Positions 1-64,000 of a DNA stretch of 64,000 nt are shown here, piece by piece. The position numbers were made by a program, and so were the translations under genes. The DNA lies in assembly GCF_006345805.1 (NCBI RefSeq), contig NC_043002.1, positions 83,452,001 to 83,516,000 on the forward strand, read 5' to 3'. The number at the start of each line of letters is the position of its first letter. Within the stretch, counting starts at the first letter, position 1. A model generated the notes under the pieces. That model did not search any database, was not told where the DNA came from, and worked only from the letters and a program-made list of their open reading frames with translations. This stretch comes from Octopus sinensis. Lineage: Eukaryota.

Positions 1-234
1 TTCAATGGTTAACTGATTTTAGGTACAATTTCTACCAGATACTTACAAGCCTTTTAATTCTTGTTGGTTTGTAAAATATCTAAAGTATGATACATTAGTA
101 TGCCAACATGATTCACACCAACACTAGTCTCCTAGAATCCAAGGGTTTATCGCTTATATAAATTATCTGATTATAAGTATGACTGGATTACATATGCAAA
201 CACTAAATTGAATTTGTAGCAGGCAACCAAATAT

Positions 235-332
<98 letters not shown>

Positions 333-1274
333 CCCCTTGGCCACAAATAATGTTGGCTATCAAACAGACCAATACAGGCAATAACAGTTTTTAAACACTT
401 ATCGTCGCTATTATTTATTTTAACAGAATTTTGAAACCAAAGTGTTTCACTCACTGATGTGGAGCCTGTACAAACATATTTTGTTTACTAAAAATAACAG
501 TCAAACCTCTCTCAAATTATATTCTCTTACATAAATGCAAGGTACATAAGCTAATCTAATCTAACATTCCTCTAAAAAGACGAGATGGTCATAGTTTGAA
601 AACATTTGGTCATAAGTCTGCTTGGATAGCCCAGGGTAGCCCAGGAGTTAAACTATGAAGCCTCTACATAGTTGCTAGGCCTATGAGAAATGGCAACCAA
701 AATCATACCTGACTGTCTTAAAAAAATGAAGGACACAATAAGTGTTGTCCTAAATTTCACCAGTCTACTCAGCTGAAAATGTATTCCAGCCAAGTGCTGG
801 TGCTGCTCTCTCTTCTTCCAGTTGTCACATGATGTTTTACTGGATCAAAAGTAGGAGAGCTAAGTGGGTATCTGTATCTGCTTGTAAGGACATAGACACC
901 TAAAACAACTTGGTACAAGCTACAGTGTCATACTTGCTTGCATGTGACAGCTAAGCTTGGCACCTTGGGCAAGTATCTTCTACTATAAGCTCCTGGCCAA
1001 CTAAAGCTTTGTGAATATATTTGGTAGACAGAAACTTTGCTCTGTGTGGGTGTGAGTGAGGCTATGTTTGTGTATCTTGTCTTGACATCACATGATAGTC
1101 ATGAAATGATAGTCACTGTCATATCAGTGTAATGTCTGGCCATGGGGAAATATTACCTTGCATAGAAACAGGTGAGGATTGACAACAGGAAGGACATCTG
1201 TCTGTTGAAAATCTCTGCCTCAATAAACTCTGTCTGGTCCATGCAAGCTTGGAAAGGAGGATATTAAGATGCTG

Positions 1275-1353
<79 letters not shown>

Positions 1354-2000
1354 AGAGAGCAGTCACCATATTTCATTCCATAACGTCTACCTCTGATGAG
1401 CGCAGGGTTACATAATCGGATTACTGCCTAACACTCTGTTGAATCCCTAGCAAAAAGCTGATTGATAAGATCGACCATAAAGGATGTATAATATTGTACA
1501 CTTCAATTAATATACCTACTCTATTGGAAAATATATGAGTGAATTTTTTTCCTGACTTATGGACTCTTAGATCATACACACACACACACACACACACATT
1601 ATATGATGGCTTTGTCACAGAAGGAAAAGACTGTACATGAGTCTTTTCAAGGTCTCTGAGATCAGTTGTAATAAGGGAGGGATTTATCCTTATGCAAGAA
1701 ACCTATACTGAATGTTTGCAGTAGTTGACTCTGATGAAGGCATCCAGGGGCCAAATGGAATAAGTTTGCCAGTGAAGAATAGGAATTGTCTCTTTGAGGA
1801 TTCACGTGGTTTTTGTCCACCAAGGTTTCTCTCATTTGATTTTTGTTGTCAAGAAACTATGGTAGATGACATTTATTTATCCCAAGTTCCACATAGTGGT
1901 ATTGAACCTGAAGCCACATCATTGTGAAGTGAATTCCTTTACCACACAGCCATACCTGTTCCTATATTACTTTTTCAGTTGTCTTCTTTCTTTTAGCATA

Positions 2001-2415
2001 GGTGCAGACATGGCTGTGTGGTAAAAAGCTTGCTTTCCTATCACATATGGTTTTGGGTTCAGTCCCAATGCGTGGCATCTTAGGCAAGTGTTTTCTACTA
2101 TAGCCTTGGGCTGATCAAAGCCTTGTGAGTGGATTTGGTAGGCAGAAACTGAAAGAAGCCTCTTTTGTGTGTGTGTGTGTGTGTGTCTTTGCGTGTAAGT
2201 GTTTGTCTGCTGCCACTGCTTGACAACCAGTGTTGGTGTGTTTATGTTCCTGTAGCTTCGGCAAAGAGACTAATAGAATAAGTTCCGGGCTTTAAAAAGG
2301 TAAAAAAAAAAAAAAAAGGACTAGGTTTGATTCATTTGACTAAAAACTTTTTCAAGGTGGTGCTCCAGCATGGCTGCAGTCTAATAACTGAAACAAGGAA
2401 AAGATAAAAAGACAA
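2001..2415 (+). mobile_element. tRNA-derived SINE, family A
   Basis: A-box-like TGGCTGTGTGG, B-box-like GGTTCAGTCCC, CCTTGGGCAAG core-like segment, central TG/TA microsatellite, AAAAGA-type tail. More than 15 copies in the window. Confidence 0.85.
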
Positions 2416-2784
2416 AGATTTTGTTTAAGGCAGAGAAACATACTTATCTGTGAGGATAGTCTGAAATAGGAATAGTGAAATATGAATAAGGGTAGTGGGA
2501 ATATAGGGAATGATGACGGAAAGAAGTTTCACATTAAAATGATTCATGAAATTAATGGCGGCATTTAAAAGAGACAGGAGTGTGTTACTTAGAAGTAGAA
2601 AAAAGACAGCAGTAGGTAGTTTCAGATAGAAATGGGGCTCAGTTTGGAAGAACCGTGTTAATTTTCTTACATGTAATCTATGTATACGATTTCACTTTTA
2701 ATACTGTCATTTATACCGAAAATATTTTCCTGATCTTCGACATACATACATACACATATGTACATACATACACATACACATATG

Positions 2785-2817
<33 letters not shown>

Positions 2818-3179
2818 GTGCGCATACACACAGACACACACACACACACACATGCATGTGTAGACTAATTCTAATTTGTTGAAGCAGTATCTTTTAATAG
2901 CACCCTCTCTACCTGCAATCATGGAGATATCTCCTCCATAAATTAACTTTGTACTTCACCCATAACCTACATCATACAGACAGCCTCCAACTAACACTGG
3001 TAACCCATTTTTATTTGGTTAATATATTTAATACCTCATAACTTTCTTGCTTTTTTTTTTTAATCCATAGGCGAGAATGAGGTACTATATTAGGCTGTAG
3101 AACCTAACAGTGTGAAAATATGCCTGGCTGTCTCCAGCAAAGGGTGATAAACTCACTTGATAACTAATTTCTCTTGGCC

Positions 3180-3540
3180 TCATCATCATCATCATCATCA
3201 TCTTTGTTTAGCATCCACTTTCCATGCTAGCATGGGGTGGACGGTTCGACTGGGGTCTGGGAAGCCAGAAGGCTGCACCAGGCCCAGTCTGATCTGGCAA
3301 TGTTTCTACAGCTGGATGCCCTTCCTAACGCCAACCACTCCGTGAGTGTAGTGGGTGCTTTTTACGTGCCACCGGCACAGGTGCCAGACGAGGCTGGCAA
3401 ACGGCCACAATCAGATGGTGCTCTTTACGTGCCACCGGTACGGGGCCAGTCGGGGCAGCGCTGGCAATGGCCACGTTTGGATGGCTCTCTTACGTACCAC
3501 CGGCACTGGTATCACAGCTGCAATTTCCATTGATGTTGAT
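3180..3540 (-). mobile_element. RTE-type 3'-UTR element, family E ((GAT)n tail, about 62-66-bp internal subrepeats)
   Basis: GTGGTTGGCGTTAGGAAGGGCATCCAGCTGTAGAAAC core, 3 subrepeats. Confidence 0.85.
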
Positions 3541-3865
3541 CGATTTCGATTGGCCTATGTCATGAAAATAGCTTCATACCCAATTGCAATGTAGGTTCCT
3601 TTCTTTACATATATAATGGAGTCAACTGTTATCCTGCTGTGCTTTAGGACACCATACTATGTGTGTGTAAGCCGTTTAGAGTGACAGTGCTTCTGAATAA
3701 GTACATTCAGCTGTAAAATAGTGTTAGTAGAGGAGACACAGACTCCATGAGACTCAATGCAAGCAACTTGTTTAGGTGGATAGTAATTTCAAATGAGAAT
3801 TAATAATAGGTAAAGAAATACTCTTCAGTTCACTTGGAAGGGATAATCTCTTTTAGTACAATTAA

Positions 3866-4071
3866 CCCTTTAGTGTGTGCATTATTTTACCAAAATTAAT
3901 CCTTTTTCATCCACTTTGTTTTGAACTATTCATGCATTATCTTTGATGAGGTAACTGTTAACTTTTAAAATGATATTGTAGGGTTGGTGTGAGAGACCTG
4001 ATCTGGCCAGTTTGAACATAAAACAGGCAGAATACTTTTGGCCGGATATGACCGGTTTAAATGATAAAGGG
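3866..4071. mobile_element. piggyBac-type MITE (family 1)
   Basis: TTAA-CCCTTTA...TAAAGGG-TTAA. The internal sequence is shared with copies at 28264, 30219, 49250 and 63305. Confidence 0.8.
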
Positions 4072-5559
4072 TTAAATGAATCCATGAAACTCTCTAGAGG
4101 GGTTGGTCATGGAAAGTTATCTAACTGTGGAAACCTTACCATTAGAAAATCATAATGTGTAAGACATTGACTCCACAAGCTGCATTGCTGGCTACTTGTC
4201 TTGGAGGGAAGAAATAACTCTGAATAAGGACTGATGCAGAGTTCTGTTTAGTTCTCCTGTATGGGGCAGCCTTTCTTCTGTCAGTTGCATAAAACACATC
4301 TAGTTAACACTACAAAACATACATTAAAGCAAAGTCAGTCAGTTTCCATTGTTGCTGAGTGTGAAAGATAACTCAGATGCAAACAGTTGAAATGGCCTGT
4401 CCAACATATGTCAGTGTGGTAAAACAGGCATAAAACAATGATAGTGAGAGTAGTGGTGGCAACAACTTTATTAACTAAAAAAAAATATATATATATTTTT
4501 TCAGACATGTATGTTGTGCATGCCTGAAATAATTTATTATATATATAAAAAAATAAATAAATAAAAATATATAAAAAAAACAACTTCTAGATGTTTTGTT
4601 TCATATTAAACAGAACTTCCTAAGTTTTTTTTCATCTTTTCTTTATTTACTCATGTGACAATAAACATTTATTATAAGCTATTCAGTTTAGTAATTACCT
4701 AATAGATACTTAAGACTTTAAGGTACTGATGTGACTGACCTATGTATGTTCAGTGTTCTGTCTTACATTACATAAAGCCTATGTAATGTGTCAGCTTTCT
4801 TGGTATACAATTTCCTTAATATTAATTGCCACCATTTTTACAATAGATTGCTAAATTCTCTACCTGCACTTCTTTTTATCATGTGTATAATTTTTTTTTT
4901 CCTTCCTTTCTGGGGATTTGTGAAAGCTGTAACTATTAATTAATGCTTCGCTCATCTGAATGTGTTCACTGTCAGCAACTTATTATTTCAGATTTTTCTA
5001 TATTTAGTGAATTCTAGCACTGAACTGTGTTAAAAATAAATAAATAAAACATGTCAAGATCATGATGTGCGCAGAATAAATTCACTCACTATTCATGAAC
5101 ATAAATGAAAAGGCAGGGAAATCCAAATAATCAGTTTGATATGATCTTGTTTTTGAACTTAACTTATCCAGACTCAATTTTTATAGTTTTTAAACAAAAA
5201 AACAAAACATTTTTGAAGTGATCAGTTGCTTCTTATTCCTGTTTGCTGCACTTTCAGAATTTTTTCCCTCAAATTTTTAAAAGTAGAGGAGGTATACTGT
5301 TATTATTTATGCATATGTGAATACTAACTCCCGTCTCAGTAGCCTAGTGACCTCTGATCTTATAAGAGTTAAGCCAGACTCTGAGAAAATTTGGAGAAAG
5401 GAAGCATGGAAATTTGAAGATCCTTTAGCAATACATAAGTCTTTAAAATGCTTTAAAAAGAAACAGAGGTATCAAACATGAACCAAATTATGAACTACAG
5501 AGGTATCAAACGTGAACCAAATTATGAAAATAACTGCAGTTACAGCACGTGATTGGGAA

Positions 5560-5900
5560 GAGAGTTTACTTTGATGAAATGCTACTCAAGTTTGTACCAG
5601 GAGCACAGATGTCCTGTTCCTAGTGAGGTAACTGGATTAGCAGCTCAGTGTATGATGTTTGTGTATGAAGTGCAATGTTGCATTGTAGCATAATGCAAAT
5701 ATTGAATGCACAAGATGCATGAAAGCTGGAAAGAAGTGAATCAAGTATGCTCTACGGGATGCGTAATATTATATTAATCTGAGTAAAATGAACTGAGAGG
5801 AAAAACTGAGTATAAGAGAAATTGGATATATCTCGGAAGAGAGAAGATTTGAGCTGTTGTGGATATGTGAGACTGACAAATGGAGGCTGATTGTGGGTAA
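5560..5900 (+). mobile_element. Degenerate RTE-clade LINE ORF2 3' fragment
   Basis: KLERSESSMLYGM...EEKLSIREIG...ERRFELLW resembles the RTE post-RT region (RLER-E-SMLRWM...RLRWFGH). Followed by an RTE-type 3' UTR remnant. Confidence 0.5.
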
Positions 5901-7831
5901 AGAGCCTAGTGATCCAAATGGACCACATCATTATGATTTAACATCTATGTTCGATGTTGGCATGGATTGGGATGGTTTAATAGGACCTGATGGATCTAAA
6001 GACTCCATTGTACTCCAGTGTCTCCTTTGGCACCGTTTCTATGACTGGATGCCCTTTCTAACACCATAATGTTATAATCTATTTTCTTTAAATGATTTCT
6101 GACAGTTCCTCTTCTGAATTGTTCTATAGTTTATATCATAGATAAGCCTGTCTGTAATGGACAAATTTGTTTTGTCTTTTACAAATCATAGAATTCCCTT
6201 AAATACTGCTGCAGTCTTCTTGATAGTTTACCATATTTTAGGACTGATAGTTGTTTGTAAACAGTATAGTTCTGTCACATTAAGTAAAACACACAGAGAA
6301 TATAGATATTGTTAGCGATTTTTTTCTTCCAAGAAAAGAAAATTTGGAAACATTAATTTCTCTGTTAATCATTCAGTTATGTTGAAAGTGCTTTTTTTTT
6401 TGTTTGTTTTTCCTTCGTCTATGTCAAAATTAAATGTCAAAACTATTTCGTTCAGTTTGATATCAAGCCTTCACCTTTATTATTTTACGTAAGCGAAATA
6501 GGTTTTAGCTTTCGTCTACTCTGAGCTTCTATGTTAGTTACTCGACTAGCTAGAAATAGGAGCCAAACTTACTTCAGATCCTATCTTACTGTTTTGGAAA
6601 AGGAGAGGATGTATGTATTTGATCAGTGTTTCACATAGGAGCTCTGTGAGTAATGAAAAGGAGATTCAGGTTGCCATATTTAATAAAATTAAGGTAGCTT
6701 TAAGCTTTTTTAAAACGGAACAACATTAATGAAGAAAGAAGAATAGTATAGATGCAAACTCTATTTCGACTTCTCATTAATAAAGAGGTGGGTGGGGGAG
6801 TCAAAAATCTTTGCAGATATTATTTTTTGAGATAGTGAAAGCTGATATTTACCAGTCTGAGAACCACTGAGCTAGATAATATTATTTTACACACCCTTAA
6901 AAAACAGGATCATCATGGTTGGAATGCCTTTGATCAGAATACTATTCAGTCAGATCTGATCTTAGGCTAAACAATATGTACTGTGGATATGACAAAACAC
7001 TGATTAGTGTTGAATACAATATTAGGTTAGATTACATATTAAGTAACAGTTAATTAAAAAGTTAATTGTCAGTGTTTGTACCCCAATTGTTTAAATTTTT
7101 TTCTTCATTGTGTGGATAAATAAATCAGTATATGAATGGTTGAATGGTTAAGGAGCTCAGTTTGCAATCATGAAGTTTTGGGTTCAATCCCAGTGTATTA
7201 TATCTTTGATAAATGTCTCACCATTGTCTTGGGTTGACTTGAGTTTTGTGCATAAAATTGGACAGATGGAACTGTGCAAAAGCCTGTCGGATGGATTGTA
7301 TCTGTAATTCAATATGAAACACTGATTATATTAATGTATATGTTTCCATGAAATACTCAGCCACTTAGATGCTAATCCAGTAGATCAAACAGCTGAATCC
7401 ACATTACTGAATAACACAGGTCCATATACATTTTATATGAATATTGGATTCAAATTTTAGCACTAGGCCAGAAATTTCATGGGCTGGGGTACTTGGATTA
7501 TGTCAACCCTTGCACTTGACTGATAACTATTTTATTGAATCCAAAAGGATGAAAGGCAAGGTTGACTGTGACAGAATTTGAACTCTGAATGTAAGGACAA
7601 GTGAAATGGCACTAAGCATATTTTCCCAGTGTGCTAACAATTCTGCCAACACACCATCTTACTTTACACAAATATTAAACGTGTAGAAATATAAATCATT
7701 ATATATAAGCGTGCACACACACACACACACACACACACACAGCTATTCATTTTGTCTTTAGCTGGCTTCAGTCATTAGCTTACAGCTATGCTGAGGCACT
7801 ATTTTAATGGGTCTAATAATTTACTATTACA

Positions 7832-8048
7832 TATTCTCTTTACTCTTTTACTTGTTTCAGTCATTTGACTGCGGCCATGCTGGAGCACCGCCTTTAGTCG
7901 AGTAAATCGACCCCAGGACTTATTCTTTGTAAGCCTAGTACTTATTCTATCGGTCTCTTTTGCCGAACTGCTAAGTTACGGGGACATTAACACACCAGCA
8001 TCGGTTGTCAAGCGATGTTGGGGGGGACAAAGACAGACACACAAACAT

Positions 8049-8080
<32 letters not shown>

Positions 8081-8246
8081 ATATATACGACGGGCTTCTT
8101 TCAGTTTCCATCTACTAAATCCACTCACAAGGCTTTGGTCAGCCTGAGACTATAGTGGAAGACACTTGCCCAAGGTGCCACGCAGTGGGACTGAACCTGG
8201 AACCATGTGGTTGGTAAGCAAGCTACTTACCACACAGCCATTCCTG
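7832..8246 (-). mobile_element. tRNA-derived SINE, family A
   Basis: Full-length reverse-complement copy. Confidence 0.9.
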
Positions 8247-8469
8247 ACATATGTCAGTAATTTTCAATGTACGTTTTTTTTTTTTTGCAAGTCATTTCCT
8301 TATAATGACTCTTTTATTGATACCCATTCATTCCCTTTTATGGATCATAACATCCAGTCTTGTATTTAATTCTGATTGCCATGATTTTAGGTTTAAAACT
8401 TTTTATTATGTTCCTTTCCTGTTTACTTCTGCTAACACCCTACCCGACACACACATAGAGGCATGTACA

Positions 8470-8501
<32 letters not shown>

Positions 8502-8917
8502 TTCAAATGTATATATGTGTGTGTTGTCAAAATGTATGACATTGAATCTAGGCCAGCATAAAAGTAGTGGGGATGGGAAGTCAGTCATGAGGTTCGTGAT
8601 AATGATGATATATCTTAAGAGAGATCTTCCCACAAGCTTATTTAGGGATATAGTATGAAGTAAAGATATTATAGTGTAAAGAGGATGAAGCAGTAACTTC
8701 TATTGTGTAAAATGAAAACAACTGACGTTCTTTGAAAACTATGTTATCTACAGTTTCTGTATGGTTATCTTAAAATCTGTGTTGAAGTTATTTCACATGT
8801 AGGCATCCTGCAAGTACATGAGGGCATACAAGTTTGATAGCAAGATGAGATGAATAAATTAAAAGCAGATTGAGTGTGAGTCGTTAGTTTCTTGTATAGC
8901 ATTAGATCCTACTAAGC

Positions 8918-9151
8918 CTAATGAGGGCTGCTTAGATTAGAGAGGTAGAAGATGGGTGAGGCTAGCAAACAGTTAATAGTTTGATATTTTAATTGATAAT
9001 GATTAGTAATTGAATTGGGATATACAGATAGGGAATTCCAGGAGGGAAGGAAGAAAAAGTTATGGTTGTTGTAATTGCTGGGTTTAGGGAGAATGAGGTG
9101 GAAATTTTGATGTTGGTAAGTACTTTGAATGTTGAGTGTATTATGATTCAT
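8918..9151 (-). mobile_element. Possible L2/CR1-group LINE 3' remnant
   Basis: FFFLPSWNSLSVYPNS loosely resembles the FF....WNSLP..VFP C-terminal motif. Confidence 0.25.
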
Positions 9152-11404
9152 TTGTTTGCTTTTACATCTATTTTACAATGATCGCATGGGTTGGATGAAT
9201 ACCTATTATTGAGGTAATGTTTTATAATTGGATGCCCTTTTTGCCGTTAGTCTTTACCTGTGTTACAAATAAGGGATTTTATTATTCCATTCATCTTTAA
9301 GCACACTGCTAGAAGTGTTTTTTTTTTTTTGTTTTGGCAGGGAATGGCAACATACATCTGATTTTTATTTAGATCAATGCTGTCATGAGACATGTACAAT
9401 CTAAACACTCACACACAAGCACGTGCATGCACACACACACACATGCCCTAGGTGTTGTGCAGTGACGTAGAACTGAAGACCAAGCAAAAAATGGAAGACA
9501 AAGTATGTCTCAGTAATAGAACCAGTGATTATATCGAGCCTATTTATTTAAAAAGTTACTACCTTTTATAAACAGGGTTCCTCTATGTATCTATAACTAT
9601 ATTTTTCTTGGTTTTTATTTTTATAGTTTAGTCAGAGACAGAAGGATAGTGAATGATCCGTTTCAAGGCCTGTGTAACAAAGTAGTGGAGAGAGAGGAAG
9701 TTTCCTTGTTAGACCAATTTATTCTAAATTTAAAATAATTGGATCACTCTACTCTGCAAATTTCAAAATGGCTTGATTTTAAAAACACTGGTTGACGTTT
9801 GTAAGAAATGAAACTTTACAGGGTATCTAAAACAAGATTTGTAGTGTATCAGATACCATACGGGAAGCTAGGTTAGCTCTCGCATATTTACTGACAACAG
9901 ATTAGAGCAAGAAGAGAAAGAGCAACTATTCTATAAACCTATACATTTCATGAAGACAGAACAACCCTTCTACAAAGTACTTGAGGCCCTTCAGTAGAAA
10001 CACAACAAAGAGATCACTGCAGCAAATATCATTGCAAATCATGTTTTAACTCCAGTCCATTACAAATTGTTGTGTATTCTACTTTGACAAGACTCAACAC
10101 ATAGTCTCAGTAGACTTGGTTCCAAAAACATGACTACAATCAAAGCATAAAAAAAAAACAATAACAATATATTGAAATAATATTATATTAATAATACTAT
10201 TCTATACTGAAAAACAAATATAATAAATAATTCTTTTTGGATTTGGGATTGTTGGGTGGGGATTGTTTGTAGAGTGATTCAACTTCATTTCCTTGTCTCC
10301 AGTTCTAGCTTAATCTCTTGAATCATACAACTTCTGTCCAAAAACCTTGGCTACAGGATTTGAATTAATGATTCAGTTATCTGATTCAAAATATTTGTGA
10401 GTCTCTATATAGTATGTAGGAATGTGTGCATGTGTATGTTTATTTTTTTTTTCTTTTGCTGTGTAATGTAAATATTTATCTGGAGTGTTATTTAGTTCTA
10501 TTAGACTGACACCTGACCAACAAAATAGTTAATGTTTCAAATCTGAGAGCTCAAGGACTATTTTATTATTATTTTTGAATTTTTCCCAATTTTATACATT
10601 TTTTCACAATGACATTTTTTGATAATTTACATATATGTTGCAGGACCAAATAATTTACTGTTGGAGAATGCCATTCCCACAGCTAACCACTCCACTGGAT
10701 TGTGCTCATGTCTGTGCAGTCTAGTTCAGCTGTTATAATCCTTGTAACTATATGGTTACATATTTACAAACACTTAAATTGCATTAACAACACACCATAT
10801 CAGCATTGCTACCCCATTTCTTTCCAATCTACTGTAAGCAAACAAATCCTACAGGTAACTAAAATACCTTCTTTGATGCCAATTGTCACACTAAACCCAA
10901 ATTTAGTGCTGGACTGCCAACCACCTTGTTAATTCTAAGGTATTAAGTTTATCCCTTGTTAACTGAGACCATCTCAGTTGTCTTCATTGCAGTCACCACT
11001 ATTTAAAAGACAGTAAAACATACCTTAACTATTGATCTGCATGTAAATCAGCCTGCCCTTTACAAACATTACATATTGGAGGTGGGGATGGGGTGAAAGT
11101 GAATTCATGGATCACCACCTAAATAATTGACTGCCTTCAAGAAGTAGGTTTTATCAAAATTTGAAATAGCTGAAACTAATCAAAAGCAAACATGAAATAA
11201 AGGTCATATCTTATCCATACAGCCATTTTCACCATCCAGGAGAGTTGGGGGTAGAGACCTCAGGCACCACCTTCATAGGATCCTATCAGAAGTAACCATC
11301 ATTACCATTCCCAAGTGGAACCAATTGAGACTATAAAAAAACAAATAAGTTATCTTCTTGATGTCTTACAAGTTATCCCACTTACAAGGGCTGGTTTGTC
11401 GGTT

Positions 11405-11446
<42 letters not shown>

Positions 11447-11448
11447 GT

Positions 11449-11753
11449 GGAGGCGCAATGGCCTATTGGTTAGGGCAGCGGACTCGCGGTCGCAGGATCA
11501 CGATTTCGATTCCCAGACCGGGCGTTGTGAGTGTTTATTGAGCGAAAACACCTAAAAGCTCCACGAGGCTCCGGTAGGGGGTGGTGATCCCTGCTGTACT
11601 CTTTCACCACTCTTTCTCTCACTCTTTCTTCTGTTGGCCTACTCGCTTAGCCAGCGGGGTGGCGTCATTCGAAGGCTAAAACAATGCGAACGCATTGTGA
11701 CCAGCGATGTGTAACAACATCTGATGGTCTGGTCGGTCATGTGATCACGTGAT
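11449..11753 (+). mobile_element. tRNA(Arg)-like SINE, family B
   Basis: GGAGGCGCAATGGCCTA..GGTTAG A-box, TTTCGATTCCC B-box, TCG in the anticodon-like loop, GTCACGTGAT-type tail, inserted in (TA)n. Second copy at 36613. Confidence 0.85.
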
Positions 11754-12787
11754 ATATATATATAATCTGCACCTGGATGGGACACCAGTCCATCGCAGCG
11801 TTACTCATTTTTGCCAGCTGAATGGACTGGAGCAATGTGAAATGAAGTGTTTTGCTTAAGAACACAATGCATCGCCCAGTCAAGGAATTGAAATCACAAA
11901 CATATGATCATGAGTCTAACACCCTAACCACCAAAGCCATGTACCTCCACTCACACAAATGAGATTATGGATATTATCCAACCATCTCACTCATTGTCTG
12001 TGCTTAGGTCCCCAGCTGGTTGGCTCATCTTGTGATTCTTTCCTGTGGCATTCTAACCACATGTCAGTAGTACTTGGGCTGTGATCTTTCATCATGGAAA
12101 AATTAGTGCCTTGACCTAGAGAAACTCCCTAATCTCTGAACAACACACCCTTTCAAGTAACGCTGCTTGAGAGCTCTTTTGGAAGAAACCCATTTCGGCT
12201 GCATGAGAGGTGAAGGTTGAGTAACACACATGGCTTAAGATGCGACATACGTTTGATGAAGTTGAAAAAGAAGAACTAGTTGAGCAATTTTCCTGTCACT
12301 GTTTTTATTTCAGTGATCTACTTGATTCTATTTTTAAATATTTTACTTTTTCATATAATCTGTTTTATCCACATCAGTAGAATATTGAGAAACTGAACTG
12401 AATGAAACCTATTAAAAATTATAAAATGTTGGTCATAGAATCATTACCACTAGACAGAAATTTTTTGCAAATTGTGCTGGTCTTTCAAAATGTTATCTAT
12501 TCTCACAAACAACAATCCCAGGATCCACAAATTCCTTCTTGTTTGGATGATTTGAGAAACACTATAAATATTTTATATAGAGATTAAATTATAATTATAA
12601 ATCTTCAAGTTTAAATATAACTTCATAATTCTGCTATTGTTGTTGATATTATTATTCTTTAGCCCTAGGCCATTCTTGATTGAAGATCCTATAATGAAAG
12701 ACATTCCTATCAATAGCATCACATTTTCTTTCACTTTTCTATTGAACATGCTGTGTCTAATATTGCTTCGTTTTTTTGTTTCTTTAA

Positions 12788-12990
12788 CCCTTTAAACCGG
12801 CTCTGGCTCCGAGTACAAATGTCATGCTTTCATAAGTTTTGAATTAAAATCTTCCACCAAACCTTAGTCACAATTTATGTTCCTAACACTAGCTTAATGA
12901 TAACTAAGTTATTTTACTAAATTCCTTGTTATATTTAAAATAATTGAGAGAAAAACAGAGCATCTCACAATAAATACAGTAACGAAAGGG
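12788..12990. mobile_element. piggyBac-type MITE (family 2)
   Basis: TTAA-CCCTTT...AAAGGG-TTAA. Internal sequence differs from family 1. Confidence 0.75.
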
Positions 12991-14328
12991 TTAAATGATA
13001 GGATATGATTTTGAGGGAAATTTTAACTGCTATTTTTATTATAGTGAGCAACTGTGTAAAAACTTCTTTGTTGGCTCATTACTTCCCTGTTGTTTGTATA
13101 CGACAGTATAAAAACTACTCAGGTTTACTGAATAAGATTAAGTTGTTCATATCATCGTTCTTTTATCATTGTATTGAATCCTAAATCAACAAAACTCTAT
13201 TTATCAACAAAACTCTTGCTGGAACTTATCAGCTGTCTGAAAATGAAGACTGCTTAAAGAAAATTCGACAACACTTCAGAATGTCTTTTTATCAGTTCCT
13301 CTATATCTAAAACGATGTCAAGCATACTGTTATCATCCCCTGTAGATCATATTCCTTTCTATGTTTGGTACTAGGCCAAAAATTTTGACAGGGGGGGGTG
13401 GATAAGCCAATTATATCAACCCTAGTACTACATTTCTTGACCTCAAAAATGATGAAAGGCAAAGTTGATCTCAGTGGAATTTGAGCTCAGAATGTAGAAT
13501 CGAGGAAATGTCACTATGCACGTTTAGTCCGACTCAGTTCTGCCAGTTGGCTGCCTTTCTTCTGTAAATCATAACAAGATCCAGAAAAGGGAATTGTGAA
13601 ATCTTTTTAATTTGAAATAGCTTGAACCCCTTAAAAAAAAACCCTCTCATTTTCTAATGTTCATATTTAGATATAAACTTTCTCTAATTTTCGAAATTAA
13701 TTTGATAGTATATATCATGAGCGATATCATCAGATTTTTATGATGTTGGAAGACTACTGCTGGTGTCTGGCTAGCGAAAATATTTGGCAGTAATCTCAAT
13801 ATGTTTTTGGATAATTGTCCTCAATATTAATATTATGGAAGAAAGCTATTTCTGATCTGCAATCTTTTTACTTCATCTTCCAGCAATTGCATCAAAATTA
13901 TATGTGTTAGTCAAGGTTAAATAGTTCTCTCTATCTGCTATGAAGTAAGAAACCACTGTTTTCTTTACATGCTCCATATAATATTTTCTTCAAATATACA
14001 CACTCCAATGTTTAATCTGTTCATTTGCCAACATATTTTCTACAAATTTTGTTCTCAATTCTTGCTGTTGATTGCTATCTGTCTATCTCAATGAATGGAA
14101 CTGGAGAGATAAGGCTTTATATAAATTAAATGAAAATATCTTACCTGAAACTGAATCTTTTAATATTTGTAATATTGCAATATAAGCCCAGGTATAGCTG
14201 CATCAATATGGAATTTGCTTCAGCTCATCTCACTGCATATCAACTTGAGCAAATGTCATCTATTGCAACCTTGGGCTGACTAATGCCTAGTGAGTGAAAA
14301 TGGTGGACAGAAAATGTATGAGAGCTTA

Positions 14329-14365
<37 letters not shown>

Positions 14366-15309
14366 ATGTATATGTTTACATTCTGCGTTCTCACATGAAA
14401 ACTGTTGAGTTAAAAATGGGGATGTTTGTTGACATTCCTTGTTTAACAGATCATCCTATAGCTCTGTACTTTCAATGATAAATAAAATAAAGTAAAATCC
14501 ATTATACGAAAAATGGTTCAGGTATTTGGTTGTACAACAATGCCTCTATACATATTCATTTAACCCATGCTAACATCAAAAACTGGACATAAAAGCTAAT
14601 GATTACAATATGGAGAGGAATCTACATCTGATTTCTTACCTGCTTCTTAGATTTTAAAAATCTAATTAACATGAATTAGATGACCATATTAGGAAATGTA
14701 AGGGCCTTTGCATGAATTTATGGAGTGTTATGTATACTCTTGTAGCTACTTCCTTGAACAAACCTTAAAATGGAATTACTTGAATTAAAGTAAACTAAAA
14801 ATGTGATTTGTCTAAGGCCTATTTTAGGGCCCTCAATAAATCTTATCAGCCTCTTGATTTATGTTGGAGGAGAACTCTAGGACATGGTCTCAGGCAAGGT
14901 TTTTTTAGTTTCCTTTTTTCATACTACCAATGCTATCCAAATGTGAGGATTGGTACAACATGGCACTAGTGTTGTTGTAGGGACAGCCATGAGAACGTGA
15001 GGAGTCAGAACAGATACTTTGAGGTCTCCCTTTTGGCGTTTCACCAGTTCCATCAATTCACCACTCAGGATTGCTATTTTATTTACTAACCCCTGAAATG
15101 ATGAATGATAATGTTGCCTTCAGTGAGATTTGAACTCCGGATGCAAGGAGCTGCAAGGCAATCTGTCTGATGGTTTAATGCAGTGTTCCTCAACCTTTTT
15201 ACCTTTGCACAACCCTTAAAATAAATTATATATCTCAAGGAACCCCTGCACAAAAAAAATTATATACCATATCTTTCTCATATTTTTTCATCATAGTTCA
15301 GGTGGTAGC

Positions 15310-15545
15310 TATATATATATATATATACATTTACATACATACATACATACGTACATAGATATTCATGCATCCATATATATATATATATATGTGTATATAA
15401 ATATATATATATGTATATATATGTGCATATAAATATATATATATGTATATATATATGTGTATATAAATACATATATATGTATATATATGTGCATATAAAT
15501 ATATATATATGTATATATATATGTGTATATAAATATATATATGTA
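15310..15545. repeat. TA-derived minisatellite (about 28-30-bp unit)
   Basis: Recurrent GTG(T/C)ATATAAATATATATATATGT units. Confidence 0.85.
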
Positions 15546-15546
15546 T

Positions 15547-15722
15547 CACGTAAAAAACACCCACTATACTCACGGAGTGGTTGGCGTTAGGAAAGGCATC
15601 CAGCCGTAGAAACTCTGCCAGATCAGACTGGGCCTGATGCAGCCTTCTGGTTTCACAGACCCCAGTTGAACCGTCCAACCCATGCTAGCATGGAAAGCGG
15701 ACGCTAAATGATGATGATGATG
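15547..15722 (+). mobile_element. Family E element (5'-truncated)
   Basis: Core plus (GAT)n tail. Confidence 0.85.
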
Positions 15723-15839
15723 ATGATGATGTATATATATATGTATATTTTATTTTATCTAGCTTCAGCTCACAAGCTGTGGCCATGCTGGGGCACCGCC
15801 ATTTGGTGTTGGTACATAATTTTACTTCACGAATGCTTT

Positions 15840-16050
15840 TTAGCAATTGCCATTTGGTGCATGAGAGAGTTTGATGCAGCTGCCCTCATGCTGTGAAGTT
15901 GGTTCATCTGGGACACCTGACAGGAAGAGATCCGGTTTTATTTTAAAAACATCTGCATCCACCCCATGCAGGTCTCTCAGGTTCTTTGGGAGGATATTGA
16001 AGAGCTGTGGGCCTCTGAAGCCCAGGCTATCACAGTATCTTGTCCTATAT
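15840..16050 (-). mobile_element. CR1/L2-group LINE ORF2 C-terminal fragment
   Basis: Translation [49 protein letters not shown] resembles the post-RT C-terminal tail of CR1-group LINEs (LFN-LP..FK..LD.FL..VPD.P pattern). Confidence 0.7.
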
Positions 16051-16051
16051 A

Positions 16052-16082
<31 letters not shown>

Positions 16083-16139
16083 TAAATTAGAGATAAAACC
16101 ACTATTAGGCAAATCAAACAGTGAAAAACATAAACCAAT

Positions 16140-16360
16140 ACATAGAAATAAAATGATATGTATATATATATATTTGTATATATATATGTATATATATGTA
16201 TATATGTATGTATGTATATATATGTATATATATATGTTATATATATATATATATGTATGTATTATATATATTGTATGTATATATATAGTATGTATTATAT
16301 ATATGTATGTATTATATATATATAATATATATATATATATGTATGTATATATATGTATTG

Positions 16361-16414
<54 letters not shown>

Positions 16415-16434
16415 ATGTATATATATATATAATG

Positions 16435-16469
<35 letters not shown>

Positions 16470-17645
16470 GTATGATATATATATATGTATGTATATATAT
16501 ATGTATATATATGTATATATGTATATATATGTATATATATATATATGTGTATATATATATATTGTATTATATAGGTATATTATATATATATATAGTATAT
16601 ATGTATAATATATATATATGTATATATGTATATATATATATAATATGTATAGATGTATATGTATATTATATATATATGTATATATATATATGTATAGTAT
16701 ATATATGTATATATATATATATGTATATTATATATATATATGTATATACTATATATATGTATATATATATGGTATATATATATGTTATATATATGTATGT
16801 ATATATATATGTAGTAATTATATATATGTATATATATATGTGTATATATATATGTATGATATATATATATGTATATATATATGGTGATGTATTATATATA
16901 TATTGTATGTATATAATATATATGTAGATATGTATGTATATATATATATGAGTATATATGTATATATATATAGTGGATTATATATATGTAGTATATATGT
17001 ATATATATATGTATGTGTTATATATATGTATGTATTTATATATATATATGTATGTATATATATAATATATATGTATATATGTGTATATATGTAATATATG
17101 TATATATATGTATATATGTATATATATGTATTAATATATGTATATAATGTATATATATATATGTATATAATATATGCTATATATATATGTATATATATAT
17201 GTATATATATGTATATATATATGTATATATATATGTATATATATATGTATATATATATGTATATATATGTATATATATATGTGTATATATGTGTATATAT
17301 ATGTATTATGGATATATATATGTGTATATATATGTATAATATGTGTAATATATATGGGTATATTATATTATATATATGTGTATATATATGTAAATATATG
17401 TGTATATATATGTCTATATATATGTGATATATATGTGTTATTATATATATGTGTATATATATGTGTTATATTATATATGTTGTATATATATATGTAATAC
17501 TATATATATAATGTGTATATATATGTATATATATAATATATAATATGTATATATATATATGTGTTACTATATATGTATATTATATATATATGATATATAT
17601 ATATATATGTATATATGTATATATATATGTATATATATATTATAT
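16140..17645. repeat. About 1.5-kb degenerate (TA)n/(TATATG)n low-complexity tract
   Basis: Almost exclusively A/T with scattered G, very few C. Confidence 0.95.
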
Positions 17646-18180
17646 GTAGAAAAATACAAACTGGGACAAGAACATAAAACATTTAGAAGAGATACAAAAA
17701 ACACGGACGGGACATTCGAAGCCTTCGATCTTCAGTCAAGAACCGGATCATCCTCGCAATTTCGGCTGATTAATCTTGAGATCGCTCCAATCCAGCCAGC
17801 CCCAAAGAAAAGCTAAGCTACGAGCATTAGATTTCTTGGAAAAAAGATCGAATGTATACGAAACAAGGTCAGAAAAATGGATGATGCCACACGAATATAA
17901 ATACAAAAAACAATAATAGTAATAACAGGACAAAAACAGTGGGTGTCTTACGACTATAGACAGTACAACTTAGTTTAGCTGGCGTATTTGGAAAAAAATG
18001 CCTTTTTCGGCAGATGAAGACGATGTTCTCGTGGTGCTGGTTAGAAGCCGAAAGGCTGGTTGACCAGCGGTCACGTGAGAGGAGAAGAGAGAGAAAAAAG
18101 AGGGGGCAAAGGAATCAAAGAGAGAGAGAAAAAGAGGGACGAAGGCACCAAAGGGGGGAGAAGAGAGAGAAAGAAGGAAT
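17646..18180. mobile_element. CpG-rich repeat remnant inserted in a (TA)-rich tract, possibly a Penelope-like terminal region
   Basis: Abrupt compositional change, several small hairpins and microsatellite flanks. No diagnostic ORF. Confidence 0.3.
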
Positions 18181-18195
18181 ATGTACATACATATA

Positions 18196-18573
18196 CACTT
18201 GCGTCAGAAATTAATTAGCACTTCTCAAATTTCTACATTAAATAGGTTAAATCAATTAACCTATGAGCTGTTCAAAATGTCTTACGCGATGAGAAAACTT
18301 AGTATGGGTGTGATTTCGGTCCTTGCGAGGCGCTACCTATATCTATTAAACAAAGGAAGATTTGTCTGCATCCGCACTCCAAGTTGTTGCACTGCTATGT
18401 CAACATCATAAGGCTGTAGACTCTCAAACTGCTCTGCAAACAAAGTTACGTCATCGTTCTGCGCAACAGTGAACTCACAACAAAGCAATAGTTCGAGATA
18501 TGGCCACTAGGTGACAGCACATACCTTGAGTGAAGAGCAAATCAAGGGTGCTAATTAATTTCTGACGGTAGTG
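18196..18573. mobile_element. Tc1/mariner-type MITE
   Basis: 26-bp TIRs CACTTGCGTCAGAAATTAATTAGCAC and GTGCTAATTAATTTCTGACGGTAGTG (2 mismatches), with TA on both flanks. Confidence 0.85.
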
Positions 18574-18599
18574 TATATATATGTATATATATATATGTA

Positions 18600-18949
18600 T
18601 GTGCCGGTGACACGTAAAAGCACCATCCATTTCGTGGCAGTTTGCCAGCTCTGTCTGGCCCCCATTTTGGTGGCACGTAAAAGCACCATCCGTTCGTGTC
18701 CGTTGCCAGCCTCGCCTGGCCCCCGTGCCGGTGACACGTAAAAGCACCATCCGTTCGTGGCCGTTTGCCAGCTCTGTCTGGCACCTGTGCGGGTGACACG
18801 TAAAAAGCACCCACTACACTCGCGATCTGACTACACTCCCAGATCTGACTGGGCCTGATGAAGCCTTCCAGCTTCACAGACCCCAGTTGAACCGTCCAAC
18901 CCATGCTAGCATGGAAAACGGATGCTAAATGATGATGATGATGATGATG
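18600..18949 (+). mobile_element. Family E element
   Basis: 4 subrepeats, internal deletion in the core, (GAT)n tail. Confidence 0.85.
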
Positions 18950-19326
18950 ATACATATATACATACATATATATATGGTTGTTATATTTTTTTGATAACAT
19001 AATAGGTTAAATAGGATGATGTCTATATTACAATAACCAATAATGTGTTGTGCATGTATAGTAATATTACGATCATGAAATTAGCATTAGCTTATCTCAC
19101 TCTTTCTTGTGGAACCCCTAGGAACCTTTTGCGGAACCCTAGGGTTCCGGGGAACCTCTGTTGAGTAACGCTGGTTTAATGATTAGCCAGTTCACCATCT
19201 TTGACTAATAACTTATTGATTACAGTGATTCAACGAATGATTGATAACAGACATACTCGCCTTGCTTTACATCGCCTACCCCAAACGTAATTACTTTCAT
19301 GAATCAGTCTAATTTATATTTAGTCT

Positions 19327-19384
19327 TATTTGCAATGTTGTGTTGTCACTCAAACATTTAGGAGTAAATCCTGCATTGCATATA
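19327..19384 (+). ncRNA. Weaker hairpin candidate (HP0)
   Basis: TATTTGCAATGTTGTGTTGTCACTC pairs with GAGTAAATCCTGCATTGCATATA: about 20 bp with 2 G-U, 3 mismatches and 2 bulges, 10-nt loop, poor basal extension. Confidence 0.2.
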
Positions 19385-19892
19385 TGTCATGATACAGTCT
19401 AATCTGGTGTTGTTTAGCTACAACTCAGCTCTGATCCACTAGACCTATGATTTAGGCCTTTCAAACTGTGACCCACCCTATTCCCCCCCCCCCTACATTG
19501 TCTTTCATCCTTTCAGCATCAATAAATAAATAGTCCAGTACTGAGGTCGTATAATTGGCTGTTTCCTTCTCCAGAAAACTCTGGATTTTTGCCCATGATA
19601 AAAATTATTTATTGGTGTTAAGCTTCAGATCAACCTTGATCAAGCAGACCTTTGACTAAAGGCATTCTAGCCATGACAATCCAGTGTTTTTTAATTCTTT
19701 TTTTCTTCTTATATAGGTAGCAAAGACTGCAGTATTTTATGTGGCTTTTATATTAAAATGTTAGTAAGTGATGTAGGAGATTTGGCTGTGATTTCTTGTA
19801 GGTCTTTGTACAGATGTTTCCTCAGTGTTTTTTTTTTTTTTGTGTGTGGATAGATGTTAGAGGTTGAGATTCTAATACTGCAATTTCATTGT

Positions 19893-19999
19893 GGTGTTGT
19901 TATTGACATCTAAGGGTGATACATGCAATTGCAGTGGATAACCCGATTGGTTCATACTGCAACTGCAAAATGTATTACCTGTGGATTTGACATAGCACC
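19893..19999 (+). ncRNA. Pre-miRNA-like long imperfect hairpin (candidate HP1)
   Basis: Hand-folded. GGGTGATACAT (19914-19924) pairs with ATGTATTACCT (19970-19980), and GCAATTGCAGT pairs with ACTGCAACTGC. An outer helix joins GGTGTTGT (19893) with ATAGCACC (19992-19999). Multiple G-U wobbles on the + strand; unique, non-repeat sequence. Confidence 0.45.
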
Positions 20000-21390
20000 T
20001 GTTGATGATGTTGGTATTGATGATGATGATGATGATCTGTCTTTTCTCAACTCTTCTTTCTTTCTTTATTAAAGCTGCAACACTGTGTATCAGCATGCCC
20101 GTTGCACATTTGAAATCTGCTATATGCTTCTCCTCCCCCCCTTCTCTCTCTCTTTCTATCTCTATGTTTACCTCCCTCAGTCTGTCTATCTGTCTCTCTC
20201 TCTCCCCCACAGATTTTAACCCCCCCCCCACATGTTTTTATAAACTATCTTGTATTATATCAGTCACTCTTCTCTGTTGCCTTTTGTCTCACAAAATACC
20301 TCATTTGACATCAGAATCTGTCATTTATAATTATTTTTTTGTTTAACATGAGTATATCCTAACAAATACTTATTTGTTTCCCAAAACGCACACATACACA
20401 CACACATTTATACATTCATTTCTAATTTATTGTTGCCTTCCTGAATGTTTTAGTAATTCTCATTCCACTCCACCACCACTTCCTTATTAATTTTAATACC
20501 TTTCCCTTCATAGTAACAGTGTTATTTTCTACATTATTATATATAGCTTTTTTTTTTCTTTTTTAAAATCAGATATTTACTCTGTCTGTCTGTCTGTCTC
20601 TCTCTCTGTCATTGTTAAGTCTCCAGTTCTCCAGTCAGCTTTGATCCCGATGATCCCTGATCAGAGAAATGTTCTACTTGTGACCGACCACTCTGTCTTT
20701 TTGTATAGCGATGACTTTGTCCAACCCCATGTACTCTTTATTTAAGGTAGTGAATGGATTGTGGTTTGCTCAATAATAGGCTCACACACAAACACAAACT
20801 GAGACAGACCTATACATACATACATGCATACATACATACACAACCATGTGTAAGATATCAATTGTTCAATAACAGTCACCTATCTAATATTAACACACTT
20901 CTCCCATAGTGTTTTTACACCAGCCCAAACCCCCTACTTTTTTCTCTTTTTGGTTAATATTTATTGCTCATCTAAACTGTAATGACCTCTAATGAGAGTA
21001 GTAGCAAGCTGACTAGTAGATACTACTTTTTTCTTTCTTTCTTTCCTTTTTTTTTTAACACCTATCATTGTTCTTTCTCCATCTATATATACAAAGGGAG
21101 TTGGCAAAGATCAGATAGTTTCACTATTGCAGCTACCGTTTTCCTTGAAACACACAATTCTTATGGTTTGATGTTCTTCATAATAGCCCCTTCTACCATC
21201 TTTTTTTTTTTTGCCTTCTTCCAGAAAAGAGGTGTTGAGTGCTAGTGCATTTTTCCTGCTCACTCTTTTTTTTTTTTTATTCCTTTCTATCATTGAAGAT
21301 ATTGATTGGAACTTAAAAGAACCTGCTCAGTATTTCCTAAACACATTTTAGCAGATGTTTATAGACAAAAAAGTCCTTATTTTTATCTTA

Positions 21391-21428
<38 letters not shown>

Positions 21429-21706
21429 ATATTACCTATGTTATATATATATATTAGCTATGTATATATATATATATATTACCTGTGTTATATATATATA
21501 TATACCTATATATCTATCTATCTATGTATGTACTATGTATGTATGTATATGTGTGTGTGTGTGTATATTACCTATGTTATATATATATATACCTATATAT
21601 CTATCTATCTATGTATGTACTATGTATGTATGTATGTTTAGTGCTGACAGTTGGAAAAAGTACACTCAATTCCATGGTAGAGATTAATCATATTATTTTG
21701 GTTGAG

Positions 21707-21785
21707 TCAGTTTCTTGCTACTTTGAGTTTCATCTGTGGCTGCACAGAGTGTCTTCAGGTAAAACTCAGAGTAGCAAGTGACTGA
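21707..21785 (+). ncRNA. Pre-miRNA-like hairpin (candidate HP2)
   Basis: Arms 21707-21736 and 21756-21785 give 25 Watson-Crick pairs, 3 G-U and 2 mismatches over 30 positions, with a 19-nt loop. A basal extension pairs TTGGT with ACCAA. Confidence 0.6.
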
Positions 21786-21881
21786 ACCAATATATGTATG
21801 TATGTATATGTGTGTGTGTGTGTGCGCGCGCTGATGTACACAGGAAAAATAGAACTTGAAATATGAGTAAATGTATATTTT

Positions 21882-21984
21882 TATTAGTATTTAGCTGAAG
21901 CAACAGACTGACTCAAGGCTGACAGTTTTTATGTATTGACTCTCAGCCCTTGAGTCACCCTGTTGCTCCTGCTCAGTATTAATA
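21882..21984 (+). ncRNA. Pre-miRNA-like hairpin (candidate HP3)
   Basis: Arms 21882-21926 and 21939-21984 give 37 Watson-Crick pairs, 2 G-U, 6 mismatches and one 1-nt bulge. The 12-nt loop TTTTATGTATTG contains UGU. It lies about 100 nt downstream of HP2. Confidence 0.55.
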
Positions 21985-21989
21985 TATAT

Positions 21990-22360
21990 GTGCAGAAGTG
22001 CCTATGTGATAAGAAGCTTGCTTCCCAACCACATGGTTCTGGGTTCAGTCCCACTGCGTGGCACCTTGGGCAAGTGTCTTCTACTATAGCCTTGGGCGTG
22101 TATTTGGTAGACAGACATTGAAAGAAGCCCGTCGTATAATATATATGTATGTATTTGTGTGTCTCTGTTTGTGCCCCCACCATCGCTTCACAACCGATGT
22201 TGGTGTGTTTACTTCCCCATAACTTAGCAGTTTGGCAAAAGGGAGTGATAGAGTAAGTACTGGGCTTACAAAGAATAGGTCCAGGGGTTGATTTGTTCGA
22301 CAGAAGGCGATAACCCACCATGGATGCAGTCAAATGGCTGAAACAAGTAAAAGAATAAAG
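21990..22360 (+). mobile_element. tRNA-derived SINE, family A
   Basis: Near full-length copy. Confidence 0.9.
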
Positions 22361-22557
22361 AATATATATATACATATAAATACATGTATGTGTGTGTGTG
22401 TGTAGATATACATACATACATAAATATATATATATATATGCACACGTGTGAGTCGCCTTAGAGAGCATAAGTCAGGGAAAAGATGCACTCATATGTCTGT
22501 CTGTAGAGTGGGCACGATATTTAATACTATACGTTTCAGATGATATATATATATATA

Positions 22558-22925
22558 TTTTTTACTTGTTTCAGTCATTTGACTGCGGCCATGCTGGTGC
22601 ACCGCCTTTAATCGAGCAACTCGACCCCAGAACTTATTCTTTGCAAGCCCAGTACTTATTCTATTGGTCTCTTTTGCCGAACCGCTAAGTAACGGGGACA
22701 TAAACACACCAGCATCAGTTGTCAAGCAATGCTAGGGGGACAAACACAGACACACAAACACATATATATATATATATGCATATATACGACGGGCTTCTTT
22801 CAGTTTCCGTCTACCAAATCCACTCACAAGTCTTTGGTCGACACTTGCCCAAGGTGCCACGCAGTGGGACTGAACCTGGAACCATGTGGTTGGTAAGCAA
22901 GCTACTTACCACACAGCCACTCCTG
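22558..22925 (-). mobile_element. tRNA-derived SINE, family A
   Basis: Near full-length reverse copy with a small internal deletion. Confidence 0.9.
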
Positions 22926-22963
22926 TATGTGTGTGTGTATATATATATACACATACAGATAAA

Positions 22964-23298
22964 GGTGCATGGCTCAATGGTTAGAGCGTCGAGCTTACGA
23001 TCGTGAGGTTTTGAGCTCGAATCCCGGACCGGGCTGCGTGTTGTGTTCTCGAGCAAGGCACTTTATTTTACGTTGCTTCAGTTCACTCAGCTGTAGAAAT
23101 GAGTAGCGACGTCACGGGTGCCAAGCTGTATCGACCTTTGTCTTTCCCTTGGATAACACTGGTGGCGTGGAGAGGGGAGGCTGGTATGCATGGGCGACTG
23201 CTGGCCTTCCATAAACAACCTTGCCCGGACTTGTGTCTAGGAGGGTAACTTTCTAGGTGCAATCCCATGGTCATTCATGACCGAAGGGGGTCTTTACC

Positions 23299-23302
<4 letters not shown>
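22964..23302 (+). mobile_element. tRNA-derived SINE, family C
   Basis: TGGCTCAATGG A-box, CTCGAATCCC B-box and a GTTCTCGAGCAAGGCACTTTA central domain. Fragments of the same head occur at about 11770-11945 (-), 26430-26580 (-) and 45780-45890 (+). Confidence 0.8.
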
Positions 23303-23349
<47 letters not shown>

Positions 23350-23354
23350 CATAC

Positions 23355-23738
23355 ACAGACACACATGTGTGTGTTAAATAATATGAGACAAATCCAAGGC
23401 CGTGTGAAAATTTTAGGACATTTATAAAGAGAAAGGTGCTCTTACAGCTGTTTCAATGATTTAAAGGATATCTCATCATCAGAAACGATATGAGAGAGTT
23501 AAATTGAAGGAAATAGTAGAGTTCAGCATAAGAAGTTATTTTGGAATGGGAGAGATATAGGAAGTATAAAGGGAAATATGAGAATAAAAATTACAGTTGC
23601 AGTTCCATTATCCAAGGAAAATGCTGTGTAGAATGGGTAGTGGGGCTTCTTGTCCATGGTATGTAAATTCCAGAAATAGGTATGTAAATTCCGATAGGAG
23701 TTCACCTGCCTTTTGGGTCTTCTGGATACCAAACCTAT
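23355..23738 (-). mobile_element. Diverged second copy of the Penelope-like remnant, with a decayed hammerhead motif (23438-23486)
   Basis: The minus strand has CTGATGA...GAAACAGCTGTAAG but a disrupted stem II. Homologous blocks match 31945-32375. Confidence 0.4.
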
Positions 23739-23744
23739 CTCTCT

Positions 23745-23833
<89 letters not shown>

Positions 23834-23864
23834 GAATCCAAACAAAGAACAAACTACTTTCTCA

Positions 23865-23936
<72 letters not shown>

Positions 23937-23989
23937 CATATATATATATATATATATAATATATATATCATATATATATATATATATAT

Positions 23990-24043
<54 letters not shown>

Positions 24044-24066
24044 ATATATATGTATCATATATATAC

Positions 24067-24120
<54 letters not shown>

Positions 24121-24255
24121 TTTTCTATGAGTCAAAAAGGAATTCATAAAAATATTTGTTAAAAACTTATCGATTTTTCTTGATTTTCTTAGCCTCTGTG
24201 TGTGTGTGTGTGTGTGAGAGAGATAGAGAGAGAGAGAGAGAGAGGGGGAGAGAGA
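23738..24255. repeat. Compound (CT)n/(TA)n/(GA)n/(TG)n microsatellite block
   Basis: Directly visible. It lies about 400 bp upstream of the candidate exon. Confidence 0.95.
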
Positions 24256-24299
24256 GCCTGCTTGTGCTTTGAACCCTGTACAAGATTCTCTTGACTAAT

Positions 24300-26000
24300 T
24301 AATATACTGAGTTTCTCACGGCATTATTTATGATCATTAGTGTGTGTATAGAAGTGGTTCTTTTTTTTTTTTTTCTATTATTCTTCATACCACTTCCTGA
24401 ATAGTCAGACTGTTTGCACTTAGAAGTTATTTTGTTGGCCACTATAAACTACTAGCGGCCACTACTTAGTCTCAAAGCAACAACCTCGCAAGCAACTTCA
24501 ACACCATACTTAGGCCACAGCGCTTTAAAAACAAAACAAACAAACAAACAAAAAAATTGTCGCTGGCTTTCTTGTTCATTGCAATGAATCTATATTTTCA
24601 CCTATCAGTAATCCCTGGATAATCCTTAACCCGTGGATGTTTTAGCCATGCCAAAATATCGCATCAGCAATTCAACTCGTAACCACAGTCTTTCTTCTTA
24701 TTGTATCGTAGATGGCAGTGGTGGCGGCAACAGCAGTAATGAACAGCTCCCACAGTGGAAAACATACTGTAAGTAGAAAAAGTGTTTAAATTTAAATTGC
24801 ATCTCCGTTCATCATATAAACACGTCTTTTTTTTCCCCCTCTGTTACGATTCACTTCTTTAACTTTCTTTGTATCTTCGCTGTTTTTGAATTTTAGCATG
24901 AAAAAAAAATACGTATTTGTAATTGTTTATTACATCAAGTAAACAGATAAATTCATTTTTATTATGTTTCCTGATGAAGGATCTTTTAATTTATAAAAGT
25001 ATTTCGTTAGGATGAAAATTATTGGTTTTTTTTCATTCTTTATAAAATGTATATTTTGTTTTCCTTGATTCTTGTTTCTGAAAGGAAAAGCTGTGAGTGC
25101 GTGTGTATGTGTATTCCTGTATATTATGATCGTTGTGTGAGAGAGAGAAAGAGAGAGTGTATGTTCCACTGTATTGTGAAAGTGTTGTGTTTTCTGATTG
25201 TGTATATGTGTATATATGAACTTCTGTATTGTTTCTGATTGTATGTGTGTTAGTAATTGTTAGTAATCTGCCTACGAGTAACAAGTCACAAAATAAAAAT
25301 TAAAAAAAAGCAAAACAAATCTTTAACAGCCGCTTTTTATCAGTTTATTGAAATCCTTTGTTGTTGTTTTTTGTTTAGCCCTGGGTATTCTTATCAAGCG
25401 AACTTATAATCGCTGGGTTTCCAGCCGTGACAATCTCGTTCTTCTGTATGTAAAGAACTACTCACGACCACACTTTTTAAAGCAGTAGCATGTGAAAAAA
25501 GATTTTGCTGCTATGTCTAGCTAATTGAGTGGCCACCGCGTACCTCTCGTTTGGCGTGTGAAACCCATTGTGTGTATGTATATGTGTATTTCAAATGTAC
25601 CCCAGTTTATGATTTTTCTTTTGAGCGTGCTAAAAGATATTACCAAGTAGAGGATTTTGAGTACATATATAGTGTGGAATTTTTCCCGAACATGAACTTT
25701 CAGGTTATTTTATTGACAGTTATTTACATACTTTTGTGCGTGAGAACGTGTATAAAAAATAATGAATGGATCCTCCATTGATTTTCGACGGGTATTGTGA
25801 CTGTTCAATCAACGAAACTCATTGAATTATGGTTATGAATGGTAGAGTATCCCACAGGTAACGTAATCCTCTGGTAAAATCCAATCTGACATACATTGTG
25901 TAACGAGGTCTAGGCTGGCTCTTTGAATTAAAAATAAAGCCCAGTCAATTTTGGCGGTTGTGTTGTTGACGATTTATCACGGCTGACTAGACATTCATCT
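24300..26000 (+). promoter_or_regulatory. CpG-retaining zone around the candidate exon (possible promoter or 5' region)
   Basis: Rough by-eye counts: about 14-18 CG per 600 bp here versus about 2-5 in unique sequence at 4.8, 37.8 and 40.2 kb. Confidence 0.35.
24648..24768 (+). CDS. Candidate first coding exon of an unidentified host gene (MPKYRISNSTRNHSLSSYCIVDGSGGGNSSNEQLPQWKTY, phase-1 donor)
   Basis: GCCATG start context, 40 open codons plus 1 nt, then a GTAAGT donor at 24769. A possible upstream acceptor (TATTTTCACCTATCAG) ends at 24608. An overlapping frame from ATG 24712 (MAVVAATAVMNSSHSGKHT, phase 0) uses the same donor. The region is unique and CpG-retaining. No homology recognised and no downstream exon identified. 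Confidence 0.4.
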
Positions 26001-26197
26001 TGTTTTGATGTCAGTATGTTTTAATACTAGAGGCACTCCGATGAGGGTTCCAGTTGATCCAATCAACGGAACAGCTTGCTCGCGAAATTAACGTACAAGT
26101 GGCTGAGCACTTTAGAGAGACACCTACCCTTAATGTAGTTCTCGAGGAGATTCAGTTTGACACATACTGTGACAAGGCTGGCCCTTTGAAATACATA

Positions 26198-26420
26198 TTT
26201 CTTTACCACCCACAAGGGGCTAAACACAGAGGGGACAAACAAGGACAGACAAACGGATTAAGTCGATTATATCGACCCCAGTGCGTAACTGGTACTTAAT
26301 TTATCGACCCCGAAAGGATGAAAGGCAAAGTCGACCTCGGCGGAATTTGAACTCAGAACGTAACGGCAGACGAAATACGGCTACGCATTTCGCCCAGCGT
26401 GCTAACGACTCTGCCAGCAC
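26198..26420 (-). mobile_element. tRNA-derived SINE, family D (central GCCTTTCATCCTTTCGGGGTCGATAAA domain, MetaSINE-like)
   Basis: Shared with 35932-36166 (-), 53277-53502 (+) and decayed copies near 7470, 13370, 15085, 47270 and 55310. The domain name is from memory. Confidence 0.8.
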
Positions 26421-27089
26421 AAACACTAGTCGTTTTTGCCAGCTGAGTGGATTGAAGCAACGTGAAATAAAGTGTCTTGCTCAATGACACAACACGCCAC
26501 CAGGAATCGAACGCACTGCCTTACGATCATGAGCCGAATATCCAAACCACGAAGTCACGCCTTCACAGGCACTGGCATGCACATGCGAAATATACACATG
26601 GTGATTATTGAATGAGTGAGGGAGAAAGAGAAAGTCATTACAGTTTATTAATTGAACACGACTGATAAACACCTCATACCCAGAGAAATATGCTCGCGCA
26701 CATAAGCAGAGAGAGAAGGAGCGAAAGAAAGAAAGAACCATTAAAACATCTCATGTTAAATAAGTCAACTTTGAACCAGCAATGCCAATACAACTCATAC
26801 CCTCAGTTTGGACAGAAGACCCATAAACCTCATGTCTTGTGATGAGATCTCACTCTGTGCATGGAAAAATGTGTATATAAACACACACACACACATATAT
26901 ATGATACCTGTGCTGGTGGCATGTAAAAAGCACCATCTGAACGTGGCTGATGGCAGTAATCCCTCACCATATCGTGGTTCACCTATTGTGGTTTTTTATT
27001 TAAGCTTACCCTGATTCCTCTGTGGTGGTGTTTTGCATTTATAATAAAATAAATGTATACAAATTATAAAAATAATTTAAAAAAATATA

Positions 27090-27468
27090 CCAGTGCCCGT
27101 GGCATATAAGAGGTCCATCCGAACATGGCCGTAGCCAGTACCGCATCGACTGGCCTCCGTGCTGGTGGCATGTAACAAACACCATCCGATCGTGGCCGTT
27201 GCCAGCCTCGCCTGGCCTCCGTGCCGGTGGCACGTAAAAAGCACCATCCGAGCGTGGCCATTCGCCAGCCTCGTCTGGCACCTGTGTCAGTGGCACATAA
27301 AAAGCACCCATTACACTCACGGAGTGGTTGGCGTTAGGAAGGGCATCCAGCTGTAGAAACACTGCCAGATCTGACTGGCCTGGTGCAGCCTTCGGGCTTC
27401 CCAAACCCCAGTTGAACCGTCCAACCCATGCTAGTATGGAAAGCGGACGTTAAATGATGATGATGATG
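27090..27468 (+). mobile_element. Family E element
   Basis: 4 subrepeats plus core plus (GAT)n tail. Confidence 0.85.
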
Positions 27469-27782
27469 AGTACTGTTTCTACTTCATGGATTTTCACGTA
27501 TCGCAAGGGTTTTTAGAACGTGACACCTGCTATAGTCAAGGGATTACTGTATATACACAAGGCAGATGCTGATCACCAAACACAGTTCTATCTATGTTTG
27601 TCATCTTAAGACCAACTGATTTGGTGGTTGGAAGGGTCATCCAATATGGCACAGTTTGGTGACTGATATATCCATCTATATCCATCTATCTTTAAAAAAA
27701 TTCTAATTTGTTGACTACTACACCTTTTCTTTCTTGTTTTCTCTAACATTCCGATGATGTTTGGAAACAAATATAGTGATAT

Positions 27783-28198
27783 AGGCACAGGAGTGGCTGT
27801 GTGGTAAGTAGCTTGCTTACCAACCACATGGTTCTGGGTTCAGTCCCACTGCGTGGAACCTTGGGCAAGTGTCTTCTACTATAGCCTCGGGCCAACCAAA
27901 GCCTTGTGAGTGGATTTGGTAGACGGAAACTGAAAGAAGCCCGTCATATATATGTGTGTATATATATATATGTGTGTGTGTGTGCGTGTATGTTTGTGTC
28001 TGTGTTTGTCCCCCTAGCATTGCTTGACAACCAATGCTGGTGTGTTTATGTCCCCGTCACTTAGCGGTTCGGCAAAAGAGACCGATAGAATAAGTACTAG
28101 GCTTACAAAGAATAAGTCCCGGGGTCGAGTTGCTCGATTAAAGGCAGTGCTCCAGCATGGTCGCAGTCAAAATGACTGAAACAAATAAAAGAGAGTAT
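27783..28198 (+). mobile_element. tRNA-derived SINE, family A
   Basis: Full-length copy. Confidence 0.9.
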
Positions 28199-28263
28199 TA
28201 CAGTACTTCCATTTACCATAAGAGCAGCCAAATCTCCCTAAAAATCATACATTGGATCTTAAA

Positions 28264-28478
28264 CCCTTTAGTGTTCAGGTTTCTATATCAGCTGTAATGT
28301 GTATTTATTCACATTGTTTTGAATATATTCTGCATTATTTGTAGCCTCGAGATTTTGATATAGTTGTTTATGTTCAAAATGACATTCTAGGGTAGGTGTG
28401 AGATGTCAGATCTAGCCAGTTTGAACATTAAACATGTAGAATATTTTGGCTGGATATGGCCAGTTTAAATGCTAAAGG
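28264..28478. mobile_element. piggyBac-type MITE (family 1)
   Basis: CCCTTTAG start, CTAAAGG end, TTAA-like flanks, shared CCAGTTTGAACAT core. Confidence 0.7.
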
Positions 28479-29061
28479 TTAAACAATGGAAAGGAGAACA
28501 ACTCATTGGATAATAATAGTCACTGATGTACAAAAAGTTGAGATTGGGATCTTTTCAGTTGCTGTCACAAATTTCATACTTTCTCTGTTTTGTTCTAATT
28601 GTTTTCAAATTTGGTTTTACGGATTTAGTTTTGTATGCTAATTATGAAAATGAAATCTATTCTGGTTATATGTTAATAAATAGAAAGTTAATTGCTTTTA
28701 AAATTTGCAAATTTTGGGAAATTTTAGCTAATTGAAAGCCAATGTGATATTGTACAGACCACTAATCTCACATTGGTATCTGTTTGCATAATAATAGGCA
28801 AAGCTATAGTCTGCTCTGTTTTCATTGTAACAAGGATACTGTACATGTGTGACTTTCGATTCCTTGTGTTTTGATTGGCTAAAAATGATAAAATTATTAT
28901 TTTTTTTGTGGAATAAATGGAAATTTACATCTAAATACCAAATTTGAAAATTTTCACTTAATTTTAGAATTGCAATTGAAAAAATCCCGAGATTGACATG
29001 ACTGTAATTCCTTTGATTCATCGGTCAGCACAATCAGGCTGACCTCCATCTAAACAATAAT

Positions 29062-29500
29062 GGGATCTTTTCGGTTTGACCGGTAGTTTTTTAAAATAAT
29101 TTCCACGTAACTAAACACTTTTAAACTTTGTATACTGGTAGAATGTGTTTATAAAACATCTTTTTCTCTTGGCTTTATTGTGAAAATTCTATAGTTTGTA
29201 AGATATTTGTTGTTTTTTTTTCTTCAATTTCTGCAATTTCAACCAGTCAATGACATCTATTGTGGTGAAAACATTCTGTGCCGTATGAATATGTCCCTCG
29301 TTTAAGAAACAGATTGGGTTTATTTACATTTGTGAAGAAAAAAGATACCCTTTTCCTCACCCCTAACCCTAACTAACCCTTACTAACCCTAACCCTAAAA
29401 CAGATTGAAATGCAATAGATCGATACTAGGGTCATAATTATGGGTGACAATTTCATATGACACCGCTAGAAAAAACTGCCGGTCAAACCGAAAAGATCCC
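29062..29500. mobile_element. Non-autonomous TIR DNA transposon with internal degenerate telomere-like repeats
   Basis: 31-bp TIRs GGGATCTTTTCGGTTTGACCGG(T/C)AGTTTTTT, AATAAT directly on both flanks, and CCCTAA variants at about 29361-29398. Confidence 0.85.
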
Positions 29501-29789
29501 AATAATGTACTGCCCATTATTTATAAATGTGTATATTTGTGTATGTGTGTCTATAATTATACATACATTAAACTCCTAAATGGAAGCAACATGTGAGGAA
29601 AAACAAAAGTAGGAAGAAAACCTCAATCTGTGCTGCTATATTGGATATCTCACCATGATAATAAAATGTAATGGGAATAACGAGTTTACACCCTAACCAA
29701 TTACACTTTATGCAAAAAAATTACAAACCTCTATAGTGATTCTTCATACCAAGCACTTGAGGGAATGCTAATTACTTTAAACCATCTAC

Positions 29790-30195
29790 TTAGGATGCTG
29801 AGTGAAAAACTTTGATGTTGTAGAAAAATATTTAAGCGAACCAATATAAATCTCAAATTTGCTTCCAATCCAAGAGATGAGAAAGAAAAACATAACTGTT
29901 AAGAAACTCCTTTCACAAGATCTTGAATTTATTTAAGTCTAAGATCTGAAATGAAAAGAGAGATTTTAACTAAAATGCATTGTGGCTAAATATAAAGAAT
30001 TCCCCCTGTTATTGAATATACATCAACACAAAGAATGTTAATGGAACATTTCCATAAAAACTTTACCAAGTGCAACATAGCAGCATGGATATAATTTGTG
30101 ACAGACAAAAAAACAAAATAAAAAGTGTAGATACTGTCATAGAGGTCAGCTGTCCTCCTCATGTGAATATCACTTCAAAATCAAAGAGAAAGAAG
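29790..30195 (+). pseudogene. Degenerate hAT (Charlie/Buster-like) transposase C-terminal region
   Basis: Frameshifted pieces LWLNIK / KEFPLL and MDIICDRQKNKIKSVDTVIEVSCPPHVNITSKSKRKK loosely follow the hAT dimerisation-domain pattern. Many stops. Confidence 0.35.
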
Positions 30196-30218
30196 GTAAC
30201 TATAGACAACTGCTTTAA

Positions 30219-30437
30219 TCCTTTAGTGTTCTGATTATTCTATCAAACATAATGCTAAATGATTCACATTAATTTGATTTAATCATGCATTATCTCATAT
30301 CTTCAAGATTTTGATGGTGTAATTACCTAATGTAGAATAACATTGTAGGGTAGGTGTGAGAGGCTGGATCTGGTCAGTTTGAACATAAAACAGATTAAAT
30401 ATTTTGGCCGGATATGGCCGGTTTAAATACTAAAGGG
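30219..30437. mobile_element. piggyBac-type MITE (family 1)
   Basis: TTAA flanks, CTAAAGGG end, shared internal core. Confidence 0.75.
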
Positions 30438-31944
30438 TTAAAACCTTCAGCATTTATACCTAGATTAGTGCACTTGGTTTTGTGAGTTACAATCTGGAAA
30501 AGCTGGGGTTTTCAGAAAAAGAAATTAACCAGCTAACACAAATATTGCAAGTACTGTTTAAGCGGAACAGTAAAAATATGCAAGATTTGTCTCAAATTCA
30601 ACATGTGACATTGTTTTTGTTATGTACATTTCAACAATGGAGCTTTGTATCTTTGTTAGAAAGTGGATCCTTCCTTACAGGAAGTCTTCAAACAGTTAAA
30701 AGTGGAAGAGAATATACATACATGCACACACGTACACACACACACACACACGCATTTGAGTATAAATGAATACTTGTGTTTACAGACATGAGTAAAAGCG
30801 CACTCAATACAAAAAGAGATGTTTAATTTAAAATTTTAATAATATACATGTAGATGTTTTATAAGTGCCGACATGGCTGTCTTGTAAGAAGTTTGCTTCC
30901 CAGCTTTGGTTCAGACCTACTGAATGGCACCTTGCGCAGTTGTCTTCTATATCCCTGTGCAAACAAAAGCCTTGTGAGTGGATTTGGTAGACAGAAATTG
31001 AAAGAAGAATGTTGTGTGTGTGTGTATGGGTGCCCCTCCGCAAAAAAATCTCAAATTTTATTTAATTTGCTTTTCGCGGGAAGGAAAGTTTCAGTCGAAG
31101 ATACGTCTCACCTTCACCTTTGAAACGCAGAGTAGATGAAACCATGGCGACTGAAGAAGGGGAATTTTCCTTGTGTTATTTGTCGTGTACTCTATTTTTT
31201 CGTTGTTTAAGAAAAATGTCCATTTCCTTGGTTTTGTGTTTATGTTTTCTTTTCTCATTGTGTTCGAAGTTTTTTTGGTGTCCTGTACCCATATATGCAT
31301 GTATATATACATGTAGATGTAGGTACGTACATATATGTATGTATATATGCATATGTTTTATTTATTAATTTGTTATTACACGACAGAACGCACGCATCCA
31401 TTTCTAAGTAAGTTTGTTCTATATATATATATATATATATATAAGAAATAATTAAGATTCAGTTGAGTCAGGTTCTTAAGTTGAGGCACCAAGTCAGTCA
31501 AGTACAGCTCAAAGTTTAGGTGAATATTTTCATTCACACACACACACACACATATGTGTGTGTGTGTAATTTTGGGGGATTAATGGATATGTGTCAATTA
31601 GTGTGTTGAGTAAAGCATGTTCACAGTTTGGGCTACCTGGTGTCATCCACAGTTGGGGTATATTTCTGCTGGATCTACTTCGGGAATTCCACAGTGTTAG
31701 TTGAGATAGTAATAATTGATGAAGGAAACAGAAGATAGATTTGGTTCTTGTCTTTATTCAGTACAATGATCATTTCGACTCATCCTGCAACTGTCTATCA
31801 TGGGTAGGATTTTTGTGCAACTAGCTGTGTTGCATCAAGATACATAACCAAGATACAGCAGGTACAAACAACATGCCTGGGACATCCCTTCTTTATGCAT
31901 GTACCTAATCCTATCCATAACGGACAGTTGCATCATTTATTAAT

Positions 31945-32368
31945 ATATATATATATTAACAGAATGAGATAAAAAAAATCCAAGGCTGTGAATAGTTTTC
32001 AGAATATTTATAAAGAGAAAATCTTACAGCTGTTTCCGGGATATTTTATATATCCTTTCATCAGAGACGGTGCAAGGAAAGGTTTAAGTAATAGTTATAG
32101 AGAAGATATGAAATACAGAGTGAAGTGGAAGAATAAGAACAGACGTGAAATAATGAAAACAGCAGTTCCATTATTTAAGCAGAATGGTATATATGATGTG
32201 TTTCCTGTACCTTTATATATATATATATATATACATGCTAATACATGACCTACATTGGACTCCTCATTCTTATCCTTATCGAACCTGGGGCTTAACTATA
32301 GTCTGTCCATAGGACTTACTCAGCATTACCTGATACCTTTGGGTCTTCTTGACACCAATACCTTTCAA

Positions 32369-32375
<7 letters not shown>
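31945..32375 (-). mobile_element. Penelope-like element remnant embedded in (TA)n
   Basis: Shares blocks with 23355-23738 (ATCCAAGGC, TTTATAAAGAGAAA, CTTACAGCTGTTTC, GCAGTTCCATTAT, TTTGGGTCTTCT), carries the hammerhead motif and is flanked by microsatellites. The family assignment is inferred from the ribozyme motif. Confidence 0.45.
32021..32068 (-). ncRNA. Minimal type I hammerhead ribozyme motif in a Penelope-like remnant
   Basis: The minus strand reads GTCT-CTGATGA-AA-GGATAT-ATAAA-ATATCC-CG-GAAAC-AGCT-GTA-AGAT. Both core boxes are present, with a 6-bp stem II, palindromic stem III (ACAGCTGT), a GUA triplet and a 4-bp stem I (GUCU/AGAU). Confidence 0.5.
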
Positions 32376-32407
<32 letters not shown>

Positions 32408-32607
32408 CAACTGGCGTTGGTTTATGTCCTGTAAATAATAAGTGCTGGGGTCAATTTGTTTGACTAAAACCCTTCAAGGCAGTGCTCTAGAATGGTTGCA
32501 GTCTAATGATTGCAACAAGAAGTAAAGGATATTAGAGTCTTGGAGTGATTGGCGAAAGGAAGGGTATCCTCCTGTAGAAACTATGCCAAATCCGACTGGA
32601 ACCTGGT

Positions 32608-32990
32608 GCAGCTGTGTGGTAAGTAGATTGTTTACAAACCACATGGTTCCGGGTTCAGTCCCACTGCGTGACACCTTGGGCAAGTGCCTTCTACTATAGC
32701 CTCGGGCCGCCCAAAGCCTTGTGAGTGGATTTGGTAGACAGAAACTGAAAGAAGCCCGTTGTATATATGTATATATATATATATGTATGTGTGTGTGTTT
32801 GTATTTGTCCCCCTAGCATTGCTTGACAATCGATGCTGGTGTGTTTATGTCCCCGTCACTTAGCGGTTCGGCAAAAGAGACCGATAGAACAAGTACTGGG
32901 CTTACAAAGAATAAGTCCCGGGGTTGAGTTGCTCAATTAAAGGCGGTGCTTCAGCATGGCCGCAGTCAAATCACTGAAACAAGTAAAAAA
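32608..32990 (+). mobile_element. tRNA-derived SINE, family A
   Basis: Near full-length copy. Confidence 0.9.
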
Positions 32991-33189
32991 AAAAATGTGT
33001 GTGTGTGTATATATACATATGTACATATCCATGCGTGTATACATATATGTAAGCCACTGTGTGTATGTGCATGTTTAAATGTGTCTACTCACGCACACAC
33101 ACACATATATTCACATGTGAGTGTGTCTAGTTATCCGGTGGTTGGCTTTGATCAATGACTTGTGTGTATATGTGTGTATGTGTGTGTGT

Positions 33190-33575
33190 GATAGGCACAG
33201 GTATGGCTGTATGGTTAAGAAGCTTGCTCCCTATTCAATGTGGTTTGGGGATCAGCCTTTCTGTGCAGCACCTTGAGTATGTGTCTTTAGGGCTGACTAA
33301 AGTGTTTTGTGAGAGGATTGGGAAGACAGTAAAATGCGTGTTCTTGTGTCATCACATCATACGATGGTTCTTAGCAAGTGTCACTGTCATGTGTGCAAGA
33401 TTGTTCATGACTAATCTTCCATGAAAAACCTGTCTGTCCATGGCGGGGAGGGAATATTATCTTGTGTGGAAACAGGTGAGGATTGGCGACTGGAACCGCA
33501 TCTGGCCATAGAAAATCCTGCCTCAACAAATTCTGTCTGACCTATGCAAGCATGGGAAAGTGGATGCATGATGAG
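33190..33575 (+). mobile_element. SINE with the family-A head and an RTE-like 3' tail (similar copies near 930-1275, 36270-37120 and 51825-52170)
   Basis: Same tRNA-like head as family A. The 3' half is GGAAACAGGTGAGG(A/G)TTGG...AGGAAGGGCATC...CATGCAAGCATGGAAAAG followed by (GAT)n. Confidence 0.65.
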
Positions 33576-33706
33576 GATGTAGTAGCAGTAGTAGTAGCAT
33601 CATCATCATCATCACCACCATCATCTTCTCCTCCTCCTCCTCCTTCTTCTTCTTCTTCTTCTTCTTCTTCTTCTTCTTCTTCTTCTTCTTCAACTGCTGC
33701 TGCTGC
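33570..33706. repeat. Compound trinucleotide repeat (GTA/CAT/CAC/CCT/CTT/CTG)
   Basis: Directly visible. Confidence 0.9.
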
Positions 33707-35931
33707 CAGCCAATTCATTGCATGCTCTTAATGATTAAATATCTCATTTGGATAAGCTAAAGTTGTATTGTCTCTGGAATACTTTGTGTGTGTGTGTGTG
33801 AGGGGGGAGAACTACAGAAAGAGAATCATTTTTTATTTCATCAGCCTTCATAAATTATTACTCCCCATCTTTCTACGACAAAGTGTGTGTACATGTGTGA
33901 ATGTGCATGATCCATTGGGATACTACTGAAGGCAATTGTTGTTTAGCGTTAAATCAACTTTGATGAAGGAGACCTATGACCAACTATGCCTTCGAGGTTG
34001 TGACCATTCTGTCTTTTTACAGGTTTGTGGGACCACATCTAATGTTTCCTCGTCCTTTCTTTATCCAAGACAATAGAATGTGATTTGAGCAAAATATAGC
34101 TACTATTTCTAGCAAGTCGAACACACCTAGAGACGCACTATAGAGATACACTTTGAAGTCTCATTTCACATATGTGATCATAGCAAGATATATCTGGGTT
34201 TTACCTTTACTCTCTAAACAGCACACATACTAATTATACAGTGTTGTCACTACTTACAAGTGGGAACAGTGCCCCTTCTGTGCACTTAATTATACAGCTG
34301 AGATGGACTGGGTCATTAATCTTTTACTATGTTTTGCTGGGGACCTACCGCAGTATAGTGCTGGTTATATGGGATACAAATCTTTGATACTTCATCTGCT
34401 AGACTGGCACCCCACTGTCTTAGAGAACTGTATTTCATGCATGTATGCAGGTGTTTTAAGGCACAGAGAAAGAGAGAGAGATTTACTGATGTTTTACATA
34501 TTATTTTGTTAACATATTTTGCAGTGAATGGACTACTCTGTAAAGGAGTGGCTTGCTTCTTTAGTTATTGCTAAACCCCAGGTAAACTCTTTAAGATGAA
34601 ACTAATCAAAGGCATTCCAACATTTGTTTCTAACTTTGGACTTAGTGCATGTACTTGGCACTATATCATTCAAATTGTCCCTTAAAAAAAAAGGTAAAAA
34701 GTTGTAGGGTCCAGGTTTTAGGAAGATTTGGTAGGTATTTCTAGCATTGTGCATGTCTGCATTGAGGCTCCCTTGCTAGCTCATGCCACTTCAGTATATT
34801 ATCTGGTGGATCATTCTAGTTAGATGTAAAAGAACAAGAAATTGGGTGTGTTCTTCCACTTAGTTTTGAATTGCAGTCATATAGTCATCTTAATTAAGAC
34901 TGCTTTTTTTTCCATTTTTTTTTTTTAGAAGTTGATGTTTTATTTAGAAATAACTGATGTTTTCTATTAGTCTGCTCACACATACATATATATATATAGA
35001 TATTAAAATTTAGAATGAATAGGTTGCTAGTTACTTTCACTGAAAGTAGTACACAAAATTTGTTGACTTTGATTCATCAATTTATTAAATAGTATAATCA
35101 TCGTCATCAGCATCATTATCATCTTTACATCCATTTTTTTTTTCCATGCTGGCAAGAGTAAGTGAACATTATATATTTAGGCAGTTTCCTACATACAGCT
35201 GGATATCCTTCTTGCTAACCCTCACTTTTTGTTCAACTAATAATATTTTTGTCTTCTACAAACCATCCGCATGCAGTGGAGCTGGTGAGGTATGGGGAAT
35301 ATTGTCTATGACTGCTTTTGCACTTACATGGTCTCAGTTTGAAGCGACACAGAGACACACACGCACACACACATGAATGGATTTGGGGTGCTGAAAGGGT
35401 CATTTATCTGCTCACTTCAACATAACCATCTCTGAAACAATTAGCGAAAGCATGGTACATCTTACAAAACTATATCTTTCTTTAAATCCTGCCCATTGTT
35501 TTGTGTGCCTGTTCCACATGTCCCACAGAACATCTAGGTAAATACATAAGGTATAACTATATCAGTGGACCTTAGTAGTTATTAAAAATTTCCACTGATC
35601 CCTACATATCACTTCTGTCAAGTCATGACCAACTGTTTTTAGTGTTATCTCCCTGTCTCTGTCTGCTCAATTAAAAGTAGGTGGGAGGTGGAGACCTTCC
35701 CCTAGCAACTTTAGTTTTTGGTAAAATCTGGAATTTTAGAAAATCGATGTTTTGTCATTGTCATCATCATGTAATGTCTGCTCTCCATGCTGGCATGGGT
35801 TAGATGGTTTGACTCGAGCTGATGAGCTGCAGACCTGCACCAGATCCCAGTCTGATTTGGCATGGTTTCTACAGCTGGATGTCCTTTCTAACACCAACTA
35901 CTCCAGGAGTGTAATGAATGCTTTTATGTAC

Positions 35932-36166
35932 CTATTTCTTTACTGCTCACAAGGGGCTAAACACAGAGGGGACAAACAAGGACAGAGAAAGGGATTAAGT
36001 CAATCACATCGACCCCAGTGCATAACTGGTACTTAATTTATCGACCCTGAAAGGATGAAAGGCAAAGTCGACCTTGGCGGAATTTGAACTCACAACGTAA
36101 CGACAGACGAAATACCATTAAGCGTTTCGCCCGGGGTGCTAACGTCTCTGCCAGCTCGCTGCCTTA
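35932..36166 (-). mobile_element. tRNA-derived SINE, family D
   Basis: Full-length copy inserted in a family-E element. Confidence 0.85.
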
Positions 36167-36423
36167 TTAATGCTTTTATGTACCACCAGCATGGATGCCA
36201 TTTACAGGACACTGGAAGTCAGTAACAATTAGTTGGCAGAAGTTGAGCTTATGGGGGAATTTACTAAGTGATGAGTGCAGATGTGATTGTCAGGTTGAGA
36301 AGCTTGCTTCCCAATTATATACTTTTAGGTTCAGTTCCACTGCGTGGCACCTTGGGCTAGTGTCTTTTTTTATAGCCAAAGTTTTGTGAGTGGATTTGGT
36401 AGATGGAAACTGAGCAAAGCGTG

Positions 36424-36462
<39 letters not shown>

Positions 36463-36569
36463 CACACACACACACAATCATAACTAAGTGTGACAATGCT
36501 GTAGGAAGAGTGCAGACTTAATGATGATTGAATTTTTCCTTTATGGTATCACACTGCACATAGCTGTTT

Positions 36570-36612
<43 letters not shown>

Positions 36613-36614
<2 letters not shown>

Positions 36615-36890
36615 AGGCGCAATGGCCCAGTGGTTAGGGCAGCAGACTCACGGTCGTAGGATCGCGGTTTCGATTCTCTGACCGGGCATTGTGAGTTGCT
36701 TACGAGGCTCCGTCAGGTGGGTGGTAGTGATCCCTGCTGTACTTTTTTGCCTCAACTTTCTCTCTCTCTTTCTTCTGTTGGCCTGCTTACTTAGCCAGCG
36801 GGGTGGCATCATTTGAAGGCTAAAACAATGCGAAGCGCATTATGACCAGCGATGTGTAGCATCATCTGATAGCCTGGTCGGTCACGTGAT
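36613..36890 (+). mobile_element. tRNA(Arg)-like SINE, family B
   Basis: Colinear with 11449-11753, inserted in (TA)n. Confidence 0.85.
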
Positions 36891-38364
36891 ATATATACAC
36901 ACATGTGTTTGTGTGCTTGTCCTGTTTAGGCACCATATGATGGCTGTAAATGTGCATCATCATCAAACAGTTTTCTGTGAGAAACATTACTAGTTATGGA
37001 AAAATATTACCTTACTTGGGAACAGGTGAGAGTTGGCAAGAGGAAGGGCATCTGGCTGCAGAATATCTGCCACCTACAAAGTCCATTTGGCTGATACAAG
37101 CATAGAAAAGTGGATGTTTAATGACGGTGATGGTGAATTGCCATGAAGAGTGAAAAATTGACATTTTAGGACCTTGCCATTTTTCTGTGAGTGGGAATGA
37201 GAGAGAAAGTGGTGTTGATGTCATTCGGTCATTCGGGTTGTGGGTAGTAAATAATTGACAAAAGAAATAAAGTTGAAATAGAGATGTGGAGTTTGATGAT
37301 GTAAGGAGAGAAGAGAAAAGGCTGAATTAGTTTTAGTCTTTGATAGGTTCTGTTGTATAAAATTCACCAAGCACCTGTATCTACCATGTCCCACCTGTAT
37401 AATGTGTCCGTTGTTACATAACATCAATGTTTTGCATTTAGTTTCAAGTATTCATTCTCTCCCTTTGACCATATTACCTGAATCTTTAGTTGCAGGCATC
37501 GCTTATTATCCAATCAACCTGGCAACATTTAAAAGAAAAAAAGACCATTCATCCTATTGTATCGCGTCTGTTCATTTTTATTATAAATTCTATGGAATTT
37601 TATTGCACTCATATTATTTTCTTCAACTTTCTTTGGTAATTCCTCATTTACACATTAGGTGTCTTTCACACACATGGTATGTATGCACGTGTGCGTGTGC
37701 ATACTGCAGAGTTTTTTTTATATAATAAGTAAGCAGTTACTCCAGAATTGTTGTTAATTTTGTTCAGTGTGATTTGAGCTCTTACCAGCCATGTACATTA
37801 TGTTCCTTGAGAAATCTAAACCAATTCATAAATTTAGATCTTTGATATCAACCTTCCTGAGGCTACCCTTCATGCTGCAAATCCATTTGTACTAAAGTGT
37901 TCGTATCTATACATTAAAACTTCCGTCATATTTTTGTGGATATTTTTTGTTGTGTTATGTTCCTAACTCTGTCTTAACAGAGAAGTTATTTTACAAACTC
38001 CATCCAAATTCTTGATTATTTTAAACATTAATTGTAACCAGTGTATAGCCAAGGACACAGCTGTGTATTTAAAACGTTTGCTAGCATGTGGTAACTGAAA
38101 GAAGCTTGTTGTGTAGGTGTTGTGTTTTGTGTCATCGTGTCTTGACATTACAAAGTAGTTAAAAATGAGTGTCACTGTCATATAAGCAGAATCTCTCATA
38201 TCCTGTCTTTCCTGAAAACATATCTGGTCATGAGGAAATAGCTTACTTGGAAACTGGTGAGGTTTGGGTGCAGGAAGGGCATCTGGTCATAGAAAAATCT
38301 GTCTCATTCCATCTGAGCCATCCAAGCATGGAAATGTAGGTGTTAAAATGATAGGTACATATGT

Positions 38365-38650
38365 ATGTATTCTTCTATTCTTTCGCTTGTTTCAGTCATT
38401 TGACTGTGGCCATGCTGGAGCACTGCCTTAAAGGGTTTTTTAGTCAAAGAAATCAACCTCAGGACTTATTCTTTGTAAGCCTAGTACTTATTCTGTTAGT
38501 CTCTTTGAATTGCTGAATTGCTAAGTTATGGGGATGTAAATGCACCAACATTGGTTGTCAAGCAATACACATAAACACATAAATATATATATATGTATGC
38601 ACACACACACAACAGGCTTCTTTCAGTTTCCATCTACCAAATCCACTCAC
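38365..38650 (-). mobile_element. tRNA-derived SINE, family A (partial, CpG-decayed)
   Basis: 3' two-thirds of the family consensus. Confidence 0.8.
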
Positions 38651-41344
38651 AACATGCACGAGTACACACAGGAAGATATTCTTTTCACCGTGAGGCATGA
38701 GGTATCATTCCATTCCAACTCTAAAATTATCATTAGACATTAGAGAACATCATGGCGGAAATATATTAAAAATTCTTAGTGTCTTCTACTACAGCCCGAG
38801 GCTATAGAAGACATTTGCCTGAGGTTCCACACACACATACACACGCTCTCACACAAACACACACACACACACACACACACAAAGAGACCTATATGTAAGT
38901 ATAATACATAAAATAAGTACTCAAGGGTGAAACACATCATGGCATTTCCCCAATAATAAAAGAATAGCATATTTCATTAAAAATATCATTACAACAAAGG
39001 TCAAGAAGTAGAATCCAGTTTGGCAAACTACGTTTACTCTACATTTTCTACATTTATTCACTTACAATTCTATATTTCTGAGATGAGGAAGTTATATGTA
39101 TTGGATACTATTTTCATTGGCTTTCAGTACGTTTTTGGCTGTTGTATGATCCAGCACCACACACCTGAAAAAAGGCAGGTGTGTACAACAGCCGAAATAT
39201 AGTGAAAGCAACAATCAAGGTGAAGGTACCAGTCTGGATAATGTAGATAGTGTACACAATTTATCACTTGATCCTAAATTTCTAATTATAGCAACAGGTG
39301 ACTATCACCACCTCAGACATGACTTAACATATTTTACTCATATCTGAATATGATTTTCTTATTTATTTACTTCTAGATGGTTAGTAGTTGTTGGGAGCTG
39401 AAATATAATCTAAAATGAAATTTTTTAAAAATGAACATTTGCCATTCTAAATCCATTACTATATTGATTAGTAAAACTTCAAGTTGGTTATGTTGAATAA
39501 TGTTTTGTTTATTAACTCTTTGAACTTGAGTATGCCTTGGAAGACATGATTTCATTTGATTGTACATACTCTTGGAAGATGTAAGAGCAGGTTGCAGCTT
39601 GGGTTTGTGTTCACTACTCACTAATTGGCAGAAACATCATTATCTTCAGCTGTAAACACAAAGCCCTGCAACTAACGTCTTTTGTGACTTCCAGGAGTAC
39701 AGTTAAATGAAATTGTGTCTGCTAAAGTGTGCTTGCAATTTCAAAAGGTGAAACATTTATTTTGGTATATTGCAGTAGATTTTCCAAAACAGTAGGAAGA
39801 TAAACTATAGGTGTTCCTATATTATGTTTTATTGCGGATTCAAATCATGATTGGGTTTTTTTATTTTTCATTTCTTTTATATTTCTAAAAAATAATTTTG
39901 TTTCCAGCTGTATATACATTAGGGTGGAGTCGGTTGGGTATACATCTTCTCTTACAAATATTGACTTTGTATCTAAGTGAGGAATATGTATTTTTGTAAT
40001 TTGTTGAGTCTGAGATAAAGTTAAAAACCAATCCTCCTCACATCCACTGACAAATGCTTTTTGGTACTCTTAATTTCATGACCTTCAACTGACCCATGTT
40101 TCTTAGCTTATTTGTTGAAATACCCTACCTTTGTTTCAAGTCATTTTGAAAATAATTAAAAATTTATTACAATAAATTTGTCATTATTAACCTGGTGTTG
40201 GAATATAAATTAACATGAAATTCTGAGAGATGGTTTTAATTGAGATCATTTTAAAACAAGGAATTTGTGTCAGAGCCAATTATAGTTTCAGACAGGTCAG
40301 TATCAAGAGTTAAGTGAAAGATGTACCACTACCTTAACTCAGCTGTTTCTATTTTTTTCTCTTCTTCTTTCAAGAACGTTTTGTTAGCTATTCAAGTACT
40401 ACTTGTTTGGAGAATGTGTTTTCACTATTTTGTTATTAGTTTCAAATATTTCTTCCTCTCCCTAAGATACTTATTCAAAGTAGTTATCATGTTATGAAGA
40501 CACTTTTACCACTTCAATACTTGTTGTTCTTCACTTCACAAGCTCACTGTAGTTGTGAGCATGACTTACTTTCTTAACATTGCAAGCATTTCAATTTAGT
40601 TGAGTGGCTACTTCTTTGCCTCTTGCAAAAGGTAGCAAATTGGTGGAGTTTGAGTAGCCGATAGAATGCCTTGTGGTATTTGTTCCATTTCACTGTGCTC
40701 TATTTTCAGTTCTTGTCAAAAGCCAACTTTTCCTTTCATCCTTTCAGAGTTGACAAAATGTATTAAAAATCCAGATCAGTAGATTGACTGAGCTGCAAGA
40801 CTGTTAGATGGATACTATGTAGTGTTTGTTCTGACTCATTGCATTCTGAGTTCAAATCCTGCCATGGCCTACTTATGTTGTAGACTGAACCCATTGTGTG
40901 GGTTAAAACCATTACCTGGTATCTTGGCTGCTTTAACAGAGTCCACTCTGTTGCAAGCAATCAGGTCAAGTCTAAGTTTAAGAATACTTTCAACAGAAAC
41001 ATTAATCCCTGTAAAGGGTCATGGGTACCGCCTTTCCATTTGACCAAAAAGACAGACAAAAAAATAAAAGATATCAATAAAATGTGCTAGTGCTACATAA
41101 AAGGCATCCAGTTGTAGAAACCATACCAAAGCAGGCAATAGAGCTCAGCATAGACTTCTGGCTTGCCAGCTCCTGTCAAACTGTCCAACCCATGCCATCA
41201 TGGAAAGCAGATATTAAGTAATGATAATGATGACATTGATGATGTACTGAGTTAAAAAAGACGGACCGACTTGATGATAAACATTCACCTTTACTTACAA
41301 TTACACAGTAACTGAAACTGCTAGTCTGCCACACTTGCGAATTA

Positions 41345-41376
<32 letters not shown>

Positions 41377-41377
41377 A

Positions 41378-41414
<37 letters not shown>

Positions 41415-41515
41415 ATAATAACAAAGGGTAAAATTAATTAATTAAGAAGTAATCAATAATTTCACCAAGTAGAATTCGGCCTGAAAAAGGACCTTTTCAT
41501 GGTAAACTTAAGTAA

Positions 41516-41724
41516 TACTTTATAATTAGGGTTCAGCAAAGATTTGCTTTACCACATACCGAAGTTTAGAAATAGCAACCAAAAAACCTTAGCTATTTCT
41601 TCTACTTTAAAAAGGGACTCCCAGAAAAACTTTTTAAAGTAGAAGAAATAGCTAAGGTTTTTTGGCTGCTATTTCTAAACTTCGGTATGTGGTAAAGCAA
41701 ATCTTTGCTGAACCTAATTATAAA

Positions 41725-41727
<3 letters not shown>
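41516..41727. repeat. Near-perfect inverted repeat: 99/98-bp arms, 15-nt spacer
   Basis: Arm 41516-41614 is the reverse complement of arm 41630-41727 except for one 1-nt indel and one substitution. Confidence 0.95.
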
Positions 41728-41760
<33 letters not shown>

Positions 41761-42279
41761 GCTTGTTATGTACATGACAGATAAAATAGCTTAAGTTCAT
41801 TTGTCCTTAAAAGAAAAGCTAAATTCCATATGACATGATATCACAGATCCCTTTTTCTACAAAATAACTCAGCAGCAACCCCCCACCATTACCATTATGT
41901 GTTTGAAATGTCTTCCTGTTATGGAAGGTTTTTGAAATTACTGGTTAAAATTTACCTTTGATCCATTTCACATTTGCTATGTTCCCACAAGCTTTAGCTT
42001 CACCTCCAGGAATCAATAAAGAAATTTCAAAATAATTTTCTCTCATATAATTACATCCATGCAAGGTTTTTGTTAAGTAGAAGCAAAGTATATATTAATT
42101 TTTTTTTCCGCAAAAAGTTTATCTATTAGAACAATATTCTTTGTGTGTATATGTGTATAAAATAATCCTGCTTTCTTTTAAATCTACGTTATTGTATGTG
42201 TGTGGGGTACCTCTCTTTGTGTGTATATGTGTGTCTAAGTATGGATATGTATGTGTGTGTGTGTGTATATATATTGTAT

Positions 42280-42287
42280 ATATATAG

Positions 42288-42367
<80 letters not shown>

Positions 42368-42625
42368 GATGTGTATGTATATATGTATATATATATGTAT
42401 GGATGTGTATGTATATATGTATATATATATGTATGGATGTGTATGTATATATATATGTATGGATGTGTATGTATATATATATGTATGGATGTGTATGTAT
42501 ATATGTATATATATATGTATGGATGTGTATGTATATATGTATATATATATATATGTATGGATATATATGTATATGTGTGTGCATATGTATGTATACATGT
42601 GTGTGTATGGATATATGTATATGAT
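42280..42625. repeat. (TA)n plus a minisatellite with ATGTATGGATGTGTATGT units
   Basis: About 6 tandem units of 22-32 bp. Confidence 0.9.
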
Positions 42626-43842
42626 CAAATGGTTTAAATGAAATTATAACAAGTAATTTGATTTCAAACTTAATGAAACCCTTTTCTTATATCTAATCAT
42701 ATGTTATCTGTAAATAAAATAGAAATTGGTATTTCTTCTCTCATAATGTCAAATATTCAAACAAATTGAAAAATTCTGATTTCATGGATAATTAGAAGCA
42801 GTACTTTATATAACAAGCCCTTTGTAAGAAGGTGGTATGTTAAGAAAACCCATATTTTAGGGTTCAGCTCTGTTTTTGTGTCTTATATTTGAAAAACATT
42901 GAAGTTAAATAATGTTGCTTTGTTAAGAATAAAACAGAAGTTAATGTTCTAATGTAAACCTCAGAGCCTGTTTATACGCACGCACACACACACACACATA
43001 TATATACGTAATAGTTTATATAGTCATACCTACCAGTTCACTCACAAAGCATTGAGCAATCCAAGGTAGTTGTAGGAGACACTTGCCCAAGCTGTCACAC
43101 ATTTGAACTGAACCTAAGGCTCCATGGTTACAAATCAAAATTCTTAACCACATAACCATGCCTGGTCATTTAAATAAATATTTTGTAGTAGGAGACACCC
43201 AGAACCATGTAGTTGGGAAGCAAGGTTCTTACCACACAGCCACTCCTGCACCTACCTATATATCTTCGTTATTATCAACATTGTTTGACATCAACTTTTC
43301 CATGCTTGCATGTAAAAGCAAGGTAATATTTATTCCCCAATGACTAAACCTGTTTCTGCAGAAGATTGGAAGTAAAAGACACCATGTACAACTATATCAC
43401 ATGAAGTGAAGGCAAGGTAACAGTGAAGCACCCATGCACACGTATTTATACAACAGGCTTGTTTCAGTTTCTGTCTACCAAATCAAATCACAAGGCTTTG
43501 GTTGTCCCAGGGCTATAGTAAAAGACACTTGCTCATGATACCATAGTGTGGGACTGAACCTGAAACCATGTGGTTAGACAGCAAGCTTCTTACTACATAG
43601 CTACCCTATATATAGTAAAAGTACACACCGTTCTATATTTCTCTATTTATGAAATTCATCAATAGTAGATTGAATAAATGTTTTCATAAGTGTTTCTCAC
43701 GATACTTGTTTTAATTCATATCCCAGGTACATTTCACTGTGGTAACATTTTTTTTTCTTTAATTTTTATAGTCACTTTGTCAGTTTTCTCTTCTATCTTT
43801 CATCCTTTCCGAGTCAGCAAACTAAAATACCAATCAAATATC

Positions 43843-44360
43843 ATCATCATCATCATCATCGTTTAACGTCCGCTTTCCATGCTTGTGTGGGTTGGACAAT
43901 TTTGACTAAGGGCTGGCGAACCAGATGGCTGCACCAGGCTCCAATCTTGATTTGGCAGTGTTTCTACAGCTTGATGCCCTTCCTAACGCCAACCACTCTG
44001 AGAGTGTAGTGGGTGCTTTTTACGTGCCACCGGCACGGGGCCAATCAGGCGGTACTGGCAACAACCTCGCTCAAATCCTTTTACACATTCCACCAGCACC
44101 GGTGCCAGTGAGGCAACTTTGGTAACGATCACACTCGAATGGTGCCCTTTTACATGCCACTGGCACGGAAGCCAGTTGGCTGCTCTGGCAACGATCATGC
44201 TCGGATGGTGCTCTTGGCACCCTACTAGCATGGGCACAAGTGCCAGTAAGGCGACGCTGGTAACGATCACACTCGAATGCTGCACTTTAAGTGCCACTGG
44301 CACGGAAGCCAGTTAGCCGCTCTGTGAATGATCATGCTCGTATGGTGCTCTTTGCACCCT
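43843..44360 (-). mobile_element. Family E element
   Basis: About 6 subrepeats plus core plus (CAT)n on the + strand. Confidence 0.85.
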
Positions 44361-44911
44361 GCTAATAGTAATGTAAATATCACTGATTATAGCCTCCTCC
44401 CCCTGCTAAAAAAATTCCATATTGTGCCAGTATTCAGTGGATTGGTAGAATCAGTAGAGCCTCTGAAAAAGTACCTTGCAGCATATAGTTATGTCTCTTT
44501 ATGTTCTGAGTTCAAATCCTGTTGAAGTCACCTTTATGTTTCATCCTTCTGGAGTTAAAGTAAAGAACTGATGGAAGTACTGGGTATTTAACGTAAACAA
44601 CTGGCTCCCTTCTCCTTGAAATTACAATCCTGGTGCCTAGATTAACATGAGAATGTCAAACTTGTGGATTCTTTACATTTTGAGTTCAAATCCAGCTGAG
44701 ATCAACTTTACTTTTCATCCTCCTGGTACTCCATCAGTTATGATAACAATCATTACTGTACTGTTAATACAATTGTAGTAATTTATTTTCACAGGTCTTT
44801 CTTTATATACATTGGAAAGTTAGAATAAAGTATTTTAGATGAACTATTACTCTTTCATTCTTCTACTAGTTTCAGTCATTGAACTCTGACCATGCTGTAG
44901 CACCATCTTAA

Positions 44912-45096
44912 CCCTTTTGTTACTATATTTCTGCTGAAATACACTGTCTTTGTTTCATTTAGCTTTGAAAACAATCAAGAATTCAGTAAAATAACTTTAT
45001 TTGGAGCATGAATTAACTTGAAATTTTGAAACAGGGAATCTGTATCGTAGAACCAGGAGCAGTGTCCGGTGGGCTGATAGGCTGATACATAAAGGG
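44912..45096. mobile_element. piggyBac-type MITE (family 2, reverse orientation)
   Basis: TTAA-CCCTTT...AAAGGG-TTAA, reverse-complement similarity to 12788-12990. It directly follows a SINE fragment. Confidence 0.7.
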
Positions 45097-46121
45097 TTAA
45101 ACTTAGCGTCAATTATGGTAACCCTATTACTTGTTGAATGAAGTATATATTTTAATTAGCTTCTGAAGAGCATGATAGTTAGAGTTGCTGTGGGTGGAAC
45201 GTGAAGTCAGAACATAAAGAGACCTAACCAAATTACCATAAAGTATTATATTTGATGCTTTACCAATTCTACTATTCACCACCCTGTTTTTTTTTTTTAT
45301 GTGTGTGTGTTTTTTTTTTGTTTTATAGTTGTGATCATAGCATTGAGTCTCTTAGTGTAAAATTACTCAGCTGATATTTATCTTTATAATAGCTTAGGTT
45401 CATATCAGCTAATATGGTTTAGACAACTGTTTTAATTGCCTCTTCAGATTCATTTTTTTTTTTATGTCGTAAGAGAGGTCTAGCTGATTCATTGACAGCA
45501 TTTCATCTCTCTATTGTGTGAAGGATTAAAAAGAAAATAAAAAATTCATACATGCAACTACAAAATGGAAAAACTATTGTAGCCATTTAATAACATACAA
45601 TACTTAGAAATTCACTTTCACTTTAAACCTATTTTATGAAGTGTTGTGTCAAAAGTTTTTACACCTAGCTGTGACTTGATCTCTGACACAATTCCATTGC
45701 AGCTGTTTGAAAGTTTGTTAATGGCCAGTTTATATAGGTTCAGGATATTCATTTCTTCTTTCTTTTTGTTTTTCTCCTTCGTCGGGCTCATGATTATAAG
45801 GTTGCAGGTTCAATCCTTTTTCAGGGCAACATGTGTCTTTGAGCAAGGTATATAGTTTCACATTGCTCCAGTTTACTCAGCTCCTAACAGGTACCCACCA
45901 ACTTCTGGTGCAGCCTTCTTTGTCTCCACTTGTTACATCCCTGTTCTGTTGGCTTTGAGGGTGAAAGGGCCAAGAGGGTATCTTTGTCTACATGTAATAC
46001 ATAGGCAACAAACAATTAGTGAAATCATGATGCCAGCTATCAGATCATCTATACTTGTGAGTAACAGCTAAGCATTTTCTTTTTCCTTTTCAGTTTAGTG
46101 ACTTATGAATTAGTTGTGCTC

Positions 46122-46503
46122 GGGCGGAGTGGCTGTGTGGTAAGTAGCTTACTTACGAACCACATGGTTCCGGGTTCAGTCCCACTGCGTGGCGCCTTGG
46201 GCAAGTGTCTTCTACTATAGCCGCGGGCCGACCAAAGCCTTGTGAGTGGATTTGGTAGACGGAAACTGAAAGAAGCCTGTCGATTATATGTGTGTGTGTG
46301 TGTATGTTTGTGTTTGACCCCCCAACATCGCTTGACAACCGATGCTGGTATGTTTACGTTCCTGTAACTTCACGGTTCAGCAAAAGAGGCCGATAGAATA
46401 AGTACTAGGCTTCCAAAGGATAAGTCCTGGGTTCGATTTGCTTGACTAAAAGGCGGTACTCCAGCATGGCCACAGTCACATGACTGAAACAAGTAAAAGA
46501 ATA
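46122..46503 (+). mobile_element. tRNA-derived SINE, family A
   Basis: Full-length copy. Confidence 0.9.
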
Positions 46504-46569
46504 TAAATTTTGATCATATGACATTGGTCACTGGTTGGCCATCCTTTATCATTTTTGTAATTTACTATG

Positions 46570-46755
46570 AGGACAATTACATCAAGAGATGCCTCTCTAA
46601 TTGGTGAGGGAACATGTGGAAAGGTAAACCCAAGATGACCTGGGACAAAGTGGTAAGAAAGGATCTACAAGCGTTGGGACTCACAGAGGGGATGACAGGG
46701 GACTGAGACTTCTGGCAGTTTGCTGTGCTTGAAAAGGCACGTCAAGCTAGGTAAA
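46570..46755 (+). mobile_element. RTE-clade LINE ORF2 C-terminus
   Basis: EGTCGKGKPKMTWDKVVRKDLQALGLTEGMTGD*DFWQFAVLEK matches the RTE GRP-KTW...DL...W C-terminal motif. Confidence 0.75.
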
Positions 46756-46896
46756 AGTGTGGTTGCCCTTGCATACAGGCTCATCCCTTGCAACCCCATC
46801 CAGCTGAGCATCCTTCATCTTGCAGGCTCATAAGTACTGGTGTCATGTAAAAAGCACCCATACCAGTGCTGTGTAAAAGCACTCAGTACACTCTGT

Positions 46897-47041
46897 CTTG
46901 ACTTGACTTGACTTGAGACAGCATTCACCCGGGGTGGATTGAGCTGGCTTCATTCATCCTCAATACTTGTGGCTGGGGACCGCTAGCGAACTTCCTATTC
47001 CCAAGATCCTTCAAATATTCCTCAAGTGTATCGCACCTTCT
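46897..47041 (-). mobile_element. Young 5'-truncated non-LTR retroelement 3' end with (CAAGT)n tail
   Basis: Perfect 14-bp TSD TCAGTACACTCTGT at 46883-46896 and 47042-47055. CTTGA x4 tail at 46897-46916. Confidence 0.85.
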
Positions 47042-47484
47042 TCAGTACACTCTGTAAAGTGGTTGGTATTAAGAAGGGCATCCAGACACAGAGCCTGAGT
47101 AGCTCGCTCCTATCAAACTAGCCAAACTATAGCAGAATAGAAAACAAATGTTAAATGATGATGATGATGAATAATTGAAAGGGAGTTACATCTATAGTCT
47201 TTATAGGTTTAGGGTAACTAATTAGTCATCTCTATAAAATACTTATATATTGGTTTCAAATTTTTGCACAAGGCCAGAAATTTGGGGGAGGCGGCAAGTT
47301 GATTACATCGACCCCAGGGCTCAATTGGTTCTTATTTTATTAACCTCTAAAATGATGAAAGGCAAAGTCAATCTTGGCAGAATTTGAACTCCAGAATGTG
47401 AAGACCAACAAAATACTGCTGAGCATTTTGCCTGGCGTGCTGACAATTCTGGCAGCTTGCTGCCTTATAAGATACCTATATACT

Positions 47485-47885
47485 CTCTTTTACTTGTTTC
47501 AGTCATTTGACTGTGGTCATGCTGGAGCACCACCTTTTAGTCGAGCAAATCGACCCCAGGACTTATTCTTTGTAAGCCTAGTACTTATTCTATCGGTCTC
47601 TTTCGCCGAACCGCTAAGTTACGGGGACGTAAACACACCAGCATCGGTTGTCAAGCGATGTTGGGGGGACAAACACAGACACACAAACATATACACATAC
47701 ACACATATATATATATACATATATACGACGGGCTTCTTTCAGTTTCCGTCTACCAAATCCACTCACCAGGCTTTGGTCGGCCCAAGGCTATAGTAGAAGA
47801 CACTTGCCCAAGGTGCCACACAGTGGGACTGAACCCGGAACCATGTGGTTGGTAAGCAAGCTACTTACCACACAGCCACTCCTAT
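47485..47885 (-). mobile_element. tRNA-derived SINE, family A
   Basis: Full-length reverse copy. Confidence 0.9.
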
Positions 47886-48626
47886 GCCTTATATATTAAT
47901 AAGATTATTATCTGTTTATTTATTGGAGGGGAAAGTACGAAGAGAAAAAGAATGTTCAGAACTACTATCTGTAGATGAAGTTCTGTGAAACAAGTGAAAC
48001 AAATATGTTGATATGATTGGGTTTTTGTTGAGTTGTTTTATTCAGATAGAAACTGCGTGCAAGCCTGTTTTTTTTTTTTTTGTGTGTGTGTGTAAAGTTC
48101 TTGAAACTTTTTTCTCTTAGTTTGTATTAGCCATGTCATATACTGTACAGGATCTTTCACACATATGTATTAGCAAAGGATGTGAACATTGGCTAGAAAA
48201 CAAAAACAAGCAAAGAATAAATATATGAATAAAAAAGTACTGCTTTTCAAATGAACTCCTTTGTGATATTTGTTCTGCACTGGGTTACTGATATTCGCTT
48301 TGTCACTCTCTTACCATCGGAGATGCAGTGACCTAGGGATTGGCCTGTCAGAAACCTATAACCAATGCCATTATTGTTTGGTGATTGCAATATAAAATAA
48401 ATACAATAAAATAAGTATAGACCAGGCCTGGAAGACTAGTCACTAAACTGACTATTCCTTGGAAACAGTTAATTATTGTTATTTAGATAGTCTCGTTTGT
48501 GTTAATGATGGAACCAATGGTTACATTCTGTCTGGAAGCTTTGTATTGATTAACTGCCTTCATTTCAGTCATTCTTCTACATTTTTTTTCCAGCTCAGAT
48601 ATGCACTTTCTTGCAGTCTACCCCAC

Positions 48627-48661
<35 letters not shown>

Positions 48662-50673
48662 CTCTCTTCCTCTCTCCCTGCCCCTGCTCACTTAAATGGT
48701 AATGAACAGGGTTAAATAATGTTTATGTCATTTGTTAGGAATCTAACTGGAAGCGTGGAATAAATAGTTTTAAATTGAGACGGTGTAGAGATTTGTTATT
48801 GTCACTTTTTGGCCTTGTATAAATCAGCTCTGATTGAGGCAACCATATGATCCAAGGTGTGCCAGTCATGACCTTCCCATCAGTATTTTGTATATCTAGG
48901 ATTAACATTGTCCAGTGTGTCATTTTTTGAAAATAATAAGATGTAATTCAAGAAGGATTTGGCTGTTATTTTTAGTATGTCATGTAATTATTATTGATTC
49001 TCAGCCATTGGATCACTTGTGAAGTTGCTGGGGAATAAATTGGTTGTGGTACACTTGTACTATGTGTAAAAATTGGTGTAAATGTAGGTTTGTTTGTTCA
49101 TTTGTTTTATTTAGAATGTATTTTTCTATGCAAGCATAGCTTAGGCAGGATACTTTTCCAGTTGCCAACAAACAACTGTTTTTCAACTAAAGGATTTTTT
49201 TTTTCACTCTTTGGTAGTCAGATTACTCTGTTAACTGTAATATCTATCCATATTGTTTTGAATTAGTTGTGTATTATTCCTTAGCTTCAAGACTTTGATG
49301 ATGTGATTGTATATTTCTTCAGAATGATGTTGTAGGGTTGGTTGAAAGGCCAGATCCAGCCAGTTTGAACATAAAACAAGAACAATATTTGGGTTAGATA
49401 TAGCTAGTTTAAATGGTAAAGGGTTAATTCCAGATGAAGTCAAAAACATAGAGCTTACAGACTATCTGTTGACAGGGAATGTCAAAAAATGTCACCAGTT
49501 ACTGCACAACCACATAACTAAGCTGCAAGAAACAGCATCCTTGTTTATGGCCATAGCTCAGTGTAGCCTTTGTAAACAATCACACAGATGCACACAAACA
49601 TGCATGCACACACATACGCACATACATGCTTGCTTTAGTTTTTTACGAGTCAAAATTCTTTAACAAAGCAGTGACAAATCTATGAATAAGAAACTTGCCC
49701 ACTGGAAGTGAAACGAAAGCCACAGTTGAAAAGTGAATTTCTTAGTAACCTAGCCACATTGATTGGGAAAATTACCTTGTAGAAAATTTACTGGTAAAAG
49801 GTTACAATTTAGCCATTTAAAAAAAAAAAGAACTTTTATGTCAGAGGAGGAGGTGTAGTACCTATGGGTTTTTTTGGCCTTTGAGACTGGGCAGTGGTAG
49901 AGTGGCAGAAAGAAGGGAGTTATTCTCAGACCAGTCACCTGGTCCTTATGGTTGGGTGCTTTTAATGGAGTGGACTCTGCTAAAGGCAATGGGGGGCCAA
50001 GCAACAGTAAGTCTACTCAACAACAACAGCAGAGACAGTCCCTCTGGGTTTCCATGTACTTCATCATCATTATCATGATAATTGTTTAATGTTTGTTTAC
50101 CATACTGGTATGGGTTGGACATTTCAACATGTGCTGGTGAGTCACAGGATTGCACCAAGCGCCACTCCCTGCTTTGAGATGGTTTCTACAGCTGGATGCC
50201 CTTCCTAATAAGCCAATCAATTTACAGTATAGACTGAGTGCTTTGTACATGGTATTGCACCTGACAGGTCACCAATTGTAACGCATGATCCCTCAACTAA
50301 GTAGTATCCAGAGAGATGGCTTTGTCTAGTGAAGAGAAATTAAAATATGATAGAGGGACAAGGACAGGTTTTGCCGTAGGTGAGATACATGGTTATTCCT
50401 GTAAGAAAAGAAAGATAGCCATAGAAGTCATTTACTTGACGACATGTCACATGAAGGTATTGAAACCAAAGCCATGAAAACCTTGAAGCAAACATCTTAA
50501 GGTAGACAGCCATAGAAGAATAGCAATAAAAAAAATATAAATAATGAACTGACACAATAGGATAATTGTTTGGTTGTGAATCACAGAGAACTTCTATGTC
50601 CCTAATTGATTGAGTCATCACTTGTAAAAGTAGTTAGACCAAGTGAACTGATGGAGGAATGTGTAATTGTATA

Positions 50674-51066
50674 TTACTCTTTACTCTTTTACTTGTTTCA
50701 GTCATTTTACAGTGGCCATGCTGGAGCACCACCTTTAGTCAAGCAAATCGACCCCCAGGACTTATTCTTTGTAAGCCTAGAACTTATTCTATCAGTCTCT
50801 TTTGCCGAGCCACGAACTTACAGGGATGCAAACATACCAGCATCGGTTGTCAAGTGATGTTGGGAGGGACAGACACACAAACACACACACACATATATAC
50901 ATATACATATATACGAAAGGCTTCTTTCAGTTTCCGTCTACCAAATCCACCCACAAGGCTTTGGTTGGCCCGAGGCTATAGTAGAAGACACTTGCCCAAG
51001 GTGCCATGCAGTGGGACTGAACCCGGAACCATGTAGTTGGTAAGCAAGCTACTTACCACACAGCCG
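50674..51066 (-). mobile_element. tRNA-derived SINE, family A
   Basis: Full-length reverse copy. Confidence 0.9.
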
Positions 51067-51739
51067 AAGGACACTAAAATATCATGACAATGTTGGTTTC
51101 AAAGATTGTTGGTGTCTTAGATATGTTCAAAAGAATAAAATCCATTTGAGGTACAAGTATGGGTGTCTGGATATTACATAGAATTAGCTTTGCTAATATG
51201 TGATTTTCAGTTCTTCCTCCCTGCATAGAAGCCCGTCTTGTGTGTGTGTGTGTGTGATTATTCATGCTTTGTATCCTTCCATGGAAGCATTGAGCATAAA
51301 ATGGTGAAGTTTGTTGACATTTCTTATTAACAAACCATCCAGTAGATCTGTACTTTTGAAAACTGGATTACAAAGTTCCGTTATTTGAAAAACTGGTATT
51401 GGTTAGCAACAAGAAGGGCTGTAAAGCAATGTATTCAGAATGTATTCATTCAACTCATCCTAGCAGGGGAAAAAAAAAACAAGCATTAAATGAACCAAAT
51501 TAGTTTAGTGTTCTTACATAAACACATTTTTCTCATGCAACCATACTGGGGCACCACCCTCAAGGATCTTCTGTCAATCATATCCACCACAGTACTTATT
51601 TTAAAGATATTTATTTCATGCATCGGTAAGTAGCCTTGATATGAAGGGATGCGATACTAGCTTAGACTAGTAAACATAAACACAGACACATACACTATAA
51701 TATAAGCAAACTTCTCATATAGGCTTATATATATATGAG

Positions 51740-51790
<51 letters not shown>

Positions 51791-52167
51791 TTTATTATTG
51801 CTTTTATTTATATATATATATATAGGTACAGGGATAGCCTGTGTAAGAAGTTTGCTTCTCGATCACATGGTTTTGAGTTCTGTCCCACTGTGTGGTACCT
51901 TTAGCAAGTGTCTTCTAATATAGCCCCAGGCTGACCAAAGTTAGTGGAAACTGAAAGAAGCCTGCCATACATATTTGTGTGTATGTTTATCTCCTTGTTT
52001 TGATAGTGTATGATAGTTGTAAATGAATGTCACTGTCATCCATTCCTAATAATTTACAAGAACATGTCTGGCTCTGGGGAAAATGTTATTGTGCCAGGAA
52101 ACAGGTGAGGGTTGGGAATAGGAAGGACATCTGGCCACAGAATAACTGCTTCAATAGTCTTCATCTG

Positions 52168-52560
52168 ATTCATCATCATCATCATCGTTTAACGTCCGTT
52201 TTCCGCGCTAGCATGGGTTGGACGGTTCGACTGGGGCTGCACTAGGCTCCAGTCTGATCTGGCAGTGTTTCTACAGCTGGATGCCATTCCTAACGCCAAC
52301 CACTCCGCGAGTGTAGTGGGTGCTTTTTACGTGCCACCGGCACAGTTGCCAGGGGAGTCTGGCATCGACCCCGATCGGTTGGTGCTTTTAATGTGCCACT
52401 GGCACGGAAGCCAGTCAAGGCGGCACTGGCATCGGCCACGTTCGGATGGTGCCTTTTACGTTCCACCGGCACGGAAGCCAGTCGAGGCGGCGCTGGCATT
52501 GACCACGTTCGGATGGTGCTTTTTATGTGCCACCGGGACAGGTATCACAACTACTCTTTC
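52168..52560 (-). mobile_element. Family E element
   Basis: 4 subrepeats plus core plus (CAT)n. Confidence 0.85.
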
Positions 52561-53276
52561 CATTGACATTTATTTCAGTGTGGAAAATGATGATGATAAT
52601 ATATATCATTATTGTAGTGTCCACCTTCTCTATACTGAAGAAACTTGTCAAGACAGATTTTTTTTTAGCTGGATGCTCTTCCAGCAGCCTACCTTCTGTT
52701 TCCAATGAACAGCTCAGTGACTGGCAACTTTTCGTAGCAGATTGCAAATACATTGTTCATGTGGATGGTGATCTTGTTTCAATCTCAAGACGAAAGGTAC
52801 ACACAAGCTCATATACATGCCACCCCACCCATACACATCACACAATGAGCTTTGTTAGAATCTCCATCTAAGAATGCTTCTCCCAATACATTGGTCAGCC
52901 TGAGGCCATAGTAGAAGACACCAGCCCAAGTGCATGGAGTTGGAACAAACTACATATTTTTAGTGAATTCCTTAACCATACAAACATATTTGTGCTTACC
53001 ATTATTGCTTTTAATATCCACTTTCCTATGCTTGCATGGGCTGGGTGGAATTTTTGAGGCAGATGTTGTACAGCCAGATACCATTCCTGTCACCGCCCTT
53101 GCTTGTTTTCAAGCCTAGATATGTTGTCACAGAGTATTGGAAATGAATGGCATTCATTTACAATGTGATATCAAGATAAAGAAGCACAAACATATATGCA
53201 TTCACATACATACATACATACATGCACTCACATGTGTGTGTGTGTGTGTGTGTACATATATATATATATATATATA

Positions 53277-53502
53277 TGGTGAGCTGGCAGAAATGTTAGC
53301 ACGCCAGGTGAAATGCTTAGTAGTATTTCATCTGTCACTACGTTCTGAGTTCAACTTCTGCCGAGGTCGACTTTGCCTTTCATCCTTTCGGGGTCGATTA
53401 AATAAGTACTAGTTACACACTGGGGTCGATATTATCGACTTAATCCATTTGTCTGTCCTTGTTTGTCCTCTCTGTGTTTAGCCCCTTGTGTGTAGTAAAG
53501 AA
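53277..53502 (+). mobile_element. tRNA-derived SINE, family D
   Basis: Full-length copy between (TA)n tracts. Confidence 0.85.
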
Positions 53503-54711
53503 ATATATATATATATATATACATATATTATATTAAATTAGAGACAAAACCATATATATATGGCATGCAGTAGGAATGAAACAAACTATTTGGTTGGGAG
53601 GCAAGCTTCTTAACCACACCGCCACACCACTCAGCAAGTATTAACTTTAGACTATGTAGAGAATCTACTTGTCCAAAATATTATGCAGTGGCATCAAACA
53701 TATGACCACTTGGCTGCGAAGCTAACTTCTCATCTATACTGCTATGTCGGTGCCTTTTAATTAACTTTGCTCTCGATTAAACCTGCACCAGTTATAGTTG
53801 ATACATATCTAATAATGTATAACAATAACTTTAATATAATTCTATTTTTTATTTCAAAGAAGTTTTTTTTTTTTATTCTCACCAGTCAGTGAGAACTGAA
53901 TATTAGATTAGTTTTCAGTACCAGTACAATGTGAGTGATGAATAAATTAATATACTGAGTCATATTTGTCTGTATTTCATTGCTTATCCCCAGGTCAACT
54001 CCTATCAAGATACTTATGATCAAAAGCATTCCAACCATGGCCATCCACAATCACCATACCATCACTAGCATCTCATGTGTACACTGATGACTCTAATGCA
54101 CACATATTTTCTAACAGCCCCTACCACTACCAGACAAATAAACTGACTTTGAAGTTGTATATCTAACAGACCATTTTTTTAATCACATCCTTTCTTGTCT
54201 CTGTAGGTCTTTTTTTTTTTTTACTGTTTTACTACTGTACTGCATCATACTGCATTCTTAGAAAAAGAGAATTCCTCATCAGCATGGGCATGGTTTTGCT
54301 GTAATGAAGTTTGCTTCACAACCTTATGATTTTGTGTTCAATCCCACTGTATGGCATTGCAGAGCAAATATCTTCTACTGTAACCCTGATCCATTGCAAT
54401 GCCTTGTGAATAGAATTACGAGACAAATTGTGTGGTAGCCTGTCAGTTATTCAGTCACACACACACACACAGATACAGGCAGCCATTGACTTTTTTATAA
54501 AAAGGTTTTTTATTCAACCCAATATTTATATGCTATTATTTATAGCGTTATCTTAGATTTACCATTCCAAAAAAGGAACTCTATAGATATATGTTTGTTT
54601 GTATGTGGGTATACAAGAAGGTCAATTTACATATTGTCATTAGCATTATCTGAGCAAAGGGCAGTGAAATTGTTTACTTTCTCCAGTGAACAAATATTCT
54701 ATCAGTGGATA

Positions 54712-55103
54712 CTCTTTACCCTATTCTTTTACTTGTTTCAGTCATTTGACTGCGGCTATGCTGGAGCACCGCCTTTAGTCGAGCAACTCGACCCCAGGAC
54801 TTATTCTTTTGTAAGCCCAGTACTTATTCTATCGGTCTCTTTTGCCGAACCGCTAAGTAACGGGGACATAAACACACCAGCATCGGTTGTCAAGCAATGC
54901 TAGGGGGACAAACACACACACATACATACATATATATATACGACAGGCTTCTTTCAGTTTCCATCTACCAAATCCACTCACAAGGCTTTGGTCAGCCCGA
55001 GGCTATAGTAGAAGACACTTGTCCAAGGTGCCACGCAGTGGGACTGAACCTGGAACCATGTGGTCAGTAAACAAGCTACTTACCACACAGCCACTCCTGC
55101 GCC
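54712..55103 (-). mobile_element. tRNA-derived SINE, family A
   Basis: Full-length reverse copy. Confidence 0.9.
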
Positions 55104-55899
55104 TATGTGTATGATGTGTAAGGATCAGTGAAATGTTAAAATATATTACAGGATAAATAAGGCCTGGCAACAGGAAGAGCATCCAACTGTAGAAAATCTA
55201 CCTCAAAAAGTTTCATATAGCCCATTCTGGTGTGGGAAAATACACATAGAAACAGTAATGTTGGTGGTAGTACCATAATATCAGCAGTGGCAGTGATGAT
55301 AATAGTTTCAAATTTTGGAACAAGACCAGCAATTTCAGGTTTGGAGGTAAGTTGATTACATCAACCCCATTGCTCAACTGGTGCTTATTTCATCAACCCC
55401 TAAAGGATGAAAGGTAAAGTGGACTTTGGTGGAATTTGAACTCAGAACATAAAGATGGACAAAATGCAGCTAATCATTTTTCCTGGCATGCTAATGATTC
55501 TGCCAGCTCGTTACCTTAGTGGTGGCAATAATCTTACTATAAAGGGCATTATGTCTGTCTGTTTGTGTGTTCCCTCTTCACTGCCAGACAGCTGGGCCAA
55601 TGGTTACAATATTTTTTGGGATTACAAAGATGGTCATCAGGAAGGTTTTTAGCATCAAAAATATCAGAAAGTATGATTATTTTGTGGGTATTGATTTTTG
55701 AATTGATTAACCACCTTCGCATTTTTACTAAATATTCACCGACAGTGAGTAACTCTGAATTTTCGTTGTATAGTTTGTGGCCCCGTCATAGATACAAAAG
55801 GGGTCACGAGGATTGTTAGTAGTGAAAAGTAAATGTAAAAAAGTGTGTGTGATTATTTAGTGGTTATTGAAGTGTGTCAGTCTTGAACAGGATTCAAAA

Positions 55900-56651
55900 T
55901 GGTTAACTGAAGTGGCTGTTGTTTACATCTTAGTTTTGTCAATTAGAATAACCCATGGTACCAGAACATCCACACATTATTCGCATAGAACAGTGAGAGG
56001 TAAGTCTTAGTTAGATTTTTTGCAATCCTTAAGATTCTGCTCACACAGTCATAACAAACAAAGCACAGGGCCAGACTTTAGATGATGTAGGTGTATTTTT
56101 ACCCACTCCGATGTTTACACATGGCCAATTGTATGTTGCGATGAGTAGAGCAACAGACTCCAGAAATTTGAAAGTTAGTATCGACCAAACAGAAAATATC
56201 ATCTACAAAGAAGTTTTGTAATCATATTGATATTATCAAAAGGAATAGGATTCATAATTCAAATAAAGAAATTTGTGAAATTTGAATGTATACGAGTATA
56301 AACATGTGTAAAATAGTGTAAACAACTAAAATAAAAGTACATCTAAATAACATTTTTTTCTTAATACTTTTAATGTAGTGGTCAAAGAAAGCTCTGACTT
56401 TCATTAGGAATGGTCCACATAACCATTCATGATGCAGAGGCTAGGAGCCTATTTCAGCTCGGGAGTGAATCGTCATCACATGTCACTTAGTCACAAACAC
56501 ACGTCATACAGCTGCAACAGAATGCTGTATCACCAACAATAATGTGATTTCTGTAAGACATCACCCAATAATCTATCATGTCCATTTACACATTCCTCAA
56601 TACATACTACTGTTATGACTTGCCTCCATCGTAGATGGGCAGATTTGCTAG
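55900..56651 (+). mobile_element. Helitron 3' portion (5' boundary not defined)
   Basis: PIF1-helicase C-terminus, then a GC-rich hairpin GCCTCCATCGTAGATGGGC (56622-56640), then a CTAG terminus (56648-56651) followed by T. This is the canonical Helitron 3' end. Confidence 0.85.
56048..56221 (+). pseudogene. Helitron RepHel PIF1-family helicase C-terminal fragment
   Basis: VITNKAQGQTLDDVGVFLPTPMFTHGQLYVAMSRATDSRNLKVSIDQTENIIYKEVL* matches helicase motifs V (T-NK-QGQTL) and VI (HGQLYVA-SR) and the typical NI-YKEVL end. The upstream frame is interrupted by stops. Confidence 0.9.
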
Positions 56652-57729
56652 TAATGATAATGACAACAATGCTGCTGCTGTCACAGACAGTGTTGTTTCT
56701 GCATTACAATGTGAACCCTGTTTGTACCTAAATCCACTCTAGCACACTAAATGGGTCCCATTCACTAACTTCATATCTTACTCTTTAGTTGGAGAGTTTG
56801 TAGAATGTTGAGTAAATTCAGTTGCTACAAGTCAAAAGTCTGACATATCAAGGCTTTTGCTCTTCAATACTTCTTGTACTGCCAACCAGGTTAACAACAA
56901 CTTTACCCTCATCTGCTGTCTGTTGAAAGATAGAGCCAGAAACATCAGACTTCCTACTTGTCACAGTATTCATTGTTACTGACACCAACCCTCACCAGTT
57001 TGTTGGATTCTTGACTGTACTTTAGTCTTTAGTTTTTGGCTTGCTCATTTGTTGGTTATAGCAGAGTTTGTGATCCACCTGACGTTTTGATTCTTTGCCA
57101 ATCTTCCTAAAATATCATTACGCGTCATTGTGCACCCACTGATATCTAATTCCACACTGCTCACTTTTCATATAGTTTTCTTTGTGAAGTACTGTAACAT
57201 TTCTGTTTGCGATTTCACTGCCCACACAATATCTAATTTCTCCTTTCTCAGTTTCTTCCTTTCTTTTCTTGTGAAGTACTATAAAATAATCTCATATTTC
57301 ATCATCCAAAGTTCCAAAATTTATACATGACACATAGCAGCTAACATTTCTATTTCTGTCCATGATATCTGTATGGGGAGAATGTCATAAATCTGAAAAG
57401 GTATCTATCAATGGTTCTCAATCTTTTGCTATTACAACCCATTTTGGTAAATTCATAATTTTTCCTGATTCTTCTGACTTTTTTTTTTTAAATATATTCA
57501 ATAGAGATGCACTTAACATTTGATATATTTTGTGATGAAATTTTCCTCAGTTTTTGTTCACAGTAAATGTATTGTTTGATTAATTGTCTGACATTTTCAT
57601 GAAAATTTTGTATTTTATTAAACACTTCAAACATAAAATAGTTTGCACACCAGAAGATAGCTTCATTCTGTCAGGTACAAAACCTCAAGGTTCCCACCAT
57701 CAGTGTTAGCAAAAAGGAGATAAAGCTGG

Positions 57730-59270
57730 AGATGTAGATATGCAGGAGTGGAGGTAAGAACATATGTGCTGTATATCAGTGGTAAGCTAGACTCCCCAGG
57801 AACACAATTACTAATTCTTTGGGGTGAGTAACAGCTTGGGTGGGTGAAATAGGTATATTGTTGGAAGAGAAATGTATAAAGTAATCAAAGTAGAGTATGT
57901 AAGGAAATAATTAGGCTTAGACTAGTCATGGACAACACAACAATAATGCTCATTAGTCAGGACTGGGAGATGAGCAAAAGGACTGATTCTGTGAGGTCCT
58001 CTTACAGAATCTCTTGATAATGAATCGGCTTCATTACTACAGCTGGTGGGTTTTAATGGGCATGTTAGGCAATAGCATCATGACACTCCAGTGTACCTGG
58101 AAGTATGAATATGGCACAAGGAATGAGGAGGGACTGAGGCAGGTGACCCGGATGTCTGCAACTCTAACTTCAGTTAACTGCTGATCACTTACCAGTGAGG
58201 TGAAGATGCAAGCCAGGTAGATTCCATACTCACCAGGAATCAGATTAAGCAGCTGGTTCTTCCTCTGTGAAGAATGTACCACACAACACAACCTAGTGGT
58301 TAGCAACCTTAAGATAAAAGCTAGGCAGATTCAGAAATCCACAATTTGGAGAAATAATGTGTAGGAGGTGAGAGATCTCTCAACAAGATGCAGGTTCAGA
58401 GAAATACTAGTTGACATATATTGAGGAGACAGAAACCTATAAAATAGGGAGGAGAACTGGGAATTTCTGTAAGATTCGCATACCATATTTGTGAATGGAA
58501 CAAGGTTCTAGCCAGATGAAAGGCGACATAGTGGTGAAATAATACAGTAAATAGAGACATATATCTAAGTGACAGGCCAGGGAAGATTCGAAGTAATTGA
58601 GGAACAGGGAATGATATCAGTTTACTTAGAAGGGGAGTTAGACAGTTTTAGCAAACTGATATGAGAGAAACTGAAAGTAAAAGGTTTGCCAGTGCTCAGA
58701 GGTGTAAGGTGTTCCAGATTGCAAAATCGCTTGTCGGTGTGAATCAAGACATTGTTGGGGAAAAGTGTGTTTAAAATAATAGTGGTGCACTTACCTTCAT
58801 TGATGCTGAGAAGAGGCATTGAAGCTTTAATATGAGATGTTGCTGAATGAGGAGAATGTATTGGAGAGTGATGACTACCCAGAATAAACTAAACACGGGG
58901 ATCAACTTTTGAAATTGATAGGTGTATAATTGAAAACACAAAGATATGAAATTAGATGAAACAGCCGCACTATCAGAGATATCTGAGACACTGAAATTCT
59001 GTGGCAGTGCGAGATGCTCATAACTTACTCACATAGTCAAGGAGTAACTAAAGAAGTATCACATTAATGAACCAAATTCTTAATGAGACAATTACATGAT
59101 GGTTGGATAAAACAATCCAAATATGAAGAACATGTGGAAGAAGACAACCAAGGAAGATATGTTGTGAAAGTGAAGGAGGATATGAGTTGTTAAAGTGTGG
59201 AGTTGAAGAAGGAGATCGTAAAAGACACAACAAATGACAAGACAACATATTGGAGAAAACCTATCCAATC
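57730..59270 (+). mobile_element. Highly degenerate RTE-clade LINE endonuclease/linker region
   Basis: The motifs GFNGHV, YEYGTRNEEGLR and SQVDSILTR occur in the expected APE-domain order. Many stops and frameshifts. Confidence 0.65.
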
Positions 59271-59296
59271 CATAGATGAATCAAAAAATAATGTAC

Positions 59297-59650
59297 AGGT
59301 GCAGGAGTGACTGTGTGGTTAGTAGCTTGCTTACCAAGCACATGGTTCCGGGTTCATTCCCACTGCAAGTGTCTTTTACTATAGCCTCGGGCCGACCAAA
59401 GCCTTGTGAGTGGATTTGGCAGACAGAAACTGAAAGAAGCCCATCGTATGTATGTGTATATGTTTGTGTGTCTGTGTTTGTCCCCCCCAACATCCCTCGA
59501 CAACCGATGCTGGTGTGTTTACATCCCCGTAACTTAGTGGTTCAGCAAAAGCAACCTATACAATAAGTCCTGGGGTCGATTTCCTCGGCTAAAGGTGGTG
59601 CTCCAGCATGGCCGCAGTCAAATGACTGAAACAAGTAAAAGAGTAAAAAT
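59297..59650 (+). mobile_element. tRNA-derived SINE, family A
   Basis: Copy with two small internal deletions. Confidence 0.9.
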
Positions 59651-60659
59651 GAGTATGATAATGGTTCTGTTTGTATTATCATACCATTGGCCACTCTATC
59701 TCAGCATATTTCAGCTAAATGATAGTTGAGCCCAATCTTATTCTCTATTAAATAGAAGTCTTATCTTGAAGTAGATAACAGTTCCACATCTAACTACAGT
59801 AGATTAAATGACAGTATTGTTCCCTTTCTCTATTTGGTTCTAAATAATGGCATTGATTTAAATAGTAATTTCTTAACCAAAAAAAAATCTATATTAGGCT
59901 TGCACAACATACAGCATGGCAGTGAATTGGCTTTATTGTTCTCAAATGAGCTTCCCTGCTTCAGAGGAGACCCCTTTTTAAGTCTGTAAAAATAAGTGTT
60001 TGTGCATTAAAAAATAAAACATTTTGCACTTCAAGGAATGAAAATACAATTCTGAATACATATTTAAGTATTATACTTTTTCTTTTCTTTTTTTTTTTTG
60101 TGTGAACTAGTTGATATTTGGCTTGGTTCTGCCAACCTTTTGATCCATAACATACCAGGTATAACAACCCATCTAGAACCACAGTAAATGACGTGGCCTT
60201 TTTTAAGGTGATAAGTAATGATTAGAGTGATTTTGGCTGCTATTCTTAGCTGGTCAACTAACCACATATGTGGCTTCATCATTGGCTCATTGTAAGATAA
60301 TTGTCAGCAGAGCAGCCAATGCTCTTTGCTACTTTGGTGAAGTAATATCAATTCCACTCCCAGCTTTAAATAGCTCTCTGGCAGTAGTTTGTAAAGCAAT
60401 TTAACTGTATTATTAATGATAAGAACTTTTATCACTGAAAGTTATAAAAATCTTGAGAAAAACAAGCTAGAAATTCAGCTGACTAATGTATTTGAATATT
60501 TTGACGCTGTGTAAACAGATTTTATGAAATACCTATTAGAGTCCTATAGCAAAATAAGTTGAGTATTAGAATTAAAAAGGATAGATGCAACCATGCACAC
60601 ACATGCACAGAGAGAGATAGTATATTTCAGTTTTACATATAACTTGTCTTGGATTTGAG

Positions 60660-61026
60660 TGCCTATGTGGTAAGTAGCTTGCTTACGAACCACATGGTTC
60701 TGGGTTCAGTCCCACTGCGTGGCACCTTGGGCAAGTGTCTTCTACTATAGCCTCGGGCCGACCAAAGCTTTGTGAGTGGATTTGGTAGACGGAAACTGAA
60801 AGAAGCCTATCAATTATATGTATATATATATGTGTGTGTGTGTGTGTATGTTTGTGTTTGTCCCCCCAACATCGCTTGACAACCGATGCTGGTGTGTTTA
60901 CGTCCCCGTAACTTAGCGGTTCGGCAAAAAAGACCGATAGAATAAGTCCTGGGGTCGATTTGCACGACTAAAGGTGGTGCTCCAGCATGGCCACAGTCAA
61001 ATGACTGAAACAAATAAAAGAGAGTA
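60660..61026 (+). mobile_element. tRNA-derived SINE, family A
   Basis: Near full-length copy. Confidence 0.9.
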
Positions 61027-61203
61027 TATCTGATTTATTTTGTTTCCTTATACTCAATGTTTTATGAATTTTAATAAATTTTTGTAATCATTAGATAGAA
61101 AATTATTAAAAAATTTTAATCAAGTTTTTAAAAAAAATTCTTATGACAACTTACTTGTTAAATATATAGTTAGTTAAATTGTGATAAAACAACTAAACAA
61201 TAG

Positions 61204-61570
61204 CTATAACGAATTTGAATAAATAGTGGGTTTCTTTAACCACGGGGTTAAAGAAACCCATTATTTTAAAGATTTTGGGTGGGATCCATGCAATAATATA
61301 GTAAATTGGGGGATTCACAATAGTATTTTAAGGGCTCCTGAAAATTTTTTAGATATATTTATTGGTTTGTACTGCAAGAACAACTAAGTTTCTTTCTCTA
61401 ACATTTTACAGAGTTCAACTTACACAACTTAATGTGTGGAAAACAAAATAGGAATTTTGAAAGAAGTTTCTATAAAACTAGTTTTTCAGCATTGAATGAC
61501 TATGGGGGTCCAGCAGAATAAAATAGTAATCAAATGGGTCCATAGATTAAAAAATGATTGAGAACCCCTG
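61204..61570. mobile_element. Diverged hAT-Charlie-type MITE
   Basis: The 3' end GATTGAGAACCCCTG and subterminal sequence resemble 62089-62324. The 5' end is degenerate. Confidence 0.5.
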
Positions 61571-62088
61571 TTTTAACCATTTCAAATGGAAGTGTTTAGC
61601 TCTATTATCTGAAGTGACATGTTGAGACTTTAACATGTGATTTCTTTGAAAATGTTAGCCATAAAATCATGTTCTCCACAGTATCAATACTTATTAGCAG
61701 GCAATGTTGTGAAAAAAATATTTTACCATTATCTATTCATCATCCTCTGCAGCAGGAATATTATGGCTGCATCCCCTGGTGAAGAGGATTGGCCTGAAAG
61801 AGTCCTGTACTGGTGCCATGCAAAAAGCTCTTGGACTGGTGCCATGTAAAAGTGCTCATGCCAGTGCCACATTAAAAGCACTCAGTACACACTTTAAGGT
61901 GGTTGGCATTAGGAAGGGTATCCAGCCATAGAAATCAAGCTAAATCAGACTGGAACCTGGTCCAGCTCTCCAGCTTGCCAACTCTGGTCAAACCATCCAA
62001 TCTATGCCAGTATGGAAAATAAACGTTAAAGGATGATTATTATTATTATTATTATTATTATTATTTAAATTTTTTCCTAGGTCTAGAG

Positions 62089-62324
62089 CAGTGATTCTCA
62101 AACAGGGTCCATATAAGATTTTGTTGTTAAAGCTTGTGCACAATAAATTGGTTATACTTCTACAATACACAAAATATTTTAATAATTTTTAAAAATACAA
62201 TTCTTAATGGTATTTAATTATAAAAATATAATAGGATTTTGTAAACATCAAATGGCTATGAAAGTCTACCTGAGTAATATAGGAATCTAAGGGCGCACTG
62301 GTAAAATATGGTTGAGAACCACTG
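62089..62324. mobile_element. hAT-Charlie-type MITE
   Basis: CAGTGATTCTCAA...TTGAGAACCACTG termini. TSD GTCTAGAG/ATCTAGAG fits the NTCTAGAN Charlie target motif. Confidence 0.85.
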
Positions 62325-63304
62325 ATCTAGAGGGAAGGGCAATACTCATGGTTTTGAAGGCCCTCAGAGACTGGGTAAGAGGAAAGTGTGAGTGTAGTGG
62401 TTAGTGCTGGGTCATAGGTAGTGGTGGACATAATAAAGGTGACAAGAGGTCGAGAGACAAATAGGTCAGAAGTGACTGTGTGGAGAAGGTACAAGACGAC
62501 TTTGAGGTATAGAGGCCATTGTAGCAACATAGTAGTAGTTGAAAAAGGGAGAGAGAAGACAAAGCTCAACTGTGTTTCAGAGCCTGGGGAATGTCTGTGA
62601 GTGTTTTGTTTAGATTTTGATCAAATGAATTCAGTTTAACCATTTGGATTTATAACACCTGGAAACTAATTATTAGCATTGGTTAAGGTGAGTTAATACT
62701 TTTGTTATGGTTATCAATAAATTATGTAGGAGCGTATACTATTGAGGTTGAAGTACATTATTCATTTTCTTAGTTTAGGCAGTAGAACAAGAACAATGCT
62801 CATGATCCTATTCAGAGTTTAGTTGGTGGATAGAAGGATGTTATACTCAATCTAGAGACCTGGTTGAATGCTTCTAATATAGAATGGTATTCATCTAAGA
62901 GGAGTCTGGTGATTGACAATGTGTGCCCCATTTTAATAAAATTATTTTAGGTTCTCTTAATAGTTCACATTTTACCTTGCTTTGCAATCAACAGATCTCA
63001 GTTGTTAGCTAAAGAAGCCCCTAGGAAAGCATTTCTAATTTAAACTTATGCTTCCTGGAGCTGGTCAATGTAATATTTTAGGGCTTCTGTAGTTCACAAT
63101 AATTTTAGATATAATATTTTTCAAGTAAAATCTCTTAAAATTAGGAGGATGTTCTATGCATTAGGGCAAATCCAAAACTGAGGATGAAATACCTTCCAAT
63201 AATTCTCTGTTAATGATTTCTTTATAAATGATAGATAAAAATAATCTCCTGCTCCTTTGATTAAATAAAAGCAGTATTCTAAACTGAATATAACAAATAT
63301 TTAA

Positions 63305-63500
63305 CCTTTTAGCATTTAATTTGGCCATATCTGGTCCAAATATTCTACCTGTTTTATGTTTAAACTGACCTGATCCAACCTCTCACACTTATCCTACAAT
63401 GTCATTCTAAAAATATACAAGTACACCATTAAAATCTTGAAGCTACAAAGTAATGTGTGATTAATTCAAAACAATGTGAAGAAATTGAGCACTAAACGGG
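63305..63500. mobile_element. piggyBac-type MITE (family 1, reverse orientation)
   Basis: TTAA at 63301 and 63501. The internal sequence is the reverse complement of the 3866-4071 family. Confidence 0.75.
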
Positions 63501-64000
63501 TTAAAGACTGTAATATCATTTCATAAAACCTTGAATTAATATTATCGCATCTTACTACTTTGAAATGTCTGTCAGTGAGTTTTAAATACAGATATTTTTT
63601 TTAAAAAATAATAGTGAAATAATAATTGGATTATCCTGGTTTGTAATTTCACTTTGAATCAGAAAATTGGCTGGATTTGGAAAACAATTTTCATTAATTT
63701 TTTATTATTAACTTTTCATTAATTAATATTTTAAACAGAAAATCATGCATTTAGAGAAAACCCAAAACAATGTATATATTCCAAAAATAGCTCTCTCTCT
63801 CTCTCATACACACACACACACACATACTATAATTACTTATTATAAGTTGTACCCTGGTGTTTTCCAATTTAAATCACGTATAAAATAGTGTGACTTAAAT
63901 ATGTGAAATATGGTATATGGGGTGGCTGTGCATTAAGAACCTTGGTTCCCAACCCCATGGTTCTGGGTTCAGTCCCACTGCGTGGCACTTTGGGCAAGTT

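What the first reader, a model, noticed from the sequence alone, without database searches (positions are those of the whole stretch)
19327..21984. Candidate lineage-specific microRNA cluster: 3-4 long stem-loops in 2.7 kb of unique sequence
Seen: three long hairpins (19893-19999, 21707-21785, 21882-21984) and a weaker one (19327-19384) sit in non-repeat DNA, and I found nothing comparable elsewhere in the unique sequence by manual scanning. In HP0, HP1 and HP2 most departures from perfect symmetry are G-U pairs on the + strand (they would be A-C mismatches on the - strand), which suggests selection on an RNA structure. Known: coleoid cephalopods have a large expansion of novel miRNA families, often clustered or intronic. 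None of the arms matches a conserved bilaterian or mollusc miRNA that I can recall. Inference: a polycistronic pri-miRNA, possibly in a 5'-UTR intron of the gene whose candidate exon is at 24.6 kb on the same strand.
Basis: partly seen in the sequence, partly recalled or inferred. Interest (0 to 1): 0.8.

Follow-up and report, generated by a model that had tools for sequence, protein, structure and literature searches.

The report
Three clustered hairpins, miRNA status unproven
Three strong stem-loops really do sit within 2.1 kb of single-copy non-coding DNA, but they look more like decaying local inverted duplications than a proven microRNA cluster; only one (HP1) has the geometry of a canonical microRNA precursor.

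Summary
The three long hairpins are real. On the + strand HP0 (19893-19999) folds at -44.0 kcal/mol (z -5.9), HP1 (21707-21785) at -42.3 (z -8.0) and HP2 (21882-21984) at -48.6 (z -9.5). The fourth (19327-19384) is at chance level (z -1.75).

They are single-copy within the 64 kb and rank among the best non-microsatellite hairpins in it. They are not unique, though: a ~200-bp near-perfect palindrome lies at 41521-41724.

All three also fold well on the - strand, so they are inverted repeats at the DNA level, with arms 80-84% identical. The + strand G·U excess is 17:4 when counted on the MFE structures. It falls to 10:4 (not significant) in a structure-blind arm alignment.

HP1 and HP2 share an 18-21-nt motif in both direct and inverted orientation. 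That points to serial local inverted copying, not tandem duplication of a whole hairpin.

No Rfam family matches. The candidate exon has no protein homologue. The literature says novel octopus miRNA families never co-occur on a scaffold.

Small-RNA reads, cross-species conservation and genome copy number could not be tested with these tools.

Most likely these are neutral local inverted duplications. HP1 is a plausible young or proto-miRNA.

The parts
19893..19999 (+). HP0: long imperfect inverted repeat / stem-loop. It has 43 pairs in isolation and extends to about 59 pairs (19873-20018) when folded in context.
   Evidence: + strand -44.0 kcal/mol (z -5.86), - strand -32.1 (z -4.19); 8 G·U pairs on +; stem extension in context; single copy in the window.
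21699..21789 (+). HP1: stem-loop with an 11-rung lower stem (5 bp, a G·G mismatch, 5 bp), a 4-nt bulge (GUUU, 21710-21713), a 23-rung upper stem (17 bp, a C·A mismatch, 5 bp) and a ~19-nt apical region. This is the best pri-miRNA look-alike of the three.
   Evidence: -42.3 kcal/mol (z -7.96) on +, -33.8 (z -6.29) on -; structure. UG at 21699-21700 at the basal junction and UGUG at 21735-21738 at the apical junction lie 36 nt apart. No CNNC downstream.
21713..21734 (+). Predicted HP1-5p product, UCUUGCUACUUUGAGUUUCAUC. This is inferred from the basal-UG and apical-UGU register and is not observed.
   Evidence: Inference from the structure and the published Drosha geometry (35-bp stem, apical loop of 10 nt or more), as summarised in PMC10710096.
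21759..21780 (+). Predicted HP1-3p product, GUAAAACUCAGAGUAGCAAGUG. Inferred by assuming a 2-nt 3' overhang; not observed.
   Evidence: Inference from the pairing.
21882..21984 (.). HP2: long inverted repeat. The arms extend to 21872-21918 / 21948-21994, giving 47 pairs. It folds equally well on both strands.
   Evidence: + strand -48.6 kcal/mol (z -9.48), - strand -49.7 (z -8.48); repeat I4, 47-nt arms, 77% complementary..
21702..21722 (+). Shared motif, copy 1 (TTGAGTCAGTTTCTTGCTACT), in the HP1 5' arm.
   Evidence: D3 (direct repeat with 21950-21970, 76%) and I3 (inverted with 21899-21916, 89%); 0 of 300 shuffles reach the HP1/HP2(-) alignment score.
21899..21916 (-). Shared motif, inverted copy (AGCAACAGACTGACTCAA), in the HP2 5' arm.
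   Evidence: I3.
21950..21970 (+). Shared motif, direct copy (TTGAGTCACCCTGTTGCTCCT), in the HP2 3' arm.
   Evidence: D3.
19327..19384 (.). It is not distinguishable from chance.
   Evidence: z -1.75 on + and -1.74 on -; 15 and 9 of 200 shuffles fold as well.
21378..21640 (.). (TA)n/(TG)n/(TATG)n microsatellite block immediately upstream of HP1. A second block at 21790-21842 separates HP1 from HP2.
   Evidence: 31-nt identity between 21534-21564 and 21793-21823; D1, D2.
21992..22371 (+). It forms an inverted pair with a second copy at 22543-22925.
   Evidence: 10 or more copies in the window at 72-81% identity; alignment of the 5' ends.

Best explanation
HP0, HP1 and HP2 are moderately old local inverted duplications, that is, imperfect palindromes with arms 80-84% identical. 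They lie in non-coding DNA flanked by repeats. They most likely arose by replication template switching or fold-back copying in a microsatellite-rich stretch, and HP1 and HP2 partly copied from one another. They have since decayed roughly neutrally.

If the + strand is transcribed, each would fold into a 35-60-bp dsRNA hairpin. Such a hairpin is a generic substrate for ADAR editing and, incidentally, for Drosha and Dicer. They are not a conserved polycistronic miRNA cluster. HP1 alone has the geometry that would let it act as a young, lineage-specific (proto-)miRNA.

Shown: the hairpins exist, both strands fold, the arm identities, the shared motif, and the sequence context. Inferred: the template-switch origin, neutrality, transcription, and any processing.
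For: - Both strands fold far better than shuffles, so the symmetry is a property of the DNA.
- Arm identity is 80-84%, with transversions and indels as well as transitions: 10 G·U-type, 4 A·C-type, 10 transversions and 17 gap columns. This is a neutral-looking spectrum compared with the SINE control (236 transitions, 100 transversions; + strand 128:108).
- HP1 and HP2 share an 18-21-nt motif in inverted (89%) and direct (76%) orientation, placed 'inside-out' relative to the two loops. 0 of 300 shuffles reach the score. This fits serial inverted copying, not tandem hairpin duplication.
- Microsatellites flank HP1 on both sides, and a SINE starts just beyond HP2.
- The same window holds a much younger ~200-bp near-perfect palindrome. 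So such structures arise in this genome without any link to miRNAs.
- HP0 and HP2 stems (43-59 pairs) exceed the ~35-bp Drosha optimum.
- No Rfam family matches.
- Novel octopus miRNA families never co-occur on a scaffold (PMC9699675).
- In primates, more than 6,000 template-switch hairpins yielded only 18 or more miRNA genes (PMC10710096), so the prior that any one such hairpin is a miRNA is well under 1%.
Against: - Three of the best 4-6 hairpins in 64 kb lie within 2.0 kb (post-hoc P 0.01-0.12).
- HP1 and HP2 are spaced about 190 nt apart, as in real miRNA clusters.
- HP0 and HP1 fold 8-12 kcal/mol better on the + strand.
- The MFE-based G·U excess of 17:4 exceeds the SINE-derived neutral expectation (P about 0.01).
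- HP1 has an 11 + 23-rung stem, a basal UG, an apical UGUG in register and a ~19-nt apical loop.
- Template-switch origin cannot be shown without an outgroup sequence.
- The curated miRNA set admits it misses species-specific miRNAs younger than about 50 My.
Confidence: 0.55

Rival explanations
1. At least one hairpin, most likely HP1, is a genuine young, lineage-specific miRNA processed by Drosha and Dicer from a + strand transcript. In the strong version, HP1 and HP2 (with or without HP0) form a polycistronic pri-miRNA.
For: - HP1 geometry: 11-rung lower stem, 23-rung upper stem, ~19-nt apical region, UG at the basal junction and UGUG at the apical junction 36 nt apart.
- z-scores of -6 to -9.5.
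- Better folding on the + strand for HP0 and HP1, and an MFE-based G·U excess of 17:4.
- HP1-HP2 spacing of about 190 nt, and clustering with P about 0.01-0.1.
- Single copy in the window.
- The window-wide G+T excess on the + strand and A>G over T>C in SINEs (41:25) are compatible with + strand transcription.
- Species-specific miRNAs are acknowledged to be missing from the curated set.
Against: - No expression or conservation data are available.
- No Rfam match.
- Curated novel octopus families are never co-located.
- HP2 shows no strand preference.
- HP0 and HP2 stems are too long for canonical Drosha measuring.
- HP1 has no CNNC.
- The G·U bias vanishes in the structure-blind alignment.
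- MFEI values of 1.2 are higher than is typical of animal pre-miRNAs and resemble raw inverted repeats.
- The proposed host exon is unsupported.
- The base rate for such hairpins being miRNAs is well under 1%.
Confidence: 0.2
2. The hairpins are relics of short palindromic transposons (MITE or foldback elements, like the Made1 element that gave rise to mir-548 in primates). They are present in many diverged copies across the genome.
For: - Each unit is essentially two terminal inverted repeats with a short loop.
- HP2 is bounded by TA dinucleotides at 21880-21881 and 21985-21986 and sits in AT-rich DNA.
- The window is about 24% in-window repeats and rich in SINEs.
- The ~200-bp palindrome at 41521-41724 could be an intact foldback element.
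- The motif shared by HP1 and HP2 could be a family signature.
Against: - There is no second copy of any hairpin in the 64 kb, and no similarity to the 41.5-kb palindrome. This test has almost no power below about 40,000 genomic copies.
- A TA 'target-site duplication' is trivial in AT-rich sequence.
- The HP1/HP2 shared motif is inside-out relative to the loops, which is not expected for two copies of one element.
Confidence: 0.15
3. The hairpins are hpRNA-type endogenous siRNA precursors, or selected ADAR-recruiting dsRNA elements, in a + strand transcript.
For: - Stems of 43-59 pairs (HP0, HP2) are closer to hpRNA or ADAR substrates than to pri-miRNAs.
- Octopus A-to-I editing is concentrated in introns and 3' UTRs where hairpins are abundant (PMC9699675).
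- An inverted SINE pair next door (21993-22371 / 22543-22925, 81% identical) would add about 380 bp of dsRNA.
Against: - There is no transcript, editing or small-RNA evidence.
- Nothing distinguishes selected from incidental dsRNA.
- Known hpRNAs have much longer stems.
Confidence: 0.07

Closest known systems
Template-switch-mutation (TSM) hairpins and the de novo miRNAs derived from them (Monttinen, Frilander & Loytynoja 2023, PMC10710096; PMC8794818)
   Same: These are short local inverted copies that create whole stem-loops in unique, often intronic DNA. Most are neutral and a small minority become miRNAs. Here, neighbouring hairpins share an inverted 18-nt motif.
   Different: Template-switch origin is normally inferred from an ancestral or outgroup sequence, which is not available here. 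These arms have already diverged by 16-20%.
Canonical animal miRNA precursors and the novel coleoid/octopus miRNA families (Zolotarov et al. 2022, PMC9699675; MirGeneDB criteria)
   Same: HP1 has a ~35-rung stem, an apical loop of 10 nt or more, and basal UG and apical UGUG motifs in register. All three hairpins have 16 or more complementary arm positions.
   Different: There is no read evidence, no conservation evidence and no family match. HP0 and HP2 stems are too long. Curated novel octopus families are not clustered. HP2 has no strand preference.
MITE-derived miRNA hairpins (for example Made1 / mir-548 in primates; from my own knowledge)
   Same: They are palindromic units of about 80-120 nt made almost entirely of two inverted arms. 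A possible TA flank exists at HP2.
   Different: No multi-copy evidence was found in the window. Genome-wide copy number is untested.
ADAR dsRNA substrates formed by inverted repeats in introns and UTRs
   Same: The duplexes are 35-60 bp and would form on a transcript. They sit next to an inverted SINE pair.
   Different: Typical hyper-edited substrates are inverted copies of dispersed repeats hundreds of bp long. These are short, single-copy, self-contained hairpins.

Membership tests
Animal miRNA gene (MirGeneDB-type criteria) | Hairpin with at least 16 complementary nucleotides between the two arms | tested here: met
   HP0 has 43 pairs, HP1 38 and HP2 47; z -5.9 to -9.5.
Animal miRNA gene (MirGeneDB-type criteria) | Drosha-substrate geometry: ~35-bp stem (about 11 lower plus 22 upper), apical loop of 10 nt or more, single-stranded flanks | tested here: inconclusive
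   HP1 fits: 11 + 23 rungs and a ~19-nt apical region. HP0 (43-59 pairs) and HP2 (47 pairs) are too long. The HP1 lower stem can extend through A-U pairs in some contexts.
Animal miRNA gene (MirGeneDB-type criteria) | Reads of 20-26 nt from both arms, homogeneous 5' ends, 2-nt 3' overhangs | not testable with these tools
   No small-RNA data are reachable. The relevant data sets are GSE192550 / PRJNA791920.
Animal miRNA gene (MirGeneDB-type criteria) | Presence of the hairpin in a second species (the criterion used for novel octopus families) | not testable with these tools
   No cephalopod DNA is in the searchable collections. Protein-anchored routes failed.
Animal miRNA gene (MirGeneDB-type criteria) | Processing motifs: basal UG, apical UGU/GUG, downstream CNNC | tested here: inconclusive
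   HP1 has UG (21699-21700) and UGUG (21735-21738) in register but no CNNC at +16 to +18. HP0 and HP2 have no motifs in register.
Known miRNA or other RNA family (Rfam 15) | Covariance-model score at or above the gathering threshold | tested here: not met
   There are 0 hits at gathering score in the whole window. The best sub-threshold hit on a hairpin is mir-761 at 31 bits against a threshold of 82, on the - strand.
Polycistronic miRNA cluster | Two or more miRNA hairpins on one strand of one primary transcript | not testable with these tools
   The proximity is real (HP1 and HP2 about 190 nt centre to centre; HP0 1.8 kb upstream). Transcription and strand are not shown, and HP2 has no strand preference. 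The literature reports no co-located novel families in octopus.
Mirtron | Hairpin ends coincide with a GU 5' splice site and an AG 3' splice site | tested here: not met
   Read directly from the sequence: none of the three hairpin bases starts with a GURAGU-like donor and ends with a YAG acceptor.
MITE / foldback transposon | Multiple dispersed copies with terminal inverted repeats and target-site duplications | tested here: inconclusive
   Terminal-inverted-repeat-like arms are present. No second copy exists in the 64 kb, but the power of that test is negligible. The TA flanks at HP2 are uninformative in AT-rich DNA. Genome copy number is not testable.
Template-switch-generated hairpin | One arm is an inverted copy of adjacent sequence and is absent from the ancestral or outgroup state | not testable with these tools
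   The inverted-copy relationships are present within and between HP1 and HP2. No outgroup is available.

The most novel reading that the evidence does not exclude
HP1 and HP2 (possibly with HP0) are a species- or genus-specific polycistronic miRNA cluster born by serial template-switch copying next to microsatellites. HP1-5p and HP2-3p would carry the same UGAGUCA-type core. This would be a cluster of novel octopus miRNAs caught early in its evolution, and the first counter-example to the reported non-clustering of novel octopus families.
Probability: 0.07. Interest if true: 0.6.

Novelty: new member of a known kind. Interest (0 to 1): 0.22.

Why it matters
If small-RNA data showed processing, this locus would illustrate how new miRNA genes, and even clusters, arise by local inverted copying in a lineage known for a large miRNA expansion. 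It would also add clustered novel miRNAs where none have been reported. As the evidence stands, it is an ordinary example of inverted-repeat hairpins in repeat-rich non-coding DNA. Its main use is as a caution that strong z-scores and apparent G·U bias do not identify miRNAs.

Tried and rejected
1. Rfam, at gathering score on the whole window and at E<=10 on 19.0-22.5 kb. The only hits were microsatellite-driven sub-threshold matches (mir-297, mir-1277) plus weak generic hairpin hits.

2. Supplements of Zolotarov et al. 2022, searched for the hairpin arms. They hold no miRNA sequences and there was no match. Full-text string searches for arm 14-mers gave nothing relevant. A string search for the SINE core gave nothing, so the organism is not confirmed by any tool.

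3. Host-gene route. The 40-aa candidate exon (24650-24769) shares no words with any protein in the collection.

4. Orthologue retrieval through ORFs that overlap the hairpins. The exact look-ups were not on record. A composite six-frame query returned no hit with E<=1. A query of SINE and GC-rich-repeat anchor ORFs returned no hit. That last query contained low-complexity runs, which probably saturated the 8,000-candidate list, so this negative is weak.

5. Exact-pattern scans for the HP2 and HP1 arms in metagenome and prokaryote genome collections found nothing. A SINE-core control also found nothing. Those collections therefore hold no DNA of this organism, and the negatives are uninformative.

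A manual screen of non-repeat ORFs of 65 aa or more found nothing that looks coding.

7. tRNA scan: none found.

8. Rejected: the mirtron reading (no splice-site ends), and the idea that the three hairpins are paralogous whole-hairpin duplicates. Only an 18-21-nt motif is shared by HP1 and HP2, and the similarity of HP0 to HP1 is marginal (8 of 300 shuffles).
Full report
**What is in the sequence**

Reading 19200-22100 and folding the four stated intervals confirms three strong stem-loops.
- HP0 (19893-19999): -44.0 kcal/mol on the + strand, z -5.86.
- HP1 (21707-21785): -42.3, z -7.96.
- HP2 (21882-21984): -48.6, z -9.48.

In each case none of 200 dinucleotide-preserving shuffles folds as well. 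The fourth, 'weaker' hairpin (19327-19384) is at chance level: z -1.75, and 15 of 200 shuffles fold as well.

All three strong hairpins also fold far better than shuffles on the - strand: -32.1, -33.8 and -49.7 kcal/mol, with z -4.2, -6.3 and -8.5. They are therefore inverted repeats at the DNA level (arms of 35 and 47 nt, 80% and 77% complementary). The hairpins survive folding in 231-nt and 360-nt context. There the stems lengthen, to about 59 pairs for HP0 and 47 for HP2; HP1 has 38-47 pairs depending on context.

**Is it more than chance, and is it unique in the window?**

I ran a census of all 100-nt windows on both strands, keeping unbranched stem-loops of 24 or more pairs that pass a complexity filter. 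It gave 451 loci with a median energy of -20 kcal/mol.
- HP2 and HP1 rank 2nd and 3rd by energy.
- HP0 ranks 6th by MFEI. The ranks between are taken by microsatellite-based hairpins.
- Rank 1 is a near-perfect palindrome at 41574-41670. On inspection it is about 200 bp long (41521-41724, z about -17).
- A further hairpin lies at 39120-39205 (z -5.8).

So 'nothing comparable elsewhere' is nearly right but not fully. Three of the top 4-6 hairpins falling within 2.0 kb has a post-hoc probability of 0.01-0.12, depending on how many hairpins and how much eligible sequence are assumed.

Within the window the hairpins are single-copy and lie in sequence that has no in-window repeat. However, 64 kb of a multi-gigabase genome (genome size from my own knowledge) gives no power against a repeat family with fewer than tens of thousands of copies.

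**Context**

- Upstream, at 18.5-19.0 kb, lies a GC-rich dispersed repeat. Its translated copies recur at 3.2, 15.3, 27.0 and 52.3 kb.
- 19.0-21.38 kb has no in-window repeat.
- 21378-21640 and 21790-21842 are TA/TG/TATG microsatellites that bracket HP1.
A second, inverted copy lies at 22543-22925.
- The candidate first exon at 24650-24769 (ATG ... gtaagt) has no homologue in the protein collection.
- No non-repeat ORF in the window looks coding.
- Rfam finds no family at gathering score in the whole window. Below threshold there are only microsatellite or generic-hairpin matches.

**The G·U argument**

On the MFE structures the + strand has 8, 4 and 5 G·U pairs in HP0, HP1 and HP2. The - strand has 1, 1 and 2. 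That is 17:4.

As a neutral yardstick I aligned 14 SINE copies from the window and polarised their substitutions onto the + strand.
- Transitions that would create G·U on the + strand (A>G plus C>T) number 128.
- Transitions of the opposite type number 108.
- Transitions to transversions are 236:100.
- A>G exceeds T>C by 41:25 (P 0.06), a mild asymmetry.

That asymmetry fits the window-wide G+T excess on the + strand. It could reflect + strand transcription; the link between transcription and such asymmetry is from my own knowledge of mammalian genomes and is not tested here.

Against this yardstick, 17:4 gives P about 0.01. But MFE folding itself prefers G·U pairs and hides mismatches in loops. 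A structure-blind alignment of each 5' arm with the reverse complement of its 3' arm gives 10 G·U-type differences, 4 A·C-type, 10 transversions and 17 gap columns. The 10:4 split gives P about 0.15, and the share of G·U-type changes among all substitutions equals the neutral expectation. The strand bias is therefore suggestive for HP0 and HP1, absent for HP2, and not decisive.

**Relationship between the hairpins**

HP1 and HP2 are not whole-hairpin paralogues, but they do share a motif.
- TTGAGTCAGTTTCTTGCT (21702-21719, HP1 5' arm) is 89% complementary to 21899-21916 (HP2 5' arm).
- The slightly longer 21702-21722 is 76% identical to 21950-21970 (HP2 3' arm).
- 0 of 300 shuffles reach the alignment score.

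The motif runs toward the loop in HP1 and away from the loop in HP2. This 'inside-out' layout fits successive local inverted-copy events and does not fit tandem duplication of a miRNA hairpin. The similarity of HP0 to HP1 is marginal (8 of 300 shuffles).

Arm identities of 80-84% are in the same range as the divergence of the SINE copies. The hairpins could therefore be decaying neutrally and still fold well.

**miRNA-likeness**

HP1 is a good pri-miRNA look-alike.
- Five pairs, a G·G mismatch and five pairs form an 11-rung lower stem.
- A 4-nt bulge follows.
- Seventeen pairs, a C·A mismatch and five pairs form a 23-rung upper stem.
- The apical region is about 19 nt.
- UG sits at the basal junction (21699-21700) and UGUG at the apical junction (21735-21738), 36 nt apart.
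- There is no CNNC downstream.

This matches the preferred 35-bp stem and loop of 10 nt or more (as summarised in PMC10710096). HP0 and HP2 are too long and have no motifs in register. MFEI values near 1.2 are those of raw inverted repeats.

**Priors from the literature**

Zolotarov et al. (PMC9699675) annotated 164 O. vulgaris miRNA genes. The authors also say that species-specific miRNAs younger than about 50 My are missed. The same paper notes that hairpins are abundant in introns and 3' UTRs, where most editing occurs.

In primates, more than 6,000 template-switch hairpins yielded at least 18 miRNA genes (PMC10710096). With about 4-6 comparable hairpins per 64 kb here, the base rate for any one of them being a miRNA is far below 1%. 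The clustering, the HP1 geometry and the partial strand bias raise this, but not to a majority.

**What could not be tested**

No cephalopod genome, small-RNA data set or MirGeneDB sequence is reachable.
- Arm patterns and a SINE control are all absent from the metagenome and prokaryote genome collections, so those negatives carry no information.
- Protein-anchored routes to orthologous DNA failed. The last of these was probably compromised by low-complexity segments in my query.
- The source organism is not confirmed by any tool.

**Verdict**

The miRNA-cluster interpretation can be neither confirmed nor refuted here, but the indirect evidence leans against it. My estimates:
- Neutral local inverted duplications, with HP1 as a possible proto-miRNA: about 0.55.
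- At least one genuine young miRNA: about 0.2.
- MITE relics: about 0.15.
- Selected hpRNA or ADAR elements: about 0.07.

Interest is low to moderate.

Noticed in passing
window 41521-41724: A ~200-bp near-perfect palindrome with ~95-nt arms, 1-2 mismatches and a ~15-nt spacer. It folds at -72 to -76 kcal/mol (z about -17) and lies directly upstream of a (TA)n run. It is a very young inverted duplication or an intact foldback/MITE-like element. It has no similarity to HP0, HP1 or HP2.
   Followed up: partly
window 21993-22371 (+) and 22543-22925 (-): Two SINE copies in inverted orientation, about 170 nt apart and 81% identical over 388 nt. If transcribed they would form a long dsRNA, a typical ADAR substrate, right next to HP2.
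   Followed up: no
window 39120-39205: Another single-copy hairpin (+ strand -33.2 kcal/mol, z -5.8) with a 13-nt asymmetric bulge. It shows that such hairpins are not confined to the 19-22 kb region.
   Followed up: partly
whole window (2-kb bins); SINE copies listed: G>C and T>A on the + strand in most bins; cumulative GC skew rises to 1.16. In SINE copies A>G exceeds T>C by 41:25. This is compatible with the + strand being the sense strand of a long transcription unit, but that is not shown.
   Followed up: partly
window 24650-24769 (+): A 40-codon ORF starts at an ATG and ends at a consensus-like donor (CTG|gtaagt). No protein in the collection shares even three 5-residue words with it.
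   Followed up: yes
window 16100-17700: About 1.6 kb of TA/TG-rich microsatellite (GC 0.17 in the 16-18 kb bin). Similar blocks lie at 15.3-15.55, 23.8-24.1 and 42.2-42.6 kb.
   Followed up: no
window 3230-3600, 15330-15680, 18480-19000, 27040-27450, 43980-44310, 52190-52710: A GC-rich dispersed repeat family whose translations share 'LQLDA(L/F)[17 protein letters not shown]...' and which has internal ~70-nt subrepeats. It forms many of the GC-rich 'hairpins' in the census. One copy ends about 0.9 kb upstream of HP0.
   Followed up: no
window 15840-16112 (-): An ORF ending '...[40 protein letters not shown]...'. By eye it resembles the C-terminal tail of a LINE reverse-transcriptase ORF. Not tested against any library.
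   Followed up: no
window 20140-20215 (+): A long CT-rich polypyrimidine tract ends in '...ctctcccccacag|A', which looks like a 3' splice acceptor. It lies between HP0 and HP1. It may be incidental.
   Followed up: no
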